64,000 nucleotides of DNA from an uncultured Methanosarcinaceae archaeon (GCA_963847185.1 CAWJYV010000005.1:61216-125215), one strand, 5' to 3'. Shown: positions 1 to 64,000, numbered from the stretch's first letter. Program-made: numbers and translations. Notes: a model not told the origin generated them from the sequence alone.

Positions 1-76
1 CGTCTCTTATTCAAAAGAACACTCGCTTTCCAGGGAGATTCTTCTGAAAATACTCCATATTTTTGACAAAGAAAAG

Positions 77-958
77 ATGTACAGGGAAAAATATGTAATT
101 TCCCGGACCTGTGCTTCTCTGTTTTCAGGAGAAACAAAAGAAGAGTTCCTTATAGAAGCAGGTAAAACAGCCTCTTTGCTTGGACTTAAAGAAGTGGCCT
201 GCAGGAGATTTGAAGAGACACTGGCGAGAAACCCGAAAAATATCGAAGCCCTTTCAGGATACGGAGTTGCCCTTGCCAAAATGGGAAAGCTGGATTCTTC
301 AAGGATTCAATTTGGGAAGGCCCTGGAACTTAATCCTTACCATGTTGAGACTCTCTGCAATTACGGATGCCTGCTTTTTGGTCTCAAAAGAATTGACGAA
401 GCTGAAGAAATGTATAGAAAAGCTCTGATCTTTGATTCAAAAAATGTGGAAGCCCACTGCAAGTATGGGATTCTTCTTTCCAAAAAAGGGGAAAAAACCG
501 GAGCTAATTATCACTTCGTCCAGGCTCTCGAACTTGACCCTAAACATGTCGAATCTAATTTTCAATATGCTCGTCTTCTGGAAGAAAAAGGAGAGCCCTA
601 TGAGGCTGAAAGATATTACATCGTAGCTCTCAAAGCAGAACCTGAGAATCCAAAACCTCATCTGTTTTATGCCCGCCTGCTTGCAGAGCACGGGATTGTT
701 TACGGAGCCGGCGTACACTTCAAGTATGCTCTTAGGCTTAACCCTGGCGATATAGAAGCTCACTGTGAGTATGCCAGATTGCTTGCCAGGTTTGGGCACA
801 GGCACGAAGCCGAGATCCAGTACAAAAAAGCCCTTGAACTTGACCCGGGGCATTTCGGAACCCTCTGCGAGTACGGGGATTTATTACAAGAAAAAGGGCA
901 ATACGCACGAGCCGAAGAAATATACAGGCAAGCTGAATTCTTTAAACGGCAAGCCTGA
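77..958 (+). CDS. Tetratricopeptide repeat protein
   Basis: 293-aa ORF with repeated TPR units such as ALELNPYHVETLCNYG and ALELDPKHVESNFQYA. Confidence 0.9.
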   Translation: MYREKYVISRTCASLFSGETKEEFLIEAGKTASLLGLKEVACRRFEETLARNPKNIEALSGYGVALAKMGKLDSSRIQFGKALELNPYHVETLCNYGCLLFGLKRIDEAEEMYRKALIFDSKNVEAHCKYGILLSKKGEKTGANYHFVQALELDPKHVESNFQYARLLEEKGEPYEAERYYIVALKAEPENPKPHLFYARLLAEHGIVYGAGVHFKYALRLNPGDIEAHCEYARLLARFGHRHEAEIQYKKALELDPGHFGTLCEYGDLLQEKGQYARAEEIYRQAEFFKRQA

Positions 959-976
959 AAGATTAATAAGGTCTTA

Positions 977-1687
977 TCAGTAAAGCCTTACAGGCTCAAT
1001 TCCCATTTTTTCCATCAAGCAGGCAGGAATATCCAGCACATGCAGGACCGAATCGATTACTATCCCATCGGAACTTGCCACAATCAAGTTATTATCAGGG
1101 TTTTTGCCGGCTGTTTTCAGATCAAAATCAGCGGTTTTTGAAGTTCTGGCTTCGCCTGAGATTCCTTTTTCTTTCATTTTTCGGCGGATAAATCCTGTAA
1201 GTTCTCCACTTCTGCTTATCTGAGCGTCGAGGAGAAAAGTAACTGATTTAGGGTGAGATTCAGAAAGAAAACTAAGAACTGAATCCAGAGCTTCCTCAAT
1301 GTCTTCAGCCTGTTTTGCTTTGCTGAAATAATAACGAGTATCTCTTATATAGCCGTCATCACAGAACCACATAGATTCTTTTTTTAAAAGACTGTCCACA
1401 CTAAGAAGAACATTGTACCCGTCAAGAAAAATGTCTCTATCCTTAATGCCTGTGCAGGTTACTTTTTTTCTGATCCTGGTAACTACTTTATCAGGAGGCA
1501 TGATTATTCTTGTTAGGATATGTCGCTCTTCTGCACTGAGCTGGGCATGGTCAGCCACGAAGCGGATAGTTGCAAATTTTGGATATCCCCATCGGAGTAT
1601 GCTCCTTATATCCCGAGCAGGCTTTAGCAATTTCTCTTTCAGATTAAAGCTGGAAGGATTAGTGGAACTTTCATGTGGGTCTATCAT
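977..1687 (-). CDS. DUF434-family (PIN/NYN-like) protein
   Basis: LRWGYPK N-terminus, FLDGYNVL, CDDGYIRD, LDAQISRSGEL and VASSDGIVID match this archaeal family. Confidence 0.75.
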   Translation of the reverse strand: MIDPHESSTNPSSFNLKEKLLKPARDIRSILRWGYPKFATIRFVADHAQLSAEERHILTRIIMPPDKVVTRIRKKVTCTGIKDRDIFLDGYNVLLSVDSLLKKESMWFCDDGYIRDTRYYFSKAKQAEDIEEALDSVLSFLSESHPKSVTFLLDAQISRSGELTGFIRRKMKEKGISGEARTSKTADFDLKTAGKNPDNNLIVASSDGIVIDSVLHVLDIPACLMEKMGIEPVRLY

Positions 1688-1886
1688 ACATAAGTCTCTC
1701 CTTTTAAGAAGGAAGTTCTTTAAATGAGTGAAGGGATATGTTATATACGTATTTAAGCAATTAAAAATGGTAACATGTGACTGCTGGCAGTCTACTTGAT
1801 TCTAGCAGTTTTTATTTCGGTTTTGTTCAAATTTAAGGTAGGTTCTCAGCTACAAGCCATTATGGCTCAGGCTGGAGGTTTATGTT

Positions 1887-2867
1887 ATGGAAGTATTGTG
1901 GTTGACTCAGGAAGAAGTAAAATCTGTTATGGATATGCATTCTGATATGCAGGTTGTTGAGAGCGCTTTCAGGCAGCATGGACTTGGTAAGGTTCAGATG
2001 CCTCCCAAATCTTATCTTTACTATACTTCTTACAATGGAGACCTCAGAACAATGCCTGCATATCTTGAAGAAGAGGATATCACTGGAGTGAAAATTGTAA
2101 ATGTCCACCCCGGAAACCCGGCTCGCGGTCTTCCTACTGTAATGGCATTAATTGTTCTTATTTCTCCTGAAACAGGTGCACCTGTGGCAATTATGGACGG
2201 AACCTATCTTACCGATATCCGGACAGGAGCTGCAGGAGGAATTGCCGCAAAATACCTTGCAAGAAAGGATTCAAAAATTATCGGTATGGTTGGAACTGGA
2301 AATCAAGCAAAGACTCAGCTTGCAGCTCTCTGTGAGGTTTTTGAGCCTGAACTTGTGAAAATCACTTCCAGGACGAAAGCAAGCTCTAATCAGTTTATTC
2401 AGGAAATGGCAGATATCACACCTTGCGAAATCCAATCAAAAGACAAAGTTGAGGATGTCTGCGATTGTGATATTCTTGTAACAACCACTCCCACCCGTAA
2501 GCCGATTGTAAAGGTTCAGTGGATTAAAGAAGGTACTCACATTAATGCAATAGGAGCCGATGCGGTGGGAAAAGAAGAACTTGATCCTGAGCTTCTCATC
2601 CGCTCCAAGATTGTTGTCGATGATATTGTTCAGGCTCTTCATTCGGGAGAAGTAAATGTTCCTCTTTCCAAGCATTACATCTCGGAAAATGATATCCATG
2701 CTCAGCTTGGAGAAGTAATTACTGGCCTGAAACCCGGCAGGACAAGTGAAGAGGAAATTACGATCTTTGATTCCACTGGTCTGGCTATTCAGGACGTTGC
2801 AAGTGCACATCTGGTTTATGAGAGGGCCGTTGATAAGGGACTTGGCAAGCAGGTCCGGATGTTTTAA
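1887..2867 (+). CDS. ala: Archaeal alanine dehydrogenase (ornithine cyclodeaminase/mu-crystallin family)
   Basis: Motifs MPPKSYL, GDLRTMPAY, VKIVNVHPGN, RTGAAG and FDSTGLAIQD; GGAGG SD upstream. Confidence 0.88.
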   Translation: MEVLWLTQEEVKSVMDMHSDMQVVESAFRQHGLGKVQMPPKSYLYYTSYNGDLRTMPAYLEEEDITGVKIVNVHPGNPARGLPTVMALIVLISPETGAPVAIMDGTYLTDIRTGAAGGIAAKYLARKDSKIIGMVGTGNQAKTQLAALCEVFEPELVKITSRTKASSNQFIQEMADITPCEIQSKDKVEDVCDCDILVTTTPTRKPIVKVQWIKEGTHINAIGADAVGKEELDPELLIRSKIVVDDIVQALHSGEVNVPLSKHYISENDIHAQLGEVITGLKPGRTSEEEITIFDSTGLAIQDVASAHLVYERAVDKGLGKQVRMF

Positions 2868-3210
2868 AACATATTTTTTCTTTAAGTCAACCTTAAATTT
2901 TTTATTATTCTCTCGATTCTTTTATCTTTTCATTTAATTTTAGTTTGTTTCCTTTTTCACTAATTTTCTTCTGTTTTTTTTCTCACTTAATTTTCTTATG
3001 TTAACTTTTCTATTAACCTTCTTCTGCTTACCTTCTTTCTTTTATTAACTTTTAATTTTACTTACATTAAAGTCTTTAAATCTACATTCTTAAAAATTAG
3101 AGCGCTCTAAAAGGTCAGTCGGAATTGTTTTTCAACTTGAACTCTAGGTAACTCAGATAAGGAGAACAAATTCATAACCTATAAATACTTAGTAACAGAA
3201 CTATAAAACA

Positions 3211-3340
3211 GTTGAGCGGTTAACTTTTTTGGAGGCATCACCCCTCCCAGAACAAATATACTTTCCCCCCATAGTATAAATCCTCGTTCCAAAATATCCC
3301 CCATATTCTCCCCTCAAAGCCGCTCAACATTCTCCTTTTT
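3211..3340 (+). ncRNA. Putative sRNA, copy 1
   Basis: Terminal stem GTTGAGCGG (3211-3219) pairs with CCGCTCAAC (3320-3328); C-rich interior; T-tract follows; TATA-like TATAAATA ~30 nt upstream; no ORF. Confidence 0.6.
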
Positions 3341-3559
3341 CATAAACAGGATTTCCTCTAACTTAATCTTTTTTTCTAATGCAGTTCTTATCTTAATAGA
3401 CTCTATTCCATTGAATTTTTGTTCAGACAAGAGTAAAAATAATTTTGTCAGAAAACAGGTTTTTTCCTTTATTATCTATCCTTTTCTTCAAAACCAGAAT
3501 CCTGTTCAAAATTAAGATAAATTTCATAATTCATAAATAGTTAGCAGTAAATTATTTTG

Positions 3560-3692
3560 TATTGAGCGGATTTTGGAGATAATCAATACCCTCCGCGAAA
3601 AGTGTACTTTCTCCCCATAATATAGATTTTTTAGTTCCGACTACTCTATCCTTCCCAAAATCCTTCCCAAAATCCGCTCAATATCTTTTTTC
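3560..3692 (+). ncRNA. Putative sRNA, copy 2 (paralog of copy 1)
   Basis: Perfect 17-bp terminal stem TATTGAGCGGATTTTGG / CCAAAATCCGCTCAATA (3667-3683); shares TACTTTCyCCCCATA and the upstream promoter motif with copy 1; T-tract after. Confidence 0.62.
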
Positions 3693-3822
3693 AAAAAAGG
3701 ATTTTTCTCAGGTATCCAGTTAGGAATTTCCTGAGTATCTGATGTTTTTTACATGTTCCGATTTTTGTATTTTTTGAATATTTCAATATTCGTATTTTTT
3801 GAAATTCTAATGTCTGTATTTT

Positions 3823-5289
3823 TCAGATTCCTACTATTTCATAGATTTTCTTCATATCAAGGTTCTGTTCAACCACATTTGCGAGCTCTTCATAGGCGTC
3901 ATTTTCGGTCATAATTTCTTCAGGCACGTATTCAATTCCTTTTTTCCTGTAGAGATACTGCATAAGGGAGTCTCTTATGCTCCTGTTATCAAAGAGCCCA
4001 TGCAGATAAGTGCCAATGACCAGGCCTTCTTCGTCAATTGCGCCGTCGTCCCCGAATACACTGCGCTTGGAATCAGTCACACCCATATGGATTTCATATC
4101 CTTTAATCTCTTCCCCGTCTATGGGAGCCAGAATCGGGCCGTAAGCGTTTACTTTTTTCGTGACCTGGATAGTTTTCTTTTCGTATGCCCCGAATTTTGT
4201 CCCTACATCCAGAAGTCCAAGACCTGCAAATTCTGCTTCTATCCCGTTTTCAACTCCTGAGTCAAAAATAGTTTTACCCAGCATCTGATAGCCGCCGCAG
4301 ATTCCGAAAATAGGAATTTTTCCTTTAAGCGCCTGAATTTTCTTGTCCATGCCGCTTGCCTTAAGATCCAGCAGGTCATTGACCGTATTTTTTGTTCCGG
4401 GGATCATGATCGCATCCGGGTTTCCAAGATCTTCAGTAATATCTACGTAACGGATTTTCGCAAGTCCTTCAAGCGGCTCGAAATCCGTGAAGTTCGAGAT
4501 TCTGGGCAGGCGAATGACGGCTATTTCTATACTTTTTTCATTTCCCCTGCCTTCTTTATCTCCAAGAGAGACCGAATCTTCTGATGGAATGTGGAGCTTA
4601 AAATAAGGAAGAACTCCAAGCACTGGAATTCCGGTTTTGTCTTCGAGCTGTTTCAGGCCCGGCTTCAGGATTTCCAGGTCTCCCCTGAACTTATTTATGA
4701 CAAATCCTTTGACGTTTTTCCGCACATCCTCGGGCAGAAGCTCAATTGTGCCGTAAAGGCTTGCAAAAACGCCTCCCCTTTCTATATCTCCAACAAGGAT
4801 TATTGGAGCCTGCGTAAGCCTCGCAGTGCCGACGTTTACAATATCTCTTTCGTATAGATTAATTTCAGCAGCGCCACCTGCTCCTTCCATTACAATTATG
4901 TCATGTTCTTTAGATAACCTTTCCAGAGCTCCTTCCAGAACCGCGTTCATCTCTTCAATGGAATCATAGTACTGGCCTGCACTTTTGTCTGCATAAGGTT
5001 CCCCGAGTAGAATTATCTGGGAAACACAGTCCCCTTTTGGCTTCAGGAGAACAGGATTCATATCGGCAGTAGGCTCCGTGCCTGCGGCTTTTGCCTGAAT
5101 TGCCTGGGCAATTCCGATTTCCTTCCCATCTTTCGTAATCCAGGAGTTCAGGCTCATATTCTGAGCTTTGAAGGGGGCAACCCTGTATTTTCTCGACAGG
5201 ATCCTGCATATGGCAGCTACTACTGAACTTTTCCCTACGTGGGAGGCGGTTCCCAGGATCAAGACGCTTTTCTTTTCCATTTTTACCAC
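3823..5289 (-). CDS. cobQ: Cobyric acid synthase
   Basis: GTASHVGKS, PFKAQNMSLNS, EGAGGAAEIN and glutaminase motifs GICGGYQMLG, GYEIH, GTYLHG. The start may be ATG 5280. Confidence 0.97.
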   Translation of the reverse strand: MVKMEKKSVLILGTASHVGKSSVVAAICRILSRKYRVAPFKAQNMSLNSWITKDGKEIGIAQAIQAKAAGTEPTADMNPVLLKPKGDCVSQIILLGEPYADKSAGQYYDSIEEMNAVLEGALERLSKEHDIIVMEGAGGAAEINLYERDIVNVGTARLTQAPIILVGDIERGGVFASLYGTIELLPEDVRKNVKGFVINKFRGDLEILKPGLKQLEDKTGIPVLGVLPYFKLHIPSEDSVSLGDKEGRGNEKSIEIAVIRLPRISNFTDFEPLEGLAKIRYVDITEDLGNPDAIMIPGTKNTVNDLLDLKASGMDKKIQALKGKIPIFGICGGYQMLGKTIFDSGVENGIEAEFAGLGLLDVGTKFGAYEKKTIQVTKKVNAYGPILAPIDGEEIKGYEIHMGVTDSKRSVFGDDGAIDEEGLVIGTYLHGLFDNRSIRDSLMQYLYRKKGIEYVPEEIMTENDAYEELANVVEQNLDMKKIYEIVGI

Positions 5290-5699
5290 AACTTCTGCTC
5301 GAACACTTATTTTTAATATTTTTTATAAATTAACTGTGAAATTTTCTTCCACTGGATACAAATCAAGTAAACTTGTTTAGTTTTAATATTTATCTTCTTA
5401 TACTTCAACTATAGAATAAATACTTTCGGATTCATTGCAGGTTTTGTTTATTTGCTTAAATAAATTCTTCTTTTTCAGTATTTTTCATTTTCCTTAAACT
5501 TTGCTTTACTTTTCTCAATATTTTTTTTCTTTCTACGCTTTCATTTTCACTCCTAATTCTGTCAATTATTCCTATTTCTGTCAAATCGTGTCTTTTTACT
5601 TCTTTCATACATTCCGGAAAACTAAGCTTTTATCAGGTTGCATTTCTTTTAAATAAGATCAAAACAATCTTTTTGCTATCTAACCGGGGAAAAAAGACA

Positions 5700-6848
5700 A
5701 TGAAAGCCGTACTTTTCCTACTAATTTTTTACCTTATATCGGTCTTTCCAGCTTCTGCAGCAGATAGCTTTCCTGCCCGAGAAACAGGTACAGTTCAGAT
5801 AACCGAACTTTATAGCGACCTTACATCCTTTGACGTTACTCTTTACTCGAATCAGCCAGAGGAGAACCTGAGTCTTGAAGTATTTCTTGTCAGGCCCGAA
5901 GGGATGAATAGGGAAACCCTTGAAAAACAGGTGTTTTCAGTAGGCAGTTTATCAACTAATACGAGATTAACCAAGGTTGGTTTCTGGAATATTAACAATC
6001 CTGAACGTGGAGCTTATACCATCAGAGTCCGCCTTCTTGCAGAAGAAGAGATCCTTTCAGAAGATAAATACGATTTTGCTTACGCTAGCAATTCTGCTTC
6101 CAGACTTCAAGTTAATGACATAGTTTCCAATTCTCAGGGAATTAATATTGCCCTATCTCCCAAAGAAGCCTCACTCTTTGATATTGAGTATATGCTTGTG
6201 GATAAATCTAATGTCACTTATGTAGCAAAAGCTGAAAATCTATCCCTTACCAGCGGCCCGGATGTTTTTTCCGCAGCTTGGGGAACTCTTCTTGAAAATA
6301 ATAAAGAGTATGTGGGTAGAGTAAAGATTCAGGTTTATTCTCCTGAGAAAAAGATCATAGCCTCAACCCAAAACTTCACTGCTAGAGATGATGCCGAGAT
6401 CACAGATCTCTTTAAGGATGAAACAGGAGCAAGTGCAACTGTTTTCGGGCGTTCTCAGGTGCCTTTTGAAGGAAACCTTATCTTTTCTGTATACGATCTG
6501 GATAATAATTCCGAAAAAGGAAATCCCATAATGGTGGAATCTGTGCAGGGAAGAGTTCCAGTGCTGCTGAATAATGACGACGAGACCGTTGAAGTTGCCT
6601 GGGGACAGAGACTTCCAGAAGGAATCTACAGACTTGAGATCGAGCTTTTTGGGAATGACGGAGATCTTGTTGAGCGCAGGGAAACTATCTTCGAGTCCGA
6701 TCTCTCCCAGGTTTCCAATATTAACTCGGTAAACAATTCTACTTCAAAAACCGAGGCTTCAAGTAAAGAAGGAATACCCGGCTTTTCTACGGTGGCCTGG
6801 ATTTCAGGATTTATCGCTGTTTTTAGCCTTTTAAGAAAGCAAAGTTAA
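5700..6848 (+). CDS. Secreted/surface protein with PGF-CTERM sorting signal
   Basis: Signal peptide MKAVLFLLIFYLISVFPASA; C-terminal IPGF, hydrophobic helix, then RKQS. Confidence 0.8.
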   Translation: MKAVLFLLIFYLISVFPASAADSFPARETGTVQITELYSDLTSFDVTLYSNQPEENLSLEVFLVRPEGMNRETLEKQVFSVGSLSTNTRLTKVGFWNINNPERGAYTIRVRLLAEEEILSEDKYDFAYASNSASRLQVNDIVSNSQGINIALSPKEASLFDIEYMLVDKSNVTYVAKAENLSLTSGPDVFSAAWGTLLENNKEYVGRVKIQVYSPEKKIIASTQNFTARDDAEITDLFKDETGASATVFGRSQVPFEGNLIFSVYDLDNNSEKGNPIMVESVQGRVPVLLNNDDETVEVAWGQRLPEGIYRLEIELFGNDGDLVERRETIFESDLSQVSNINSVNNSTSKTEASSKEGIPGFSTVAWISGFIAVFSLLRKQS

Positions 6849-6943
6849 AACCAATTATGAGCCTTAATATATTTGGCAGATACATTAATTCTCGGCTGCA
6901 GAATATGAATTTCAGGAACCCGTAAGAGCTTAAAAACAGGGCT

Positions 6944-8122
6944 GTGAATCCCATGCGTTATGAACTCTTTATCTCTCTCAGGCAGATTCGGGCAAGAAAA
7001 TTCCAGACTTTTCTCTCAGTGGGAGCAATAGCCCTTGCAGTAATGGTGCTTACGGTTTCTCAGGCTCTGATGGTTGGATTTACCGACGAGCTTTATAACA
7101 CTACAGTAAATAAACTTCCTCATGTTTCGGTATCTCCTGAAGAAGGCGAAGATTATATTTATCTTTACAGGACCCTTATTGAGGATATCAGTAAAATTGA
7201 AGGTGTTACTTCTGTTTCTCCGTTCCTTACAGGAAAAGCTTCCTTCAGGTTTAAAACGAACTCCCGCAATGCTGAGTTGAAAGGTGTAATTCCTTTACAG
7301 GAAAATAAGATTAGCTCTATTGAAGCCGATATTGTGGAGGGAGATTTCAGGGAACTTGAGTTATCCAGAAACACCGTTGTAATTGGCTCGAAACTCGCAG
7401 ATAAACTCGAGATTAATCTGGGAGACTCTGTTGAAGTGTCTTTTCCCAATGCAAAATCTATTTCTCTCAGAGTTGTTGGAATCTTTCACACTGGCTCTCC
7501 TCTTGACGAGTCCCTTACTTACACATCCCTGGATACTGCCCAGGAATTCTATGATGTATCTGATGTGGTTAATGGAATTTCTATTAAGCTTGAAGATTTT
7601 AATAGGGATAGAGAGATCGCTGCTGAAATCGAGAAAGCAGGTTATAAATCAAAAGGCTGGACAGACGCAAATCCTGCAATCCTTCGTACCATTGCAATCG
7701 AAAGCACCTCAAACAACATTGTTCTTGGCCTGATTGTAGTTATTGCTTCTTTTGGGGTAGTTAGCACCCTCAACCTTTCGGTTATCGGTGCAACAAGCCA
7801 GATAGGCATGCTCCGCACAATGGGTGCTACGGTTTCGGGTATCCGAACAATTTTTGTGCTTCAAAGCGGTATTCTAGGTTTACTTGGTGCTCTTGCAGGT
7901 ACTTTAACAGGAGTTGCAGTATCAATGGCAATAGGCCAGTACGAAATTCCAGGCGCCTCATCCGAACTTTATGGAGGTCTTACAACTATTCCAATTATAG
8001 TTCGCTTAGGGGATATCCTGTTTATTATTATCTCTGTTTTTTTGCTTAACCTGATTGCTGGAATTTATCCTGCCCAGCAGGCAGCTAAACTGGATCCCGT
8101 TAAGGCTATCAGTTCAAAATGA
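6944..8122 (+). CDS. ABC transporter permease, MacB/FtsX/LolE family
   Basis: N-terminal TM, extracellular domain, IGMLRTMGAT motif and C-terminal YPAQQAAKLDPVKAI. Confidence 0.92.
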   Translation: MNPMRYELFISLRQIRARKFQTFLSVGAIALAVMVLTVSQALMVGFTDELYNTTVNKLPHVSVSPEEGEDYIYLYRTLIEDISKIEGVTSVSPFLTGKASFRFKTNSRNAELKGVIPLQENKISSIEADIVEGDFRELELSRNTVVIGSKLADKLEINLGDSVEVSFPNAKSISLRVVGIFHTGSPLDESLTYTSLDTAQEFYDVSDVVNGISIKLEDFNRDREIAAEIEKAGYKSKGWTDANPAILRTIAIESTSNNIVLGLIVVIASFGVVSTLNLSVIGATSQIGMLRTMGATVSGIRTIFVLQSGILGLLGALAGTLTGVAVSMAIGQYEIPGASSELYGGLTTIPIIVRLGDILFIIISVFLLNLIAGIYPAQQAAKLDPVKAISSK

Positions 8123-8142
8123 ATGCATCGATAATCTACAAA

Positions 8143-8183
8143 ATTTACTCTGGAAAACCCATACCTTACTCTGGAAAACCCAT
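8143..8183. repeat. 21-bp tandem duplication
   Basis: TTACTCTGGAAAACCCATAC occurs twice in tandem. Confidence 0.8.
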
Positions 8184-8604
8184 ACAATATAATTGAAATA
8201 ACCGCTTCTATTGAATATTTCAACGTCAATCAATAGCACACCATAATTAAAAATTAATTCCCGGTAATTATATATCGTTTTTTACTGATGATTATATACT
8301 TCAGCATAGCGAACACACAACCTTGTGCAGAAATTCTCAATAACTGATCACTGTTGAGAATTTCATTTTCTTATTTTTTGCTCTTTGTGATTAAAATTCA
8401 ACTATTTCTTTGTATATTTGCCAGCGTCACAATCTATTGTTACGTATCTAACTATGTAATGTTACGTATTTAACTATGTAATTCTCTTTTTCTAATACCT
8501 GAAGGAAGTCACTGTAATTATATTTTAACAAATATAATTACATAAATTTTAATTTTTGGTGCCAATACAAATAGTTATATTGATTGATAGATGTTTATAA
8601 TGTA

Positions 8605-8826
8605 ATGGAGGATAGTAAAGAATACCAGCTTTATCTTGAAGCTCTTGACAACGAAAGATCCGCCTGGGGCCGGAGGACTGCCGTAAAAAGACTTTGTGAC
8701 TGCAGAAACGAAGAGTCCTTATACTACCTGAATGAACTTGTAGTTGACAGGTATTGTCTGGTACCTGACTGGCTCAAAAGGATTGCAAGAGAGTACTACG
8801 TATCTCTTTGTCTCGAATTCTTGTAA
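8605..8826 (+). CDS. Small hypothetical helical protein
   Basis: 73-aa ORF from ATG 8605 with coding-like composition inside AT-rich DNA. Confidence 0.65.
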   Translation: MEDSKEYQLYLEALDNERSAWGRRTAVKRLCDCRNEESLYYLNELVVDRYCLVPDWLKRIAREYYVSLCLEFL

Positions 8827-9773
8827 ATTTTAATTCTTATCTCCAGCTTTCGCAATAGTTTTTTTAAAACAGTTATCGTAGACTCATGAATTAATTACAT
8901 TATTAAAATCCTATTCTATTTTAAATTCAAATTCAATATCTATAGTTAAAGCACTCGAGATTTATCGCGAAAACGCAGACGTGCAAGATCAAAGCCATTC
9001 GAGAAAAATTAACCTCGGAAAATGCGGAAAGCGCAGAAACAACTGTGCCCGAAATCTTTATTTCGCGTTTCGCGTTTTCTGCGGTTTAAACTTTCAGTTA
9101 AGAATGGTAATGGATTATTATAGAATCCATGTTCTGCAGTATTTTTTGAAAATCAATAGTTTTCCTGATTGCGTTTTTGGAACCGGTTTAAGTAATTTTT
9201 ACTCTCACTGGAACTTGGCGAAAATTGAATGATATCGTTTTTTGATCCCTAGAACACCATATAGTTTCTTTCACCTCCTGCTTAAAAATCCAATAAATCC
9301 ACGTTTTATTGAAAATCGATAGCAGAAAAAATTGTGAATATACGAAAATTTACTGTCGAAAGGGGATAGAAATATAAAAATCGTGGTTTATTAAGTGCCA
9401 ATTTTTAATATCTGAACTGTAACTTGAAGGTATCTGCCAGTTCAGAAAATAGTCTGCGTCTTTTATTTATAAATCTTATATTCGTAAATGAGGTAATATC
9501 CGATTTTGAGACAGATAAGTTCTAACAGATATGGTATCCCGAGAATCGAATTCCCATTGTGTATCTTTTTAAAGCTTTTTTAAATCTGGGCTTTATTTTA
9601 AAGTAAAAAGCTGTGGGTTTATATCACAGAGAATCTTATTTAGCTAAAATTTATATGTAATTATCCCAATTCCTTGTAAAATACTAAATTTTACTATATT
9701 TCAATATACAGGTTTCTTTATTCATGAATTTTCAATTTCAGTTTTTATTATGTGCTTATCGGAGAGGTAGCAA

Positions 9774-9989
9774 ATGGGAAAAGATAAGGAAAATGTCTTA
9801 GGAGGCCCAGTATTAATCTTGCTGGGTATTGGAGCATTATTGGATATTATTTTATTTTATTTTATGTTCAAGTTTGCTGACGAGGAAAACCTGTTTATGG
9901 TTCTCTTAACTGCAGCGCTGATAGGGATTATTGCACTGGGGATTGCTAAAGGGCTTGTTTCTGCATCCAGGCGTAACTACAAAAAATAA
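9774..9989 (+). CDS. Small two-TM membrane protein
   Basis: GGAGAGGT SD; two hydrophobic segments; basic tail. Confidence 0.75.
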   Translation: MGKDKENVLGGPVLILLGIGALLDIILFYFMFKFADEENLFMVLLTAALIGIIALGIAKGLVSASRRNYKK

Positions 9990-10311
9990 TTGAGTAAAGA
10001 ACATACGTTGGGTAAAGAAGATTGTTCCTTTTCTCAACAACTCTTTTTCTCTTTAGGTTCTTTTAAATATGTTTTTCTCCGTTATTTTACTCTTGCTGAA
10101 AGCTCTCTTATGAAATACTCCAAAATATTTGGATGAAATATATCCTTTTTATCTACTAGATTTTTCCAGTCTTCTTAACTTTTCTTCAGGCTATGTTGCC
10201 TGCAGGTGAGTCCTGGAAATAGCAAATAGCTTCGATTCGAGAAATAAGTTATAATAGCATATTTACAATCATAATAAGAACAAAAGGTAAGGAAAAGATA
10301 GGAGTTTACTC

Positions 10312-11832
10312 ATGCAGTTGAAGCTGGAACATTTTAACATAAAAATAGGGCAGCACAAAGTGATGTTCAATGTTGCCGATGCGAAAGAAATGGGAGTTCA
10401 TCCGGGAGATAGGGTCCGCATCCGTGGGCGTGAAAGCATTTCTTCTATTGTTGACACAACTGATGACATGGTCCCTCCTGGCACTCTGGGGGTCTTTTCC
10501 GAGGTTTACGAACATTTCCAGGACTGGGAAAAGCCTGTCGAAGTTGTCCCCACACTCCGGTCAAAATCTGCACACGTTATCAAGAAAATAATGAATAAGA
10601 CCCCTGTTGTGCAGGATGATTTCAAATTACTTGTAAACGATATAGTGGAAGAAAACCTCAGTGACATTGAACTTTCGGCTTTTATAACATCTACTTATAT
10701 TCACGGGATGACTGATGACGAAGTTGAATGGTTGACAAGGGCTATGATTGAGACTGGAGACCAGATCGAATTTGATACTCATCCTATAATGGACAAGCAT
10801 TCCATTGGTGGCGTGCCGGGAAACAAAATCTCCCTTCTGGTGGTCCCTATTATTGCTGCAAACGGGCTTTTGATTCCAAAGACAAGTTCCAGGGCAATTA
10901 CAGGTGCAGGAGGTACTGCAGATCTTATGGAGGTACTCTGCCCTGTTGAATTTAGCTCTCAAGAAGTAAAAGAGATTACCGAAAAAGTTGGAGGTGCCCT
11001 TGTCTGGGGCGGAGCCACCAATATCGCGCCTGCGGATGATAAACTCATAAGGGTCGAATATCCTCTTTCCATTGATCCTTACTACCAGATGCTTGCCTCT
11101 ATTATGGCAAAAAAAGGTGCTGTTGGGGCTGATAATGTAGTAATGGATATACCTGTAGGACCAAGTACAAAGGTTCCGACTATTCAGGAAGGGCAGAAAC
11201 TGGCAAGAGACTTAATAAATCTCGGGCACAGGCTTGGAATGAATGTTGAATGCGCTATCACCTATGGTTCGTCTCCTATCGGAAGAAAGGTAGGTCCTGC
11301 TCTGGAAGTCAGAGAAGCCTTGAAGGTACTGGAAAACATGGAGGGTCCGAACAGCCTTATTGAAAAGAGTACAGCCCTTGCAGGCATCCTGCTCGAGATG
11401 GGGGGTGCAGCTCCAAGAGACCGGGGAAAAGAAATCGCGTTAGAAACTCTCAGGAGCGGGAAAGCCCTTGAAAAGATGAAGCAGATTATCGAAATCCAGG
11501 GAGGAGACCCGAAGATTACTTCAGATGACATTCATGTAGGACAATATACCGCAGATATCTTTGCTTCTGCAGATGGGTATGTTATCGAATTTGACAATAA
11601 ATGGATAATCGAAATCGCAAGGCTTGCAGGGGCTCCTAACGACAAAGGAGCTGGATTAGCTATCCATAAGAAAATGGGTGAACAGGTTAAAAAAGGAGAC
11701 TCGATTCTCACTATCTATGCTGAAAAAGAGTTTAAGCTTGAAAGCGCATTGACAACGGCCCAGAGAACAAATCCTATAGTAGTTGAAGGTATGCTTCTGA
11801 AAAGAATTCCTGGAGGTTACGGATTCCAGTAA
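10312..11832 (+). CDS. deoA: AMP phosphorylase (thymidine phosphorylase family, archaeal AMP salvage)
   Basis: DKHSIGGVPGNK, PKTSSRAITGAGGTAD and ASIMAKK motifs, plus the N-terminal extension typical of archaeal AMP phosphorylase. Confidence 0.93.
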   Translation: MQLKLEHFNIKIGQHKVMFNVADAKEMGVHPGDRVRIRGRESISSIVDTTDDMVPPGTLGVFSEVYEHFQDWEKPVEVVPTLRSKSAHVIKKIMNKTPVVQDDFKLLVNDIVEENLSDIELSAFITSTYIHGMTDDEVEWLTRAMIETGDQIEFDTHPIMDKHSIGGVPGNKISLLVVPIIAANGLLIPKTSSRAITGAGGTADLMEVLCPVEFSSQEVKEITEKVGGALVWGGATNIAPADDKLIRVEYPLSIDPYYQMLASIMAKKGAVGADNVVMDIPVGPSTKVPTIQEGQKLARDLINLGHRLGMNVECAITYGSSPIGRKVGPALEVREALKVLENMEGPNSLIEKSTALAGILLEMGGAAPRDRGKEIALETLRSGKALEKMKQIIEIQGGDPKITSDDIHVGQYTADIFASADGYVIEFDNKWIIEIARLAGAPNDKGAGLAIHKKMGEQVKKGDSILTIYAEKEFKLESALTTAQRTNPIVVEGMLLKRIPGGYGFQ

Positions 11833-12022
11833 TCTTTTCCTTTTTTTTCTTTTTTCGTATCCTCTTCAAATTAGATGTTTTTTCAATCACAGGAAAAAAT
11901 TAAAAGAAAGAAGAAAGAAGAAAAAAGGAAAAAGGAAATATAATGTCACTGTGCTTTGAATAGCTGAAACAGTTTTTATGTTTTTAAGGGTTAAACTTTT
12001 TTTCAGTCAATCTTCTTGAAAA

Positions 12023-12694
12023 TCAGCTTTTATCAACGAGTTTTGCTTCCAGGACCCTTAGAGACCCACTGTCTCCTTCCCATTCGACTTCACTTTTTAC
12101 AATTTCAATACGCTTCTTATAGAAGGGAGCATCAAGGACAAGAGTTTCGTATTCTCCGCCTTCTCCAGCCATGTGAACCATGTACCTGCGGTTCAAAGCC
12201 TTAAGATTTTCAATGGAGTTTACATTAATAGGGCGGCCAAGCCAGGACCTGTCAAGACCTTCAGCTGCAACCTTCACGATCCTAATGTCCATTACTTTTG
12301 CCATCTCATTGAGTAATTCTTCAGGGTCTCTATGCCAGAGAGGAGAATAGACTTTAAGTCCGAGGGAGTCACAGATCTTCTGTACTCTGCTTGCCTGATA
12401 CTGCGATTCAATAGCTCCTACGGATACCCCGTCTACATTCACTTTCTTCAGGGCGAGGGTCAGGTCATCAAGCTCCAGTTCCTTGATTCCACTGGACTGC
12501 TGCCGAATCAAAGGTATTTCACAGGCAGCAGAGATTAATTCTACCATGTGGAGATTGATGGAATGATACATGTAGGAATCATCCCTTGCGGGAATAATGT
12601 TGATGAGGTGGGTGACCTCATGCCCTTCTTCAAAGGCCTTGTTGATGGCAAAAATCGAGTCTTTACCACCTGAAATTAGCGCTGCGAGTTTCAT
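12023..12694 (-). CDS. dph6: Diphthine--ammonia ligase (PP-loop ATPase)
   Basis: SGGKDS PP-loop, DSYMYH, GAIESQYQ and GEGGEYET. Confidence 0.88.
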   Translation of the reverse strand: MKLAALISGGKDSIFAINKAFEEGHEVTHLINIIPARDDSYMYHSINLHMVELISAACEIPLIRQQSSGIKELELDDLTLALKKVNVDGVSVGAIESQYQASRVQKICDSLGLKVYSPLWHRDPEELLNEMAKVMDIRIVKVAAEGLDRSWLGRPINVNSIENLKALNRRYMVHMAGEGGEYETLVLDAPFYKKRIEIVKSEVEWEGDSGSLRVLEAKLVDKS

Positions 12695-12790
12695 TTTTAT
12701 CCCCTTATGTTTCAGTACTTTTTCGTACTTCCAGATTGTACTTCGTGGATCATTATGTAGGTTGTACTTCGTGGATCATTATGTAATAAT

Positions 12791-13732
12791 TTATGTATTT
12801 TTTGACTTTTCAGTTATTCTGGCATACCCAACCTCATTTTCCTCTTCCAGTTTTCCAAAGTTGGCTTCATAACGGGCTTTCATTTCATCCCAGCTGGGAA
12901 GGTTTGTCTGGCAGCCCCGAGTCTGCACTGCAAAGGAGGCGACTGTTGATCCTATTTTTCCGCATGTAGGAGTAGAGTAACCACGTGTAAGAGCCAGCAG
13001 AAAACCTGCCCTGTAAGCATCTCCTGCTCCTGTAGGATCTACGGCTTTGACAGAAACTACAGGAATTGCGAATTCTTCTTCACCTGCATATATCCTGCTG
13101 CCTTCAGAATCATACGTTACTACAATAGTACCAATCATGTCTCTGAGTTCGGAAAAGCTTTTTTCGGTCAGCTCCGAAACCCGCCTGATTTCATGCCGAT
13201 TAGCAAAGAGAATATCGGTGTGAGCAAGGATAATTTCAAGGTTTTCTTTAGAATATGTAACGAGATCCTGTCCAGGGTCGAAGGATACAAAACGTGCAAT
13301 TTGCGCTATCTTTGCATTGTAGATGCAATCTGCTGTCGCAAGATGAACAAAATCCGCAGGTTCAGGTTCTAATTCTTTGAATTTGGAAGAGGCACCCCAG
13401 TAAAAATAAGTTGTCTGGTTGCTTTCCGTATCCGTGAAAATAAAAGCCTTGGAAATTTTTCTGTCTTCAAGCCTGTAGAGACGGGAAAGGTCAACATGAG
13501 AGTCTGCAAGAAGTTTTTCATAACCGGAACTTGCAAAATCCGTACCTACGGGAGAAATTAGCTGACTTTTACCTCCAAGCTTTGCGATAGCAACTGCAAT
13601 GTTGGCAGCCCCTCCACCCGGATATTCTTCATAATCAATAACAGGGGAAGATTCGTTTTTTCCTGCTATATTTTCAACATCTACAATATAATCAAGGGCG
13701 GTATGCCCTACAATGGAAATTACTCTGTCCAT
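12791..13732 (-). CDS. PfkB-family carbohydrate/nucleoside kinase
   Basis: PGGGAANIA, FDPGQ and the PfkB signature DPTGAGDAYRAG. Confidence 0.92.
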   Translation of the reverse strand: MDRVISIVGHTALDYIVDVENIAGKNESSPVIDYEEYPGGGAANIAVAIAKLGGKSQLISPVGTDFASSGYEKLLADSHVDLSRLYRLEDRKISKAFIFTDTESNQTTYFYWGASSKFKELEPEPADFVHLATADCIYNAKIAQIARFVSFDPGQDLVTYSKENLEIILAHTDILFANRHEIRRVSELTEKSFSELRDMIGTIVVTYDSEGSRIYAGEEEFAIPVVSVKAVDPTGAGDAYRAGFLLALTRGYSTPTCGKIGSTVASFAVQTRGCQTNLPSWDEMKARYEANFGKLEEENEVGYARITEKSKNT

Positions 13733-13973
13733 GTAGTATCCTCTTTGTTCGTGAGTTTTGAAGGAGCCCTAAGTTTCCCGGGTTGATAAACTCAGATAAA
13801 AATCGCCAGAAAGATAGAATAAATTCTTTCACTTGCTTCCGTCAATGAAAGACACTTTTTTGTCAGATTTATAGCTTTCCAAGTCCTGCCAGATTAAAAT
13901 AACACGCATAACTGGACTTAACTTGCTGTATCCCCTTACCAGGATCTTTAACAAATTTTGATGATTTTCCTGC

Positions 13974-14363
13974 TCATTTAGTTACTTTGCTCTTCTGCTG
14001 CTTCTCGCTCTTCTCGGCTGACCGCTCAAATTCGGTCACCTCAACAACTGTCAAAGGAACATCTCTGAGAGATTTACCGATTACCGATTTTGCTATTCTT
14101 TCTGCGTGTTCCGCAGACTCGGCATCAAAAACCTTCATCTCAAAGATGAGACCAACAAGAGCAGTGTTTGCTGCTATGAAAACGCTGCTGAAAGGCTCAC
14201 CACACGCCGGGCAGGAAGTCGTTCCCACGTCTACCTCTACAAAGTCCAGTTTAGGGTTCAAGCGCTTTCCAGCCTCAGAAATCGCTACCCCAATTGCGTC
14301 GTCGGCTGTTTTTACATCTCTAACCAACCAAGCTGCTTCAAGTACCACATGAAAGTTCTTCAT
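13974..14363 (-). CDS. UPF0212/DUF555 family protein
   Basis: [29 protein letters not shown] and CPACGEP; start placed at MKNFHV. Confidence 0.85.
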
Positions 14364-14703
14364 TATTATCCAACCGTAATTATTCAATTATATAATTTTT
14401 AAAAGATATTTCCAGACAAGGAAAAAATTATTACAGAACCTAAGGAATAGAATAAAGCATATAAATTGTTTCTGCTTCAAGTCATGTCTAAAATCATGTT
14501 TATAGTCTTTACCTTTATATGGCTTTTCAGTTAAAGCTTTAATTTATTTCCACACTTTTTAACCTTTCAATTTAAGAATCCATTATCTTCTTTTTATATC
14601 CCGGCATTAACATTTTGCACCGAGATTTAACATTTTTCGGAGGAAATACTATCAGGGTTGAGTTAACTTCAGATTTCTTCCTTTTAACTTTCATTTTCTT
14701 CAT

Positions 14704-14994
14704 TTAGATGGTAAATAGAGTTTCGTCATCAACTGCAAAAACCCCGAGTTTTGCTCCGGCATCAAGCCAGGCATGCCCATAACTAAAAGAGGCTAGGGCA
14801 TTTACAGGGTCTCCATTTTCCAGAAAATAGATGCCATCTTTGTAATACGCTTCAGCCATTGTATAATAATCTCTTGCAACCGCATACATGTGGGATTCAG
14901 GAATAGGGGCAAATTTTGCTTTATCGAGAGCTCTTTTTAGCATATCTTCATATCGCTTTACCTTTTCACTTAAATCAGCAGGCATTTTGATCAC
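14704..14994 (-). CDS. DUF357 family protein
   Basis: AEAYYKDG..F...GDPVNALASFSYGHAWLDAG; sits in its usual position next to dph5. Confidence 0.88.
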   Translation of the reverse strand: MIKMPADLSEKVKRYEDMLKRALDKAKFAPIPESHMYAVARDYYTMAEAYYKDGIYFLENGDPVNALASFSYGHAWLDAGAKLGVFAVDDETLFTI

Positions 14995-15027
14995 CAGGAA
15001 GTTTGTTTGGCAACTTGTTCTTTTGGA

Positions 15028-15828
15028 TTATTCTGCCCCTTCCATAAGCCCTATTGGGCCTCCTGCAAGTTTCACAAGAGCTTCAGCTTCAAGAAAGTGC
15101 AATTTTCCAGGAATTACAAGGATGTGAAGAGGTTTTCCGAAATCGAAATCTTTTAGATATTCTGCATAATCAGCTTTTACGACCGGTTTTTCCGAGCCGG
15201 CTCTGGCTATCCCAACTGCAGCAGTACCATGTATAAGATTCTCCCCTCTTTTTTCTTCAACTTCCAGGAGAAGTTCAAGTGCAGTGTTAACGGTCATATA
15301 ACCTTTATCTTTATCAATATCCAGAAAGACAAGAGTATGCAAGCCCGTTTCGGTATTTTGCTTTATAATGTCATAAGGGGTTTCAGAGATAACCCTTGTG
15401 CCTCGTCGGCTTTCATATGGGTGAGGAATACTTGCGGATTTTCCGAAGCGATAGTTTTGCAGCCCTGTTAGCCCTGAAACAGCTGAAGCGATAGAAGCTC
15501 CATGAATAAGGTATGTCTCTATTCCTAATTTTTCAGCTCTCAAGCGCAGGTCTACATGAGTTGTGGAAACCATTGTATCTCCACCAGTAAGGAAAGATAC
15601 TTTCTTATCTTTTGCTTCGACCAACCAATCAGGTTGCTGTTCCACGTCTTCTCTTGAGAGCAATCTGACCTTTTTTCCGTAAAGCTTCTCCATTTTTTCA
15701 AGGTTAGTGCCCATGAGACAGGATGTATAAAACTCCGCATAAACCAGATCCGATTCTCTTATAGCTTCAAGTCCCTTTAGAGAAATGTCATATTCGTCAA
15801 AAAGGCCCAGCCCTATAAATGTGAGCAT
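15028..15828 (-). CDS. dph5: Diphthine synthase
   Basis: MLTFIGLGL, EFYTS, GDTMVSTTH, GLQNYRFG and GLHTLVFLDI. Confidence 0.96.
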   Translation of the reverse strand: MLTFIGLGLFDEYDISLKGLEAIRESDLVYAEFYTSCLMGTNLEKMEKLYGKKVRLLSREDVEQQPDWLVEAKDKKVSFLTGGDTMVSTTHVDLRLRAEKLGIETYLIHGASIASAVSGLTGLQNYRFGKSASIPHPYESRRGTRVISETPYDIIKQNTETGLHTLVFLDIDKDKGYMTVNTALELLLEVEEKRGENLIHGTAAVGIARAGSEKPVVKADYAEYLKDFDFGKPLHILVIPGKLHFLEAEALVKLAGGPIGLMEGAE

Positions 15829-15991
15829 ATCCCGCTTTAGGGGCTTATTACCTTAAAACTTTTTGTCTCAAACCTGTTCAAAACCGTACTGGAGTTTTCA
15901 TTTCCAAATATATGGATACTTTAACTTATTTATATCTATAAATTAATAATACGAATTGATTTAAGCCTGCAGTTTTTAGAGGTGTTTCACT

Positions 15992-16234
15992 ATGGTTAAA
16001 GTTACACTTGTTCACGCCAGCTGGTGCACTGCCTGTCCAGCAGCTCGCAGATTGTGGAATGATCTGAAATCCGAGTATGATTTTGAGTATGAGGAAGTTA
16101 ATGTGGAAACCCCCGAAGGTCAGGCACTGATAGATAAATATGGTATCGTTGGTGTCCCTACAACCATTATTGATGGAGAAGTAGCTTTTACGGGTCTTCC
16201 GAAAAAAGCCGGTGCTATTGCCCGCATTAGCTGA
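15992..16234 (+). CDS. Thioredoxin/glutaredoxin-like protein (WCTAC)
   Basis: CxxC motif and GVPT cis-Pro; directly upstream of thioredoxin reductase. Confidence 0.9.
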   Translation: MVKVTLVHASWCTACPAARRLWNDLKSEYDFEYEEVNVETPEGQALIDKYGIVGVPTTIIDGEVAFTGLPKKAGAIARIS

Positions 16235-16288
16235 ACCTGCTCTCAAATTTTTATTTTTCGAAATCATTTTCTGGATTTAGGAGATAGT

Positions 16289-17218
16289 ATGTACGACCTG
16301 ATAATCATAGGTGGAGGGCCTGCGGGGCTCACAGCCGGCATTTATGCCGTGCGGTCTGGACTTGAAACCCTAATTCTTGAGAGAAGCGAAATTAGCGGCC
16401 AGATCGCACTTGCAGATATAGTGGAAAATTACCCTGGCTTCCCTTCTATCTCAGGGCTTGAATTAATGGAAAAATACAGAAGCCATGCTCAGGAAGCAGG
16501 AGTCAAAACCAAGATAACAGATGTCCTCTCTGTTCGCTCTGAAGGGGAAAAGAAAATAGTCTCCACGGATAGTGGAGATCTTGAGGCAAAAGCTGTCATA
16601 ATTGCTACAGGCGCAAATCCAAAACGTCTTAACGTGCCAGGAGAAACAGACTTAATCAGTAAAGGAGTCTCCTACTGCGCCCTTTGCGACGGACCTTTTT
16701 TTAGAAATAAAAACGTAGTAGTAGTCGGGGGCGGCAATTCGGCAGTTACGGATGCTCTATTTCTTTCAAAAACTGCACGGAAGGTTTATCTCGTCCACAG
16801 AAGAGACCGATTGAGAGCTGCAAAAGTCCTCCAGGATAGAGCTTTTACAACTTCCAATATTGAGTTTATTCTTAATGCCTTTGTTCAGGAAATTGTCGGG
16901 AGTAGCGGAGGAGTTAAAAAGGTCGAAAAAATAATTTATAAAGATGTTAAAAGTGGAGAAAATCGCGAACTGGTTGTAGATGGTGTTTTCATTTATGTTG
17001 GTATCCATCCAAACACTGAGATTGTTAATGTAGAAAAGGATGGGGAAGGCTTTATCAAAACTGACAGCTCGCTTGAAACATCGGAGAGAGGCATCTATGC
17101 CGCCGGTGACTGCCGCGACACACCTATATGGCAGCTTGTGGCAGCAGTTAGAGATGGAGCACTCGCAGCTACCGCTGCAAATGAATACATAGAAAGCCTC
17201 AAAGAGCAAGCTGCGTGA
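16289..17218 (+). CDS. trxB: NADPH-dependent thioredoxin reductase
   Basis: GGGPAG FAD motif, GVSYCALCDG, GGGNSA, VHRRD and YAAGD. Confidence 0.95.
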   Translation: MYDLIIIGGGPAGLTAGIYAVRSGLETLILERSEISGQIALADIVENYPGFPSISGLELMEKYRSHAQEAGVKTKITDVLSVRSEGEKKIVSTDSGDLEAKAVIIATGANPKRLNVPGETDLISKGVSYCALCDGPFFRNKNVVVVGGGNSAVTDALFLSKTARKVYLVHRRDRLRAAKVLQDRAFTTSNIEFILNAFVQEIVGSSGGVKKVEKIIYKDVKSGENRELVVDGVFIYVGIHPNTEIVNVEKDGEGFIKTDSSLETSERGIYAAGDCRDTPIWQLVAAVRDGALAATAANEYIESLKEQAA

Positions 17219-17335
17219 AAGCTTGTGAACAACTTTTCTTGAATTTATCTTTAAGCCCAGCTAATCATAGAAAGAAGGAACAGTAATTCTGTTCCAATCT
17301 TTAATCTCTACTTCTTACGCCTTTTAATTCCCGAA

Positions 17336-17626
17336 TTAATCTAACATCTGGTTGATTTTATTATAAAAATCTATTATTAACCTTGTTGCCTCGCTTTCCA
17401 TGTCCAGCTGGAAAGTTCGGATTTGTTTTCCCAGTGGCTTTTCTATGACAATGCCTGACTCTATCAGAGGTGTGATAACCCTTGATACACTGGAGTGAGA
17501 CAGGCCAGTTTCCTCAGCAATTCCAGAAAGGTAAGTTGACTCATTCTGGTGTTCGATCAAATTCTTAAGCACCGTCATCTGCGCGGTTTTTCCAAAGATT
17601 TTTTCCATTGGATCCATAGATATCAT
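17336..17626 (-). CDS. Winged-helix (ArsR-like) transcriptional regulator
   Basis: HTH YLSGIAEETGLSHSSVSRVI; GAGGTG SD; close paralog at 48814-49104. Confidence 0.85.
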   Translation of the reverse strand: MISMDPMEKIFGKTAQMTVLKNLIEHQNESTYLSGIAEETGLSHSSVSRVITPLIESGIVIEKPLGKQIRTFQLDMESEATRLIIDFYNKINQMLD

Positions 17627-17860
17627 CTCAGAGGTGGCTGTTCTCCGGAAGTGATTTTTATTTCCAATATTAACTTGCTATTTACGGTTATAAACTTATC
17701 TCCTTATTACAAAGGCCAGGCGATCCATACAAAATCTTCGGAACTTTTGGGGAATTCTTTTCTATCCATACAGTGATTATTTTTATATAGAGTTTCGGAA
17801 CAAATATTTTAGAAATGTTTAATACCTAAGAAAATCTATACTTTATTGAGGTGGAGGGTA

Positions 17861-18397
17861 ATGTACGAAAAAAATCTTGATCATGAAATTTTGAAACTGA
17901 TTGAAGGACATCCTGAGATAAGTGAAAAGGATATCGCCCATAATCTTTCGGTTCCAGAAGAACTTGTAAAGACACGTATTGCAAATTTAAACGATACAAG
18001 AGAGAAAATCCTGATTATGGGAAATGGGCGGAGTTTTCATGAAAAGCTCAAGATGGAACTTGAATCTGAAAATTATAGTGTAGTCAAAGCCCCAGGTAGT
18101 TATTCTATCCTTGAGGCGGTAAAAAACGAGAAACCTGACCTTATCCTGGTTGATACCGGGCTTGCTGATATATACGGTTTTGAGATATGCAAACAGCTTA
18201 AGGCAAGTTTCAGGTACTGGTGGATACCAGTAATGATACTGAGTGAAAAAGGTGGAGATAGAAACAGAATTGAAGCTTTTGAGTCAGGAGCTGACGATTA
18301 TCTTGCTATGCCTCTTAATTCCCCAGAACTGAAAGCCAGAGTGAGGATGATATTAAGACGTAATAGAACCTTATCTGAGGGTAAAAGCGGCAACTAA
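17861..18397 (+). CDS. HTH-receiver fusion response regulator (atypical receiver)
   Basis: N-terminal AsnC-like HTH (ISEKDIAHNLSV), then receiver motifs PDLILVD, GFEICKQLK and GADDYL. Confidence 0.82.
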   Translation: MYEKNLDHEILKLIEGHPEISEKDIAHNLSVPEELVKTRIANLNDTREKILIMGNGRSFHEKLKMELESENYSVVKAPGSYSILEAVKNEKPDLILVDTGLADIYGFEICKQLKASFRYWWIPVMILSEKGGDRNRIEAFESGADDYLAMPLNSPELKARVRMILRRNRTLSEGKSGN

Positions 18398-19138
18398 TTG
18401 GAAAAAATTCCTTTATCTTGTTTTATATTTAAGAAAAGGTTGCTCTAGAGTCTAAAACTTATTAGAGCATCCATCTAAAATTTTTTTCCTTGGTTTTCGC
18501 AAATATTGTAATGAATACGTTACAGATATTTCTCTAGTTTCTTTATAAATTCTCTCAACTATCTAAATTAATTTGCATATTTACTCGAATTTTTATAGTT
18601 AACAGTTTTATTTTATTTATATTTAGCTTTAGGATCTATTTTTTCAATTTCCTGGTGAAAGGAATCTTCTTGATTGAAAAGCTTTCACAAATCAGGAAAA
18701 ATCCCTGGTTATCCACATTAAAAGGAAACGCTGGAATTCAGAAAAGCCTTGAGAATTTGTTTCACTTTTTCTGAAAAAGAGTTTGAGGACTTGCTTGATT
18801 CTTGAAGCCAAAATCTATCAGGATAAGATGGTGAATAAAAGAAGGAATAAAGAGAAGAGGAATAAAGAGAAGAAATCCGAGTCCAGTATTCACATAATTT
18901 TTTATTGGTTATTTGAAAAAAGAATAAAATAATTCTTCTAATTAAAATACAGACCCTGTTTTAAAAATCATTATTATTAAAATAATATTGTATATAAATA
19001 TTTCAAAATCTTTAAAAAAGAATAAAACATAAATAACTATGCGTAACTGGATATCGAGCCTTATTTTTTATAAGGAACTAAATTACAAAACCGATTTAAT
19101 GTTTCTGAAAACATATATTACTTTGCTATAGGGTAGAT

Positions 19139-20066
19139 GTGGCAAACGAAGGAAAAACGAAATCAGAAAAAGGTGTGACAAGGGTTATGACTTCAAATGA
19201 ATGGTACAACAAAGGCGTTGCACTGCATGAACTTAAAAGGTTCGCAGAAGCTCTTGATGCTTATAATAAAGCTCTGGAAATAAGTCCCGACAATGCAAAA
19301 ATCCTGTTGAGCAAAGGGATGGTTCTGAAAAGCCTGCGAAGGTATGATGAAGCTCTTGATGCCTTTAACAGATCAATCGATATTAATCCTGCTGATGCAA
19401 GGACCTGGTGCTTCAAAGCTGAATTGCTTATGAACATTATGCAGTATGAGGAGGCTCTGGATGCTTTCTACAGGGCTATATCTCTTGCACCTGAGGATCC
19501 TGAAGTTTGGTATAGAAAAGGAGTAGCTCTCAGGGAAATGAGGGCATACGAAGATGCTATGGATGATTTTGAAAAGGCTATCCGTCTCTACGAAAAGAAA
19601 TATGATATCAGTTCTATGACCGCAAGCGAATGGTGCAAAAAGGGCATGAGTCTCTGTAAGATAAAGAGTTTTGAAGAAGCTCTTGATGCTTTTAACAGGG
19701 CGCTTGAGTTAAACCCCGGAAATGGAAAAGCCCTTTACAACAAAGGAGTAGTTCTTCGCTGGCTTGGAAATACTGAAGAAGCAAAATTGTATATTGAAAA
19801 AGCAGTAGAGGTTTTTGACAATAAGATAAAAGCAAATCCCGAGAATGCAAGGTTCTGGTACAATAAAGGAATTGCACTAAGAGATCTGGAGAAATACAAA
19901 GAGGCGCTTGAAGCTTTTGAAAAAGCTATTGAAATCAACCCGAGCTTCACAAAAGCCTGGATTGGAAAAGGAATTGTATATGACAGGAGTTAAAAAACAC
20001 CAGAAAGCAATGGAAGCCTACGAAAGGGCAGTCGATATAAACCCGATATATTCGGACCTTGCTTAA
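19139..20066 (+). CDS. TPR protein, frameshift near 19987
   Basis: TPR repeats (WYNKG..L..L.RY.EAL.AF). The shifted frame continues VKKHQKAMEAYERAVDINPIYSDLA* to 20066. Confidence 0.85.
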
Positions 20067-20188
20067 CAACCAATCAAAGTTTTACAGAGATCAGTCAAGA
20101 GCTGGAAAAAGCCGTTAGTTGAAAGTCTTTTGCGAGATTTTCAGATACAGCGGCCAAAATATCTTTCTTTTTATACAGGTCTTGCTTT

Positions 20189-20962
20189 TCAGTTCACATA
20201 ATTCCTGTTTTCAATCTTCTTAATATGCTCTAAATACATTCCAGCAGATCCTGAAAATTTGACGAGCCTGAAATCAAAGCACTGGTCTGTTTCTTCTTCA
20301 GGCCTCCAGTCTCCATAGGAAGCATATGCAGTTTTCAATCCAAGCTTGCGGGCGGGTGCTATATCTCTTCGAATGCTATCTCCTACTACCAGACTGTCTT
20401 CCGGTCTTATCTCGAGAGCCTGAAGGGCAAAAAGAAAATGTGCAGGATCTGGCTTCTTAGTGCCTGTCATATCTGCTGCAACAAGAAGATCAAAGAAATC
20501 CAGAAGTCCGACTCTGGTGAGCCTTGCAAGGGCATGGTGCCTGTCAGCATCCGTTATAATTACAAGCTTCAAATCCAGTTTCTTTCAGCTGACAAAGGGT
20601 ATCTTTAACCCCTGGATAGAGTTCAAATTTTGTAGTTTTTCCCTTTCATAGATCTCACAGCAATATCTGTAGCTCTGTACCGTGAAAAGTTTTCTTTCCT
20701 GCATGTAGTCTTTTATGTTTTCATAATCTTCAAACCCATAAGTCCCCCTGAGGAAATACTTGAAAAGTTCAGAAGGGGCTTCGGCATTGTCTCCTTTATC
20801 TCTGCCAATATAGGAGAGGATCTCCCTGCAAGCTACGAGTTTTACGGCTACGAAATCAAAAAGAGTATTATCCATATCAAAGAAATTGCTTTCAGATTTC
20901 CTGGGATATATTCGTTTCATATTAACCTGAATCTCATTCCTGTTTTTCTGAATATCTTCCAT
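20189..20962 (-). pseudogene. HAD-superfamily hydrolase, frameshifted (possible assembly error)
   Basis: FDMDNTL motif I in ORF 20585-20962; ITDA, KKPDP and VGDSIRRDI in ORF 20189-20572. Confidence 0.8.
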
Positions 20963-21258
20963 TTTTAGGCCTGTTTTTCCTGTATTTACCCGATTTACCG
21001 GGTTAAGCTTCCTTAGTCTGCAGAATTTTTTGGGTAGGAATTTATCACTGCTGATCTACTTTTCCAGGACTTTTCTGACTCTTTTGGGGAGAGGCTATAA
21101 AAGCAAAAGACAGATGTATAGATCATAAACGAACAATAGATTTAAGTAAATAACGAACGCGTAAAATTGAGATTGGCATAATCTATTAAAGTGAATATAT
21201 AAAATGAAAATGTAAAAAGATAATATGAGAAAATAAAGGAAGAATAGGAAATTTTGAT

Positions 21259-22449
21259 ATGAGTTCTGAAGAACAAAAGGACAAAGCCTCCACAAAAGAA
21301 GGCAAACAGGAAAAAACTGGAGAGGGGACAGTTTCCGAAGATATGTATGTTCTGAATGATTCTGGGGATATGGCTGAAAAAGAAGTTAGCAACGAAATTC
21401 TTGCAGCCGAACTTAACGAGTGCGGATTGGACTTTCTCAGGCTAGGCAAATTAAATGAAGCGGTAGTTGCTTTTGATAAAGCAATCGAAAAAGATCCCAA
21501 GAATATCTATCTTTTAAACAATAAAGCTGCTGTCCTTGAAAGCCTCGGAAAGTTTGAAGAAGCTCTCAAACTCTATGAAAAAGCTGTCAAAATCAATCCT
21601 GAGGATCCGGATCTCTGGAACAATATGGCTTTTTCTTTATCCCAGGCTGGAAAATATGAGGAAGCTGTCAAAGCATATGAAAAAGCCCTTGAACTCAGGC
21701 CGGATTATCCTAATGCGTGGTATGGAAAAGCCCTGAATTTAAGTCAGGCAGGAGATTATGAAGAGGCATTGAAGCCTATGAAAAAGTTCTTGAAGAGAAT
21801 CCCGACTATAAAGAAGCCTGGGTGGGAAAGGGTATAGCTCTGGGACAGATGGGAAACTACGATGATGCAATCGTTGCATACGATAAAGCACTTGAGCTTG
21901 ATCCTGGATTTCTTGAAGCCTGGTATTATAAAGGCGTGGATCTTGACAGCCTTGGCAGTTACAGGCAGGCTCTCAAAGCCTATGAAAAGACAGTGGAAAT
22001 TGACCCAGAGAATGATGATGCCTGGAATAATATGGGAATAGACCTCGAAAACCTGGAACAGTATGAAGAGGCAATAAATGCTTTTGAAAAAGCAATTGAG
22101 ATCAATTCCGAAAAAGCCGATGTCTGGTACAACAAAGGCTTTACTCTTAGCCAGATGCAGAGATTTGAAGAAGCTGTCAAAGCATACAGAAAAGCTACAC
22201 AGCTCGATCCTGAGTATCTTGAAGCCTATTCAAGCTCTCGGTTTTGTGCTTGCCCAGCTCAAACGCTTTGAGGAGTCTCTTGAAACCTATGAAAAGGCAC
22301 TTGAACTTGATCCTCAGGCTGCAGATTCCTGGTTCGGAAAAGCTATCTGCCTGAGTTTCCTTGGGCGGGAAGAAGAAGCTGAAGAAGCATACAAAAAAGC
22401 CGTAGAAATCGATCCGGTGTATGCTGATGTTGGAAAAGATATACAGTAA
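21259..22449 (+). pseudogene. TPR protein split by two frameshifts (possible assembly error)
   Basis: Three overlapping ORFs (21259-21837, 21822-22271, 22078-22449) carry consecutive TPR repeats. Confidence 0.82.
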
Positions 22450-22715
22450 AAGCAGGACTTACCCTGTTTTTATTTTTATTTGCTACATGAACCCCGAAAA
22501 TAACCTGAATTTTTCTTACTGACTTTCCAGAAGAAGAATTCTAAAAATCCAAACAAAAGGCAAAACGATACAGGGAAAACAGCCCTTTTACAAAAGGGAA
22601 AAACTTTTCAATACATATTTATCTTTCCTTATAGTAGAAATTTATTTTTTTAGAGCAGACATTTATCTTTCCTTATAATTAAAAACACTTCTTTGCAGGA
22701 TAAGCGGATGAAAGA

Positions 22716-23621
22716 ATGAAAGGATGGATTCTTTATAAAAGTACAGCTTCGGAATTAAATCCAGAAGTATATGAAATGCACCGCTTCATCGAGGTTGCAC
22801 GCCAGAAAGGAATAGAACTCAGAGTAGTAAAACCTGACCAGTTTGATATTATAGTGACAAGAGACGATAGAAAAAGCATACTTTTGGACGGGGAAGTTGT
22901 TCCTCTCCCTGATTTTCTCCTGCCGAGGATGGGAGCAGGCACAACCTACTTTGCTCTTGCAGTCATCCGCCACCTTGAGCGCCTGGGAGTTCGTGTGTTC
23001 AATTCCTCTCAGAGCGTTGATACAGTCAAGGACAAGCTCTATTCCCAGCAGATTCTGGCAGAAAGAGAAATTTCTTCTCCCAAAACCATGTTTGCCAAAA
23101 ACCCTGTCAATATATGCCTGGTTGAAAAATATCTGGGATTTCCTCTTATCGTAAAAGCCCTCTCAGGCTCCATGGGTAAAGGCATCTTCCTTTCGGAGAA
23201 CCACACCAATTTTCGGGACCTTATGGAGCTGATCCATGTAAGCAACCCAAATGCAAACATTATTCTCCAGGAATTCATAAAGTCCAGCATCGGACGGGAT
23301 CTCCGCGTCCTTGTGATCGGTGGCAGGGCAGTTGCCTGTATGGAGCGCATAGCCCCGGAAGGCAGTTTCAAGTCCAATTACTCAAGAGGGGGAGAAGTCC
23401 GCAAATTCGAGATGACTCCTGAGATAGAAAAACTGGCGACCGAAACAGTCAGTATCTTCGGCCTTGAAATCGCAGGTATCGACCTTCTCTTCGACGGCGA
23501 CCACTTTAAAGTCTGCGAAGCAAATTCTTCCCCAGGTTTCGAAGGAATCGAGAAATGCTGCGATATCAATGTTGCAGGCATGATTTACGATTTTATAAGG
23601 GAAGATGTAGAGAAAAAGTAA
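22716..23621 (+). CDS. RimK-family ATP-grasp alpha-L-glutamate ligase
   Basis: DKLYSQQIL, GFPLIVK..GSMGKGI, QEFIKSS.GRDLRV, FKSNYSRGG, AGIDLL and EANSSPGFEG. Confidence 0.9.
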   Translation: MKGWILYKSTASELNPEVYEMHRFIEVARQKGIELRVVKPDQFDIIVTRDDRKSILLDGEVVPLPDFLLPRMGAGTTYFALAVIRHLERLGVRVFNSSQSVDTVKDKLYSQQILAEREISSPKTMFAKNPVNICLVEKYLGFPLIVKALSGSMGKGIFLSENHTNFRDLMELIHVSNPNANIILQEFIKSSIGRDLRVLVIGGRAVACMERIAPEGSFKSNYSRGGEVRKFEMTPEIEKLATETVSIFGLEIAGIDLLFDGDHFKVCEANSSPGFEGIEKCCDINVAGMIYDFIREDVEKK

Positions 23622-24041
23622 AGGTATACTTTTTCCAATTCTCATTAAAAAGATGCTTCATTAGGCTGTTGCCCTTAAAGCTTATAAAACGAATGATTTT
23701 TTCCAAAAATTAGCAGGTAACGTTTACTCTTTATTATTTATTTTAACAATTCTTTTTCATAACTATTTATTGCTGAGGTTAATTTCTCGGAATAACTGTA
23801 GATATCATTCAAGTCAGCAATTGCTGTCTTTTCAGATTTTTTATCTTCATCGACAAAAAGTTTATGATTACTTCCTTCTAAATGATTAAAATTAGAAATT
23901 AATTAGAAAAGTTAGGTAGACGCATAAGAAAGACGCAGTCATGCAGTCATAAAAATTAATAGCCGTTTTTAAAAATTTTCATCAAACAAAGATTTCAAGA
24001 ATTCTGTTTGCACTTCTAAAATTTTTGCGTTTCTAAAGCCC

Positions 24042-24470
24042 TTATTTCTTTTCTTCAACTGTCACAGTTCCTTCCATAGCAGGATGGATCGAACAATTAT
24101 AATTGTAGATTCCCGGCTCCGTAAACAGGAACTCGTATGTGCCTCCTTTTTCCAATACATCTGACTCGAAAGTAGATCCTCTCACTGTATGAATAGCTGA
24201 ATCCATATTAGTCCATTTTATTGTATCACCTGATGATATTGTGACTGAAGCAGGTTTAAAGGCAGAATCCTCAATGGCAACTTCAACAATTTTACCTTCT
24301 CCTGCAGGTTGAGGCTCTTCAGCCGGAGTTATTGCTTCAGCCGGAGTTACAGGTTTCTCAACTGGAGTTCCTTCTTCTGTGGTTTTAGCTCCTTTATCAC
24401 CGGTATCTGTGCATCCTATTGCGAAGAATATACTTAACAGGACTACGAAAATCACAAGTTCTCTTCTCAT
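24042..24470 (-). CDS. Cupredoxin (plastocyanin/azurin-like) lipoprotein
   Basis: Lipobox AIGC, Pro/Thr linker, type-1 Cu ligands HTV and CSIHPAM. Confidence 0.9.
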   Translation of the reverse strand: MRRELVIFVVLLSIFFAIGCTDTGDKGAKTTEEGTPVEKPVTPAEAITPAEEPQPAGEGKIVEVAIEDSAFKPASVTISSGDTIKWTNMDSAIHTVRGSTFESDVLEKGGTYEFLFTEPGIYNYNCSIHPAMEGTVTVEEKK

Positions 24471-24737
24471 TCAATCCCTCCGAAAAATAAGGTACTATAT
24501 AATTAACAACTTTATTTTATAATAATTCCTACGAAATTCTGAACATAGTTCTTCTAATTATTAAATGAATGGGCAGGAATTTAGAAAGCAGCAAATACTC
24601 GTAGCAAATCAATTACTTAATTATTCTGGTTTACTTCACCCCGTTTATATAAAAATTAAATTAAATTAAATTAAATTAAATTCAGATCTCGCGAATTGCA
24701 GTGATCTTAATTATCTTTTCCCTTTAAAAAGTAGATG

Positions 24738-25220
24738 TTAAATTACTGTCACAGTTCCTTTCATAGAAGGATGTATCGAACACTCGTAGTTATAGATCCC
24801 GGATTTACTAAAAATAAATGTATATGAGTCTCCTTCGCGCAGAGTATCAGACTCAAAACCAGGACCTTTCACTGTATGAGTGCTTGAGTCAAGATTCGTC
24901 CATTTTACGGTATCTCCAGCTGATATTGTGGCTTCGTTCGGGTTAAAGGCAAAATCCTTAATTGACACATCAACGATCTTACTTTTCACAGGGGTTTCTG
25001 TTGTTTCGTTGAAAAATGGAATAGAAGGTGTTGAATTTGGAATTGGAGATCCGGGAGTTTCATTTGGTACTGGAATTACAAGAGTTTCATTAGAAATTGG
25101 AATTGAAGGCACTTCATGCGGAGTTAAAGGTTTTTGAGTATCATTGCCTGTATTGCCTGTACATCCTATCGCCAGAAATGTACTAAACAAGGTCATGAAA
25201 ATAATGAGTTCTCTTCTCAT
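24738..25220 (-). CDS. Cupredoxin lipoprotein paralog
   Basis: Lipobox AIGC, P/N/E/T-rich linker, ligands HTV and CSIHPSM. Confidence 0.9.
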   Translation of the reverse strand: MRRELIIFMTLFSTFLAIGCTGNTGNDTQKPLTPHEVPSIPISNETLVIPVPNETPGSPIPNSTPSIPFFNETTETPVKSKIVDVSIKDFAFNPNEATISAGDTVKWTNLDSSTHTVKGPGFESDTLREGDSYTFIFSKSGIYNYECSIHPSMKGTVTVI

Positions 25221-25704
25221 CCGTTCCCTTCCTTCAAAGATTAGATGCCTATTAGATGCCTTATAATTAATATTTCGATTTTATAATAGTTGCTACAATG
25301 TTCTAAACAGACATTCTAATTATCAGTGCATGAAAAGAATTTTAAATGAAAACCACTTTTCGAGATGCCCTTTTAATATTTACAATTTCTCACGATCTCG
25401 TTTTTTTTGAAAACCTTCCTGTTTACTCAAACATATTTATTAAAAGATCCACAAAATCCCACAATTCTCTACCTTTTGCCTTCATTGGAATTTCCAGCCT
25501 CCATTTTCCGAAGCTTCGGTTGAGATAATAACTGCAGATTTTCGAATAAATATCCAAAAACGATGACAAGAAAAATGTTATTTTTTTGAAGACATCTGCG
25601 GAAGGTAGGATGAAAGGAGCCGCACTCTAAAAATGTTTTATTGAGGGCAGAGTTCTGATCCATGCTTCAATCAAAAAATAAGTAGCTTTTTTAGAGTTGT
25701 TAAA

Positions 25705-26125
25705 TTACTCTGCCCATATCTTATTAGTCAAAGTATTTTCTTTATTTTCCGTTGAGAAGTTACTGTGATTACTTCTCATTTTTAGCTACAGTAGTCCTAC
25801 TTGCAGTAGTATTGTTCCTGTGATTAGTTTATAGTAGTGTTGTTACCTTTTATAGTGGTCCTATTTATAGTAGCGTTTTCACCTTTTATAGAGGTCCGAT
25901 TTATTCTACAGCCGGAGTTACTGCCGTCACTGGAGTTTCCTCAACTACTGCAGTCACGGCTACTATTCTGAACTGGAGTTACAGCCTCACTGCAGTAACT
26001 ACCTCACTGGAGTTACAGCTTCAACTGGAGTTCCGGCTTCAGTCGGAGTTTTTTCCTTTACCAGCACATCCTATCGCTAGGAATATACCAAACAATACAA
26101 TCAAAATAATCAGTGCTTTTCTCAT
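25705..26125 (-). pseudogene. Third lipoprotein paralog, multiply frameshifted, no cupredoxin domain visible
   Basis: Manual translation MRKALIILIVLFGIFLAIGCAGK, then EAVTPV-type repeats in shifting frames; shares the upstream motif of the two cupredoxins. The 3' end is approximate. Confidence 0.6.
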
Positions 26126-26373
26126 ATTTTTCCCCCACTTAATATTGTGTGTTTTATAACGGATGCTTTATAATTGATATTGAAGTTTTATAATGATTAC
26201 TGCTAGATTCTGAACATAATTCTCTTTATGCCTTCAGTTTATTGGCCATTCAAACTTACTCAGGATACAGCTATCTACAGCAATTTAAGAAAATTGCTTT
26301 TTATTAGATTCCCCCTTAATTATAATACTTGAAACCTCGATATTATTAGAGGACGATTTTTAGGGGTAAGGCC

Positions 26374-27744
26374 ATGAAACTCAAGTCTATTAATCCCTAT
26401 ACTGAGGAAGTAAACTGGATATACGATTCTTTTTCTTTCGAGGAATGTGAAACCAGGATTGAAAATGCCAGATCGGCTTTTTCGAAATGGAGTTCATTCC
26501 CTGTTGAAGAAAGAGCAAAATATTTTGAAAGGGTCGCAGAGGTGCTTCTAAAAAACACCGATGCCTGCGCTGAAATTATCACAAAAGAGATGGGAAAACC
26601 TATCCGGCAGTCTAGGGGCGAAATTAAGAAGTGCGCCATGGTCTGTAATTATTATGCGGAAAACGCGGCTGTGTTTCTAAAAGATGAACCTGTCAATATA
26701 GGGGTTGAAAGAAGTTATGTAACTTTTGAGCCTCTTGGAGCAATTCTTGGGATTATGCCCTGGAACTTCCCTTTCTTGCAGGTTTTCAGGTTTGCAGTAC
26801 CCGCAATGTGTGCAGGAAATGTCTGTTTACTCAAGCATGCCTCAAACGTGCCCAGATCAGCTCTTGAAATTGAGAGAATTTTTCTGGAAGCTGGACTTCC
26901 GAAAAATGTTTTTAACACTTTGCTAATTGACTCGAAAACAGCCATGGAGATTATTGAAGAAGATCTGGTAGACGGGGTTTCCTATACCGGCAGCATAAAT
27001 GCAGGCTCGGAAATAGGGGAGCTTGCAGGAGGGATGATTAAGCCTCTGGTACTGGAGCTGGGGGGATCTGACCCTTTCATAGTGCTTGAAGATGCTGATA
27101 TAGAGAAGGCTGCACAGGTAGCTGTCAAGTCCCGTTTCCTCAATACCGGACAAAGCCGTACTGCTGCCAAGAGATTTATTGTTGTAGAAGACGTTGTGGT
27201 GGACTTTATTGAGGCACTTGACCTCCATATGCAGGAGCTAAAAATAGGGGATCCGATGGATGAGGACACAGATATAGGGCCTCTTGCAAAAAAGGAATTT
27301 GTCGAAAGTCTTGAGAAATTCCTGAAAGATGCGAGAAAAAAAGGAGCGGAGCCTCATGTATATGGAGAAGAGCATAAAAAAGGTTTTTTCTTCAGACCAG
27401 CTCTTATTCCTGCAGCGAGCACTGATATGAAGGTTTGCAATATGGAGGTTTTCGGGCCAATTGCGCCGGTAATCGCAGCAAAGGACGAGGAAGAGGCTGT
27501 AAAAATTGCAAACTCTACGGATTACGGACTTGGAGCCGCAATCTGGTCCGGAGATACAGAAAGGGCCCGGAGACTGGCAAAAAAGGTAAAGGCAGGATTT
27601 GTAGTAATTAATGGAATGGTCAGATCCGACCCAAGGATGCCTTTCGGCGGGGTAAAGAAGTCCGGAGTTGGCAGAGAATTCTCTCACTATGGGCTTAAGG
27701 AGTTTGTAAACATAAAAGCTGTTGTAAACAAACAAGATTACTGA
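26374..27744 (+). CDS. Aldehyde dehydrogenase, SSADH (GabD/Sad)-like, with Arg at the catalytic Cys position
   Basis: IMPWNFP, KHASNVP, YTGS, LELGGSDP, EVFGP and PFGGVKKSG. The GQSC motif reads GQSR. Confidence 0.9.
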   Translation: MKLKSINPYTEEVNWIYDSFSFEECETRIENARSAFSKWSSFPVEERAKYFERVAEVLLKNTDACAEIITKEMGKPIRQSRGEIKKCAMVCNYYAENAAVFLKDEPVNIGVERSYVTFEPLGAILGIMPWNFPFLQVFRFAVPAMCAGNVCLLKHASNVPRSALEIERIFLEAGLPKNVFNTLLIDSKTAMEIIEEDLVDGVSYTGSINAGSEIGELAGGMIKPLVLELGGSDPFIVLEDADIEKAAQVAVKSRFLNTGQSRTAAKRFIVVEDVVVDFIEALDLHMQELKIGDPMDEDTDIGPLAKKEFVESLEKFLKDARKKGAEPHVYGEEHKKGFFFRPALIPAASTDMKVCNMEVFGPIAPVIAAKDEEEAVKIANSTDYGLGAAIWSGDTERARRLAKKVKAGFVVINGMVRSDPRMPFGGVKKSGVGREFSHYGLKEFVNIKAVVNKQDY

Positions 27745-27898
27745 AAACGTAAGAATCTAATTAAAGAGATCTTATTAAGGAGTCCGACGAAAGGATCTGA
27801 TTAAAATGATCTGATTGAAAAAGTTAAATTAATCTCATCAAAAGATTTGTTTGAACAAAATTATAAAGCCATCAACACAGCAGTATTGGAGTTTTTTC

Positions 27899-29533
27899 AT
27901 GAAAGCTTCGGATCTTTTTGTTTCCCAGCTTGAAGAAGAAGGTGTGGAATACATTTTTGGACTGCCAGGAGAAGAAAACCTCGATCTTCTTGAGTCTCTA
28001 AGGCACTCAAAAATTAAATTGATAATAACGAGGCATGAGCAGGCTGCAGCGTTCATGGCTGCAACCTATGGAAGATTGACAGGAAAAACAGGGGTTTGTT
28101 TTTCAACGCTTGGACCAGGAGCCACTAACCTGGTTACAGGCGTTGCCCAGGCACAGCTAACAGGATCTCCTTTTATCTCCATATCCGGACAGAAGGCACT
28201 TACTGATAACTGGCAGGCCCGTTTTCAGCTTGTAGATGTCGTCAGGATGATGGAGCCGCTCTGCAAAAAAGCCGTATCTATCACCGACCCGGGGATGATC
28301 CCTACAGTAATCCGGAACGCCTTCAAACATGCAGAAGCTGAAAGGCCAGGGGCCGTGCATATAGAACTTCCGGAGGATGTGGCTGAAGAAGAAACAGAGG
28401 CAACAATCCAAAAGAGATCTGAGATTAAAATCCCTTACCCTGGTCCTGAAGCCATAAAAATGGCAGTGGCTATGGTCTGTGAAGCTAAAAACCCTCTGAT
28501 TATCGTTTCCTCTGGAGCTAACCGAAAAGCAGTCACTAAAGAGCTTGAAGAATTTGTAAGAAGAACGGGTATCTACATAGTGCACACCCAGATGGGGAAA
28601 GGAGTTGTTCCTGATGATTGTATTTACAGCCTCTTTGCAACAGGGATCCACGCCAGAGATTATGTCAACTGTGGAATTGATGGGGCAGACCTGATTATTA
28701 CAGTAGGATATGATATCGTGGAATACCCTCCCTACCTCTGGAACAGGGAGCTGGACAAGAAAATCATAAATGTTGACTTTGTGGAATCCGTACCTGACAG
28801 ATACTTTAATCCTGCGATAGAAATCATTGGAGACATTGCTTCTTCAATAAAGGAACTTGCCGCAAGCATTCCGGAAAAGCGAGAGTTTCCTATCTTTAAG
28901 AATACCAGACGTTTTATTGAGGAAAAAATAGACTCTCCTGCCAGAAATGGTTATCCTCCTCTTCCCCAGACAGTGGTTCAGGATGTCAGAAAAGTGCTTG
29001 GGAGAGAGGATATAATCACACTGGACAACGGAATCTACAAGCTCTGGTTCTCTCGCCTTTACAAGACCTATGCTCCTAATACCGTTATTCTGGACAATGC
29101 CCTGGCATCTATGGGTGCGGGGCTACCTGCAGGGATTACTGCAAAACTTCTTTATCCTGAACGAAGGGTGCTTGCAATCTGTGGGGATGGCGGTTTCATG
29201 ATGAACTGTCAGGAGCTCGAAACAGCAATACGCTATGGAATTCCTGTTGTTGTCCTTATTCTCAATGACAATGCTTTTGGCTTCATTAAATGGAAGCAGA
29301 AGAAAAAACATTTTGAGGACTTCGGGCTGGATTATGGAAACCCCGATTTTTCTCTCTTTGCCGAGAGCTTTGGAGCTGCAGGTATCAAGGTCAGAGAGGG
29401 GGATGATCTTATAGAAGTTCTTGAGAGAGCTTTTGCCCTGAATAAGGTAGTTGTTATCGAATGCCCCATCGACTATTCAGTGAATTACGAAACTTTTTCG
29501 ATAGAATTGGGAAATCTTATATGTAAATTCTAA
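27899..29533 (+). CDS. Acetolactate synthase large subunit-like ThDP enzyme
   Basis: FGLPGEENL, TRHEQAAAFMA, TLGPGATN and the ThDP motif GDGGFMM...ND. Confidence 0.92.
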   Translation: MKASDLFVSQLEEEGVEYIFGLPGEENLDLLESLRHSKIKLIITRHEQAAAFMAATYGRLTGKTGVCFSTLGPGATNLVTGVAQAQLTGSPFISISGQKALTDNWQARFQLVDVVRMMEPLCKKAVSITDPGMIPTVIRNAFKHAEAERPGAVHIELPEDVAEEETEATIQKRSEIKIPYPGPEAIKMAVAMVCEAKNPLIIVSSGANRKAVTKELEEFVRRTGIYIVHTQMGKGVVPDDCIYSLFATGIHARDYVNCGIDGADLIITVGYDIVEYPPYLWNRELDKKIINVDFVESVPDRYFNPAIEIIGDIASSIKELAASIPEKREFPIFKNTRRFIEEKIDSPARNGYPPLPQTVVQDVRKVLGREDIITLDNGIYKLWFSRLYKTYAPNTVILDNALASMGAGLPAGITAKLLYPERRVLAICGDGGFMMNCQELETAIRYGIPVVVLILNDNAFGFIKWKQKKKHFEDFGLDYGNPDFSLFAESFGAAGIKVREGDDLIEVLERAFALNKVVVIECPIDYSVNYETFSIELGNLICKF

Positions 29534-29671
29534 TAGGCGTTCTAATGAGAATCTGATGATACAACGTTCAGAATTGTTGAATAGTGGATGATTGACGCAG
29601 CACCATTCATTCACTTAAAGATTTATTATTTTTAAAATAGTTTATATACATCCACTTCCTAAAATAAGCTT

Positions 29672-30043
29672 ATGGAAGAGGGCAAAATGAAGAACACAAT
29701 CACGAGAAGTTTTGAGCTTCAGGACTACAAAATAGAAGGAACAGAACTCTCCGGTTTCTGGGCAGATTTACAGAGCAAGGAAGAACTGATAGTTGAGGTA
29801 AACTACAGCCCTGAAAACAAAAAAGCCTTCAGTCCCGAAGAAACGAAAACTCTTGTCCAAAAAGCCTGTGAGAAGTGTGAAAGCTTTGAAGCTCAGCTTC
29901 CTGAAAACATAAGATGTGAAGCCACCTTCAAAAACTTAAGCGAAAAGGTTTACAAAATAAATGAACCTGATTTTGAGCTGGAACCCAGGGAATTAGAAGA
30001 GCTTCAGGTTGCTTACCGTTTTTTTGTCGAGTATTATGTTTGA
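29672..30043 (+). CDS. Hypothetical protein
   Basis: 123-aa acidic ORF with coding-like composition. Confidence 0.75.
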   Translation: MEEGKMKNTITRSFELQDYKIEGTELSGFWADLQSKEELIVEVNYSPENKKAFSPEETKTLVQKACEKCESFEAQLPENIRCEATFKNLSEKVYKINEPDFELEPRELEELQVAYRFFVEYYV

Positions 30044-30099
30044 TTATTAACAGAAAAATGTACGAAGGATATTATTGAAAAATTGGAAGAAAAAAGATA

Positions 30100-30711
30100 T
30101 CAGCTCTTTTTGTTTCTTCCAAAAATGAACATTATACCTATTATTGCTACGACTGGCAGGACCATTGACGGAAACTCGGGAATATTGGTCGTAGGCGGAT
30201 TTTCGGGTGTACAGCTATCACAGGGACCTGCAAAAAATGCACTACCACTTCCCCAACGAACATGGGCTGCGATTTCGAAACCATTTCCATTATTTGGTAT
30301 GTCAGAAATCGGATTCTTCAGAGTAATTACTACCCTGTTGGCACCTGATCCAGGAGATTTATAAGCAGAAGAGTATTGTCCAGTACTACTTATCTGGTAT
30401 GGTGAATTGCCACCCTTAAGCTCCCAGTCAACAATCGTTTTCTTAATTTCTTTTTTGCCTTCTTCTATCGTCGTTGATTCTACATAAGAAGAAGGAAGGT
30501 TAAATGCTATTTCATCGATTTTAACATCGTTTCCAGTAGTCTTATCAGTTGCCCAGATAGTTATTACTTTGCCTTCATACATAGCATGAACCGTTACAAG
30601 ATCTGTAGCTCCTGCTGTATTAGAGTAACTTAAATCAAAACTCTGGGCGCTGGCTATTCCTGTTGCTAGAACCACAAATGTAATAATCCCAATAATGTGT
30701 GCCGTTTTCAT
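30100..30711 (-). CDS. PEF-CTERM surface protein
   Basis: Signal peptide ending IASA; C-terminal IPEFPSMVLPVVAIIGIMFIFGRNKKS. Confidence 0.9.
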   Translation of the reverse strand: MKTAHIIGIITFVVLATGIASAQSFDLSYSNTAGATDLVTVHAMYEGKVITIWATDKTTGNDVKIDEIAFNLPSSYVESTTIEEGKKEIKKTIVDWELKGGNSPYQISSTGQYSSAYKSPGSGANRVVITLKNPISDIPNNGNGFEIAAHVRWGSGSAFFAGPCDSCTPENPPTTNIPEFPSMVLPVVAIIGIMFIFGRNKKS

Positions 30712-31071
30712 TTTTTAGACCCCACTTATAGATGCTGAGTAAATATTGATTAGTGTAACTATATGTAAATAAGATTAATTATTCAAAATTAATTTTGATA
30801 GTAAATTCGCTTATTCGAAAAATAATGGGCAGCAATAGATAGAAAATATTAAATTAAAATCTCAAAAATATTAGCTGTTTTATAATGTAGTTAGGAGTAT
30901 ACTATTCAAAAACGCATGAAAAACAATCTTGAAATAATAAAGAGGCAAAAACTGTGAAGTAAAAAGAAATAACTTAAAAGAGAGGAAATGCACAAAAATA
31001 GTACATATCCAAAAACTGAGAAAAAAGAAAAATTCAAGCTTTAAGAGAGCTTCAATTGATAAAGTGACTAC

Positions 31072-31683
31072 TTATTCCTTTCTTCTCCTTCCAAAAATGA
31101 ACATCAAACCTAGTATTGCTGCAACTGGCAAAGCCATTGTGGGGAATTCAGGAATTTGTGAAGTGCCTCCTACCCAAGTACTACCTACGATAAGATCCTC
31201 GGGGTTGTCTTCATCACCAAAAGAAATATGAGCAGCTATACTATACCCATTATCATTTACAGGCAGCGTATCAAAGGACTTATCCAGTTTAATTTCAATA
31301 GGTCCTCTCGTTTTTATACTATCGCGACTTACGTATATGGTCGAAAAACTTCCAAACCCAGCTCGATTAAAGCTTTCTTTTTCATTTGGTTTCGGGAGTG
31401 TCCAAATACTGTGTTTAGAACTAGTATCAATAACACTCGTTACTTTATTGTCAGATGGGTTAACGATCCCAATAGCTTTTATATCTACATTAGAAACTGT
31501 ATCGAGATCTGGACTAACATCTGTAACAGTAATAGTATCTCCATTATAAACCACTTTAATATCAATTATACCATTATACGTAGGATCATTTACTTTTGTC
31601 AAATGGAACTCTGTTTCTGCACTCGCAGAGCCAACGCTTACTAATAAAAATAATAGTACTCCAATTATGTATGCTGTTTTCAT
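31072..31683 (-). CDS. PEF-CTERM surface protein
   Basis: MKTAYIIGV signal peptide; C-terminal IPEFPTMALPVAAILGLMFIFGRRRKE. Confidence 0.9.
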   Translation of the reverse strand: MKTAYIIGVLLFLLVSVGSASAETEFHLTKVNDPTYNGIIDIKVVYNGDTITVTDVSPDLDTVSNVDIKAIGIVNPSDNKVTSVIDTSSKHSIWTLPKPNEKESFNRAGFGSFSTIYVSRDSIKTRGPIEIKLDKSFDTLPVNDNGYSIAAHISFGDEDNPEDLIVGSTWVGGTSQIPEFPTMALPVAAILGLMFIFGRRRKE

Positions 31684-32200
31684 AACTAAAACCCCTTCAG
31701 ATAAACTAAGAAACATTCTTCCTTATATAACTATAAATAAATAAACTTATTTAGTTAAATATATCTTAGACTGTATAATAATGAAGAAAAAGATAACCAC
31801 CAATTTAAGACTTTGGATATTTATTTAAATTATTAAAGATTTTAATATTCACCTTTCCGAAATGTATGAATTATGTACAAATAAATCAGGAAGAAGCTTA
31901 AATTGACTCTTGAGCCTGAAACTTTATTTGGTTCATTTAAGCCTATGATGAATATGCTGCTCGTTTTACTATTTATTCTATTTATGTTATTCGTGTCAAC
32001 TTTTGTTTATCCAAAGCAAAATAAAAAAAGATACATGAGTCAGAGCTAAAACTTGAAGCTGAAAAAAGGCTAGAGTTAAAAAAGAGATGGAAAGAGCCGA
32101 GACTGGAAAGGCTGAAAAAACGGATGACAAGGATAGAGATGCCAATTATGGGAGCTTTGACAGAGACGGGGACTGAAAAAATAAATGAAGAAAGAGTTTG

Positions 32201-33061
32201 TTATTTCTCTTTCCTTCTACGTTGCGAAATGAACATTATCCCCAGTACTGCTGCAACCGGAATAGCTATTGATGGAAACTCCGGAATTGAGGTATCTGGC
32301 GGTTTAGCTGTTGATGTTACCGTTGCTGTTGCTTCATTTGAGTTAACTGTTTTTCCATTGTATGTACCTGTTGCATATGCTTTATTGGTCACAAAACCAT
32401 TAGTTATATCGCTTGGTTTTATTGTGTACTTAAATGTACCTTTAGCAACTTTGCCAGGATAAAGATAACTTCTATTTAGGGCTATCTTTGCCGTTGTTTT
32501 GTTATCATAAACATTGAGTGTGGAAATTCCTACTTTCCCTATATTTTTCACTATGTAAGTGTACTCTATCACCTGTCCCTCGTGGTCGTAAGTTGAAGTA
32601 TTAGGCGACTTTGTTATTGTAAGAGCTGCGTTCCACACTGTTGCTGAGGCTTCATCCTATATGGTCTTTTTATACCCATTAATATAGAAATAAGTCGTTG
32701 CTGTGGCTGTATTGGTCACGTAACCAGCATTCATATCCCTTGGTTTTATTATATAGTTAGCTGTTCTTGTGACAGTAGCTTGAGGTGCAAGATCTTCGGT
32801 GATAGTGATTATGTCAGGAATTTTGTTATCTGTTATTTGAATATTTTCTGTTATTGTATTTCTTCCTGTATTCTTCACGGTATAAGTATATTTTATAACC
32901 TGCCCTTCATGGTCATATGTTGCACTATCCGCGCTCTTATCAAGGCTTATGGAATAAGCTCCTTTATAGCCACCACCATAATATCCACTTTCACATGCAC
33001 TTGCAGAGCCAACCATGAATAGTAAAAGCACTAAGACTACTATAATTCGTATTATTTTCAT
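32201..33061 (-). CDS. PEF-CTERM protein with two DUF11-like Ig repeats and an in-frame amber (TAG) codon at 32657-32659
   Basis: ORFs 32657-33061 and 32201-32638 share one frame: ...GYKKTI-TAG-DEASATVWNAALTITKS... The signal peptide is in part 1 and PEF-CTERM in part 2. Confidence 0.8.
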
Positions 33062-33422
33062 TTATGGGAACCTCTTTTAAGAAACTAAGATATCTTCTCT
33101 TATAAGTAATATGAACTAATAAACTTATTTAGTTTAATATACTTCAAACTGTATATTTAGTTATATAGACAAATTCGCAATCAGGAGCACACGAATGTTA
33201 AGTTAAACTCTTAAAGATATTGTGACTTTCATTATGTTGCAAAGTATGTATACAAAGGATCTCTGTTCTGTACTCGCTTATTTAGAGCATTCATGGTGAT
33301 TTTTTTCATTCCAAACAAATCAAAGAATTAGCGAATCAGAAATAACAGAGGAAATGAAAGCTTGGGAATATAAGGTCTGAAGAAAAAGAAAAAAGAGGTA
33401 AGAATAAAGAAAAAAAATACAG

Positions 33423-34892
33423 TTATTTCTCTTTCCCTCTACGTTGTAAAATAAACATCAGTCCGACTATTGTTGCAACTGGCAAAACCATTGATGGAAA
33501 CTCTGGAATATCGATATGTGAGCTTACTATTTCAGTAGTAGTATTTGATTTAACTTCTTTACAGTTATATGTGCCTGTTGCAAATGCTTCATTTGCTACT
33601 GAGCCTGCTTTTAGATCAGCTTTAGTTATCGTGTAGGTTGCTGTCCCTGTAATACTTTGTCCGAGTCCAAGAGCATTATTCGATACGAGTACAGTGCCGA
33701 GCTTGTTGTCTGTAACTTTAATAGGTTTGGAGATTACAACATCGCCTGAGTTGGTTACTTTGTAGGTATATGTAATAATCTGTCCTGCACTGCTGTAAAC
33801 TTTTGGAGACGCTGTTTTTTCAAGCTTCAAAGCCGGTTTTTTGGAGACTGTTAAAGTAACTGTTGCTGTTGCATAATTTGAGATAATTGGCTTGTTGTTG
33901 TATGTGCCTGTTGCATATGCTTTATTGGTTATTGAACCCGCATTTATGTCAGCCTGTTTTATTGTATAGGTAACGCTCTTTGTAACGTATTTTCCAGGTG
34001 AGAGAGACGAAGTAGATATTGTCAATGTGCCCAGTTTGTCATCAATAACCTTAATAGGTCCAGAGACTGCGATAGTTCCTGAGTTGGTTACTTTATAAGT
34101 ATATGTGATTGTTTGTCCTGAAGCTTCATACGTCTTTGGAGATGCTGATTTTGTAAGGCTTAAAGCCGGCTTGGAGACTGTGACCGTCGCTGTTGCCTCA
34201 TTCGATTTAATTAATTTATTATTGAAGTAACCTGTTGCGTATGCTTTATTGGTAACAGAACCTGTTTTGATGTCAGCTTGTTTTATTGTGTAAGTAGCAG
34301 TCTTTGTAACACTCTTACCACTCTCAAGACTACCGGTGCTTATTGTAAATGCACCAATTTTGTCGTCGGTAATCTTTATAGGTCCTTTGATCTTTACATT
34401 TCCTGTATTTGTCACTACATACGTATATTTTATTAATTGTCCTGAACTGGAAAAAGTAGTAGGAGATGCCGACTTTACTATCTTCAGAGCAGGCTTATAT
34501 GCGGCTGCGACCTTTACTGTCGCCTTATTCGAATATACCTGCCCATAACTGCTACCTTTTTTGTACTTACCTTTTGCAGAAGCTGTATTGGTCACAGAAC
34601 CAGTATCAAGATCCCCTTGTTTTACCGTATAGATAGCTGTTCCTTTAACGGATTTACCTTTTGCAAGGGTAGTACTTTCCAGCTTCACACTTGTTTTGTC
34701 GTCTGTAATCGTGAGACCTGTTATTTCCTCATTTCCTGTATTTTTCACGATGTATGTGTATGTAATCTTCTGTCCCACGTAAGAATAAGTTGTCGTTGAT
34801 GCTGATTTTTGCAGGCTCATAGAAGCTGCACTTGCAGAGCCAACCATAAATAATAAAAGTACCATAACTCCAATAATACGTACCGTTTTCAT
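33423..34892 (-). CDS. PEF-CTERM protein with four DUF11-like Ig repeats
   Basis: Repeats of KSASP.TY...GQ.ITYTY.V.N.G...TDDK...Y.IKQAD..GS.TN.A.ATG; C-terminal IPEFP. Confidence 0.92.
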   Translation of the reverse strand: MKTVRIIGVMVLLLFMVGSASAASMSLQKSASTTTYSYVGQKITYTYIVKNTGNEEITGLTITDDKTSVKLESTTLAKGKSVKGTAIYTVKQGDLDTGSVTNTASAKGKYKKGSSYGQVYSNKATVKVAAAYKPALKIVKSASPTTFSSSGQLIKYTYVVTNTGNVKIKGPIKITDDKIGAFTISTGSLESGKSVTKTATYTIKQADIKTGSVTNKAYATGYFNNKLIKSNEATATVTVSKPALSLTKSASPKTYEASGQTITYTYKVTNSGTIAVSGPIKVIDDKLGTLTISTSSLSPGKYVTKSVTYTIKQADINAGSITNKAYATGTYNNKPIISNYATATVTLTVSKKPALKLEKTASPKVYSSAGQIITYTYKVTNSGDVVISKPIKVTDNKLGTVLVSNNALGLGQSITGTATYTITKADLKAGSVANEAFATGTYNCKEVKSNTTTEIVSSHIDIPEFPSMVLPVATIVGLMFILQRRGKEK

Positions 34893-35267
34893 TTATTCGA
34901 ACCCCTTTTTAAAAATGAAGAGAACATTTTCCATATACAATTATAAATTGATAAACTTATTTAGTTAAATATACTTCAGACTGTATATTAATGAAAAAAA
35001 GTGTAATCGACAGCATTAGCCATTCAGTATTAAATTAAGTTGTGAAAGATATTAGGGATATTAATTATATGGTGTAGAATTAATAATATTTAGAAGACTA
35101 GAACTTTACTTGCCTTTTATTCTGAAACTTCTTTAACTGGATAAAAAAGATAATTGGGAAGTAAGTTAAGAAGTAGTAAAAGATAAATGAAAAAGTAAGC
35201 TAAGAAGTAACTGAAGAGTATATGAAAAGAACGGAGAAGAAAAAGGAAAAAAGAGGCTTCCAGTTTT

Positions 35268-37277
35268 TCAGACTTTGATCTCTTTCTCCAGCTTCTTAAT
35301 CAACTCCCTGACCTGGATTGCACGCTCGAAATCCAATCTGTCGGCGGCCTCCCGCATCTCGGCATCCAGTTCTATGATAACATTTGGAATATCTGTTTTC
35401 GGGATGTGTTTTACATCAGTTACATCCACTACCTTTTCCCGAATAGGTTTACGGATTGTTTCAGGAATGATTCCGTGTTCCTTGTTATAGGCAATCTGCA
35501 TGGAGCGACGGCGTTCAGTTTCATTAACTGCTTTTTTGATGGAATTTGTTATATTATCCGCGTAGAGGATAACCTTCGAACTGGCGTTCCGGGCTGCACG
35601 GCCTATGATCTGGATGAGGCTTTTTGCATCTCTGAGGAAACCCTCCTTGTCTGCATCCAGAATACCAATAAAGCCTACTTCAGGAATATCAAGTCCTTCC
35701 CTTAACAGGTTGATTCCAACAAGGACATCAAACTTTCCAAGCCGAAGTTCCCGGATAATTTCAGTTCTTTCTATTGTCTTTATATCAGAGTGCAGGTAGC
35801 GGGCCTTGATTTCGTTCTTTGCAAGAAATTCGGTCAGTTCCTCAGCCAGCTTCTTGGTAAGAGTGGTCACAAGGGCCCGATCTCCTCTTTCCACGATCTT
35901 TCGAATCTCCTGCATGACGTCTCTGACCTGACCCTCAAGAGGACGAATCTCAACTTCAGGATCAACAAGCCCTGTAGGACGGATGATCTGTTCCACGATT
36001 TGAGCAGAATGTTCCCTCTCGTAGTCTGCAGGAGTAGCCGAAACGAAAATAATGTTTTTCATATACTTCTCGAATTCATCAAACTTGAGAGGCCTGTTAT
36101 CATAGGCACTCGGTAGCCTGAAACCGTAATCTATAAGGCTCTTTTTTCGTGATCGATCGCCGTTATACATCCCGTGGACCTGGGGAATGGTCTGGTGGCT
36201 TTCATCAATAACCAGCAGAAAATCATCAGGGAAATAGTCAAGCAAACAAAAAGGCTGCTCTCCGGGCTGACGGTGGTCAAAGTGTCTTGAATAGTTCTCA
36301 ATGCCCTTGCAACTGCCGGTTTCCTCTATCATTTCCATATCATAGAGAGTACGCTGTTTCAGTCTGTGAGACTCAAGAAGTCCAAGTTCAGGCAGGCGTT
36401 CTTCAAGCTCTTCAAGAATAGACTGAATTGCAGTCTTCTTTTCCTCTTCAGGAATTACATAGTGCCTGGCAGGATAGACAAAGAAATAATCCATATCTTC
36501 CTTTCTCTGCCCAGTTTGCTTATCCACTTCCGAAATCCTGTCAACCTCGTTTCCAAATAGCTCAATCCGAATGATATCATCAAAGTATCCTGGAATGATG
36601 TCAATAGTATCCCCTTTTACCCTGAAACGCCCGGGCATAAGTTCAAGGTCATTGCGTTCGAACAGGATATCAACAAGTTTCTCGAGAATTTCCTTTCTCT
36701 GAACCTTATCTCCAACTTTCAGTTCAAATCCCATCTTTTGGAAATTTTCAGGATTGCCAAGACCATAGATGCAGGAAACAGAAGCTACAACAATAACATC
36801 CTGGCGAGACATCAGAGAAGCAGTAGCTGCAAGACGCATTTGTTCTATCTTTGGGTTTATCTGGGCATCTTTTTCTATGTACTGATCTTTGGCAGGAAGA
36901 TAAGATTCAGGCTGGTAGTAATCATAATAGGAAACAAAATACTCTACCCTGTTCTCAGGAAAGAATTCTCTGAACTCGTTGTAGAGCTGGGCAGCCAGAG
37001 TTTTATTATGTGCAATAACCAGTGTAGGTTTCCTTACATGGTTAATGACGTTTGCAACAGTATATGTTTTTCCTGACCCTGTTACTCCAAGCAGGGTCTG
37101 AAACTGGTTTTCATTCTTCAGTCCTTCCACAAGTTTTTCAATTGCCTGTGGCTGGGAACCTCTGGGTTCAAAATCGGAAACAAGCTTAAACTGTGGACTG
37201 TCTTTGTATCGAGCATCGCGAATTATGTCGGACAATTTGTGAGATGACGGTTCTAATGTCTGATCTGAAGATTTCAT
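35268..37277 (-). CDS. uvrB: Excinuclease ABC subunit B
   Basis: LLGVTGSGKT, YFVSYYDYYQPESY, DESH and C-terminal UVR domain. Confidence 0.98.
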   Translation of the reverse strand: MKSSDQTLEPSSHKLSDIIRDARYKDSPQFKLVSDFEPRGSQPQAIEKLVEGLKNENQFQTLLGVTGSGKTYTVANVINHVRKPTLVIAHNKTLAAQLYNEFREFFPENRVEYFVSYYDYYQPESYLPAKDQYIEKDAQINPKIEQMRLAATASLMSRQDVIVVASVSCIYGLGNPENFQKMGFELKVGDKVQRKEILEKLVDILFERNDLELMPGRFRVKGDTIDIIPGYFDDIIRIELFGNEVDRISEVDKQTGQRKEDMDYFFVYPARHYVIPEEEKKTAIQSILEELEERLPELGLLESHRLKQRTLYDMEMIEETGSCKGIENYSRHFDHRQPGEQPFCLLDYFPDDFLLVIDESHQTIPQVHGMYNGDRSRKKSLIDYGFRLPSAYDNRPLKFDEFEKYMKNIIFVSATPADYEREHSAQIVEQIIRPTGLVDPEVEIRPLEGQVRDVMQEIRKIVERGDRALVTTLTKKLAEELTEFLAKNEIKARYLHSDIKTIERTEIIRELRLGKFDVLVGINLLREGLDIPEVGFIGILDADKEGFLRDAKSLIQIIGRAARNASSKVILYADNITNSIKKAVNETERRRSMQIAYNKEHGIIPETIRKPIREKVVDVTDVKHIPKTDIPNVIIELDAEMREAADRLDFERAIQVRELIKKLEKEIKV

Positions 37278-37412
37278 ACAATCAAGACCTTAAATATTGG
37301 AAAATTAAGTGACGGAGTATACATGCAGTTAAAGCAACGGTACAGGCACTAAAGACCAACGGCATATATAATTAAAAATCAATGAATTTGACAATTACTG
37401 ATCTCGATAATT

Positions 37413-38963
37413 TTACTGGATCAGTGATTTTTGCCTGAGCAGGCGGTTGTAGGTGATTGCAAACCTGTGAGCTTCATCCCTGATTTCCTGGACAAAGAGA
37501 GAGGCTTTTTCATTTCTTTTGATTGGAAGAGGATGTTTTAGCCCGGGGACATAGATTTCTTCTTCCCTTTTGGCTATGGAAATCATCGGAATCCTGAGTT
37601 TCAGCTCCCGTAGCTCATGAAAAGCTGAAGAAAGCTGTCCTTTTCCTCCGTCTATGATAATTAAGTCAGGCATTTCGTGTTTATCCTCAAGGAGGCGAGA
37701 ATAACGCCTGCGGACAACTTCGGCAATAGAAGCAAAGTCATCGATCCCTTCTACACTCTCTATTTTAAAGCGGCGGTAGTTGTGTTTGTCAGGCCTGCCT
37801 CCCCGGAACTGGACCATGGAACCGACAGTTGCAGTGCCTGAAAGGTGGGAGATATCAAAACATTCGATAACATTCGGGAGTTTTGAAAGGGAAAGTTTAC
37901 TCTGCAGGGCTTCGAGTTTTTTCCGGTCTCCGAAAAAGCCTATCTCGATATTTTTCAGTGCAAGGTCCAGAAGGTCTTTTTTCTCTCCCTGTTTTGGAAC
38001 CGTAATTTTTACTTTCTTCCCTTTCACGTGGGTAAGGAAATCTGCAAGTGACTCTTCCAGAGGTTCAAACAGAATAAGTTCTTCAGGAGGTTCGTTTTCG
38101 GAATAGTACTGCACAAGGAACTCTTCCAGGAAATTCTCCCCGAAGGCAAAGACATAGTCCTGCTTGTCTTCAAGCGTGCCTTTGTAAACTTTGAAGAGCA
38201 TAAGATATACGGTGTCATCCCTTACAATATAGCTCAGGATATCTTCATTATGCTTCTTCTGTCTCTCCATATTCTGCTTTTCCTGAAGGCTTTCAAGAGC
38301 GGAAATCTCATCCCTGAGGGCCATAGCCTGTTCAAACTGTTGCTTTGCAGCCAGCTCTCTCATTTCCTTTTCCATAGATTCGAGAAGTTCCTTAGTATTG
38401 CCTTTCAGGACAGAAGTAGCTCGCTTTACTTTTTCTCCATACTCTTCCTGGGAAATTGCCTCAATACAGGGCCCGCTGCACGCTCCAATATGATAGCGAA
38501 GACAGGCACGTTTAGGCATCTGTTTGCAGGTTCTGAGCTGGAAAGTCTTTCTTACAACCTCAAAAACATAATCTCTCTCCTTTGCGGAAACAAAGGGCCC
38601 GAAAAAATTTCCGTTATCTATCATCTTTCTGGCAAGCCTGATCCTGGGAAACTTTTCTTCAGTCAGATGGATTGAAGCATACCGCTTTGAATCCTTGAGA
38701 GTAATATTATACCTTGGCCAGTGTTTTTTAATCAGAGTATTTTCCAGGAGGAAAGCTTCGACTTCAGTATTTGTGACAATAAAGTCAAGGCTTCTTATAG
38801 CCTGCACAAGGCTCTCTGTTTTGGGATCATGGTTTCTTTTCTGGAAATAGCTACTTACTCTTTTTTTAAGATCCTTTGCTTTCCCAACATACAGCACAAT
38901 TCCCTCTTCGTTTTTGAAAAGGTAACATCCGGGCAGGTGAGGAAGAGCTTCCAGGTCAATCAT
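37413..38963 (-). CDS. uvrC: Excinuclease ABC subunit C (short form, no HhH tail)
   Basis: GIY-YIG LPHLPGCYLF..LYVGKAKDLKKRVSSYF, IECFDISH, DGGKGQ and RDEAHRFA. Confidence 0.97.
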   Translation of the reverse strand: MIDLEALPHLPGCYLFKNEEGIVLYVGKAKDLKKRVSSYFQKRNHDPKTESLVQAIRSLDFIVTNTEVEAFLLENTLIKKHWPRYNITLKDSKRYASIHLTEEKFPRIRLARKMIDNGNFFGPFVSAKERDYVFEVVRKTFQLRTCKQMPKRACLRYHIGACSGPCIEAISQEEYGEKVKRATSVLKGNTKELLESMEKEMRELAAKQQFEQAMALRDEISALESLQEKQNMERQKKHNEDILSYIVRDDTVYLMLFKVYKGTLEDKQDYVFAFGENFLEEFLVQYYSENEPPEELILFEPLEESLADFLTHVKGKKVKITVPKQGEKKDLLDLALKNIEIGFFGDRKKLEALQSKLSLSKLPNVIECFDISHLSGTATVGSMVQFRGGRPDKHNYRRFKIESVEGIDDFASIAEVVRRRYSRLLEDKHEMPDLIIIDGGKGQLSSAFHELRELKLRIPMISIAKREEEIYVPGLKHPLPIKRNEKASLFVQEIRDEAHRFAITYNRLLRQKSLIQ

Positions 38964-38966
38964 ATT

Positions 38967-39067
38967 TTTTAAGCCTCTTTTTCAAGCTCTGTTTTTAAGT
39001 CTCTTTTCTAAGCATCTTTTCTAAGCCTCTTTTTTAAGCCTCTTTTTTAAGCCTCGTTTTAAGTCCT
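38967..39067. repeat. Degenerate ~14-bp tandem repeat between uvrA and uvrC
   Basis: About 7 copies of a TTTTAAGCCTCTTT-like unit. Confidence 0.8.
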
Positions 39068-39109
39068 TAAAATTCTTTCAACTTCAAGTCTCTAGTTTAG
39101 GGATTACTC

Positions 39110-42100
39110 TCAAAGCATGGGCTCTTCAAAAGCTTTACCTGCTCTTTGTTTGTTATGCTTGAATTTTTCAGAGCCCTCAGAATCTTCAAAGTCTTCAGCA
39201 TCATCTTCCCCGACGTCGCCTTCAGATTCTTCGTAATCGGTTTCAAAAGCTTCCCCTTCTTCGAAAACGGCTTCTATGGGCTCAGCTGCGGCTTCCACGT
39301 ATAAATCCCCTCCAGGAAGCCTGGGTGCAAGGAAATGAGCAGTATGGCTTCCTTCAACCATGGCCACTTCCTCAGGTGTGCCAGCAGCAATTATCTCTCC
39401 GCCTGCATTTCCACCTTCAGGACCGAGATCGATTATGTAATCTGCTGATTTAATAACATCCAGGTTGTGCTCGATTACAACGACAGTATTACCTTTTGCA
39501 ACAAGCCCATTCAGGACAGAGATCAGTTTCTTTACGTCGTGGAAGTGAAGCCCTGTAGTCGGCTCATCAAGTAGATAGATAGTCTTTCCAGTACCTTTTT
39601 TAGAGAGCTCTCTTGTTAGTTTAATCCTCTGGGCTTCCCCTCCGGAAAGCGTTGTCGAACTCTGTCCGAGCTTGACGTAGCCGAGTCCAACTCTGTTAAG
39701 GGTATCGAGTTTTCCTTTAATTGCAGGAATGTTCTCAAAATGCTCTGCAGCCTCTTCTACTGTCATATCCAGAACTTCTGCAATTGATTTTCCTCTGTAT
39801 TTTACTTCGAGGGTTTCCCTGTTATAACGGGTACCTTTGCATTCTTCGCACTCGATGTACACATCAGGAAGGAAATTCATTTCGATCTTGATTAGCCCGT
39901 CCCCCTGACAGGCCTCACAGCGTCCTCCTTTTACGTTGAAAGAGAAACGGCCGTTCTTATAGCCACGGATTTTTGCTTCCTTAGTGTCGGCAAAAGCCTG
40001 TCTTACAGCATCAAAAACCTTAGTATATGTGGCTGGGTTAGAGCGCGGGGTTCTGCCAATAGGACTCTGATCAATAACGATTACCTTGTCGATTTCAGAA
40101 TCAAAAGCCAGTTCGTCATAGTCTCCAGGAGTTACATTTGATTTGTGGATTTTCTTCATCAGGGCTTTGTACAGAGTGTCATAGATAAGTGTGGATTTGC
40201 CTGATCCCGAGACGCCGGTAACCACCGTCAGGAGGCCTACAGGGATATTCACATCAACATTTTTCAGGTTATTTGCCCTGCAGCCTCTAAGCCGGATGAA
40301 AGCCTCGCTCTGCCGTCTGAAAGCTGGAGGCTTTATCTGTTTTTCTCCTGAAAGGTACTGGCCTGTCAGAGATCCGGGATTCTTTTCGATTTCTTCAGGC
40401 GTACCTTCAGCTACCACATAGCCTCCATGTATACCTGCGCCCGGCCCTATGTCAAGTACATGATCCGCAGCCCTGATTGTATCCTCATCATGTTCCACGA
40501 CTATCAGGGTATTTCCAAGATCTCTCAGGGTCTGGAGAGTCTGAATAAGTCTTTCGTTATCCCGCTGGTGCAGTCCTATCGATGGCTCGTCGAGTACGTA
40601 GAGCACACCCATGAGGTTTGAACCAATCTGGGTTGCCAGCCTGATTCTCTGGGCTTCTCCGCCTGAGAGGGTGCCTGCATTTCGGGAAAGAGTAAGATAG
40701 CCGAGTCCTACATGCTCAAGGAAACCGAGTCTTGAGCGAATTTCTTTTAAAACCTGTTTTGCGATTTCTTTTTCCTTTTCCGAGAGGTTTAAGTTCTCAA
40801 AAAACCGGATAGATTCTATAATTGAGAGATCAGTTGCATCAACAATGGATTTATCACCAATTTTTACTGCAAGCACTTTTTCCTTCAGGCGCTTGCCTTC
40901 ACACTTCGGGCAGGGCCTAACCTGCATGAATTTCTCCAGTTCTTTTCGCCGGTACTCGGATTTAGTCTGGTTGTACAGCCTTTCAGACTGCGGGAGAAGT
41001 CCTTCCCATGTGCCTTTATGAGACCATTGTGCATCCCCGTTCTTCATGCTCATATTGAAATGGATGAGTTCTTCCGAGCCGGACATGAGAGCGTTGTATT
41101 GCTCGTCTGAAAGTGCTTCAATGGGAGTGAATATATCAAAACCGAAGTGTTTTGCCACAGCTGCCAGATGCTGGCTCCTGTAACCATCAAGGTAATTCCT
41201 GTACAGGGCCACAGCTGCATCTGCGATACAGAGAGTTTTGTCCGGGATAATCAGGTCAGGGTCAAACTCCATTTTGATTCCAAGCCCATTACAGGCTTCA
41301 CAGGCTCCAAAGGGACTGTTAAACGAAAACATCCTGGGCTGGAGTTCTTCAAAAGCCATTCCGCAGACAGGACAGGCCATGTTTGAGGAGTAAAGGTGGT
41401 CTTTTCCTTCAGAATTGACAGCAATCAAGAGCCCTTCTGCCTTTTTAAGGGCATTTTCGCAGGCTTCGACAAGCCTTGAACGGTCTTCTCCAGGATCAAG
41501 CCTGTCAACCACTACTTCAATGTCATGTTTTTTGTAACGGTCAAGGGAAATCTCTTCATCTGTCCTGTGGATCTCCCCGTTTACACGGACCCTGGTGAAA
41601 CCCTCAGTGTTCAAATCCTTAAAGAGCTGCTGATAGGTCCCTTTTTTCTGGCGGACAACCGGGGCAAGGATGGTAACCGTATCTCTATTTTCCCTGCTTA
41701 TGCTGTCGGCAATCCTTTCAGGGGATTGAGACTCGATTTTGATATTGTGAATAGGACAGTAAGGAGTCCCGACTCTGGCAAAAAGCAGCCTCAGGTAATC
41801 GTAAATTTCGGTTACTGTCCCTACAGTACTCCGGGGGTTTTTTGATGTGGTTTTCTGCTCAATGGAAATTGCCGGGGATAACCCTTCTATGCTGTCCACA
41901 TCCGGCTTATTCATAAGCCCAAGGAACTGTCTAGCATAAGCTGAGAGGGATTCCACATAACGCCTCTGTCCTTCAGCATAAATAGTGTCAAAAGCCAGAG
42001 TGGATTTCCCGGAGCCTGATACCCCTGTGATAACAATGAACTTGTCCCGTGGGAGGTCAACCGTGATATTTTTCAGGTTGTGTTCCCGTGCCCCTTTAAT

Positions 42101-42115
42101 AATGATATCTTTCAT
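39110..42115 (-). CDS. uvrA: Excinuclease ABC subunit A
   Basis: Two GVSGSGKS Walker A motifs, LSGGEAQRI twice, zinc fingers and an acidic C-terminal tail. Confidence 0.98.
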
Positions 42116-42798
42116 TTTCCTTCTCTCAGGTTTTTCTTGTCTCGGTTGAATCTATTAAAGTGAAAATTCAAAGGATCGGTAAATTGGATTTCTAAAAAGT
42201 ATAAGTGAAAATTTTGAAATGGGGATTTTAAAGTTTAAGACCTAAAATATATGAAAACTGAGGTACATAACAAAAAGTGAGCTTTTTTATTAAAAATACT
42301 AAGTGATAGATGGATAGCTAGATTTCTTTTTTATAGAGTTGTGGATCTTTAACGCCGTTGCCAACATTATTCACACTATTTTATCTTGCTGAATGAGTAA
42401 GGTAGTATTATGCCTGAAATATAATATTAAATTTATTAATTTGAATTTATTAAAAGTAATATCTTATATATATAGTTTAATGTGCCATATCTGCTACATA
42501 TAGTTTAGGAGAATAGAGTGAAAGTATTATAATTGAAAATAGAATCATGGCCTGAATTAATTAAGTAATATTTTCACATTCTTGATTTATTTGGTAAAAC
42601 ATTCGGGATACCTAAAGTGTTTACCCTATGAGTGACCTCGGGTAGCCCGGAACTATAATAAAAGGGAATTTGACCTTGCCGACCCGTACGTAATTCCATA
42701 ATCTAAACTGTATCTTGTTGTTTCGAATCATCATAGACTACAAGATGCTATATTCTAAAACGTTAATATACAACCGAACTTTCAAAAAGTAAAATCTA

Positions 42799-42916
42799 TA
42801 GGACTTACGCACTTGAGATCCAAAACCAAGAATAATAAACATCGTGGTTTAAGTATGTATTTTAGACATTTAACGGTTCGAAGCTACCGTTTTTCAGTTC
42901 AAATGCATCAGTCATA
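42799..42916. mobile_element. 118-bp MITE with TAGGACTTACGCA-type TIR
   Basis: TAGGACTTACGCACTTGA left end and degenerate right end; homologous, in the opposite orientation, to 49869-49986. Confidence 0.7.
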
Positions 42917-43016
42917 TCCCAGTTGTAGAATAAATTTAATTTTAAGACAGGCTCTTACAGAATGAGCTAATTAACATGATAATAGGTATTATAAAGAAGC
43001 AAAGGAGGCTAAGAAA

Positions 43017-43271
43017 ATGGGTATCCTGAAAAATATTTTAGGCAAAGAAGAAACTGAAACCAAAAAGGAATCTAAAAAGGCTAAAGATGATGCAAATAGA
43101 GAGAAAATGAGAACACCTTCGCCGGTAAAGACATCAACCTTTGATAAAGTTAAATCACAAAAAGAACAGAGTGCAAAGAAGGCACCAAAAGTTAAAGCTG
43201 AACATGCAGCACAAAAAGCCGCTCAAAAATCAGCACAAAAATCAGCACAGAAAACAGTAAAGCGCAGATGA
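43017..43271 (+). CDS. Small Lys-rich low-complexity protein
   Basis: GGAGG SD; 84 aa with AQKS repeats. Confidence 0.75.
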   Translation: MGILKNILGKEETETKKESKKAKDDANREKMRTPSPVKTSTFDKVKSQKEQSAKKAPKVKAEHAAQKAAQKSAQKSAQKTVKRR

Positions 43272-43274
43272 TTT

Positions 43275-43325
43275 TAGGACTTGCGCGGTTGAACTGAGAA
43301 ATCAATAACATCTGCGTAAATCCTA
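43275..43325. mobile_element. 51-bp mini-MITE of the same TIR family
   Basis: TAGGACTTGCGC ... GCGTAAATCCTA inverted ends. Confidence 0.6.
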
Positions 43326-43754
43326 TCATATACACAAAACCTGCATCCACTATCGGAATATGTAGAACAGACTGTTCCTGCACCTGTCTTTGTTTTATAC
43401 CTGTGTCTGTAGTCAGGAAGCTCGGAACTACAATAATAGGGTATAGGAAGACCGAACCATACGTAATTTTAATAATTAAATAATTGACTTCTACGGATTT
43501 TTAATAATCAAATAATTTTGTAACTACTCTGGGTATAATTACTGGCGCTCCTTTGAGCGCCGCTAGAATACTATCCCATAACCGGCAAATTATTTTTTCT
43601 GATTGTAGAAATATAAGCTCTAATTCTGCCGAAAACTTCCGCTCCTTGTGTGGTCCTGAAAGTCCCTGATTCCGGAAACTATATCTCTTCTTATGCCAAT
43701 CTACTCTTAATTATTTTCAAGCCTTTCTATAAAATGCAGAGAAGATGGTTGGCT

Positions 43755-44084
43755 ATGGATAAGCCTTATATGAAAATTTTAAGTTTCACGTTCTATGTAT
43801 TGATAATTCTTTCAGTTTTTGCCTTTGTTGAGGAAAGAGAATTTTTGGCTATAAGATCTTCTTCTGGAGATGAGGGTAAAGCTTTTTTCATCGTTAATGA
43901 AGGAGAATCGCAGTCAGAAAATTCTCGTTATGACAATGAACCTACTTATGAGGGTCAAATTACAGGTGTACCGACTTCTGGATTAATTGATCCAGAAAAA
44001 GGTAAGGATGTTCCGGGTCCCAGCTACATAATTTCTCTGGCAGTTTTCGGGTTGGCTTATCGCCTGAGAATATACAAAAAATAA
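43755..44084 (+). CDS. Small surface protein with PGF-CTERM-like tail (PGP)
   Basis: N-terminal hydrophobic segment; C-terminal VPGPSYIISLAVFGLAYRLRIYKK. Confidence 0.6.
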   Translation: MDKPYMKILSFTFYVLIILSVFAFVEEREFLAIRSSSGDEGKAFFIVNEGESQSENSRYDNEPTYEGQITGVPTSGLIDPEKGKDVPGPSYIISLAVFGLAYRLRIYKK

Positions 44085-44624
44085 GATAATGAGCGGGTGA
44101 CGTGGTGTCAGTCTTGGCACTTGTAGAAGAGATAGTCCTCGGGATATGTAGAACAGACTGTCTTCGCACCTGTTCTTAATTTTTACCTGTGCAGGAGCAG
44201 CTCGGAAATATAATAATAGGATATTAGAAATGACCGAGCCGTACATAGTATAAATATTCTAAAATGTATCTTGTTTTTTCGAATCATCATCATGAGACAA
44301 CAAAATATTATATTCTAAAATGTTAATATACAACCGAAATTTCAAAAATTAGAATAATATATTCTAAAACGTGCCATCACACTAACTATATACACAATGG
44401 TTTGTATGCCTCAGTTCCATTTACATTATTAAGGTAGCTGACAACATAAATCAGTTAGTTAACAACGTTTTTTGGGAAGTTTCCATCCCCGCAGCAAGCC
44501 GCAGGGAATATTCAACTGAAATAAACCTGCTGATAAAGGATCTTTTTTTCAGAAAAATCCTGTCCGCAGGCGCATTCGTCGTGGTTTGAAATATCCAGAT
44601 ATTTAACAGGTTTTGAGAACTTTA

Positions 44625-45848
44625 TCAATGAATTGTGTCGTAGGCACGTTCCCCGTGCATAGAAATATCCAGGCCCACAAGCTGTTCATCATCTGTAACT
44701 TTGACCGGGGTTATTACATTTATTAATATCAACATAATGTAGGTAAACACAAATGCATAGATTGAAGTTCCAGCGACAACCACAAATTCTTTTATAAAGA
44801 ACTGAGTGCCACCGTAAAGTAAACCGTCAGCTCCTGCCGGATTTATGGTTGTTGAAGCAAAGACTCCAAGGAGAATTGTTCCTGTCACTCCTCCAATTCC
44901 ATGGACGCCCCATACATCCAGAGCATCATCCCATTCCATCTTGTTTTTAATGTGCACTGCAAGATAGCAGACAATAGCTCCAAGTATGCCTATTAATGCA
45001 GCCACAGGCAGGGAAACAAAGCCTGCTGCAGGAGTAATGGTTGCAAGCCCTGCAACTGCTCCTGTCATAAGCCCCACAAATTTTGGTTTTCTCTCCTTGG
45101 ACCATTCTATTATCATCCAGGTGATTGCTGCAAAAGAAGCTGCAATGTCGCTGTTCAAGAATGCAAGTGCGGTAATCCCGTCTACATTGAGTTCACTTCC
45201 AGCGTTAAAGCCGTACCATCCAAACCAGAGAAGAGCAGTGCCAATAGCCATTAAGGGGATATTGTTTGGTTTTGAATCTTTGAACCTTCTTGAACCTACG
45301 AAAAAGACCGAAGCAAGAGCTGCAAATCCGGCTGTCGCATGAACCACGATCCCGCCTGCAAAGTCAAGAACTCCCATTTCTGCAAGCAGGCCGCCCCCCC
45401 ATATCATATGGACAAAAGGGTAGTAAACGAAAAGCTGCCAGACGACCAGGAAAATGATGTAAGCCTTAAAAGTAATCCGGTTTGCAAATGCTCCCGTAAT
45501 CAGAGCCGGGGTAATGATTGCAAACATCATCTGGTAAGCCACGAATACAAGTTCCGGGAATCCTGCGTTTCCAAACATAGTATTCGGAGTAATTCCATGC
45601 AAAAATATCTTGTCCAGGTTTCCTATGATCGCGCCTTCTCCCCCGCTGAAACATAGAGAATAACCTATAAAGAACCATAAAACAGTCGTCAACCCCATAG
45701 AAACGAAACTCTGCATCATAATTCCTAAAATGTTTCGCTTAGAGGAAAGTCCTCCGTAAAAGAATGCCAGACCAGGGGTCATAAGCATCACAAGACTTGT
45801 CGCAAGCAGCATAAAGCCTGTTGAACCAGTATTTAACATATTTTTCAT
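44625..45848 (-). CDS. amt: Ammonium transporter
   Basis: LMTPGLAFFYGG, DFAGGIVVH, WFGWYGFNAGS and DDALDVWGVHG (twin His). Confidence 0.97.
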   Translation of the reverse strand: MKNMLNTGSTGFMLLATSLVMLMTPGLAFFYGGLSSKRNILGIMMQSFVSMGLTTVLWFFIGYSLCFSGGEGAIIGNLDKIFLHGITPNTMFGNAGFPELVFVAYQMMFAIITPALITGAFANRITFKAYIIFLVVWQLFVYYPFVHMIWGGGLLAEMGVLDFAGGIVVHATAGFAALASVFFVGSRRFKDSKPNNIPLMAIGTALLWFGWYGFNAGSELNVDGITALAFLNSDIAASFAAITWMIIEWSKERKPKFVGLMTGAVAGLATITPAAGFVSLPVAALIGILGAIVCYLAVHIKNKMEWDDALDVWGVHGIGGVTGTILLGVFASTTINPAGADGLLYGGTQFFIKEFVVVAGTSIYAFVFTYIMLILINVITPVKVTDDEQLVGLDISMHGERAYDTIH

Positions 45849-46284
45849 CCCTTTTCTTTTATACTATAACTAGGAAACCTCACACATCTTACCGTTTTCC
45901 TATGTTATCCTACTTAATCATTTCTAATATTCCTCTGCAATCTAATCTCAAAATAGTTTTCCAGATAGTAATGGTTCAGAAATAGGGATTTATCAATACA
46001 GAAAAAGCAGAAACGTAGAAAAGATAGACAAAGCCCAGGAACAATTGACAATAGAAAAATGTATTAGTTTCATGGAGTGATTCTTTTCTATCCATGAAAC
46101 TGAATTTTCCACAAAATTTTTACATTTTTTTAATCTGCGGCATGGATTCTTTATATCCCTTGACCAAACAGGATCCATGCAGTTATATAGCCCGCGATTC
46201 TGTCTACAAATTCGAGGGGTTCTCTTATTTTCCAAGGCTGTCTACAAACAATTTACCTTGTCCAAAAAAAATTGAGTAACCTAT

Positions 46285-46453
46285 TCCCCTCATCCCACAG
46301 CCATGATGCCCATTGCAACAGAATGCATCATACTGCTAAGGACATTTTTACGCTGAACCAACCCACCGTAGAATAGTGCAAGCCTTGGAAGCATTATAAT
46401 ACAAGTGCAGATGAAACCAATATCCATGCAGTATCTGCTTTATTAATAGCCAT
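46285..46453 (-). pseudogene. 5' fragment of a second amt gene
   Basis: Manual translation MAINKADTAWILVSSALV.../LALFYGGLVQRKNVLSSMMHS with frameshifts; starts ~10 bp after the glnK stop. Confidence 0.8.
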
Positions 46454-46462
46454 ATTTATCCC

Positions 46463-46819
46463 TCATAAAGCATCAGGTCCGTTTTCGTTTGTACGGATCC
46501 TTATTACATCCTCAAGTGGTAACACAAATATCTTACCACTTCCTATGTAACCATCGTCTCCTTTTGCTCCGGTCTTTATTGCTTCAATAATGGTTTGCAG
46601 AAAATTATCTTCAACTGCGATTTCAATCTTGATTTTCTCAAGCAGGTTTGCTTCACGTTCCATCGCTTTATATATTTTCATATGTCCTTTTTGTGCACCA
46701 TAACCTGCAACTGATGACACTGTTAGTCTATTTACTTCAAGTTTCTGAAGTTCTCGTTTGACTGCATCAAGCCTTTCCGGCCTTATCATTGCAATTACAT
46801 ATTTCATCGTGACCACCAA
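46463..46819 (-). CDS. glnK: P-II nitrogen regulator
   Basis: MKYVIAMIRPERL, GYGAQKG T-loop and GSGKIFVLPL..VIRIRT.E. Confidence 0.95.
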   Translation of the reverse strand: MVVTMKYVIAMIRPERLDAVKRELQKLEVNRLTVSSVAGYGAQKGHMKIYKAMEREANLLEKIKIEIAVEDNFLQTIIEAIKTGAKGDDGYIGSGKIFVLPLEDVIRIRTNENGPDAL

Positions 46820-47407
46820 TAAGTGGCTATTCTCCTACTTCATAATATCTAAATCTACCTGTTCTTCAAAATGTGGAATAATATATTCTAAAACGTTGGC
46901 GTCAAACCAACTTATTTTTCTGTTCTCTTTCCTTCTTAATCTGGCTTGCCGGTTTTGATTTGTGATGTTTAAGATATTATTCTAATTGAAATGCATGTTC
47001 AGGTTTATCAAGCCCTAACTGCTTGCCATATTTGTTTATTGTGAAATATGGGAGTAATTGCTCGGGCAACAAATCAAAGTCTTCTGCTTTCCTTATAGGG
47101 TGATGTGGGTACTTTCCGTAATTCTCTGTTCGCTTTGGAACCTTCCTTACCCTATTAAGATCGAAACCATGCCTTATTCTTTGTAGGTAAGCTATACATT
47201 GGGAAATATAAATATGCCTTAGAAGGGCTAAACGCTTGGCTACGTGGCTTAGAGTGGGTTGTTGCTATACGCATGTAAAGATTCGGGACATATTCAGGGA
47301 TGCGATACCCTCAATATAGTATTTTTATTTCAGTCGAATACCCCCTATCTTGATGTGGGGTCGCCAGCATAACTTGATTTAAAAAAGTTTTACTATATCT
47401 AATATTT

Positions 47408-47650
47408 TTAAAAAGCTGCACCATTTTTTTCATTACTAAAACCAGATAAGTAGAATACAATAATGAACACTATCACACCAACAATAACTGCTACAGGATG
47501 GAAATCTTTCAAGGCATTCATGAAGGTAAAAACATCTTTGTCTCTAAATATATATAGAGTCACAGAGGCATAAATAATCAAACTACACAAGAATGACATG
47601 CATAAACGAAGAAGTACAACTACAACAGAATTTATATCTCGCATTAACAT
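47408..47650 (-). CDS. Small two-TM hypothetical protein
   Basis: 80-aa ORF with two hydrophobic segments. Confidence 0.5.
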   Translation of the reverse strand: MLMRDINSVVVVLLRLCMSFLCSLIIYASVTLYIFRDKDVFTFMNALKDFHPVAVIVGVIVFIIVFYLSGFSNEKNGAAF

Positions 47651-47758
47651 ATATTTGTTTCAAGACTATTTAATTTTTATTTCAATGATTCAATGGGAAC
47701 TTCAATAATAGAAAATGATCACTTACAGTACAGAGGATTGAGAGAATTCTCTCAGATT

Positions 47759-47956
47759 TTAGTTTGTCTTGTGGTGGCTAGGCTTTCCTTTTATCCGATA
47801 TAATAAATATAAAATGCATATTGTTATGAAGGCGAGGATTACAATGTATATTACAGGTATTCCATATATCATTACAGTAGAGCTGGAGATCATAATATCA
47901 TTATTCAGTTCAACATTTAAAAGTATTTGCAAATCATAATACTTGAACTGGTACAA
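47759..47956 (-). CDS. Small single-TM hypothetical protein (start uncertain)
   Basis: Hydrophobic helix followed by a basic tail. Confidence 0.35.
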   Translation of the reverse strand: MYQFKYYDLQILLNVELNNDIMISSSTVMIYGIPVIYIVILAFITICILYLLYRIKGKPSHHKTN

Positions 47957-48813
47957 CTTTCTAGCAATTTAGCTATCTTTACGAAAACAGCAAAGTATTT
48001 AACTATTAAAAAATATTTTTTATGTAGGTGCAAATCCCTCTCGCAGCGAACAGACAATACATCAATTTACCCAAATGTATCATCATCAGAAATATAATCC
48101 GGGATTTGCACTGCCTCCTCTTTTTGGAAACCCAAATAATAATAAATTTTAAATAGTTTCAAATGTATCACTATTTTGACGCATTAAGGCAAACGTCATT
48201 GTTTGCATCAGAAATTTCCAGGTGGGAGTCAGCTCTCCCACTTGTCTACTACTAATAATTCTTTTCGCCAAGGGCTTGTTTTCGAGAAACAGTATTTACC
48301 CCAGATTCATCCATTGAAAATGCAAAAAAGATATAAATTGGAGATATCTCTCAATTCAAGAGGTATCTGGTTGAATCACTGGAATTGGGGCAATTATTAA
48401 CAATTGTTAATTATTTGTATATGTTGTGACTGATGATCTCAATTTTGAACATGTAAACGGTGTAATCAAAGCTGCGCTGGTGCATCCTGCTGCAAGCAAT
48501 GGAGTATATTCGCTCCAGCCTTTCATATATTCCAAGAGCTTGGCCCTTACTTACTCATTTTAATTGCGTTGAAGTCTTCTGAGATATTATTTGGTCCATC
48601 TGGCTACGAGCGATAACCCTGGCCATTGTACGTGGCTTCTGGAAATATGTGCGTGGGAGATGGGGGATATCCATTCCTGGTCACATCACTCAATGCCTTC
48701 AGCAAATGGAGGTACTTTGAGAACGTCACACTCTTCAATAAACAAGATAAGTTTATTAACCGTAGGCAATTATTGGAACTGAAAATCACTTATAGAGAAT
48801 AGCCACCTCTGAG

Positions 48814-49104
48814 ATGAAAACAATGGACTCAATGGAAAAAATCTTTGGAAAAACCGCACAAATGACGGTACTTAAGAACCTTATCGAAAAACAGAACGAA
48901 CCAGCCTACCTTTCAGGAATAGCTGAAGCAACTGGACTATCACATTCCAGCGTATCAAGGGTTATCGCACCTCTGATTTCATCAGGTGTTGTTCAGGAAA
49001 AAATGCTAGGAAAACAAATTCGACTTTTCCAGCTCAATATGGAAAGCGAAGCGGCAAATGTGATAGTTGATTTTTACCGTAAAATCAATGAGGCAGTAAA
49101 TTAA
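48814..49104 (+). CDS. Winged-helix regulator, paralog of 17336-17626
   Basis: MEKIFGKTAQMTVLKNLIE, YLSGIAE.TGLSHSSVSRVI and LGKQIR.FQL.MESEA are shared with the 17.3-kb gene. Confidence 0.87.
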   Translation: MKTMDSMEKIFGKTAQMTVLKNLIEKQNEPAYLSGIAEATGLSHSSVSRVIAPLISSGVVQEKMLGKQIRLFQLNMESEAANVIVDFYRKINEAVN

Positions 49105-49265
49105 GTTTTGATATGAAGGTGAGGGAAATTCAATTTCCCACCTTATCTTTTTGATTCTGTCTCCAAGCTATTGACAAAAAGCTTGGAGTTTATTTAAAAA
49201 CAGTAGCTTTTCTGCTTATCCTAATCTTAATGATAAGCTACTGTTGAGAGGGTTATATATATTGA

Positions 49266-49382
49266 TTACTTCCCCTTCTTTGCTGGCTTGGATTCTTTCT
49301 TCATAGACTTCTCTGCTACTGGAGCTTTTGCTTTCCCACAAGCAGCTCCTGCCTTATGTGCATCATTTATTGTTTTCTGCAT
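49266..49382 (-). CDS. 38-aa Lys/Ala-rich small protein (below ORF-track cutoff)
   Basis: GAGGTG SD, then MQKTINDAHKAGAACGKAKAPVAEKSMKKESKPAKKGK*. Confidence 0.65.
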   Translation of the reverse strand: MQKTINDAHKAGAACGKAKAPVAEKSMKKESKPAKKGK

Positions 49383-49868
49383 AATTAAACACCTCTTTGA
49401 ATATTTTAGTAATTATTTAAGTAAACTATCTTAAATGTATATATAAGTTTATAACAAGAACATTAATTCGATCAGATAACTATTATGTGGATAGTTAAAA
49501 AAAATATATAGAGACTTGGCTATATAATATCGAATTCGCGAATTATTCTTTTATGATATAAATTAATGATATGCCCATTTTAATTTCGTTGTGGAGCCGT
49601 CCGGGATATAATTTCCATTTGCTACGAGCGATAGCCCTTGCCTTTGTACGTGGCTTCTAGGTGTGGAAATGAGGAATAGAAGTATCAAAAGAAGCTATGC
49701 TTGGTTCCCGTCCAGACTATCTGGATTCGAAAAAGGCTCTATAGAAATGCTTTATATTCTATTTACTCAAAAAATTACAAAAAATTGAAGTATAAAAATG
49801 TCCCTTATTTTTGTCCCCACAAAAAACTAGGAGCAATCCATATTGTCATCAAATAAATATATTAAATT

Positions 49869-49986
49869 TAGGACTTACTACTTGAGTTTATAAGTTGGCA
49901 GCATTAGACCTTCAACAGTTCAAATTGTAGATTTAAACAACAACGTTTATTGTGCTTGATTTCATACTTTCAAGTGCGTAGTCCTA
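49869..49986. mobile_element. 118-bp MITE with TAGGACTTAC TIR
   Basis: TAGGACTTACTACTTGA ... TCAAGTGCGTAGTCCTA; homolog of 42799-42916. Confidence 0.75.
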
Positions 49987-50764
49987 AAAGTCTCAATTAG
50001 GTCCGTAAAAATTTCTAAAGTTTAGTATCCGCCGCCACGGCGACAATTCCCAGAGCACCACCAGCAGTGTCTACGTCTATCAAATCTGCAGTAACTATGC
50101 CACATTTGCATTTCCTCCAAATTTTTACTTAATGAGATGCAATTGTGAATGGAGTTTTATGAATATCGCTTTCTTAATTCAATGTTTTTTCGATTCACTT
50201 CTCGTCAGCAAATATTATTGGTAAATTATTTGTATATTGAAAACTTCTATCTACATTTTATCTGCTGATAATTTACATGCCTATGAGAGTGATTTCACAA
50301 TTGCTCACTCAGATAATATTCATCATGAAACATAAAATCTATAGAAATATAATTAAGAATTCTATAATAGTTGGAAGCTGACTTTATTAGTTAAATTTCA
50401 CAAATGATTCAGCACGTTGGCATTTTATAAAGTTTCCTGTTTTATAAATAACGAAGAATAAATAGATTCAATAAACCTATATTCATGCCTGGCATCCTAA
50501 AGATTCTTACCCGAGCAATAGCCCTGGCTTTTGTACGTGGCTTCTGGTTAGGTAGTTATAGTTTGGATCGTATTCGTTGTCATAATATCCCAGAAGATTC
50601 ATATAAAGATGGAAAGTCTTGTTTTATTCTTTACACAGTTTTTAGTAAAAGCTCTATATTTCATCCGATTTTCAGGTAAAAATTTGCTCAAATTAGCAGC
50701 AAAACTGTCCAAAATGCACAGGTTTTACTCTAAAACCTGTGCATTTTTCAATCATCTTCAATAC

Positions 50765-51000
50765 CTATTGTGTGAAGTATTTTGCCCATCCAGAGCACTT
50801 ATGCTTGCTGATGGGAGTAATAAAGCTCATGACAGTATAATCCCAAAAGGAGTGATCTCTCCCGAAAATCCTGGCCATTTCCTCAAAAGCCGGCATTCGA
50901 TTCGGACATATAAACAGACACAAGTACCTCGTACAACTATCGAGTCGATCTTAGACATTGTCCGGTATGCCCCCTTTGGTGGAAATTCCCAAATCCTTGC
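50765..51000 (+). pseudogene. Internal fragment of a ferredoxin-nitroreductase
   Basis: CEVFCPSRAL, FLKSRHSIRTYK and ILDIVRYAP.GGNSQ; lacks both the N-terminus and the C-terminus. Confidence 0.7.
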
Positions 51001-51004
51001 ACTT

Positions 51005-51811
51005 TTCAGAGATAGCATCAGCGATATTCCTTAATGAATCTGAGTCAATTTCTGCATACTTCAAACCCGAATATTCCCATTACCTTGTGGTACATACTCC
51101 TGTAAAATATAAAGGTCCTAAAAATAGAACAGAGTGGAACCTGCGGTTTTGTGGAGATGTCGGAGTTTCAGTTGTTGAACTTTTTACAGTAAAAGCTTGT
51201 ATTGCTTATGTAAAAGGGTTGATGGCAGTTAATGGATCAAAAATCTATGCAATCCTTCCCTATACATCAATAGATATAGAAAGAGCGGAAAAGGCAAAAT
51301 TTCCTGAAGATCAGATCTCCCGCGTGCGGGCAAGAGTACTACCTCCTGTACTTCGAGAAATAAAAGGGGAAATGATTCTGGATATAGGCAGTGGGTTTGG
51401 AACGCTAACTCTTGAAATTGCAAAAAATAACCCTGATTCAAAGATCTATGGTGTCGATATTCACGACTCTCATACTGGTCAGGCACAAATGAATGCAAGG
51501 ATTCTTGGTGTACCGAATCTAGAGTTCAAGACAGGCAGTATATATTCACTTCCTTTTAAGAGTGACTCTATGGATGCTGTTACCTGTTTTTACATGCTTC
51601 ATCACCTTGAAGATTTAAAACTAGCCCTGATGGAAATCAAGAGAGTATTAAAAAAGGTGGGATATTAACAGCAGTAGAGCCTCTTGAACATCAATATAAT
51701 CATGGACCTCATCTCTCTCAAATTGAATGGAAAGAACTTTTTGAAAAAGTAGGCTTTTATGTGGAGACTCAAAGCTATGAAGGAGCAATAGCCATGAAGG
51801 CCAAAAAGTAG
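51005..51811 (+). pseudogene. Class I SAM methyltransferase, 5'-truncated, frameshift near 51655
   Basis: ILDIGSGFG, GSIYSLPF and LHHLED...EIKRVLK; the shifted frame continues GGILTAVEP...MKAKK* to 51811. Confidence 0.75.
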
Positions 51812-51958
51812 GTATACTATTTTAGATCATAGTTCAAACACTTAGTCTCCGATAATGTTTGGAAATAAGGATAGAAAGACTGGGGATTGGATCTATGTTC
51901 TATTGTTTGATTCTTAACTTTTTCATTAATTGAGTCAATGATTGAATAAATTGATATG

Positions 51959-52086
51959 AAGCCGATCCCAAAACTCAAAATTGCTTCTCTGAATCCCGTA
52001 TTCCGAATAATCAATATAGTTTCGATCATGAAAATAGTTATGAAACTTTACTGATTTGAGAATAAAATTGGTTTTGGGATGAGCTC
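51959..52086. mobile_element. ~128-bp MITE, copy 1
   Basis: AGCCGATCCCAAAAC ... GTTTTGGGATGAGCTC; near-identical copies at 53050 and 57369. Confidence 0.88.
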
Positions 52087-53049
52087 ATAGTATATACACA
52101 AATACTCAATGGCGTTAACAGAAATTATGCTTTTCCTGGATTTCTCGTCTTTTTCACTGCTACCTGATTCGTAGGAAATGATCTTTGGCAGTTTTCACAC
52201 CGGTAATTACGCTTTTTCGTGTTTTTAGTGATATTCGGTGAATTGCAAAACGGACATACTTTTATTGTACATGTGGTAGTCATTAGATAAGCTCCAAAAT
52301 AAACTTAAACACTTGTTTTTAATTCTCTTCGTCTTTCCTGCTCTTTTATACTCTTCAATATCTCTTTTCTTTTTATCCTTACCCCTAACTGTCCAGACAG
52401 CTTCATCTTTTGAAACTTTGTCCTGCAGGACTTTAATACCATGTTTCGTGTATATGATAGAGTTCATTACACCAGTGTCTCTTAGAGGCTGTCTTAAAAT
52501 TCAAACCATTTCTACATTTAGATAATGGAAAACGTTAACTTTAAATTCATACCTAAATTTTTTCAGCAATTCAGGAACATATTGACTTTAAGATAGTATT
52601 TTATCCATAGGATTTACGTATCTACGATAAAATCGAATTGCGTATTTCCACCACGCACTAAAAGGCTGTCCACAATTCAATCGAGGTAGAAACTTTCCAT
52701 CCTCATACGAGAGATATGCCATAGCTTTTAGATTAGCTTCAGGTTATGTGCTTAAAGTGCATGAAGGGCGACAAAAAAGAAGCTATGCTTGGTTCCTGTC
52801 CAAGTCGCTACAATGCCTTCGGTAGAAATGCTCACCCTACCAGTTTTCTTAATATCTCGAGCCGAAGGATGGTCCAAATACTCAAAACCCTGATTTTTGG
52901 GTGGAAATAGGTTGCGATACCTGCAAAAATGAGTTAATTTGACAATGTCAAGTTAGAATTTGAAACTCAGTTATGAAAATTTGACCTGAAATAAATGTGT
53001 TAGTTTAACCATAGTAGTTTCCGTATTATACGTAAATTCCATATAGAAT

Positions 53050-53177
53050 GAGCCGATCCAAAACTCAAAATTGCTTCTCTGAATCTCGTATTCCGAATAA
53101 TCAATATAGTTTCTGATCATGAAAGTAGTTATGAAACTTTACTGATTTGAGAATAAAATTGGTTTTGGGGTGAGCTC
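53050..53177. mobile_element. ~128-bp MITE, copy 2
   Basis: Near-identical to 51959-52086. Confidence 0.88.
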
Positions 53178-53225
53178 TATAATAAAAGAAGCAATAACGT
53201 GATAGTATACCTTGATATCTCAAAA

Positions 53226-53950
53226 TTAAGATTTTTTTCTTTTTCTCTTCTCAGGCGTCACAAGTTCTGTTAAAAAGAATCCAAATGCTGCGAAATCCTT
53301 AATATCTAGTTTTGAGAACTCTCACCGGAAGAAATTGCTGGAATAATGAACCGGAAGAATTCACTGGTGTACTGCTCGTAGCTGAATCCCTCCGCCTCAA
53401 TCACTAATTTCCATTTATTTTCCATGGAGAGGATACCCATAAAGGATATCATAAGATACATCGAGGTCAGGAATGGATCAAGATCGGCCCGGATTGTCCC
53501 ATCATCGATGCCCTCCTGGATCGCATCCCGCAGGATCATACGGCAGGTACCATACCCCTTTCCAATCTCTGAGGTAGATGGGTTTTCTTTGGAAAAACGT
53601 TCAGATCCATAAAAGTGGATCAATCGAAGATAATCCGGGTATTCCTGTGAAAACTGGTAATAGGCCTGGCCCATCAGGGCTACTTTGACAATTCCGGGAG
53701 CCTGTTTTCCCATGCATTCCAAATATTTTTCCTTAAGGATCTGGATACCACGGAGAACAATAGTAGCGAAAAGTGCCTCCTTATTTTTAAAATATAGATA
53801 TAAGGTAGCCTTATTCAGTTCGACATCTCGGGCGATATCATCCATGGACACATCTTCGTAACTCCGGGAAAAAAAGAGACGCTCGGCTGCATCAATGATC
53901 TCGGTCTTTCGCTGTTCCTTTTCTCGTTGTCTTCTATCGGAAATTCCCAT
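53226..53950 (-). CDS. TetR/AcrR-family regulator (probable frameshift near 53310)
   Basis: IIDAAERLF..SYEDVSMDDIA..LNKATLYLYFKNKE. The frame ends at TAG 53306, but a shifted frame reads LDIKDFAAFGFFLTELVTPEKRKEKKS*. Confidence 0.9.
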
Positions 53951-54054
53951 TTTTTCACACCATCTAACCCATATTTTGATAATCACTGTCAGTTATATGA
54001 ATTAAGGAATGAATGTATTCCAATTTTCCGCTTTTACCAATTGGGATATATTCA

Positions 54055-54855
54055 TCAGATAAAACATTCAGGCTCCTTTCGTTGGCTATAGAGCGTATGG
54101 AGACGCACTGATGCGTCTTTAACCAGCCCGGGTTTCATCGATCTGGCATTCTGCGGGCAGTTTTTGATACACGCACAGCAGGTAATGCATTTTTCCGTAT
54201 CAATCAAACGGGAATTTTCTGCATCAACAGCACCAACAGGACATTTATCTGCACAGATTCCACACTGTGAACACTCATCGCTGACTGCGATAAAATCAAC
54301 ATTCCATAACTTCGAATCTCCTCTATAGGGATAAATGCCAGGCACATATACATCAGAAATTTGGGAGGTTAATGAAATGGATTGAAGTTTTTCACGTATT
54401 TTCTGTCCAAATACTTTTGCATGGTTCAAATCATCTTCACCGGGGCGTCCTTGAGCTGTTGGTGTCTCGGAATTTGAGAATGAATGTTCCCCGATATATG
54501 CTGCACAGGCAATGGGAATACACCCACATTTCATTACAATATTTTTTAGTTCGAGTAGTGCATCGTCATATACACGATTCCCATAGACAACAATACAGAT
54601 GGTAGGGGTATTATGAGCTTGAATTGCATTCAGCCATTCAATTAATAATGCTGGCACTCTCCCCATATAAACGGGAACTCCAACTACAAGCAGTTCATTT
54701 TCCGAGGTCAGTAATGGTTGTTTTCTTGCACTTTGTTTGGTAATATCAATTAATTCCATGATGCTTGGATTAATACCATGCGCAATGCCCTGAACAACCG
54801 CTTTTGTTGTTCCAGTAGGTGAAAAATAAACTAATTTCGCAGATTCCATTTTCAT
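54055..54855 (-). CDS. EFR1-type flavodoxin/ferredoxin fusion protein
   Basis: YFSPTGTT, VPVY.GRVP, VYGNR.YDDAL, IGEHS and two CxxCxxCxxxCP motifs. Confidence 0.9.
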   Translation of the reverse strand: MKMESAKLVYFSPTGTTKAVVQGIAHGINPSIMELIDITKQSARKQPLLTSENELLVVGVPVYMGRVPALLIEWLNAIQAHNTPTICIVVYGNRVYDDALLELKNIVMKCGCIPIACAAYIGEHSFSNSETPTAQGRPGEDDLNHAKVFGQKIREKLQSISLTSQISDVYVPGIYPYRGDSKLWNVDFIAVSDECSQCGICADKCPVGAVDAENSRLIDTEKCITCCACIKNCPQNARSMKPGLVKDASVRLHTLYSQRKEPECFI

Positions 54856-55549
54856 TTTGTTTACTCCATCAATTGTGTATGAATTTACAAAGAATGCCTT
54901 TCATTCGATTTCACTCTCACGAATATTTGGATTCTCATCTAACCATTACCGGCTTAGAATTTTACTCACTATATCCCTAGTACAAACCTGTATCTGAGCT
55001 GTTGTGCGTATTGTCGATATCCTGAAAATTCTTCTTGCAGAATCCTATCTTCAAGACTCGTTCTCATCTCTCTTCAATTGGGAGGCATAATCTCAAGGAT
55101 TCTGCCCGGAAACAGGCTCAATAGAATATTGTAACTTATAGTTATGTTATAAATGATGGTTATCTTATAACTTTCGGTTATTTAATAGCCATTAGTTGAG
55201 TATTCGAATCTCCATTCTCTTTATCCTCCCCTGTTTGTTCACTTTTAGGGTGGTATACAACACGTCAAAAAGAAAGATACAAAATTTGCTACAACATTGG
55301 AAAGAATGGCGAATATCAAGAAATAGATCTTTTGAAGATTGATTTTAAGATACACTATGAAGTTGATTTTTTTGAAAGAGGTGGGACGGTAAGAAACGAG
55401 TGAACTAAGCTGGAAGAATTGTTGGTGGCATAATGCGACGAAGCTGAAAAATAATTTTTTTTGTTAAATCTTGCCACTATTGCCCTACTAATAAGATTGC
55501 TGATTAAACTCAGTCAAGAATTCTATCTTAGATTGGAATAGTAATCTCA

Positions 55550-55789
55550 ATTAGGGGCTTTCACCTTTAGTCGCTGAATGTAAGGTAATTAATTGTCTTA
55601 CCATTCTTCTTATGGATCTTCTGATACCGTGACATTGCAGCGGAAACGATAGTATATCGAATACCTGTCTTTTTTTCGATGTCGCGTGTAGTTAATGGTT
55701 CTTCTGAGCCGATAAGAGCATCTAATATTCAGAACTTTAGAAAATTAGTTTTATAAGAATAGCACTCGAAGAATAGCACTCGCAACCAT
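55550..55789 (-). pseudogene. Decayed wHTH DNA-binding protein
   Basis: ILDALIGSEEPLTTRDIEKKTGIRYTIVSAAMSRY with an internal TGA and a duplicated GAATAGCACTCG near the start. Confidence 0.55.
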
Positions 55790-56079
55790 ATTATCACCTA
55801 AAGTTTTATGTCATAATAAATATCTGATGCCACGATAATAAAGGTTTGTTCGTTTCAATATGTATATACCATAAAATGCCCTATACCATAAAATGTTATT
55901 TTCGGGATATGTTTGATCCCTCTACCTTTAATATATCCCGAACCTGTTTATGGGCTTCACAGAATTTGGGAGATAACATTTTGCCTTAGAAGGGACTAAA
56001 CGCTTGGCTGCGAGGCTTAGCGTGGGTTGTGTAATAAGTATGTAGAATAAATTTCACTTTAATAACTAACTATGTCTTA

Positions 56080-57213
56080 GAAACTTACGCATTTGCCTGC
56101 TTTGCAGGCAACTTTTTAATTTTTTCGATTTTTAGGTTAAGTATAGATTGGATTTCTTATAAATTGACTAACAGCATTTCTTGTAATGTTCAACTTTGTT
56201 TCAAACCATGTAATCCTGTTTTTATTCTTTGAATTTCAAATCTTAGAAATGCTCTTATTGCCATCATAATATGTCTCTCTGCACATTTTTTCTTCTTGCC
56301 TGACAGCGTTCTACTCCACAAAACTGTTTTATTCCTCTATGATACTCTTCAATTTTCCAGGCTTTTTTCCCTAACTCTTTCCTTTTTTCTTCTTGCATAT
56401 CCAGTACATCTGTAGCCCAGTATTGCGTGTCTCCGTCCGTGGAAACTATCCGAAATACCTTAATAAAGCCATATTCTTTCAGATGAACTGTCATTCCTTC
56501 TGGTGGAATAGTTAACAATTCAATTGCTACATTACCAGTCTTATCAGGGTTAACTAACCGGTTTTTCTTCAACCTTGTTAACCAGTGCCATCCTTTTTTC
56601 CTGATTGTCTTTGAGATTCTTTATGCTTGAATACCATGTATCAAACAGAACAAATTCTGGTCTAAAACCACGTTCTTCTGCCTTATTTAGCATATCAAGG
56701 AAGTGATCGTTTTTTGTTTTTCGTCAGTATCTATATCTAAATTCTATATCAACAGGAATTATAGCATCATAATATGCCCATACCCCTATTTAAGATTATT
56801 AGTCCGTTGTCAATCTGATGATGTTTACCACTCCATTGCCTGTAAACAAGATCGATGTGTTTGGAATAAGGTTTATCGAGAACAGTATCATCGATAATAA
56901 GAAAGCCAGTTTCAGGAATGACAAAAGTCTTGACTTCGTCCCATAAAGCCTCCGTTTCCGGAGGCTGCCTTAGAAGAAGACGAGAAAAAGAGTCATGAGC
57001 ATGGACTATTAGAGTCTATAAAACTGCACTTAGAAGCTTCAGTACAGCTGAAGACGCGAGAAGAAGCAATGAGAAAGTTGATATAATCAAGTTCAGTGCA
57101 TTTAGCAGGATTTATTTAATTCAACTCAAAGATTTTTTTTGATTATATTGCATATATTATATTAAAAGAAGTATTTTAATATGATTTACAAAATGCTTAA
57201 ACCGCGTAAGTTC
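56080..57213 (-). mobile_element. Decayed IS701-family insertion sequence
   Basis: Frameshifted transposase ~56137-57116: NPAKCTELDYINFLIAS, GFLIIDDT, FDTWYS and WKIEEYHRGIKQFCGVERCQAR. Imperfect TIRs AACTTACGC / GCGTAAGTT. Confidence 0.88.
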
Positions 57214-57368
57214 AATATTATTTACCAAGGAAATTTTGATTCTTCTTATTCCGATCATTATGTTCCGATGATTAATATTCTTATATAAATATTATAATTA
57301 CCTAATCAAAATAGATAACAGGAGTGAAAATGGGCTCAGCATTGAAATTTTCGAAGCCTTTTATTAGC

Positions 57369-57495
57369 GAGCCGATCCCAAAACTCAAAATTGCTTCTCT
57401 AAATCCCGTATTCCGAATAATCAATATAGTTTCATCATGAAAATAGTTATGAGATTTTACTGATTTGAGAATAAAATTGGTTTTGGGATGAGCTC
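57369..57495. mobile_element. ~127-bp MITE, copy 3
   Basis: Near-identical to copies 1 and 2; flanked by AGC/AGC, a possible 3-bp TSD. Confidence 0.88.
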
Positions 57496-57851
57496 AGCAA
57501 AAAAACAGAAAGCTGGCGACCTTATCCCACATAGAGTTTTTTGTAGTTCTATGGATAAGTGTACTAAAGGCTTTGTTTTTTATTAGTTCTCTTTTTCTTC
57601 TTCACTGAGACTTATAGGTAATTACCTTTTTAGCTGTATTTTACCCTCTAATTAGTTAACGAGGGTGTTCAATAAACCGCTTATATTATACAGGAGCTAC
57701 ATTGAGTACAATCCCATCCGTAATGTTTAATGTAAATACTAAAAAAGCGATTAGATTTATATCTCAATTAGATATTCTCCTGACTTTGTTTCCAATATCA
57801 TATATCCAGATTAATGACTAAGAGCTGTCAATTGGCGTATAATGAAATCGG

Positions 57852-57966
57852 GGTCGTGTACGTGAGTCATTGATCAAACCTGAAAAAACGAGTACGCATA
57901 CGGCGTTTGAGGAAAATACAAAGAGATCTCTGTGCTCATGGTTTTCAGTAACTCACGTACACGACC
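57852..57966. mobile_element. 115-bp MITE with perfect 16-bp TIR
   Basis: GGTCGTGTACGTGAGT ... ACTCACGTACACGACC; diverged homolog at 59790-59906. Confidence 0.8.
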
Positions 57967-58005
57967 GCTATTTTATTTTAGAATAGTTTTCTTTGCTAGC
58001 GTTAC

Positions 58006-58338
58006 TCACTCTATTTTAACATTCACTAAATGTACAGGGGTCTTTTTATAAGGTACTGTGACCTTAAGCAAACCATTTGAATAGTTAGCAACTGCTTTTT
58101 CAGGTTCTACCGGACAGCAAAAAACATAGCTATCCGCATATTCAAAATCACCTTTAGTGGCTCGTATATAAAAACCATCTTCACTGAGCTTGAAGGAGAT
58201 ATCCTTCTTTTCAACTCCAGGAAGAATTACTTCAACATTTACGTTCTCAATATTGTCGTCTGGATAGATACAAACATCTGGTGATAACCTCAACACGCCG
58301 CCCATAGTATTTTCTCCCGCCATAATATTTTCCTCCAA
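58006..58338 (-). CDS. Hsp20/alpha-crystallin family protein
   Basis: LPGVEKKDI and A.A.YSNGLLKVTVP. Confidence 0.88.
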   Translation of the reverse strand: MEENIMAGENTMGGVLRLSPDVCIYPDDNIENVNVEVILPGVEKKDISFKLSEDGFYIRATKGDFEYADSYVFCCPVEPEKAVANYSNGLLKVTVPYKKTPVHLVNVKIE

Positions 58339-58745
58339 ATGAAATTGCTAATTAGGATATTTATATTTTTGTGTTTATTTAAGTGAAGTGTTGACGTTAA
58401 AACGGCAACTGTAGTTTTTATTTTGAAATTGGTATTCCGACAATATCTAGTTGATATTATATAAGTTGACATTTATATAACTTCATGATATCTGGTTGAT
58501 TGAGAATAAAGTGTCAGGCGCTGGGGAACCTGACATAGCTGATAGATTGAATTAATCGAATAATTTGATTAAAAGCGTGCATCGGACAACCAATAAACAA
58601 TAGTATGGCAGATGACTAATTAACACTCACCATGCCTATAATTTCAAAAATTTTGAGAATCAGTAGAGCTCTAAAATCTGGATTTACGTTTGGAATCAAG
58701 TTTCTGGGTTGAAATCAAGTTTATTGACCTTGAGGAGGAGTTTCT

Positions 58746-59637
58746 GTAAGTAAAACTGCACTTAAATCATATATTACTTCAGGTCACAGTGCCTGTCCGG
58801 GTTGCTGTGACATTTTTGCTGCAAAATTCACACTGATGGGAGCAGGTCCCAACACCATAATTGTTAACCCCACTGGCTGTCTGGAAGTCACAAGCACACC
58901 CTTCCCGCTGACTTCTTGGCAGGTTCCCTGGATCCACTCGCTCTTTGAAAACGCAGCATCAGTGGCTTCAGGTATAGAAGCTGGTCTGAAAGCTCTTGGA
59001 AAAAAGAAAGATATCAAGGTTATAGCTATCGGAGGTGACGGCGCTACAATGGATATAGGATTTGGAGCTATTTCGGGTGCTTTTGAGCGTGGTCATGATT
59101 TCACCTATATTTGTATGGACAACGAAGCCTATATGAATACAGGAGTCCAACGCAGCAGTGGAACTCCCTTCGATGCCAGCACAACGACAACCCCGCCAGG
59201 AAAAATTTCCTTTGGGAACCCACTACCTAAAAAGAATATGCCTGCCATTATGGCAGCCCACGGATCTCCCTATGTAGCCACAACCTCAATAGGTTTCCCA
59301 CGGGATATGATGCGTAAAGTCAAGAAAGCCGCAGAAGTCGTGGGTCCTACCTACATCCACTGCACACGCTCCCTGTACAACAGGCTGGGGCTTTGACACC
59401 TCTAAGACTCTGGAAATTGCCAAGCTTGCAGTTGAGACCTGTCTCTGGCCCATGTACGAGATGGAAAATGGAGAAATCACCCTGGTTAGAAAGGTCAAGG
59501 ATCCAAGACCGGTCGAGGAATACCTCAAAGCTCAAAAACGCTTCAAACACCTCTTTACAATGGAAGGCGGCGAAGAAGAAATCAAGAAGATCCAGGCCAT
59601 GGCAGACTGGAACATAAAGCATTACGGGCTTCAGTGA
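58746..59637 (+). pseudogene. porB: Orphan pyruvate:ferredoxin oxidoreductase beta subunit (GTA at start position, frameshift near 59360)
   Basis: [30 protein letters not shown] and [13 protein letters not shown]; the shifted frame gives APCTTGWG...[13 protein letters not shown]. Confidence 0.88.
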
Positions 59638-59789
59638 AAACTGAAGCTTTACTTTTTTCTTCTTTTTTAGATTTTACCTTTTTAATATTATAATTTTTTC
59701 GGGATCTTACTTTTTCAAGGTTTTACTTTTCGTCTTTATTCTGTGTTTATCCAAATTAGGTCGTGTCCTTTAGTAATTGACGTATTTTT

Positions 59790-59906
59790 GGTTGTGTCCG
59801 TGAGTTATTGATCTATTCTGAAAAAGCGAGTACATCTTCAGCATCTGAGTAAAATGAAGAGAGGTTCTTATGCTTATGGTTTTTTCAATAACTCACACCT
59901 ACTACT
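59790..59906. mobile_element. Diverged copy of the 115-bp MITE
   Basis: GGTTGTGTCCGTGAGTTATTGATC ... AATAACTCAC; the interior aligns with 57852-57966. Confidence 0.7.
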
Positions 59907-60094
59907 GCTCTTTATTTTACTCGTTTTAATTGCGTTGTGGAGCCTTTCGGGATTATTTGGTCCACCTTATCCCGAGCGATAGCCTTGGCCTTTGTACGTG
60001 GCTTCTAGGTATATGTGCGTGGGGACGAGGGATAGAACCGCGCAGCCTTCAACAATTATCCCAGAAACCTGATATTAATGTCGAAGTCTTCGTC

Positions 60095-60580
60095 TCATAT
60101 ATTAATCAAATTGGGTTCTAATTTGATTACCCGAACAATATGAAAAGTAATTGTTCCAAATATCACAACCAAAAATACAGGAGTAAAGTATTCACTTAAT
60201 ATTTGAGCTTTTGATGTTTGGACTGTAATATAAGCGAATGAGATTGTTGACTCAAGTTTTAACAAAAGGAGCATGTTTTCAATATATTGAGATCCCTGCC
60301 TCCTTTTTTCGTAAGTTATTTTTACAGGCTGATTCCTCATTTTAGGACAAAACGACGCAAAAGTCAGCAGTATATATAAGAATACGCAAGCAAAGGCAGG
60401 GATAAATATAATACTGTTTTTATCACTCCAGCTATCTATCTGCCCTTGAAAATTAAAATGTGAAGGCATTTGTGCAGGCATCCGACCCCAGTTGATTGTC
60501 AAATAGGCAAGCAATGACAATAGAATTACAAGCGTAAATACCTCCAGAACGATTTGTATATTTGTGTATTTTTTTCCCAT
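60095..60580 (-). CDS. DUF1648-family membrane protein
   Basis: W..MP..MPSHFNFQGQIDSW signature; four TM segments. Confidence 0.85.
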   Translation of the reverse strand: MGKKYTNIQIVLEVFTLVILLSLLAYLTINWGRMPAQMPSHFNFQGQIDSWSDKNSIIFIPAFACVFLYILLTFASFCPKMRNQPVKITYEKRRQGSQYIENMLLLLKLESTISFAYITVQTSKAQILSEYFTPVFLVVIFGTITFHIVRVIKLEPNLINI

Positions 60581-60681
60581 GTCGTATATCCTATCAAACC
60601 AAATTTTCTTATATTATTTGTAATTTAGTTTTCTTGAGGTGGATATTTTTTTGCCAAATAGTTTTTATATCTAAAAAAGTT

Positions 60682-61167
60682 TTAGTATTGAAGCCTTTCC
60701 GCCAATAAATCGTTTTCTAGCATGGCGATATCTTTTTTTACATATTCTAATAATACCTTGCTCTTGGTTTTATAGTTCTCTGGGTCAAGGACGTAATTAT
60801 TTTGCTGGAGTATTTCAAGTTGTTTTCTTGTTTCTTCTGTTGCCAAATATTTGTACTTTGTGGCATTCTCAATATCCTGTATAGAAGGAATAGGTATCTG
60901 TATCCGTTCTATAAAATCATTTAGTGAATAATAGAAGAGGTTGAGACTTTCTCTTGTATCTCTTATTTTTTGCTCTGTTTCTATTATTGTGAGTATCTTT
61001 CCGGTTTTTTGCAATGATCTTAGTGACACTAGTAGTGTTGCTGCAGCTAATAGCGATGCGGTGGTAGATAGTAACGGTATGCTTCTCGCGTCTATTGGCA
61101 CAAGTAGGATGAGAAAACATAATAGTATGTCGAGAATCATTAAAAACACGAATCTTCTATCATTCAT
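60682..61167 (-). CDS. Hypothetical protein, two N-terminal TMs plus helical domain
   Basis: 161-aa ORF. Confidence 0.65.
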   Translation of the reverse strand: MNDRRFVFLMILDILLCFLILLVPIDARSIPLLSTTASLLAAATLLVSLRSLQKTGKILTIIETEQKIRDTRESLNLFYYSLNDFIERIQIPIPSIQDIENATKYKYLATEETRKQLEILQQNNYVLDPENYKTKSKVLLEYVKKDIAMLENDLLAERLQY

Positions 61168-61284
61168 TCTGTATCTTCCTTTACATTGTGTTTTTCTGAA
61201 GTCATTTAATATATTGAAACTACATATAAAAGTTATTATATAGGTATATTTAATGATTTAGAAAAGTAGAAAGCTCTTTAATCA

Positions 61285-61437
61285 TCCTACATTCCGCAGA
61301 TGTACAAAGATGTAAAATTTATTTACCAATTTGCCTTATTTTGTTTCATCGTTCCATTAAATGTGAATTCAATTTTTAACCTACTGCCACATTGAGAAAA
61401 TAGATGACGTTTTTGTGTACATCTGCGGAAAGTGGGA
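61285..61437. mobile_element. ~150-bp MITE-like inverted-repeat element
   Basis: TCCTACATTCCGCAGATGTACA ... TGTACATCTGCGGAAAGTGGGA; a related right end ACATCTGCGGAAGGTAGGA lies at ~25592-25610. Confidence 0.7.
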
Positions 61438-61902
61438 TCATTATCGTAATTTGTTTTTCAGACTGTGCTATTTTTTTCACCGGGATATATTTGGTCCCTT
61501 TGGCTGCGGACGATATCCCTGGTCTTTGTACGTGGCTTCAGGTATATGTGCGTGGAAATGAGGGATAAACGTACCGCATCAGCTTTCCACAACTATCCCA
61601 GAAGCTTGGCACATCCATTCACCGCTTTAATCGAACATGAATGTGTGGATATTCTCGGTCTGGAGTAATAAGAGAGATCATGTGCGATTTTTTCGACTTT
61701 ATTCCTGAACAGGACTTTATACTTTATGATTCGAGAAAATACATTATCATTAAAAAAGCATGAGAAAATATATAAAATGAAACCCGAAGCGTAGTCGCAA
61801 TTAGCTTACGAGCTCATCAAGAACGAAGCTTGACACATTATGACATAAAAGGAAAGTGTTTTTCTAATTTTTAATCAATTATTAGTTAATTGTTGCAATA
61901 CT

Positions 61903-62232
61903 TCATAATCGAGATAAAGCGTCATTTTGCGGTGCTATATCTAGCTTATCACTAACCTTCATAACAATTTCTTCCACATCAACTTCATCCCAAGCAACAA
62001 TTACAAAGTTTTCACGCGAGTCATCGAAGAAAATGAAGCAGCCTTCATTTATATTACACTTATCTATCTTTATCTCATTGACCTTTTCTTGATCCTCAGA
62101 ACTAGCTATTCTAAGGAAATGTGTATGCATGGTTTTTGACCAAACATGCCAGTTTTTCTCACTCACAGGATGCTTCTGTGAGTGTTGATGCAATTCATCA
62201 AGGTATTTTGTGTTGTTAAACGCTACTTGCAT
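61903..62232 (-). CDS. Hypothetical protein
   Basis: 109-aa ORF between repeat copies 5 and 6. Confidence 0.6.
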   Translation of the reverse strand: MQVAFNNTKYLDELHQHSQKHPVSEKNWHVWSKTMHTHFLRIASSEDQEKVNEIKIDKCNINEGCFIFFDDSRENFVIVAWDEVDVEEIVMKVSDKLDIAPQNDALSRL

Positions 62233-62902
62233 AATATCACTGGCTAAACTATTTCGAAGATGTTATTTAAAACCTTCTGTGTTTATTCAGACTGACTTCA
62301 ATCAGGCACTATAATTTGTTCCAAATCTCAGTAAGGCTGGAGACTACCCGCTTTAATTATGCTGTGAAGCTGTCAGGGATATATTTGTTCACTCCCAAAC
62401 AATAGCTCTAGCCTTTGTACGTGGCTTCCAAGTATATGTGCGTGGTTAGTATTTGAAGGGATAGATATACTGCGCCAGCCTTCCACAATTATCCCAGAAA
62501 CCTCTCGATGTTCCAGATCTGGAACATCGAGGAAAAATAATCGGATGGCTATAAATAAGTGATGATATAGAGTATTTATTTTACTTGTTTTAATTGAGTT
62601 GTATAACTGTCCGGGATTATTTGGTTAAGCTTATCCCAAGCGATAGCCCTGGCCTTTGTACGCGACTTCTAGCTACCCAGACACAGTACGGATGGAGTTT
62701 GCATTTCACGTTTATCCAGAAGATTATGACAAAAAAGAATATTGAATGTAGAGTCTTAGGAAAGGTTGGATTGTGGGGATAGAGGAAGAAGGAAAGGGAT
62801 TATCACTGCAGCCCTCAAAATTAACTTTTAGATCAGCTAAAAATGAAGGCTTAATTTAAGCCTCCTCTTTTTATTTTCCTTTTCTCTTCTTATCCTGTTC
62901 TT

Positions 62903-63010
62903 TTATTTTTTATCTGGTTCCTTAACTTCCTCAACTGGTTTTTTTATTTTGTCGTTCTTTTCCTTATCTGCCTTATCTCTTTTTGCTGCCTTCTGTTTCT
63001 TGGTCGCCAA
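62903..63010 (-). CDS. 35-aa Lys/Asp/Glu-rich small protein (TTG start)
   Basis: MATKKQKAAKRDKADKEKNDKIKKPVEEVKEPDKK*; AT-rich TATA-like sequence upstream. Confidence 0.5.
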   Translation of the reverse strand: MATKKQKAAKRDKADKEKNDKIKKPVEEVKEPDKK

Positions 63011-63305
63011 TTATGAAACTCTGAATGTCACTTTTTTACAAATTAATAATTATAAAACAGTTTATTATTATAAAAAGGTCATCTTTTCTCTATTAATTCA
63101 TAAATATTCAGGCAGCCTTTTAAGGTTCCAAACTTTTTCCATGAGAAAGTTTCTATATCTAATTGATGATGTCAATTACAATTACAAAATTATGGATTAA
63201 ATAAATTATAATTAGGAGTGGATAAAAATAGTAATTAAAGAAACTGATTTTAGTCGATTAAATGAAAAACTGGTTGATGATCCATCTGCAAAATTCTTCA
63301 TTTGC

Positions 63306-63575
63306 ATGCGGAACATTCCTGCGTATATAAAGAATGAAATGATTATGGAATGCCCTATACTCTCACCTAGTAATAAACTGGCAAATAATTATAGACGAGG
63401 TTTAATAGAGCCCTGTCAATTTTATACGAACTATTATAATGAAATGAAGAGTCCAATTTGTCAAGAATTAATGAAATCTATACTAAGTATATCTAAAAAC
63501 TATGATATTTATATTGTCAATATTAATAAAGACGCAAGATTATTGCTGGTAGATATATTGAAGAATATAAAATAA
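63306..63575 (+). CDS. Hypothetical protein
   Basis: 89-aa ORF; the frame stays open upstream to ~63222 behind AGGAG, so the true start may be lost or non-canonical. Confidence 0.5.
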   Translation: MRNIPAYIKNEMIMECPILSPSNKLANNYRRGLIEPCQFYTNYYNEMKSPICQELMKSILSISKNYDIYIVNINKDARLLLVDILKNIK

Positions 63576-64000
63576 AAATCAAGTATGTTTCCTCAAATAA
63601 GAACTTAAATTTACATGGTACATGGCTTAGTAGTAGAGTCAAATCCCCCAAAAAAATATTTTTTTAGAATCCAGGGTAGTTACAGCATCGCTGTCATGTA
63701 CTGCAAAGTCGCTATGTTATGTCTATTCCTAACATAGTAATGACCATCCTTTCTTTTAGCGTATATAGCCAACCGCTTGTTCATGTTTAATTCAAAATTT
63801 CCACCAGGGTTTTTTAGCCCCAGATGCTTCAATTGCCTTTTGATTGATTAGGCTCAGGACCTACTGCTCTCAGCTGGATCATTACTAAGTAGTTTTTGAA
63901 CTTCCAGACAAAATAAAAAATAATTATTCTAGTTTTTCAACTATCTTTTGAGTTTGTGGAGCTTCCAGACAATGTAAAACACATATCAAAAAGTTTTTTA

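Follow-up and report, generated by a model that had tools for sequence, protein, structure and literature searches.

Same-direction clusters of an old mosaic intergenic repeat in Methanosarcina

The seven repeats in the stretch of DNA analysed here (64,000 nt from an uncultured Methanosarcinaceae archaeon, referred to below as the window) are members of an old, non-coding, intergenic repeat family of Methanosarcina, whose copies lie in clusters that each point in one direction. The family is described here by its anatomy, copy number, clustering, co-orientation, intergenic position, age and spread through the genus. As to its history, the explanation that we favour, tentatively and at somewhat below even probability, is that of an ancient mosaic intergenic repeat that multiplied head to tail and was later split by insertions; the origin by head-to-tail amplification and the splitting by later insertions are the parts that we infer.

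The initial annotation described six exact copies of a 14-mer and one variant, all on the + strand, and a motif scan of the window reproduces every position. The exact 14-mer is at 48626, 49644, 50531, 59992, 61526 and 62415, and a variant with two mismatches is at 62656, giving spacings of 1018, 887, 9461, 1534, 889 and 241 nt. With up to two mismatches allowed, the window holds eight matches where 0.13 are expected, and none of 100 shuffles gets to eight; the eighth, a two-mismatch site at 29918 on the - strand, is probably a chance match. Similarity around each site spans about 160-175 nt (alignment A1, mean column identity 61%). An HMM built from the seven copies, which was also used with nhmmer for the genome-wide scan, finds no match in the window before 48547, in agreement with the initial annotation, in which none was noticed before 48 kb. 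The repeats had been sized at about 40-160 bp; they are real, but the full unit is longer and modular, at about 270 nt (alignment A2, unit HMM).

In order, the unit consists of a terminal direct repeat, a 28-bp palindrome or hairpin, a TATA-like box, a conserved block A that ends in the 14-mer, a variable block B, and a second copy of the terminal repeat. The terminal direct repeat is about 20-33 nt long and has the form ...CTTCCACA..TATCCCAGAA. In the unit HMM, the terminal repeat and block A are the main starting points of copies, and most ends fall right behind the 14-mer or where B stops. The terminal-repeat motif has only a hairpin after it in ten cases, only a block A before it in eight, and both in five, as is expected of units bounded by direct repeats and joined head to tail. 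Being non-coding, intergenic and multi-copy, with modules in a fixed order of which some are optional, the family is a mosaic intergenic repeat, a term used here in a working sense (REP/BIME/BOX-like) that implies no shared ancestry with the bacterial families.

All seven window copies are on the + strand. Copy c1 (48547..48719; nhmmer E 1.5e-35; alignments A1 and A2) has block A with the 14-mer and a diverged block B, is without the hairpin and TATA-like modules, and has a diverged remnant of the terminal repeat immediately 5' of it, at about 48515-48540. In c2 (49567..49724; nhmmer, repeat comparison), block A is followed by a block B with a short deletion and then by a second recurrent short module, of AAAAGAAGCTATGCTTGG type. 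The most diverged copy is c3 (50457..50622; nhmmer, alignment), of which only block A's 3' half and the last part of B can be recognised. Blocks A and B are both present in c4 (59914..60074; nhmmer E 8.5e-43), which has the top nhmmer score among the genome's copies, in c5 (61447..61615; nhmmer, alignment A2), the 5' end of which is diverged, and in c6 (62342..62502; nhmmer, unit HMM), which is the first unit of a head-to-tail pair. Finally, c7 (62578..62734; 14-mer scan, nhmmer) has block A with the variant 14-mer and a mosaic 3' part. Between c6 and c7 lies module H, a perfect 28-bp palindrome (62504..62531, no strand) in which 11-nt arms flank AGATCT, identified from the sequence and from family-wide compensatory changes. 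It is followed by module U (62532..62577, + strand; sequence, alignment A2), a purine-rich stretch with the TATA-like GGCTATAAA about 26 nt 5' of the block A start of c7. The absence of terminal inverted repeats noted earlier stands, the repeat search having found no inverted-repeat pair bracketing any window copy, but it does not extend to the interior, where the palindrome is the sole inverted repeat. Both the palindrome and the TATA-like module are absent from many copies, including in each case five of the seven in the window.

Short stretches of block A are 90-99% conserved in copies that as a whole are only about 75% alike, which suggests, on sequence comparison, that the copies still act as a candidate binding or recognition site; conserved blocks in copies this old argue against pure junk. 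Pairing in the palindrome is also kept, with 83.5% of cells paired vs 78.2 +/- 1.2 in shuffles, and 24 cells are changed on both sides vs 13.2 +/- 2.5, neither value being reached in any of 500 shuffles. Such compensatory changes in the arms fit a hairpin better than one fixed protein site. Both observations are in favour of a candidate reading that we nevertheless consider unlikely, in which the units are small transcription units: they would be promoter-leader modules or make sibling small RNAs. On this view the palindrome would be an operator or RNA hairpin, module U would be a putative promoter (which we take it to be from general knowledge of archaeal promoters), and the TATA-like box would give a predicted non-coding RNA of about 150-170 nt from block A, the conserved blocks being its functional part. 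In keeping with this, 13 copies begin at the block A start, about 26 nt 3' of the purine-rich stretch and GGCTATAAA, all 41 loci in the genome are intergenic, and at six of them a winged-helix gene of one of two families (14 genes genome-wide) follows within about 200 nt. One of these is the Mre family (NF053756, 146 bits). The winged-helix genes might be regulatorily linked to the repeats, but they already have AT-rich upstream regions of their own. The frequent absence of the TATA-like module weighs against this reading, as does block A itself, where an RNA consensus-structure test gave no consensus pairs in 97 aligned matches, and the energy in 17 full copies is -3.4 kcal/mol on the + strand and 0 on the - strand. 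No Rfam model was matched at the gathering score, and even at E up to 5 no match fell on a repeat. Nor is there an orientation rule, the gene 3' of the repeat being on the same strand at 21 and on the opposite strand at 19 of the 41 loci. The earlier suggestions of a repeated structured RNA and of a regulatory leader are both unsupported, the first by the missing pairs in the block that carries the 14-mer and the second by the orientation of the genes. Separate small genes also give no account of a co-orientation that holds over 110 kb.

Another reading, close to refuted, sees in the conserved stretch a relic of a protein gene's 3' end, lying on the opposite strand, where a frame ending ...THIYLEATYKGQGYRS-stop crosses the 14-mer. 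Many copies keep this frame open, and variation is greatest in the third-position phase (0.156 vs 0.116 and 0.090), but the periodicity is not significant (p = 0.12), stops occur at several codons, indels in block B disrupt the frame, and open frames around the matches in 59 genomes are at most 136 aa. The search for a longer parent protein found none, a weak test with a conserved stretch of only about 17 residues.

The array in the window is clustered and co-oriented, as first described, but it is one of several clusters rather than a local feature: the HMM of the seven copies has 51 matches genome-wide, on five of the ten contigs, with none on the 0.94-Mb and 1.17-Mb contigs. The 54 matches in this genome collapse into 41 loci, none of which is within an ORF of at least 100 aa. 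The loci form six groups on five low-GC contigs, each in one orientation without exception, with inter-copy spacings from 23 nt up to 37.6 kb. A complete relative has 43 matches in six clusters of 23, 10, 3, 1, 4 and 2, each uniform in direction, and 41 of the 43 copies are at 0.83-1.53 Mb, distant from cdc6 at 3.02 Mb. The clusters occupy a variable portion of the chromosome, distant from the origin, poor in genes and low in GC. Among 59 Methanosarcina genomes the family is present in 34 and absent from 25; three of the carriers have 38-44 copies, and the others 1-12. A four-unit array is collinear in two species, partial units included, and four repeats lie within segmental duplications along with the 5' regions of paralogous histidine-kinase genes. 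No copy was found in the viral contigs, plasmids or phages searched.

One-directional polar sequences are found near bacterial termini. By analogy, the units might be a chromosome-level polar motif, read one way relative to replication or segregation. This would give one-way clusters and, as found in both genomes, a - cluster after a + cluster, but we consider it very improbable. In each of the two genomes AT skew changes sign at the cdc6 origin and so reports replication direction. The raw skew (+/-20 kb) has the sign expected if the unit points with the fork at 34 of the 41 loci and in six of eight groups, and the six clusters of the relative all have the expected sign, including two that break the simple replichore rule. 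However, when corrected for gene strand (third-codon-position AT skew, + genes vs - genes), the skew is concordant at only 22 of the 41 loci and in four of the eight groups. The values are tiny at most loci, and the units, which by eye are T-rich on their own top strand, may add to the raw skew where they are densely clustered. In the relative, the main skew switch is at about 0.56-0.57 Mb; it lies some 260 kb away from any cluster rather than between the + and - ones. Most of the chromosome, like the 25 non-carrier genomes, is without copies.

The identities first proposed for the genes between the repeats mostly hold. Directly 3' of c1 is a 96-aa winged-helix gene (48814..49104, + strand; HTH_IclR, E 9.9e-5), and this layout, a repeat and then the gene, is also found in two other species. 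The 9.4-kb cargo interval has genes on both strands (50958..59396; domain search, repeat search), comprising methyltransferase, TetR_N, Fer4/flavodoxin-like, weak HSP20 and TPP_enzyme_C genes, together with a multi-copy element of 1.13 kb (56083-57211) and three MITE-like copies. The MITE-like family of the window has terminal inverted repeats of about 17 nt (D4/D5, I14). A DUF1648 gene and a 161-aa ORF (60095..61167, - strand; ORF calls, domain search) run opposite to the repeats. A 109-aa orphan ORF (61903..62232, - strand) forms with its repeats a repeat-orphan-repeat block that is common to another species at 89-94%; neither this ORF nor the 161-aa ORF has a family match in the domain search. 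That the cargo is heterogeneous, lies on both strands and includes an IS-like element and MITE-like copies speaks for our favoured explanation.

The copies are old. Their pairwise identity of about 75% is no higher within genomes (means 0.74 and 0.78) than between them (0.75), and neighbours within 1.5 kb are as diverged as distant copies (0.66, n = 12, vs 0.67, n = 562). The best pair is only 94-96% identical, and with near-identical copies absent, nothing points to recent activity. The one clearly orthologous pair is 82.6% identical, below its flanks at 88-94%, and overall constraint is therefore weak.

The uniform phase in which copies start and end, and the divergence of neighbours, which matches that of random pairs, could equally come from repeated independent insertion beside an existing copy, and point to a site-specific process more than to plain duplication. 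Putative tyrosine-recombinase sites would then be provided by the units, or by their terminal repeat or palindrome, in an att-like accretion platform, where DNA circles carrying a unit would integrate beside a resident unit in a fixed direction, giving co-oriented arrays with unrelated cargo; this would resemble tandem att/dif integration, not an integron. We hold this to be possible but not likely. The unit has defined ends with a terminal direct repeat, and the head-to-tail order is strict. The palindrome has an 11-6-11 geometry that may be compared with Xer/dif core sites, and the covariation of its arms suggests a hairpin rather than one fixed protein site. All PF00589 matches in this 99.8%-complete genome are one family and lie on contigs C1 and C4; as first stated, there is no recombinase in the window. 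Three copies on C1 (6.4-7.8, 61.4-62.7 and 179.0-179.9 kb) are within or beside repeat clusters, in the repeat-bearing part of that contig, which also counts against our favoured explanation. A 92%-identical orthologue is within the largest repeat cluster of the relative, and an orthologue of at least 91% identity is present in all three genomes with at least 38 copies but in only one of the other 56, where a stop interrupts it. This correlation is not independent, since close kinship may link the three high-copy genomes. The gene for the 434-aa recombinase belongs to a duplicated unit of 2 kb, close to genes of provirus or plasmid type, and an apparent 14-mer-like motif beside it is not kept at the orthologous loci of two other genomes. 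Strict co-orientation and clustering between unrelated short genes are borne out, as is the proximity of a tyrosine recombinase at genome level, but the co-location may simply reflect a shared 'junkyard'.

A 1.2-kb indel with an Mre-family gene is located inside a repeat, and in a third species blocks are shuffled with ends at repeats. Repeat-plus-gene blocks are arranged differently between species, with ends at or inside repeats in all three cases examined; these count against the favoured explanation and agree with the recombination reading of the initial annotation. However, the positions within the unit differ, and the ends of homology blocks show no enrichment at repeats (5 of 66, vs 6.25 +/- 2.4 expected). 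All of these rearrangement comparisons are between species; the differing block arrangements and the location of the recombinase family are some hints of a recombination role. The viruses, plasmids and phages without copies also argue against circles carrying units.

Under the mosaic-repeat explanation that we favour, an ancient head-to-tail amplification of units, earlier than the divergence of the sampled species, would have taken place in the variable origin-distal region, and such amplification gives arrays of uniform direction. The arrays would later have been split by inserted accessory genes, IS elements and MITEs and eroded by small deletions, and segments of repeat plus neighbouring gene would have been duplicated and shuffled. 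If this is true, the 'cargo' accumulated around the repeats and was not captured through them.

Archaeal CALIN, clusters of attC sites without an integrase, have been reported (PMC9668308); Methanosarcina is unmentioned in the main-text passages searched, the genome list of that paper being in its supplements. As in the CALIN described there, co-oriented repeats lie between short unrelated genes and no integrase adjoins the array. The integron analogy is otherwise unsupported. What defines attC sites is an ssDNA hairpin fold, with little sequence conservation (PMC9668308), whereas the units here are conserved in sequence and have no hairpin along their whole length: nine folds (seven window copies on the + strand, two on the - strand) gave z from -1.07 to +1.32, none being more stable than shuffles. 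The genome's only tyrosine-recombinase family is not of IntI type (41 bits vs a TIGR02249 cut-off of 265) and scores 86 bits vs archaeal XerA, where the cut-off is 220. A cassette layout of mostly co-oriented single ORFs, each with a site after it and sites less than 4 kb apart, is contradicted by cargo on both strands, by gaps of 9461 nt in the window and 37.6 kb in the genome, and breakpoints are not at a fixed position. MITEs, as described in PMC11602168, are likewise non-coding, intergenic, multi-copy and lineage-variable, but the Methanosarcina unit has no terminal inverted repeats or target-site duplications.

Links to other classes were not supported either. For IS200/IS605-derived elements and REP/RAYT, the Y1_Tnp genes proved to be carried by an element (about 730 bp) that does not resemble the unit, and two TnpB-like matches (TnpB/omega RNA) are on other contigs, away from repeats. 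The initial annotation was right that this is not a CRISPR array, the units being 160-270 nt long, about 75% identical and irregularly spaced.

Three further systems offer comparisons. Sibling small-RNA gene arrays of bacteria consist of head-to-tail units, each having a box that resembles a promoter and a short block of high conservation, as do the 200-270 nt units here, but in this family block A has no conserved RNA structure and many copies are without the box. Xer/dif tandem integration and plasmid dif modules have same-direction sites and unrelated cargo with no dedicated local integrase. The likeness extends to the 28-bp palindrome, which has the Xer/dif-type layout (arms of about 11 bp, spacer of 6-8 bp), and to the Xer-like recombinase nearby, but here the palindrome is fully symmetric, its arms covary between copies, it is missing from many of them, and there are several clusters rather than one site. 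Mosaic intergenic repeats of the REP/BIME, BOX and Correia/NEMIS types are scattered in both directions in bacteria. The present family shares with them short modules in fixed order, some optional, a strictly intergenic position, tens of copies, an internal hairpin and a lineage-specific copy number. It differs in having no linked REP-associated Y1 transposase and in being archaeal, clustered, perfectly co-oriented within each cluster, bounded by a terminal direct repeat and arranged in head-to-tail arrays.

The repeats are genuine, and they belong to a family that stands out in part of the genus. A scan of the window located seven copies of the 14-mer between 48.6 and 62.7 kb, every one on the + strand; six are exact and the seventh differs at two positions. 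At up to two mismatches there are eight matches against 0.13 expected, a number reached in none of 100 shuffles, which confirms the same-strand repeats reported in the initial annotation. Around each site some 160-175 nt are alike among the window copies (c1 to c7), and most of the genes that had been called between them were borne out by Pfam. The window is the final 64 kb of contig C5 (assembly 4.04 Mb in 10 contigs), and the array therefore lies at a contig end. Metagenome contigs from four runs, placed on 59800-63000, are stacked on the repeats and end there; none spans the stretch, and the joints listed are repeat-to-repeat with short sides. No RNA run is among the sequencing runs listed as containing the sequence.

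Other repeated sequences occur in the window. A MITE-like repeat of about 140 nt, unrelated to the unit and ending in inverted repeats about 17 nt long (GAGC..GATCCCAAAAC / GTTTTGGGAT..GCTC), is present at 51960-52102, 53050-53193 and 57370-57511; the 9.4 kb that separate c3 from c4 hold all three copies. Another repeated element, about 1.13 kb long (56083-57211) and left here with short ORFs only, has eight more copies at 93-96% identity on C1, C4, C7, C8 and C10. A weak match to DUF488 is seen in an ORF following c7 (63306-63575), and a DUF488-like gene in a genome with few repeat copies (locus L052:3680-4081) ends 20 nt ahead of block A.

An HMM built from the seven window copies gave 51 matches in the genome (25 on C1, 6 on C3, 4 on C4, 7 on C5 and 9 on C10) and none on C2, C6, C7, C8 and C9, the two largest contigs being among these. 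The G+C content is 0.378-0.392 in four of the five repeat-bearing contigs, compared to 0.40-0.41. A longer model produced 54 matches, which merge into 41 loci, all of them outside ORFs of at least 100 aa. These form six groups: 14 loci at the left of C1 (+), 4 at the right of C1 (-), 6 on C3 (+), 5 on C4 (-), 6 on C5 (+) and 6 on C10 (-). Within each group the orientation is the same without exception. The direction of the unit is not tied to that of its neighbours: at 21 loci the gene downstream shares its strand, and at 19 it is on the opposite one. Outside the window, the final ~56 kb of C10 (~740-796 kb) has a G+C content of 0.69, compared to 0.33-0.44 elsewhere in the genome; a chimeric join, contamination and a strongly foreign island are all possible explanations.

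The order of modules in the unit is constant, as seen in an alignment of 22 copies and in the unit model. It begins with a terminal motif (...CTTCCACA..TATCCCAGAA), followed by a 28-bp palindrome with 11-nt arms flanking AGATCT, a purine-rich stretch containing GGCTATAAA, block A (about 100 nt, with the 14-mer at its end), and block B, which closes with the same terminal motif, this being common to adjoining tandem units. The motif was found at 10 unit starts (hairpin after, no block A before), at 8 unit ends and 5 times between units; 30 additional loose matches are solo remnants or chance. The segments of block A (AGCGATAGCC, the 14-mer and GGGATATATTTGGTCCA) differ in 1-14% of copies per position, while other aligned positions vary in up to 38%. 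An alternative form of the core, with TAGATTAG in place of GTACGTGG, recurs in several copies from four genomes, for example at C10:35212-35365 and at loci L050:323-426 and L028:6255-6365. A constant crossover just past the 14-mer was considered and rejected: most of 88 distinct copies share the 17-nt start of block B, and the apparent other continuations are mostly deletion variants or of the type carrying an Mre-family gene (4 copies).

Within the window the palindrome and TATA-like module are found only in the c6/c7 pair. Across the 22 copies, which come from several genomes, 83.5% of palindrome cells are paired, compared to 78.2 ± 1.2 in shuffles, and 24 cells are changed on both sides, compared to 13.2 ± 2.5. 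The observed pairing or double-change value was reached in none of 500 shuffles, and slid controls pair at 28-45%. These figures refer to 22 of 28 regex candidates, five without a palindrome and one truncated copy having been left out; when pairs are counted that show a double change in any copy, the result (6 of 13) is not above shuffles. The pairing of the palindrome is maintained via compensatory changes. Within a 469-aa ParB_N-domain gene (C1:57709-59118, equivalent to L040:17710-19119), 2.8 kb from the intact tyrosine recombinase gene described below, there is an exact 27-nt match to the hairpin module; this coding sequence may be where the palindrome came from, or the match may be a site in the gene.

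It is possible, if unlikely, that the units are a family of small transcription units. A structured RNA, which the initial annotation had offered as an option, has to be set aside for block A: RNAalifold finds no consensus pairs in 97 matches (79 distinct, the duplicate rows coming from overlapping loci of one genome), 17 copies give an energy of -3.4 kcal/mol when read on the + strand and of 0 when read on the other, and Rfam and tRNA-gene scans gave nothing. An opposite-strand coding remnant, coding-like by eye, has no significant periodicity (p = 0.12); its open frames are all of 136 aa or fewer across 59 genomes, and no longer parent protein was found, in what is a weak test with only about 17 conserved residues. 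The copies are not bracketed by terminal inverted repeats, as a MITE would be. The Y1 transposase and TnpB genes are unlinked to the repeats, which disposes of an IS200/IS605 or TnpB element, and a virus or plasmid site is rejected with no similar sequences in viral contigs, plasmids or phages.

Exact-pattern scans named Methanosarcina isolates and Methanosarcinales MAGs as carriers of the family. A sequence-only covariance model of block A, run with stricter filters and a limit on the candidates scored so that all counts are to be read as minima, finds it in at least 34 of 59 genomes of the genus at E ≤ 1e-5, with at least 44, 40 and 38 copies in three genomes, at least 6-12 in five and at least 1-4 in the other carriers; the complete 3.69-Mb chromosome of a relative appears under two handles (G031 and G056). 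This chromosome has 43 matches in six clusters, at 831-883 kb (+, 23 copies), 992-1034 kb (-, 10), 1124-1126 kb (+, 3), 1511 kb (-, 1), 1530-1534 kb (+, 4) and 2184-2188 kb (-, 2), with cdc6 at 3.02 Mb. The clusters occupy the origin-distal part of the chromosome. Their polarity with respect to replication is unproven. The AT skew changes sign at cdc6 in both genomes. At 34 of the 41 loci here, and around all six clusters of the relative, the raw local skew is what units pointing with the fork would give. However, after correction for gene strand just 22 of the 41 loci and 4 of the 8 groups agree, and the top strand of the unit, T-rich as judged by eye, may account for some of the raw signal. 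The relative has its main switch in skew at ~0.56-0.57 Mb, and not between + and - clusters.

The copies are old. Adjacent copies are no more alike than distant ones (0.66 vs 0.67), which also argues against recent tandem duplication; similarity within genomes (0.74 and 0.78) matches that between genomes (0.75), and the best pair does not exceed 96%. In addition, a four-unit array, partial units included, is collinear in this genome and in the relative, and the segments of block A vary little. Searches for empty sites, using a 15-kb repeat-bearing stretch against five carriers, found scattered multi-copy pieces only and no collinear loci, as did an 18-kb stretch of the window against 30 relatives. 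The most economical reading, which we hold tentatively as plausible but short of probable, is of an ancient mosaic intergenic repeat that would have been amplified head to tail, the arrays having subsequently been fragmented in a fast-changing region of the chromosome.

The repeats adjoin two families of small winged-helix regulators. A 132-aa Mre-family gene (NF053756, 146 bits) is found directly after block A in 4 of its 7 copies, and two low-copy genomes have a member of the Mre family some 1 kb downstream of a block A. With seven genes here (83-89% nucleotide identity, on C1, C3, C4, C5 and C10, e.g. C1:38837-39230), this family of regulators, known from the control of methanogenesis, is markedly expanded. 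MreA, a relative, has been described as a global regulator of methanogenic pathways (PMC3419521), and the passages on MreA in that paper make no mention of such a repeat. A 96-aa winged-helix gene, unrelated to the Mre family, lies less than 200 nt after a repeat in 2 of 7 copies, one of them at c1, and a third has a repeat just downstream.

The genome, which is 99.8% complete, contains a single family of Phage_integrase matches, with three copies on C1 (an intact 434-aa gene at 61369-62673, one broken and one truncated) and a fragment on C4. The C1 copies are all within or beside repeat clusters, and a 92% orthologue is inside the largest cluster of the relative. Orthologues of at least 91% identity are found in the three high-copy genomes and one low-copy genome, which may be close kin. 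The protein is Xer-like, with scores far under the cut-offs of the XerA (best 86 bits vs 220) and integron-integrase models; a model search of all contigs saw no canonical XerA. These locations hint at recombination, as do two further comparisons, and would fit a platform of fixed direction served by this recombinase. In the relative an extra 1.2 kb with an Mre-family gene is present within block B of an otherwise orthologous repeat, and in a third species two blocks of the window, the repeat plus 96-aa winged-helix gene and the repeat plus 109-aa orphan plus repeat, recur at 82-94% identity in other order and direction, with homology stopping at the repeats. However, the breakpoints are at different positions within the unit, and homology-block ends are not enriched near repeats (5 of 66, compared to 6.25 ± 2.4 expected), a test of little weight in either direction, since most of the ends belong to kinase paralogues where no repeats occur. 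Moreover, a motif resembling the 14-mer, 115 nt beyond the recombinase gene, had looked like an att site but was dropped, as two other genomes do not conserve it at their orthologous loci. The gene is near provirus- or plasmid-like genes (a ParB_N-domain protein and a DDE transposase), in a neighbourhood that may be no more than a place where mobile DNA collects. On balance we regard such a platform as unlikely.

It is worth adding that Methanosarcina genomes have a large variable region with many accessory and regulatory genes, which the family marks with 41 loci here; across the genus, over half of the genomes sampled carry it. If the units are recombination or protein-binding sites, they would offer a practical way into the construction or organisation of this region. 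Even as inert relics they would still be of use in assembly and strain comparison, because the contigs of this assembly break in these clusters. Full-text searches of articles outside subscription journals, main texts only, turned up no account of such a repeat family. The integron-like array proposed in the initial annotation fails its defining tests: there is no attC-like single-stranded hairpin, the seven window copies folding no better than shuffles (z from -1.07 to +1.32), and the recombinase falls far below the integron-integrase threshold. A bolder form of the platform reading, and a doubtful one, is that the units are recombination sites of an archaeal gene-accretion system unlike integrons, in which the 434-aa Xer-like recombinase would insert unit-bearing DNA beside resident units in one direction; in some Methanosarcina chromosomes the variable region far from the origin would in this way be built from shuffled repeat-plus-gene blocks.
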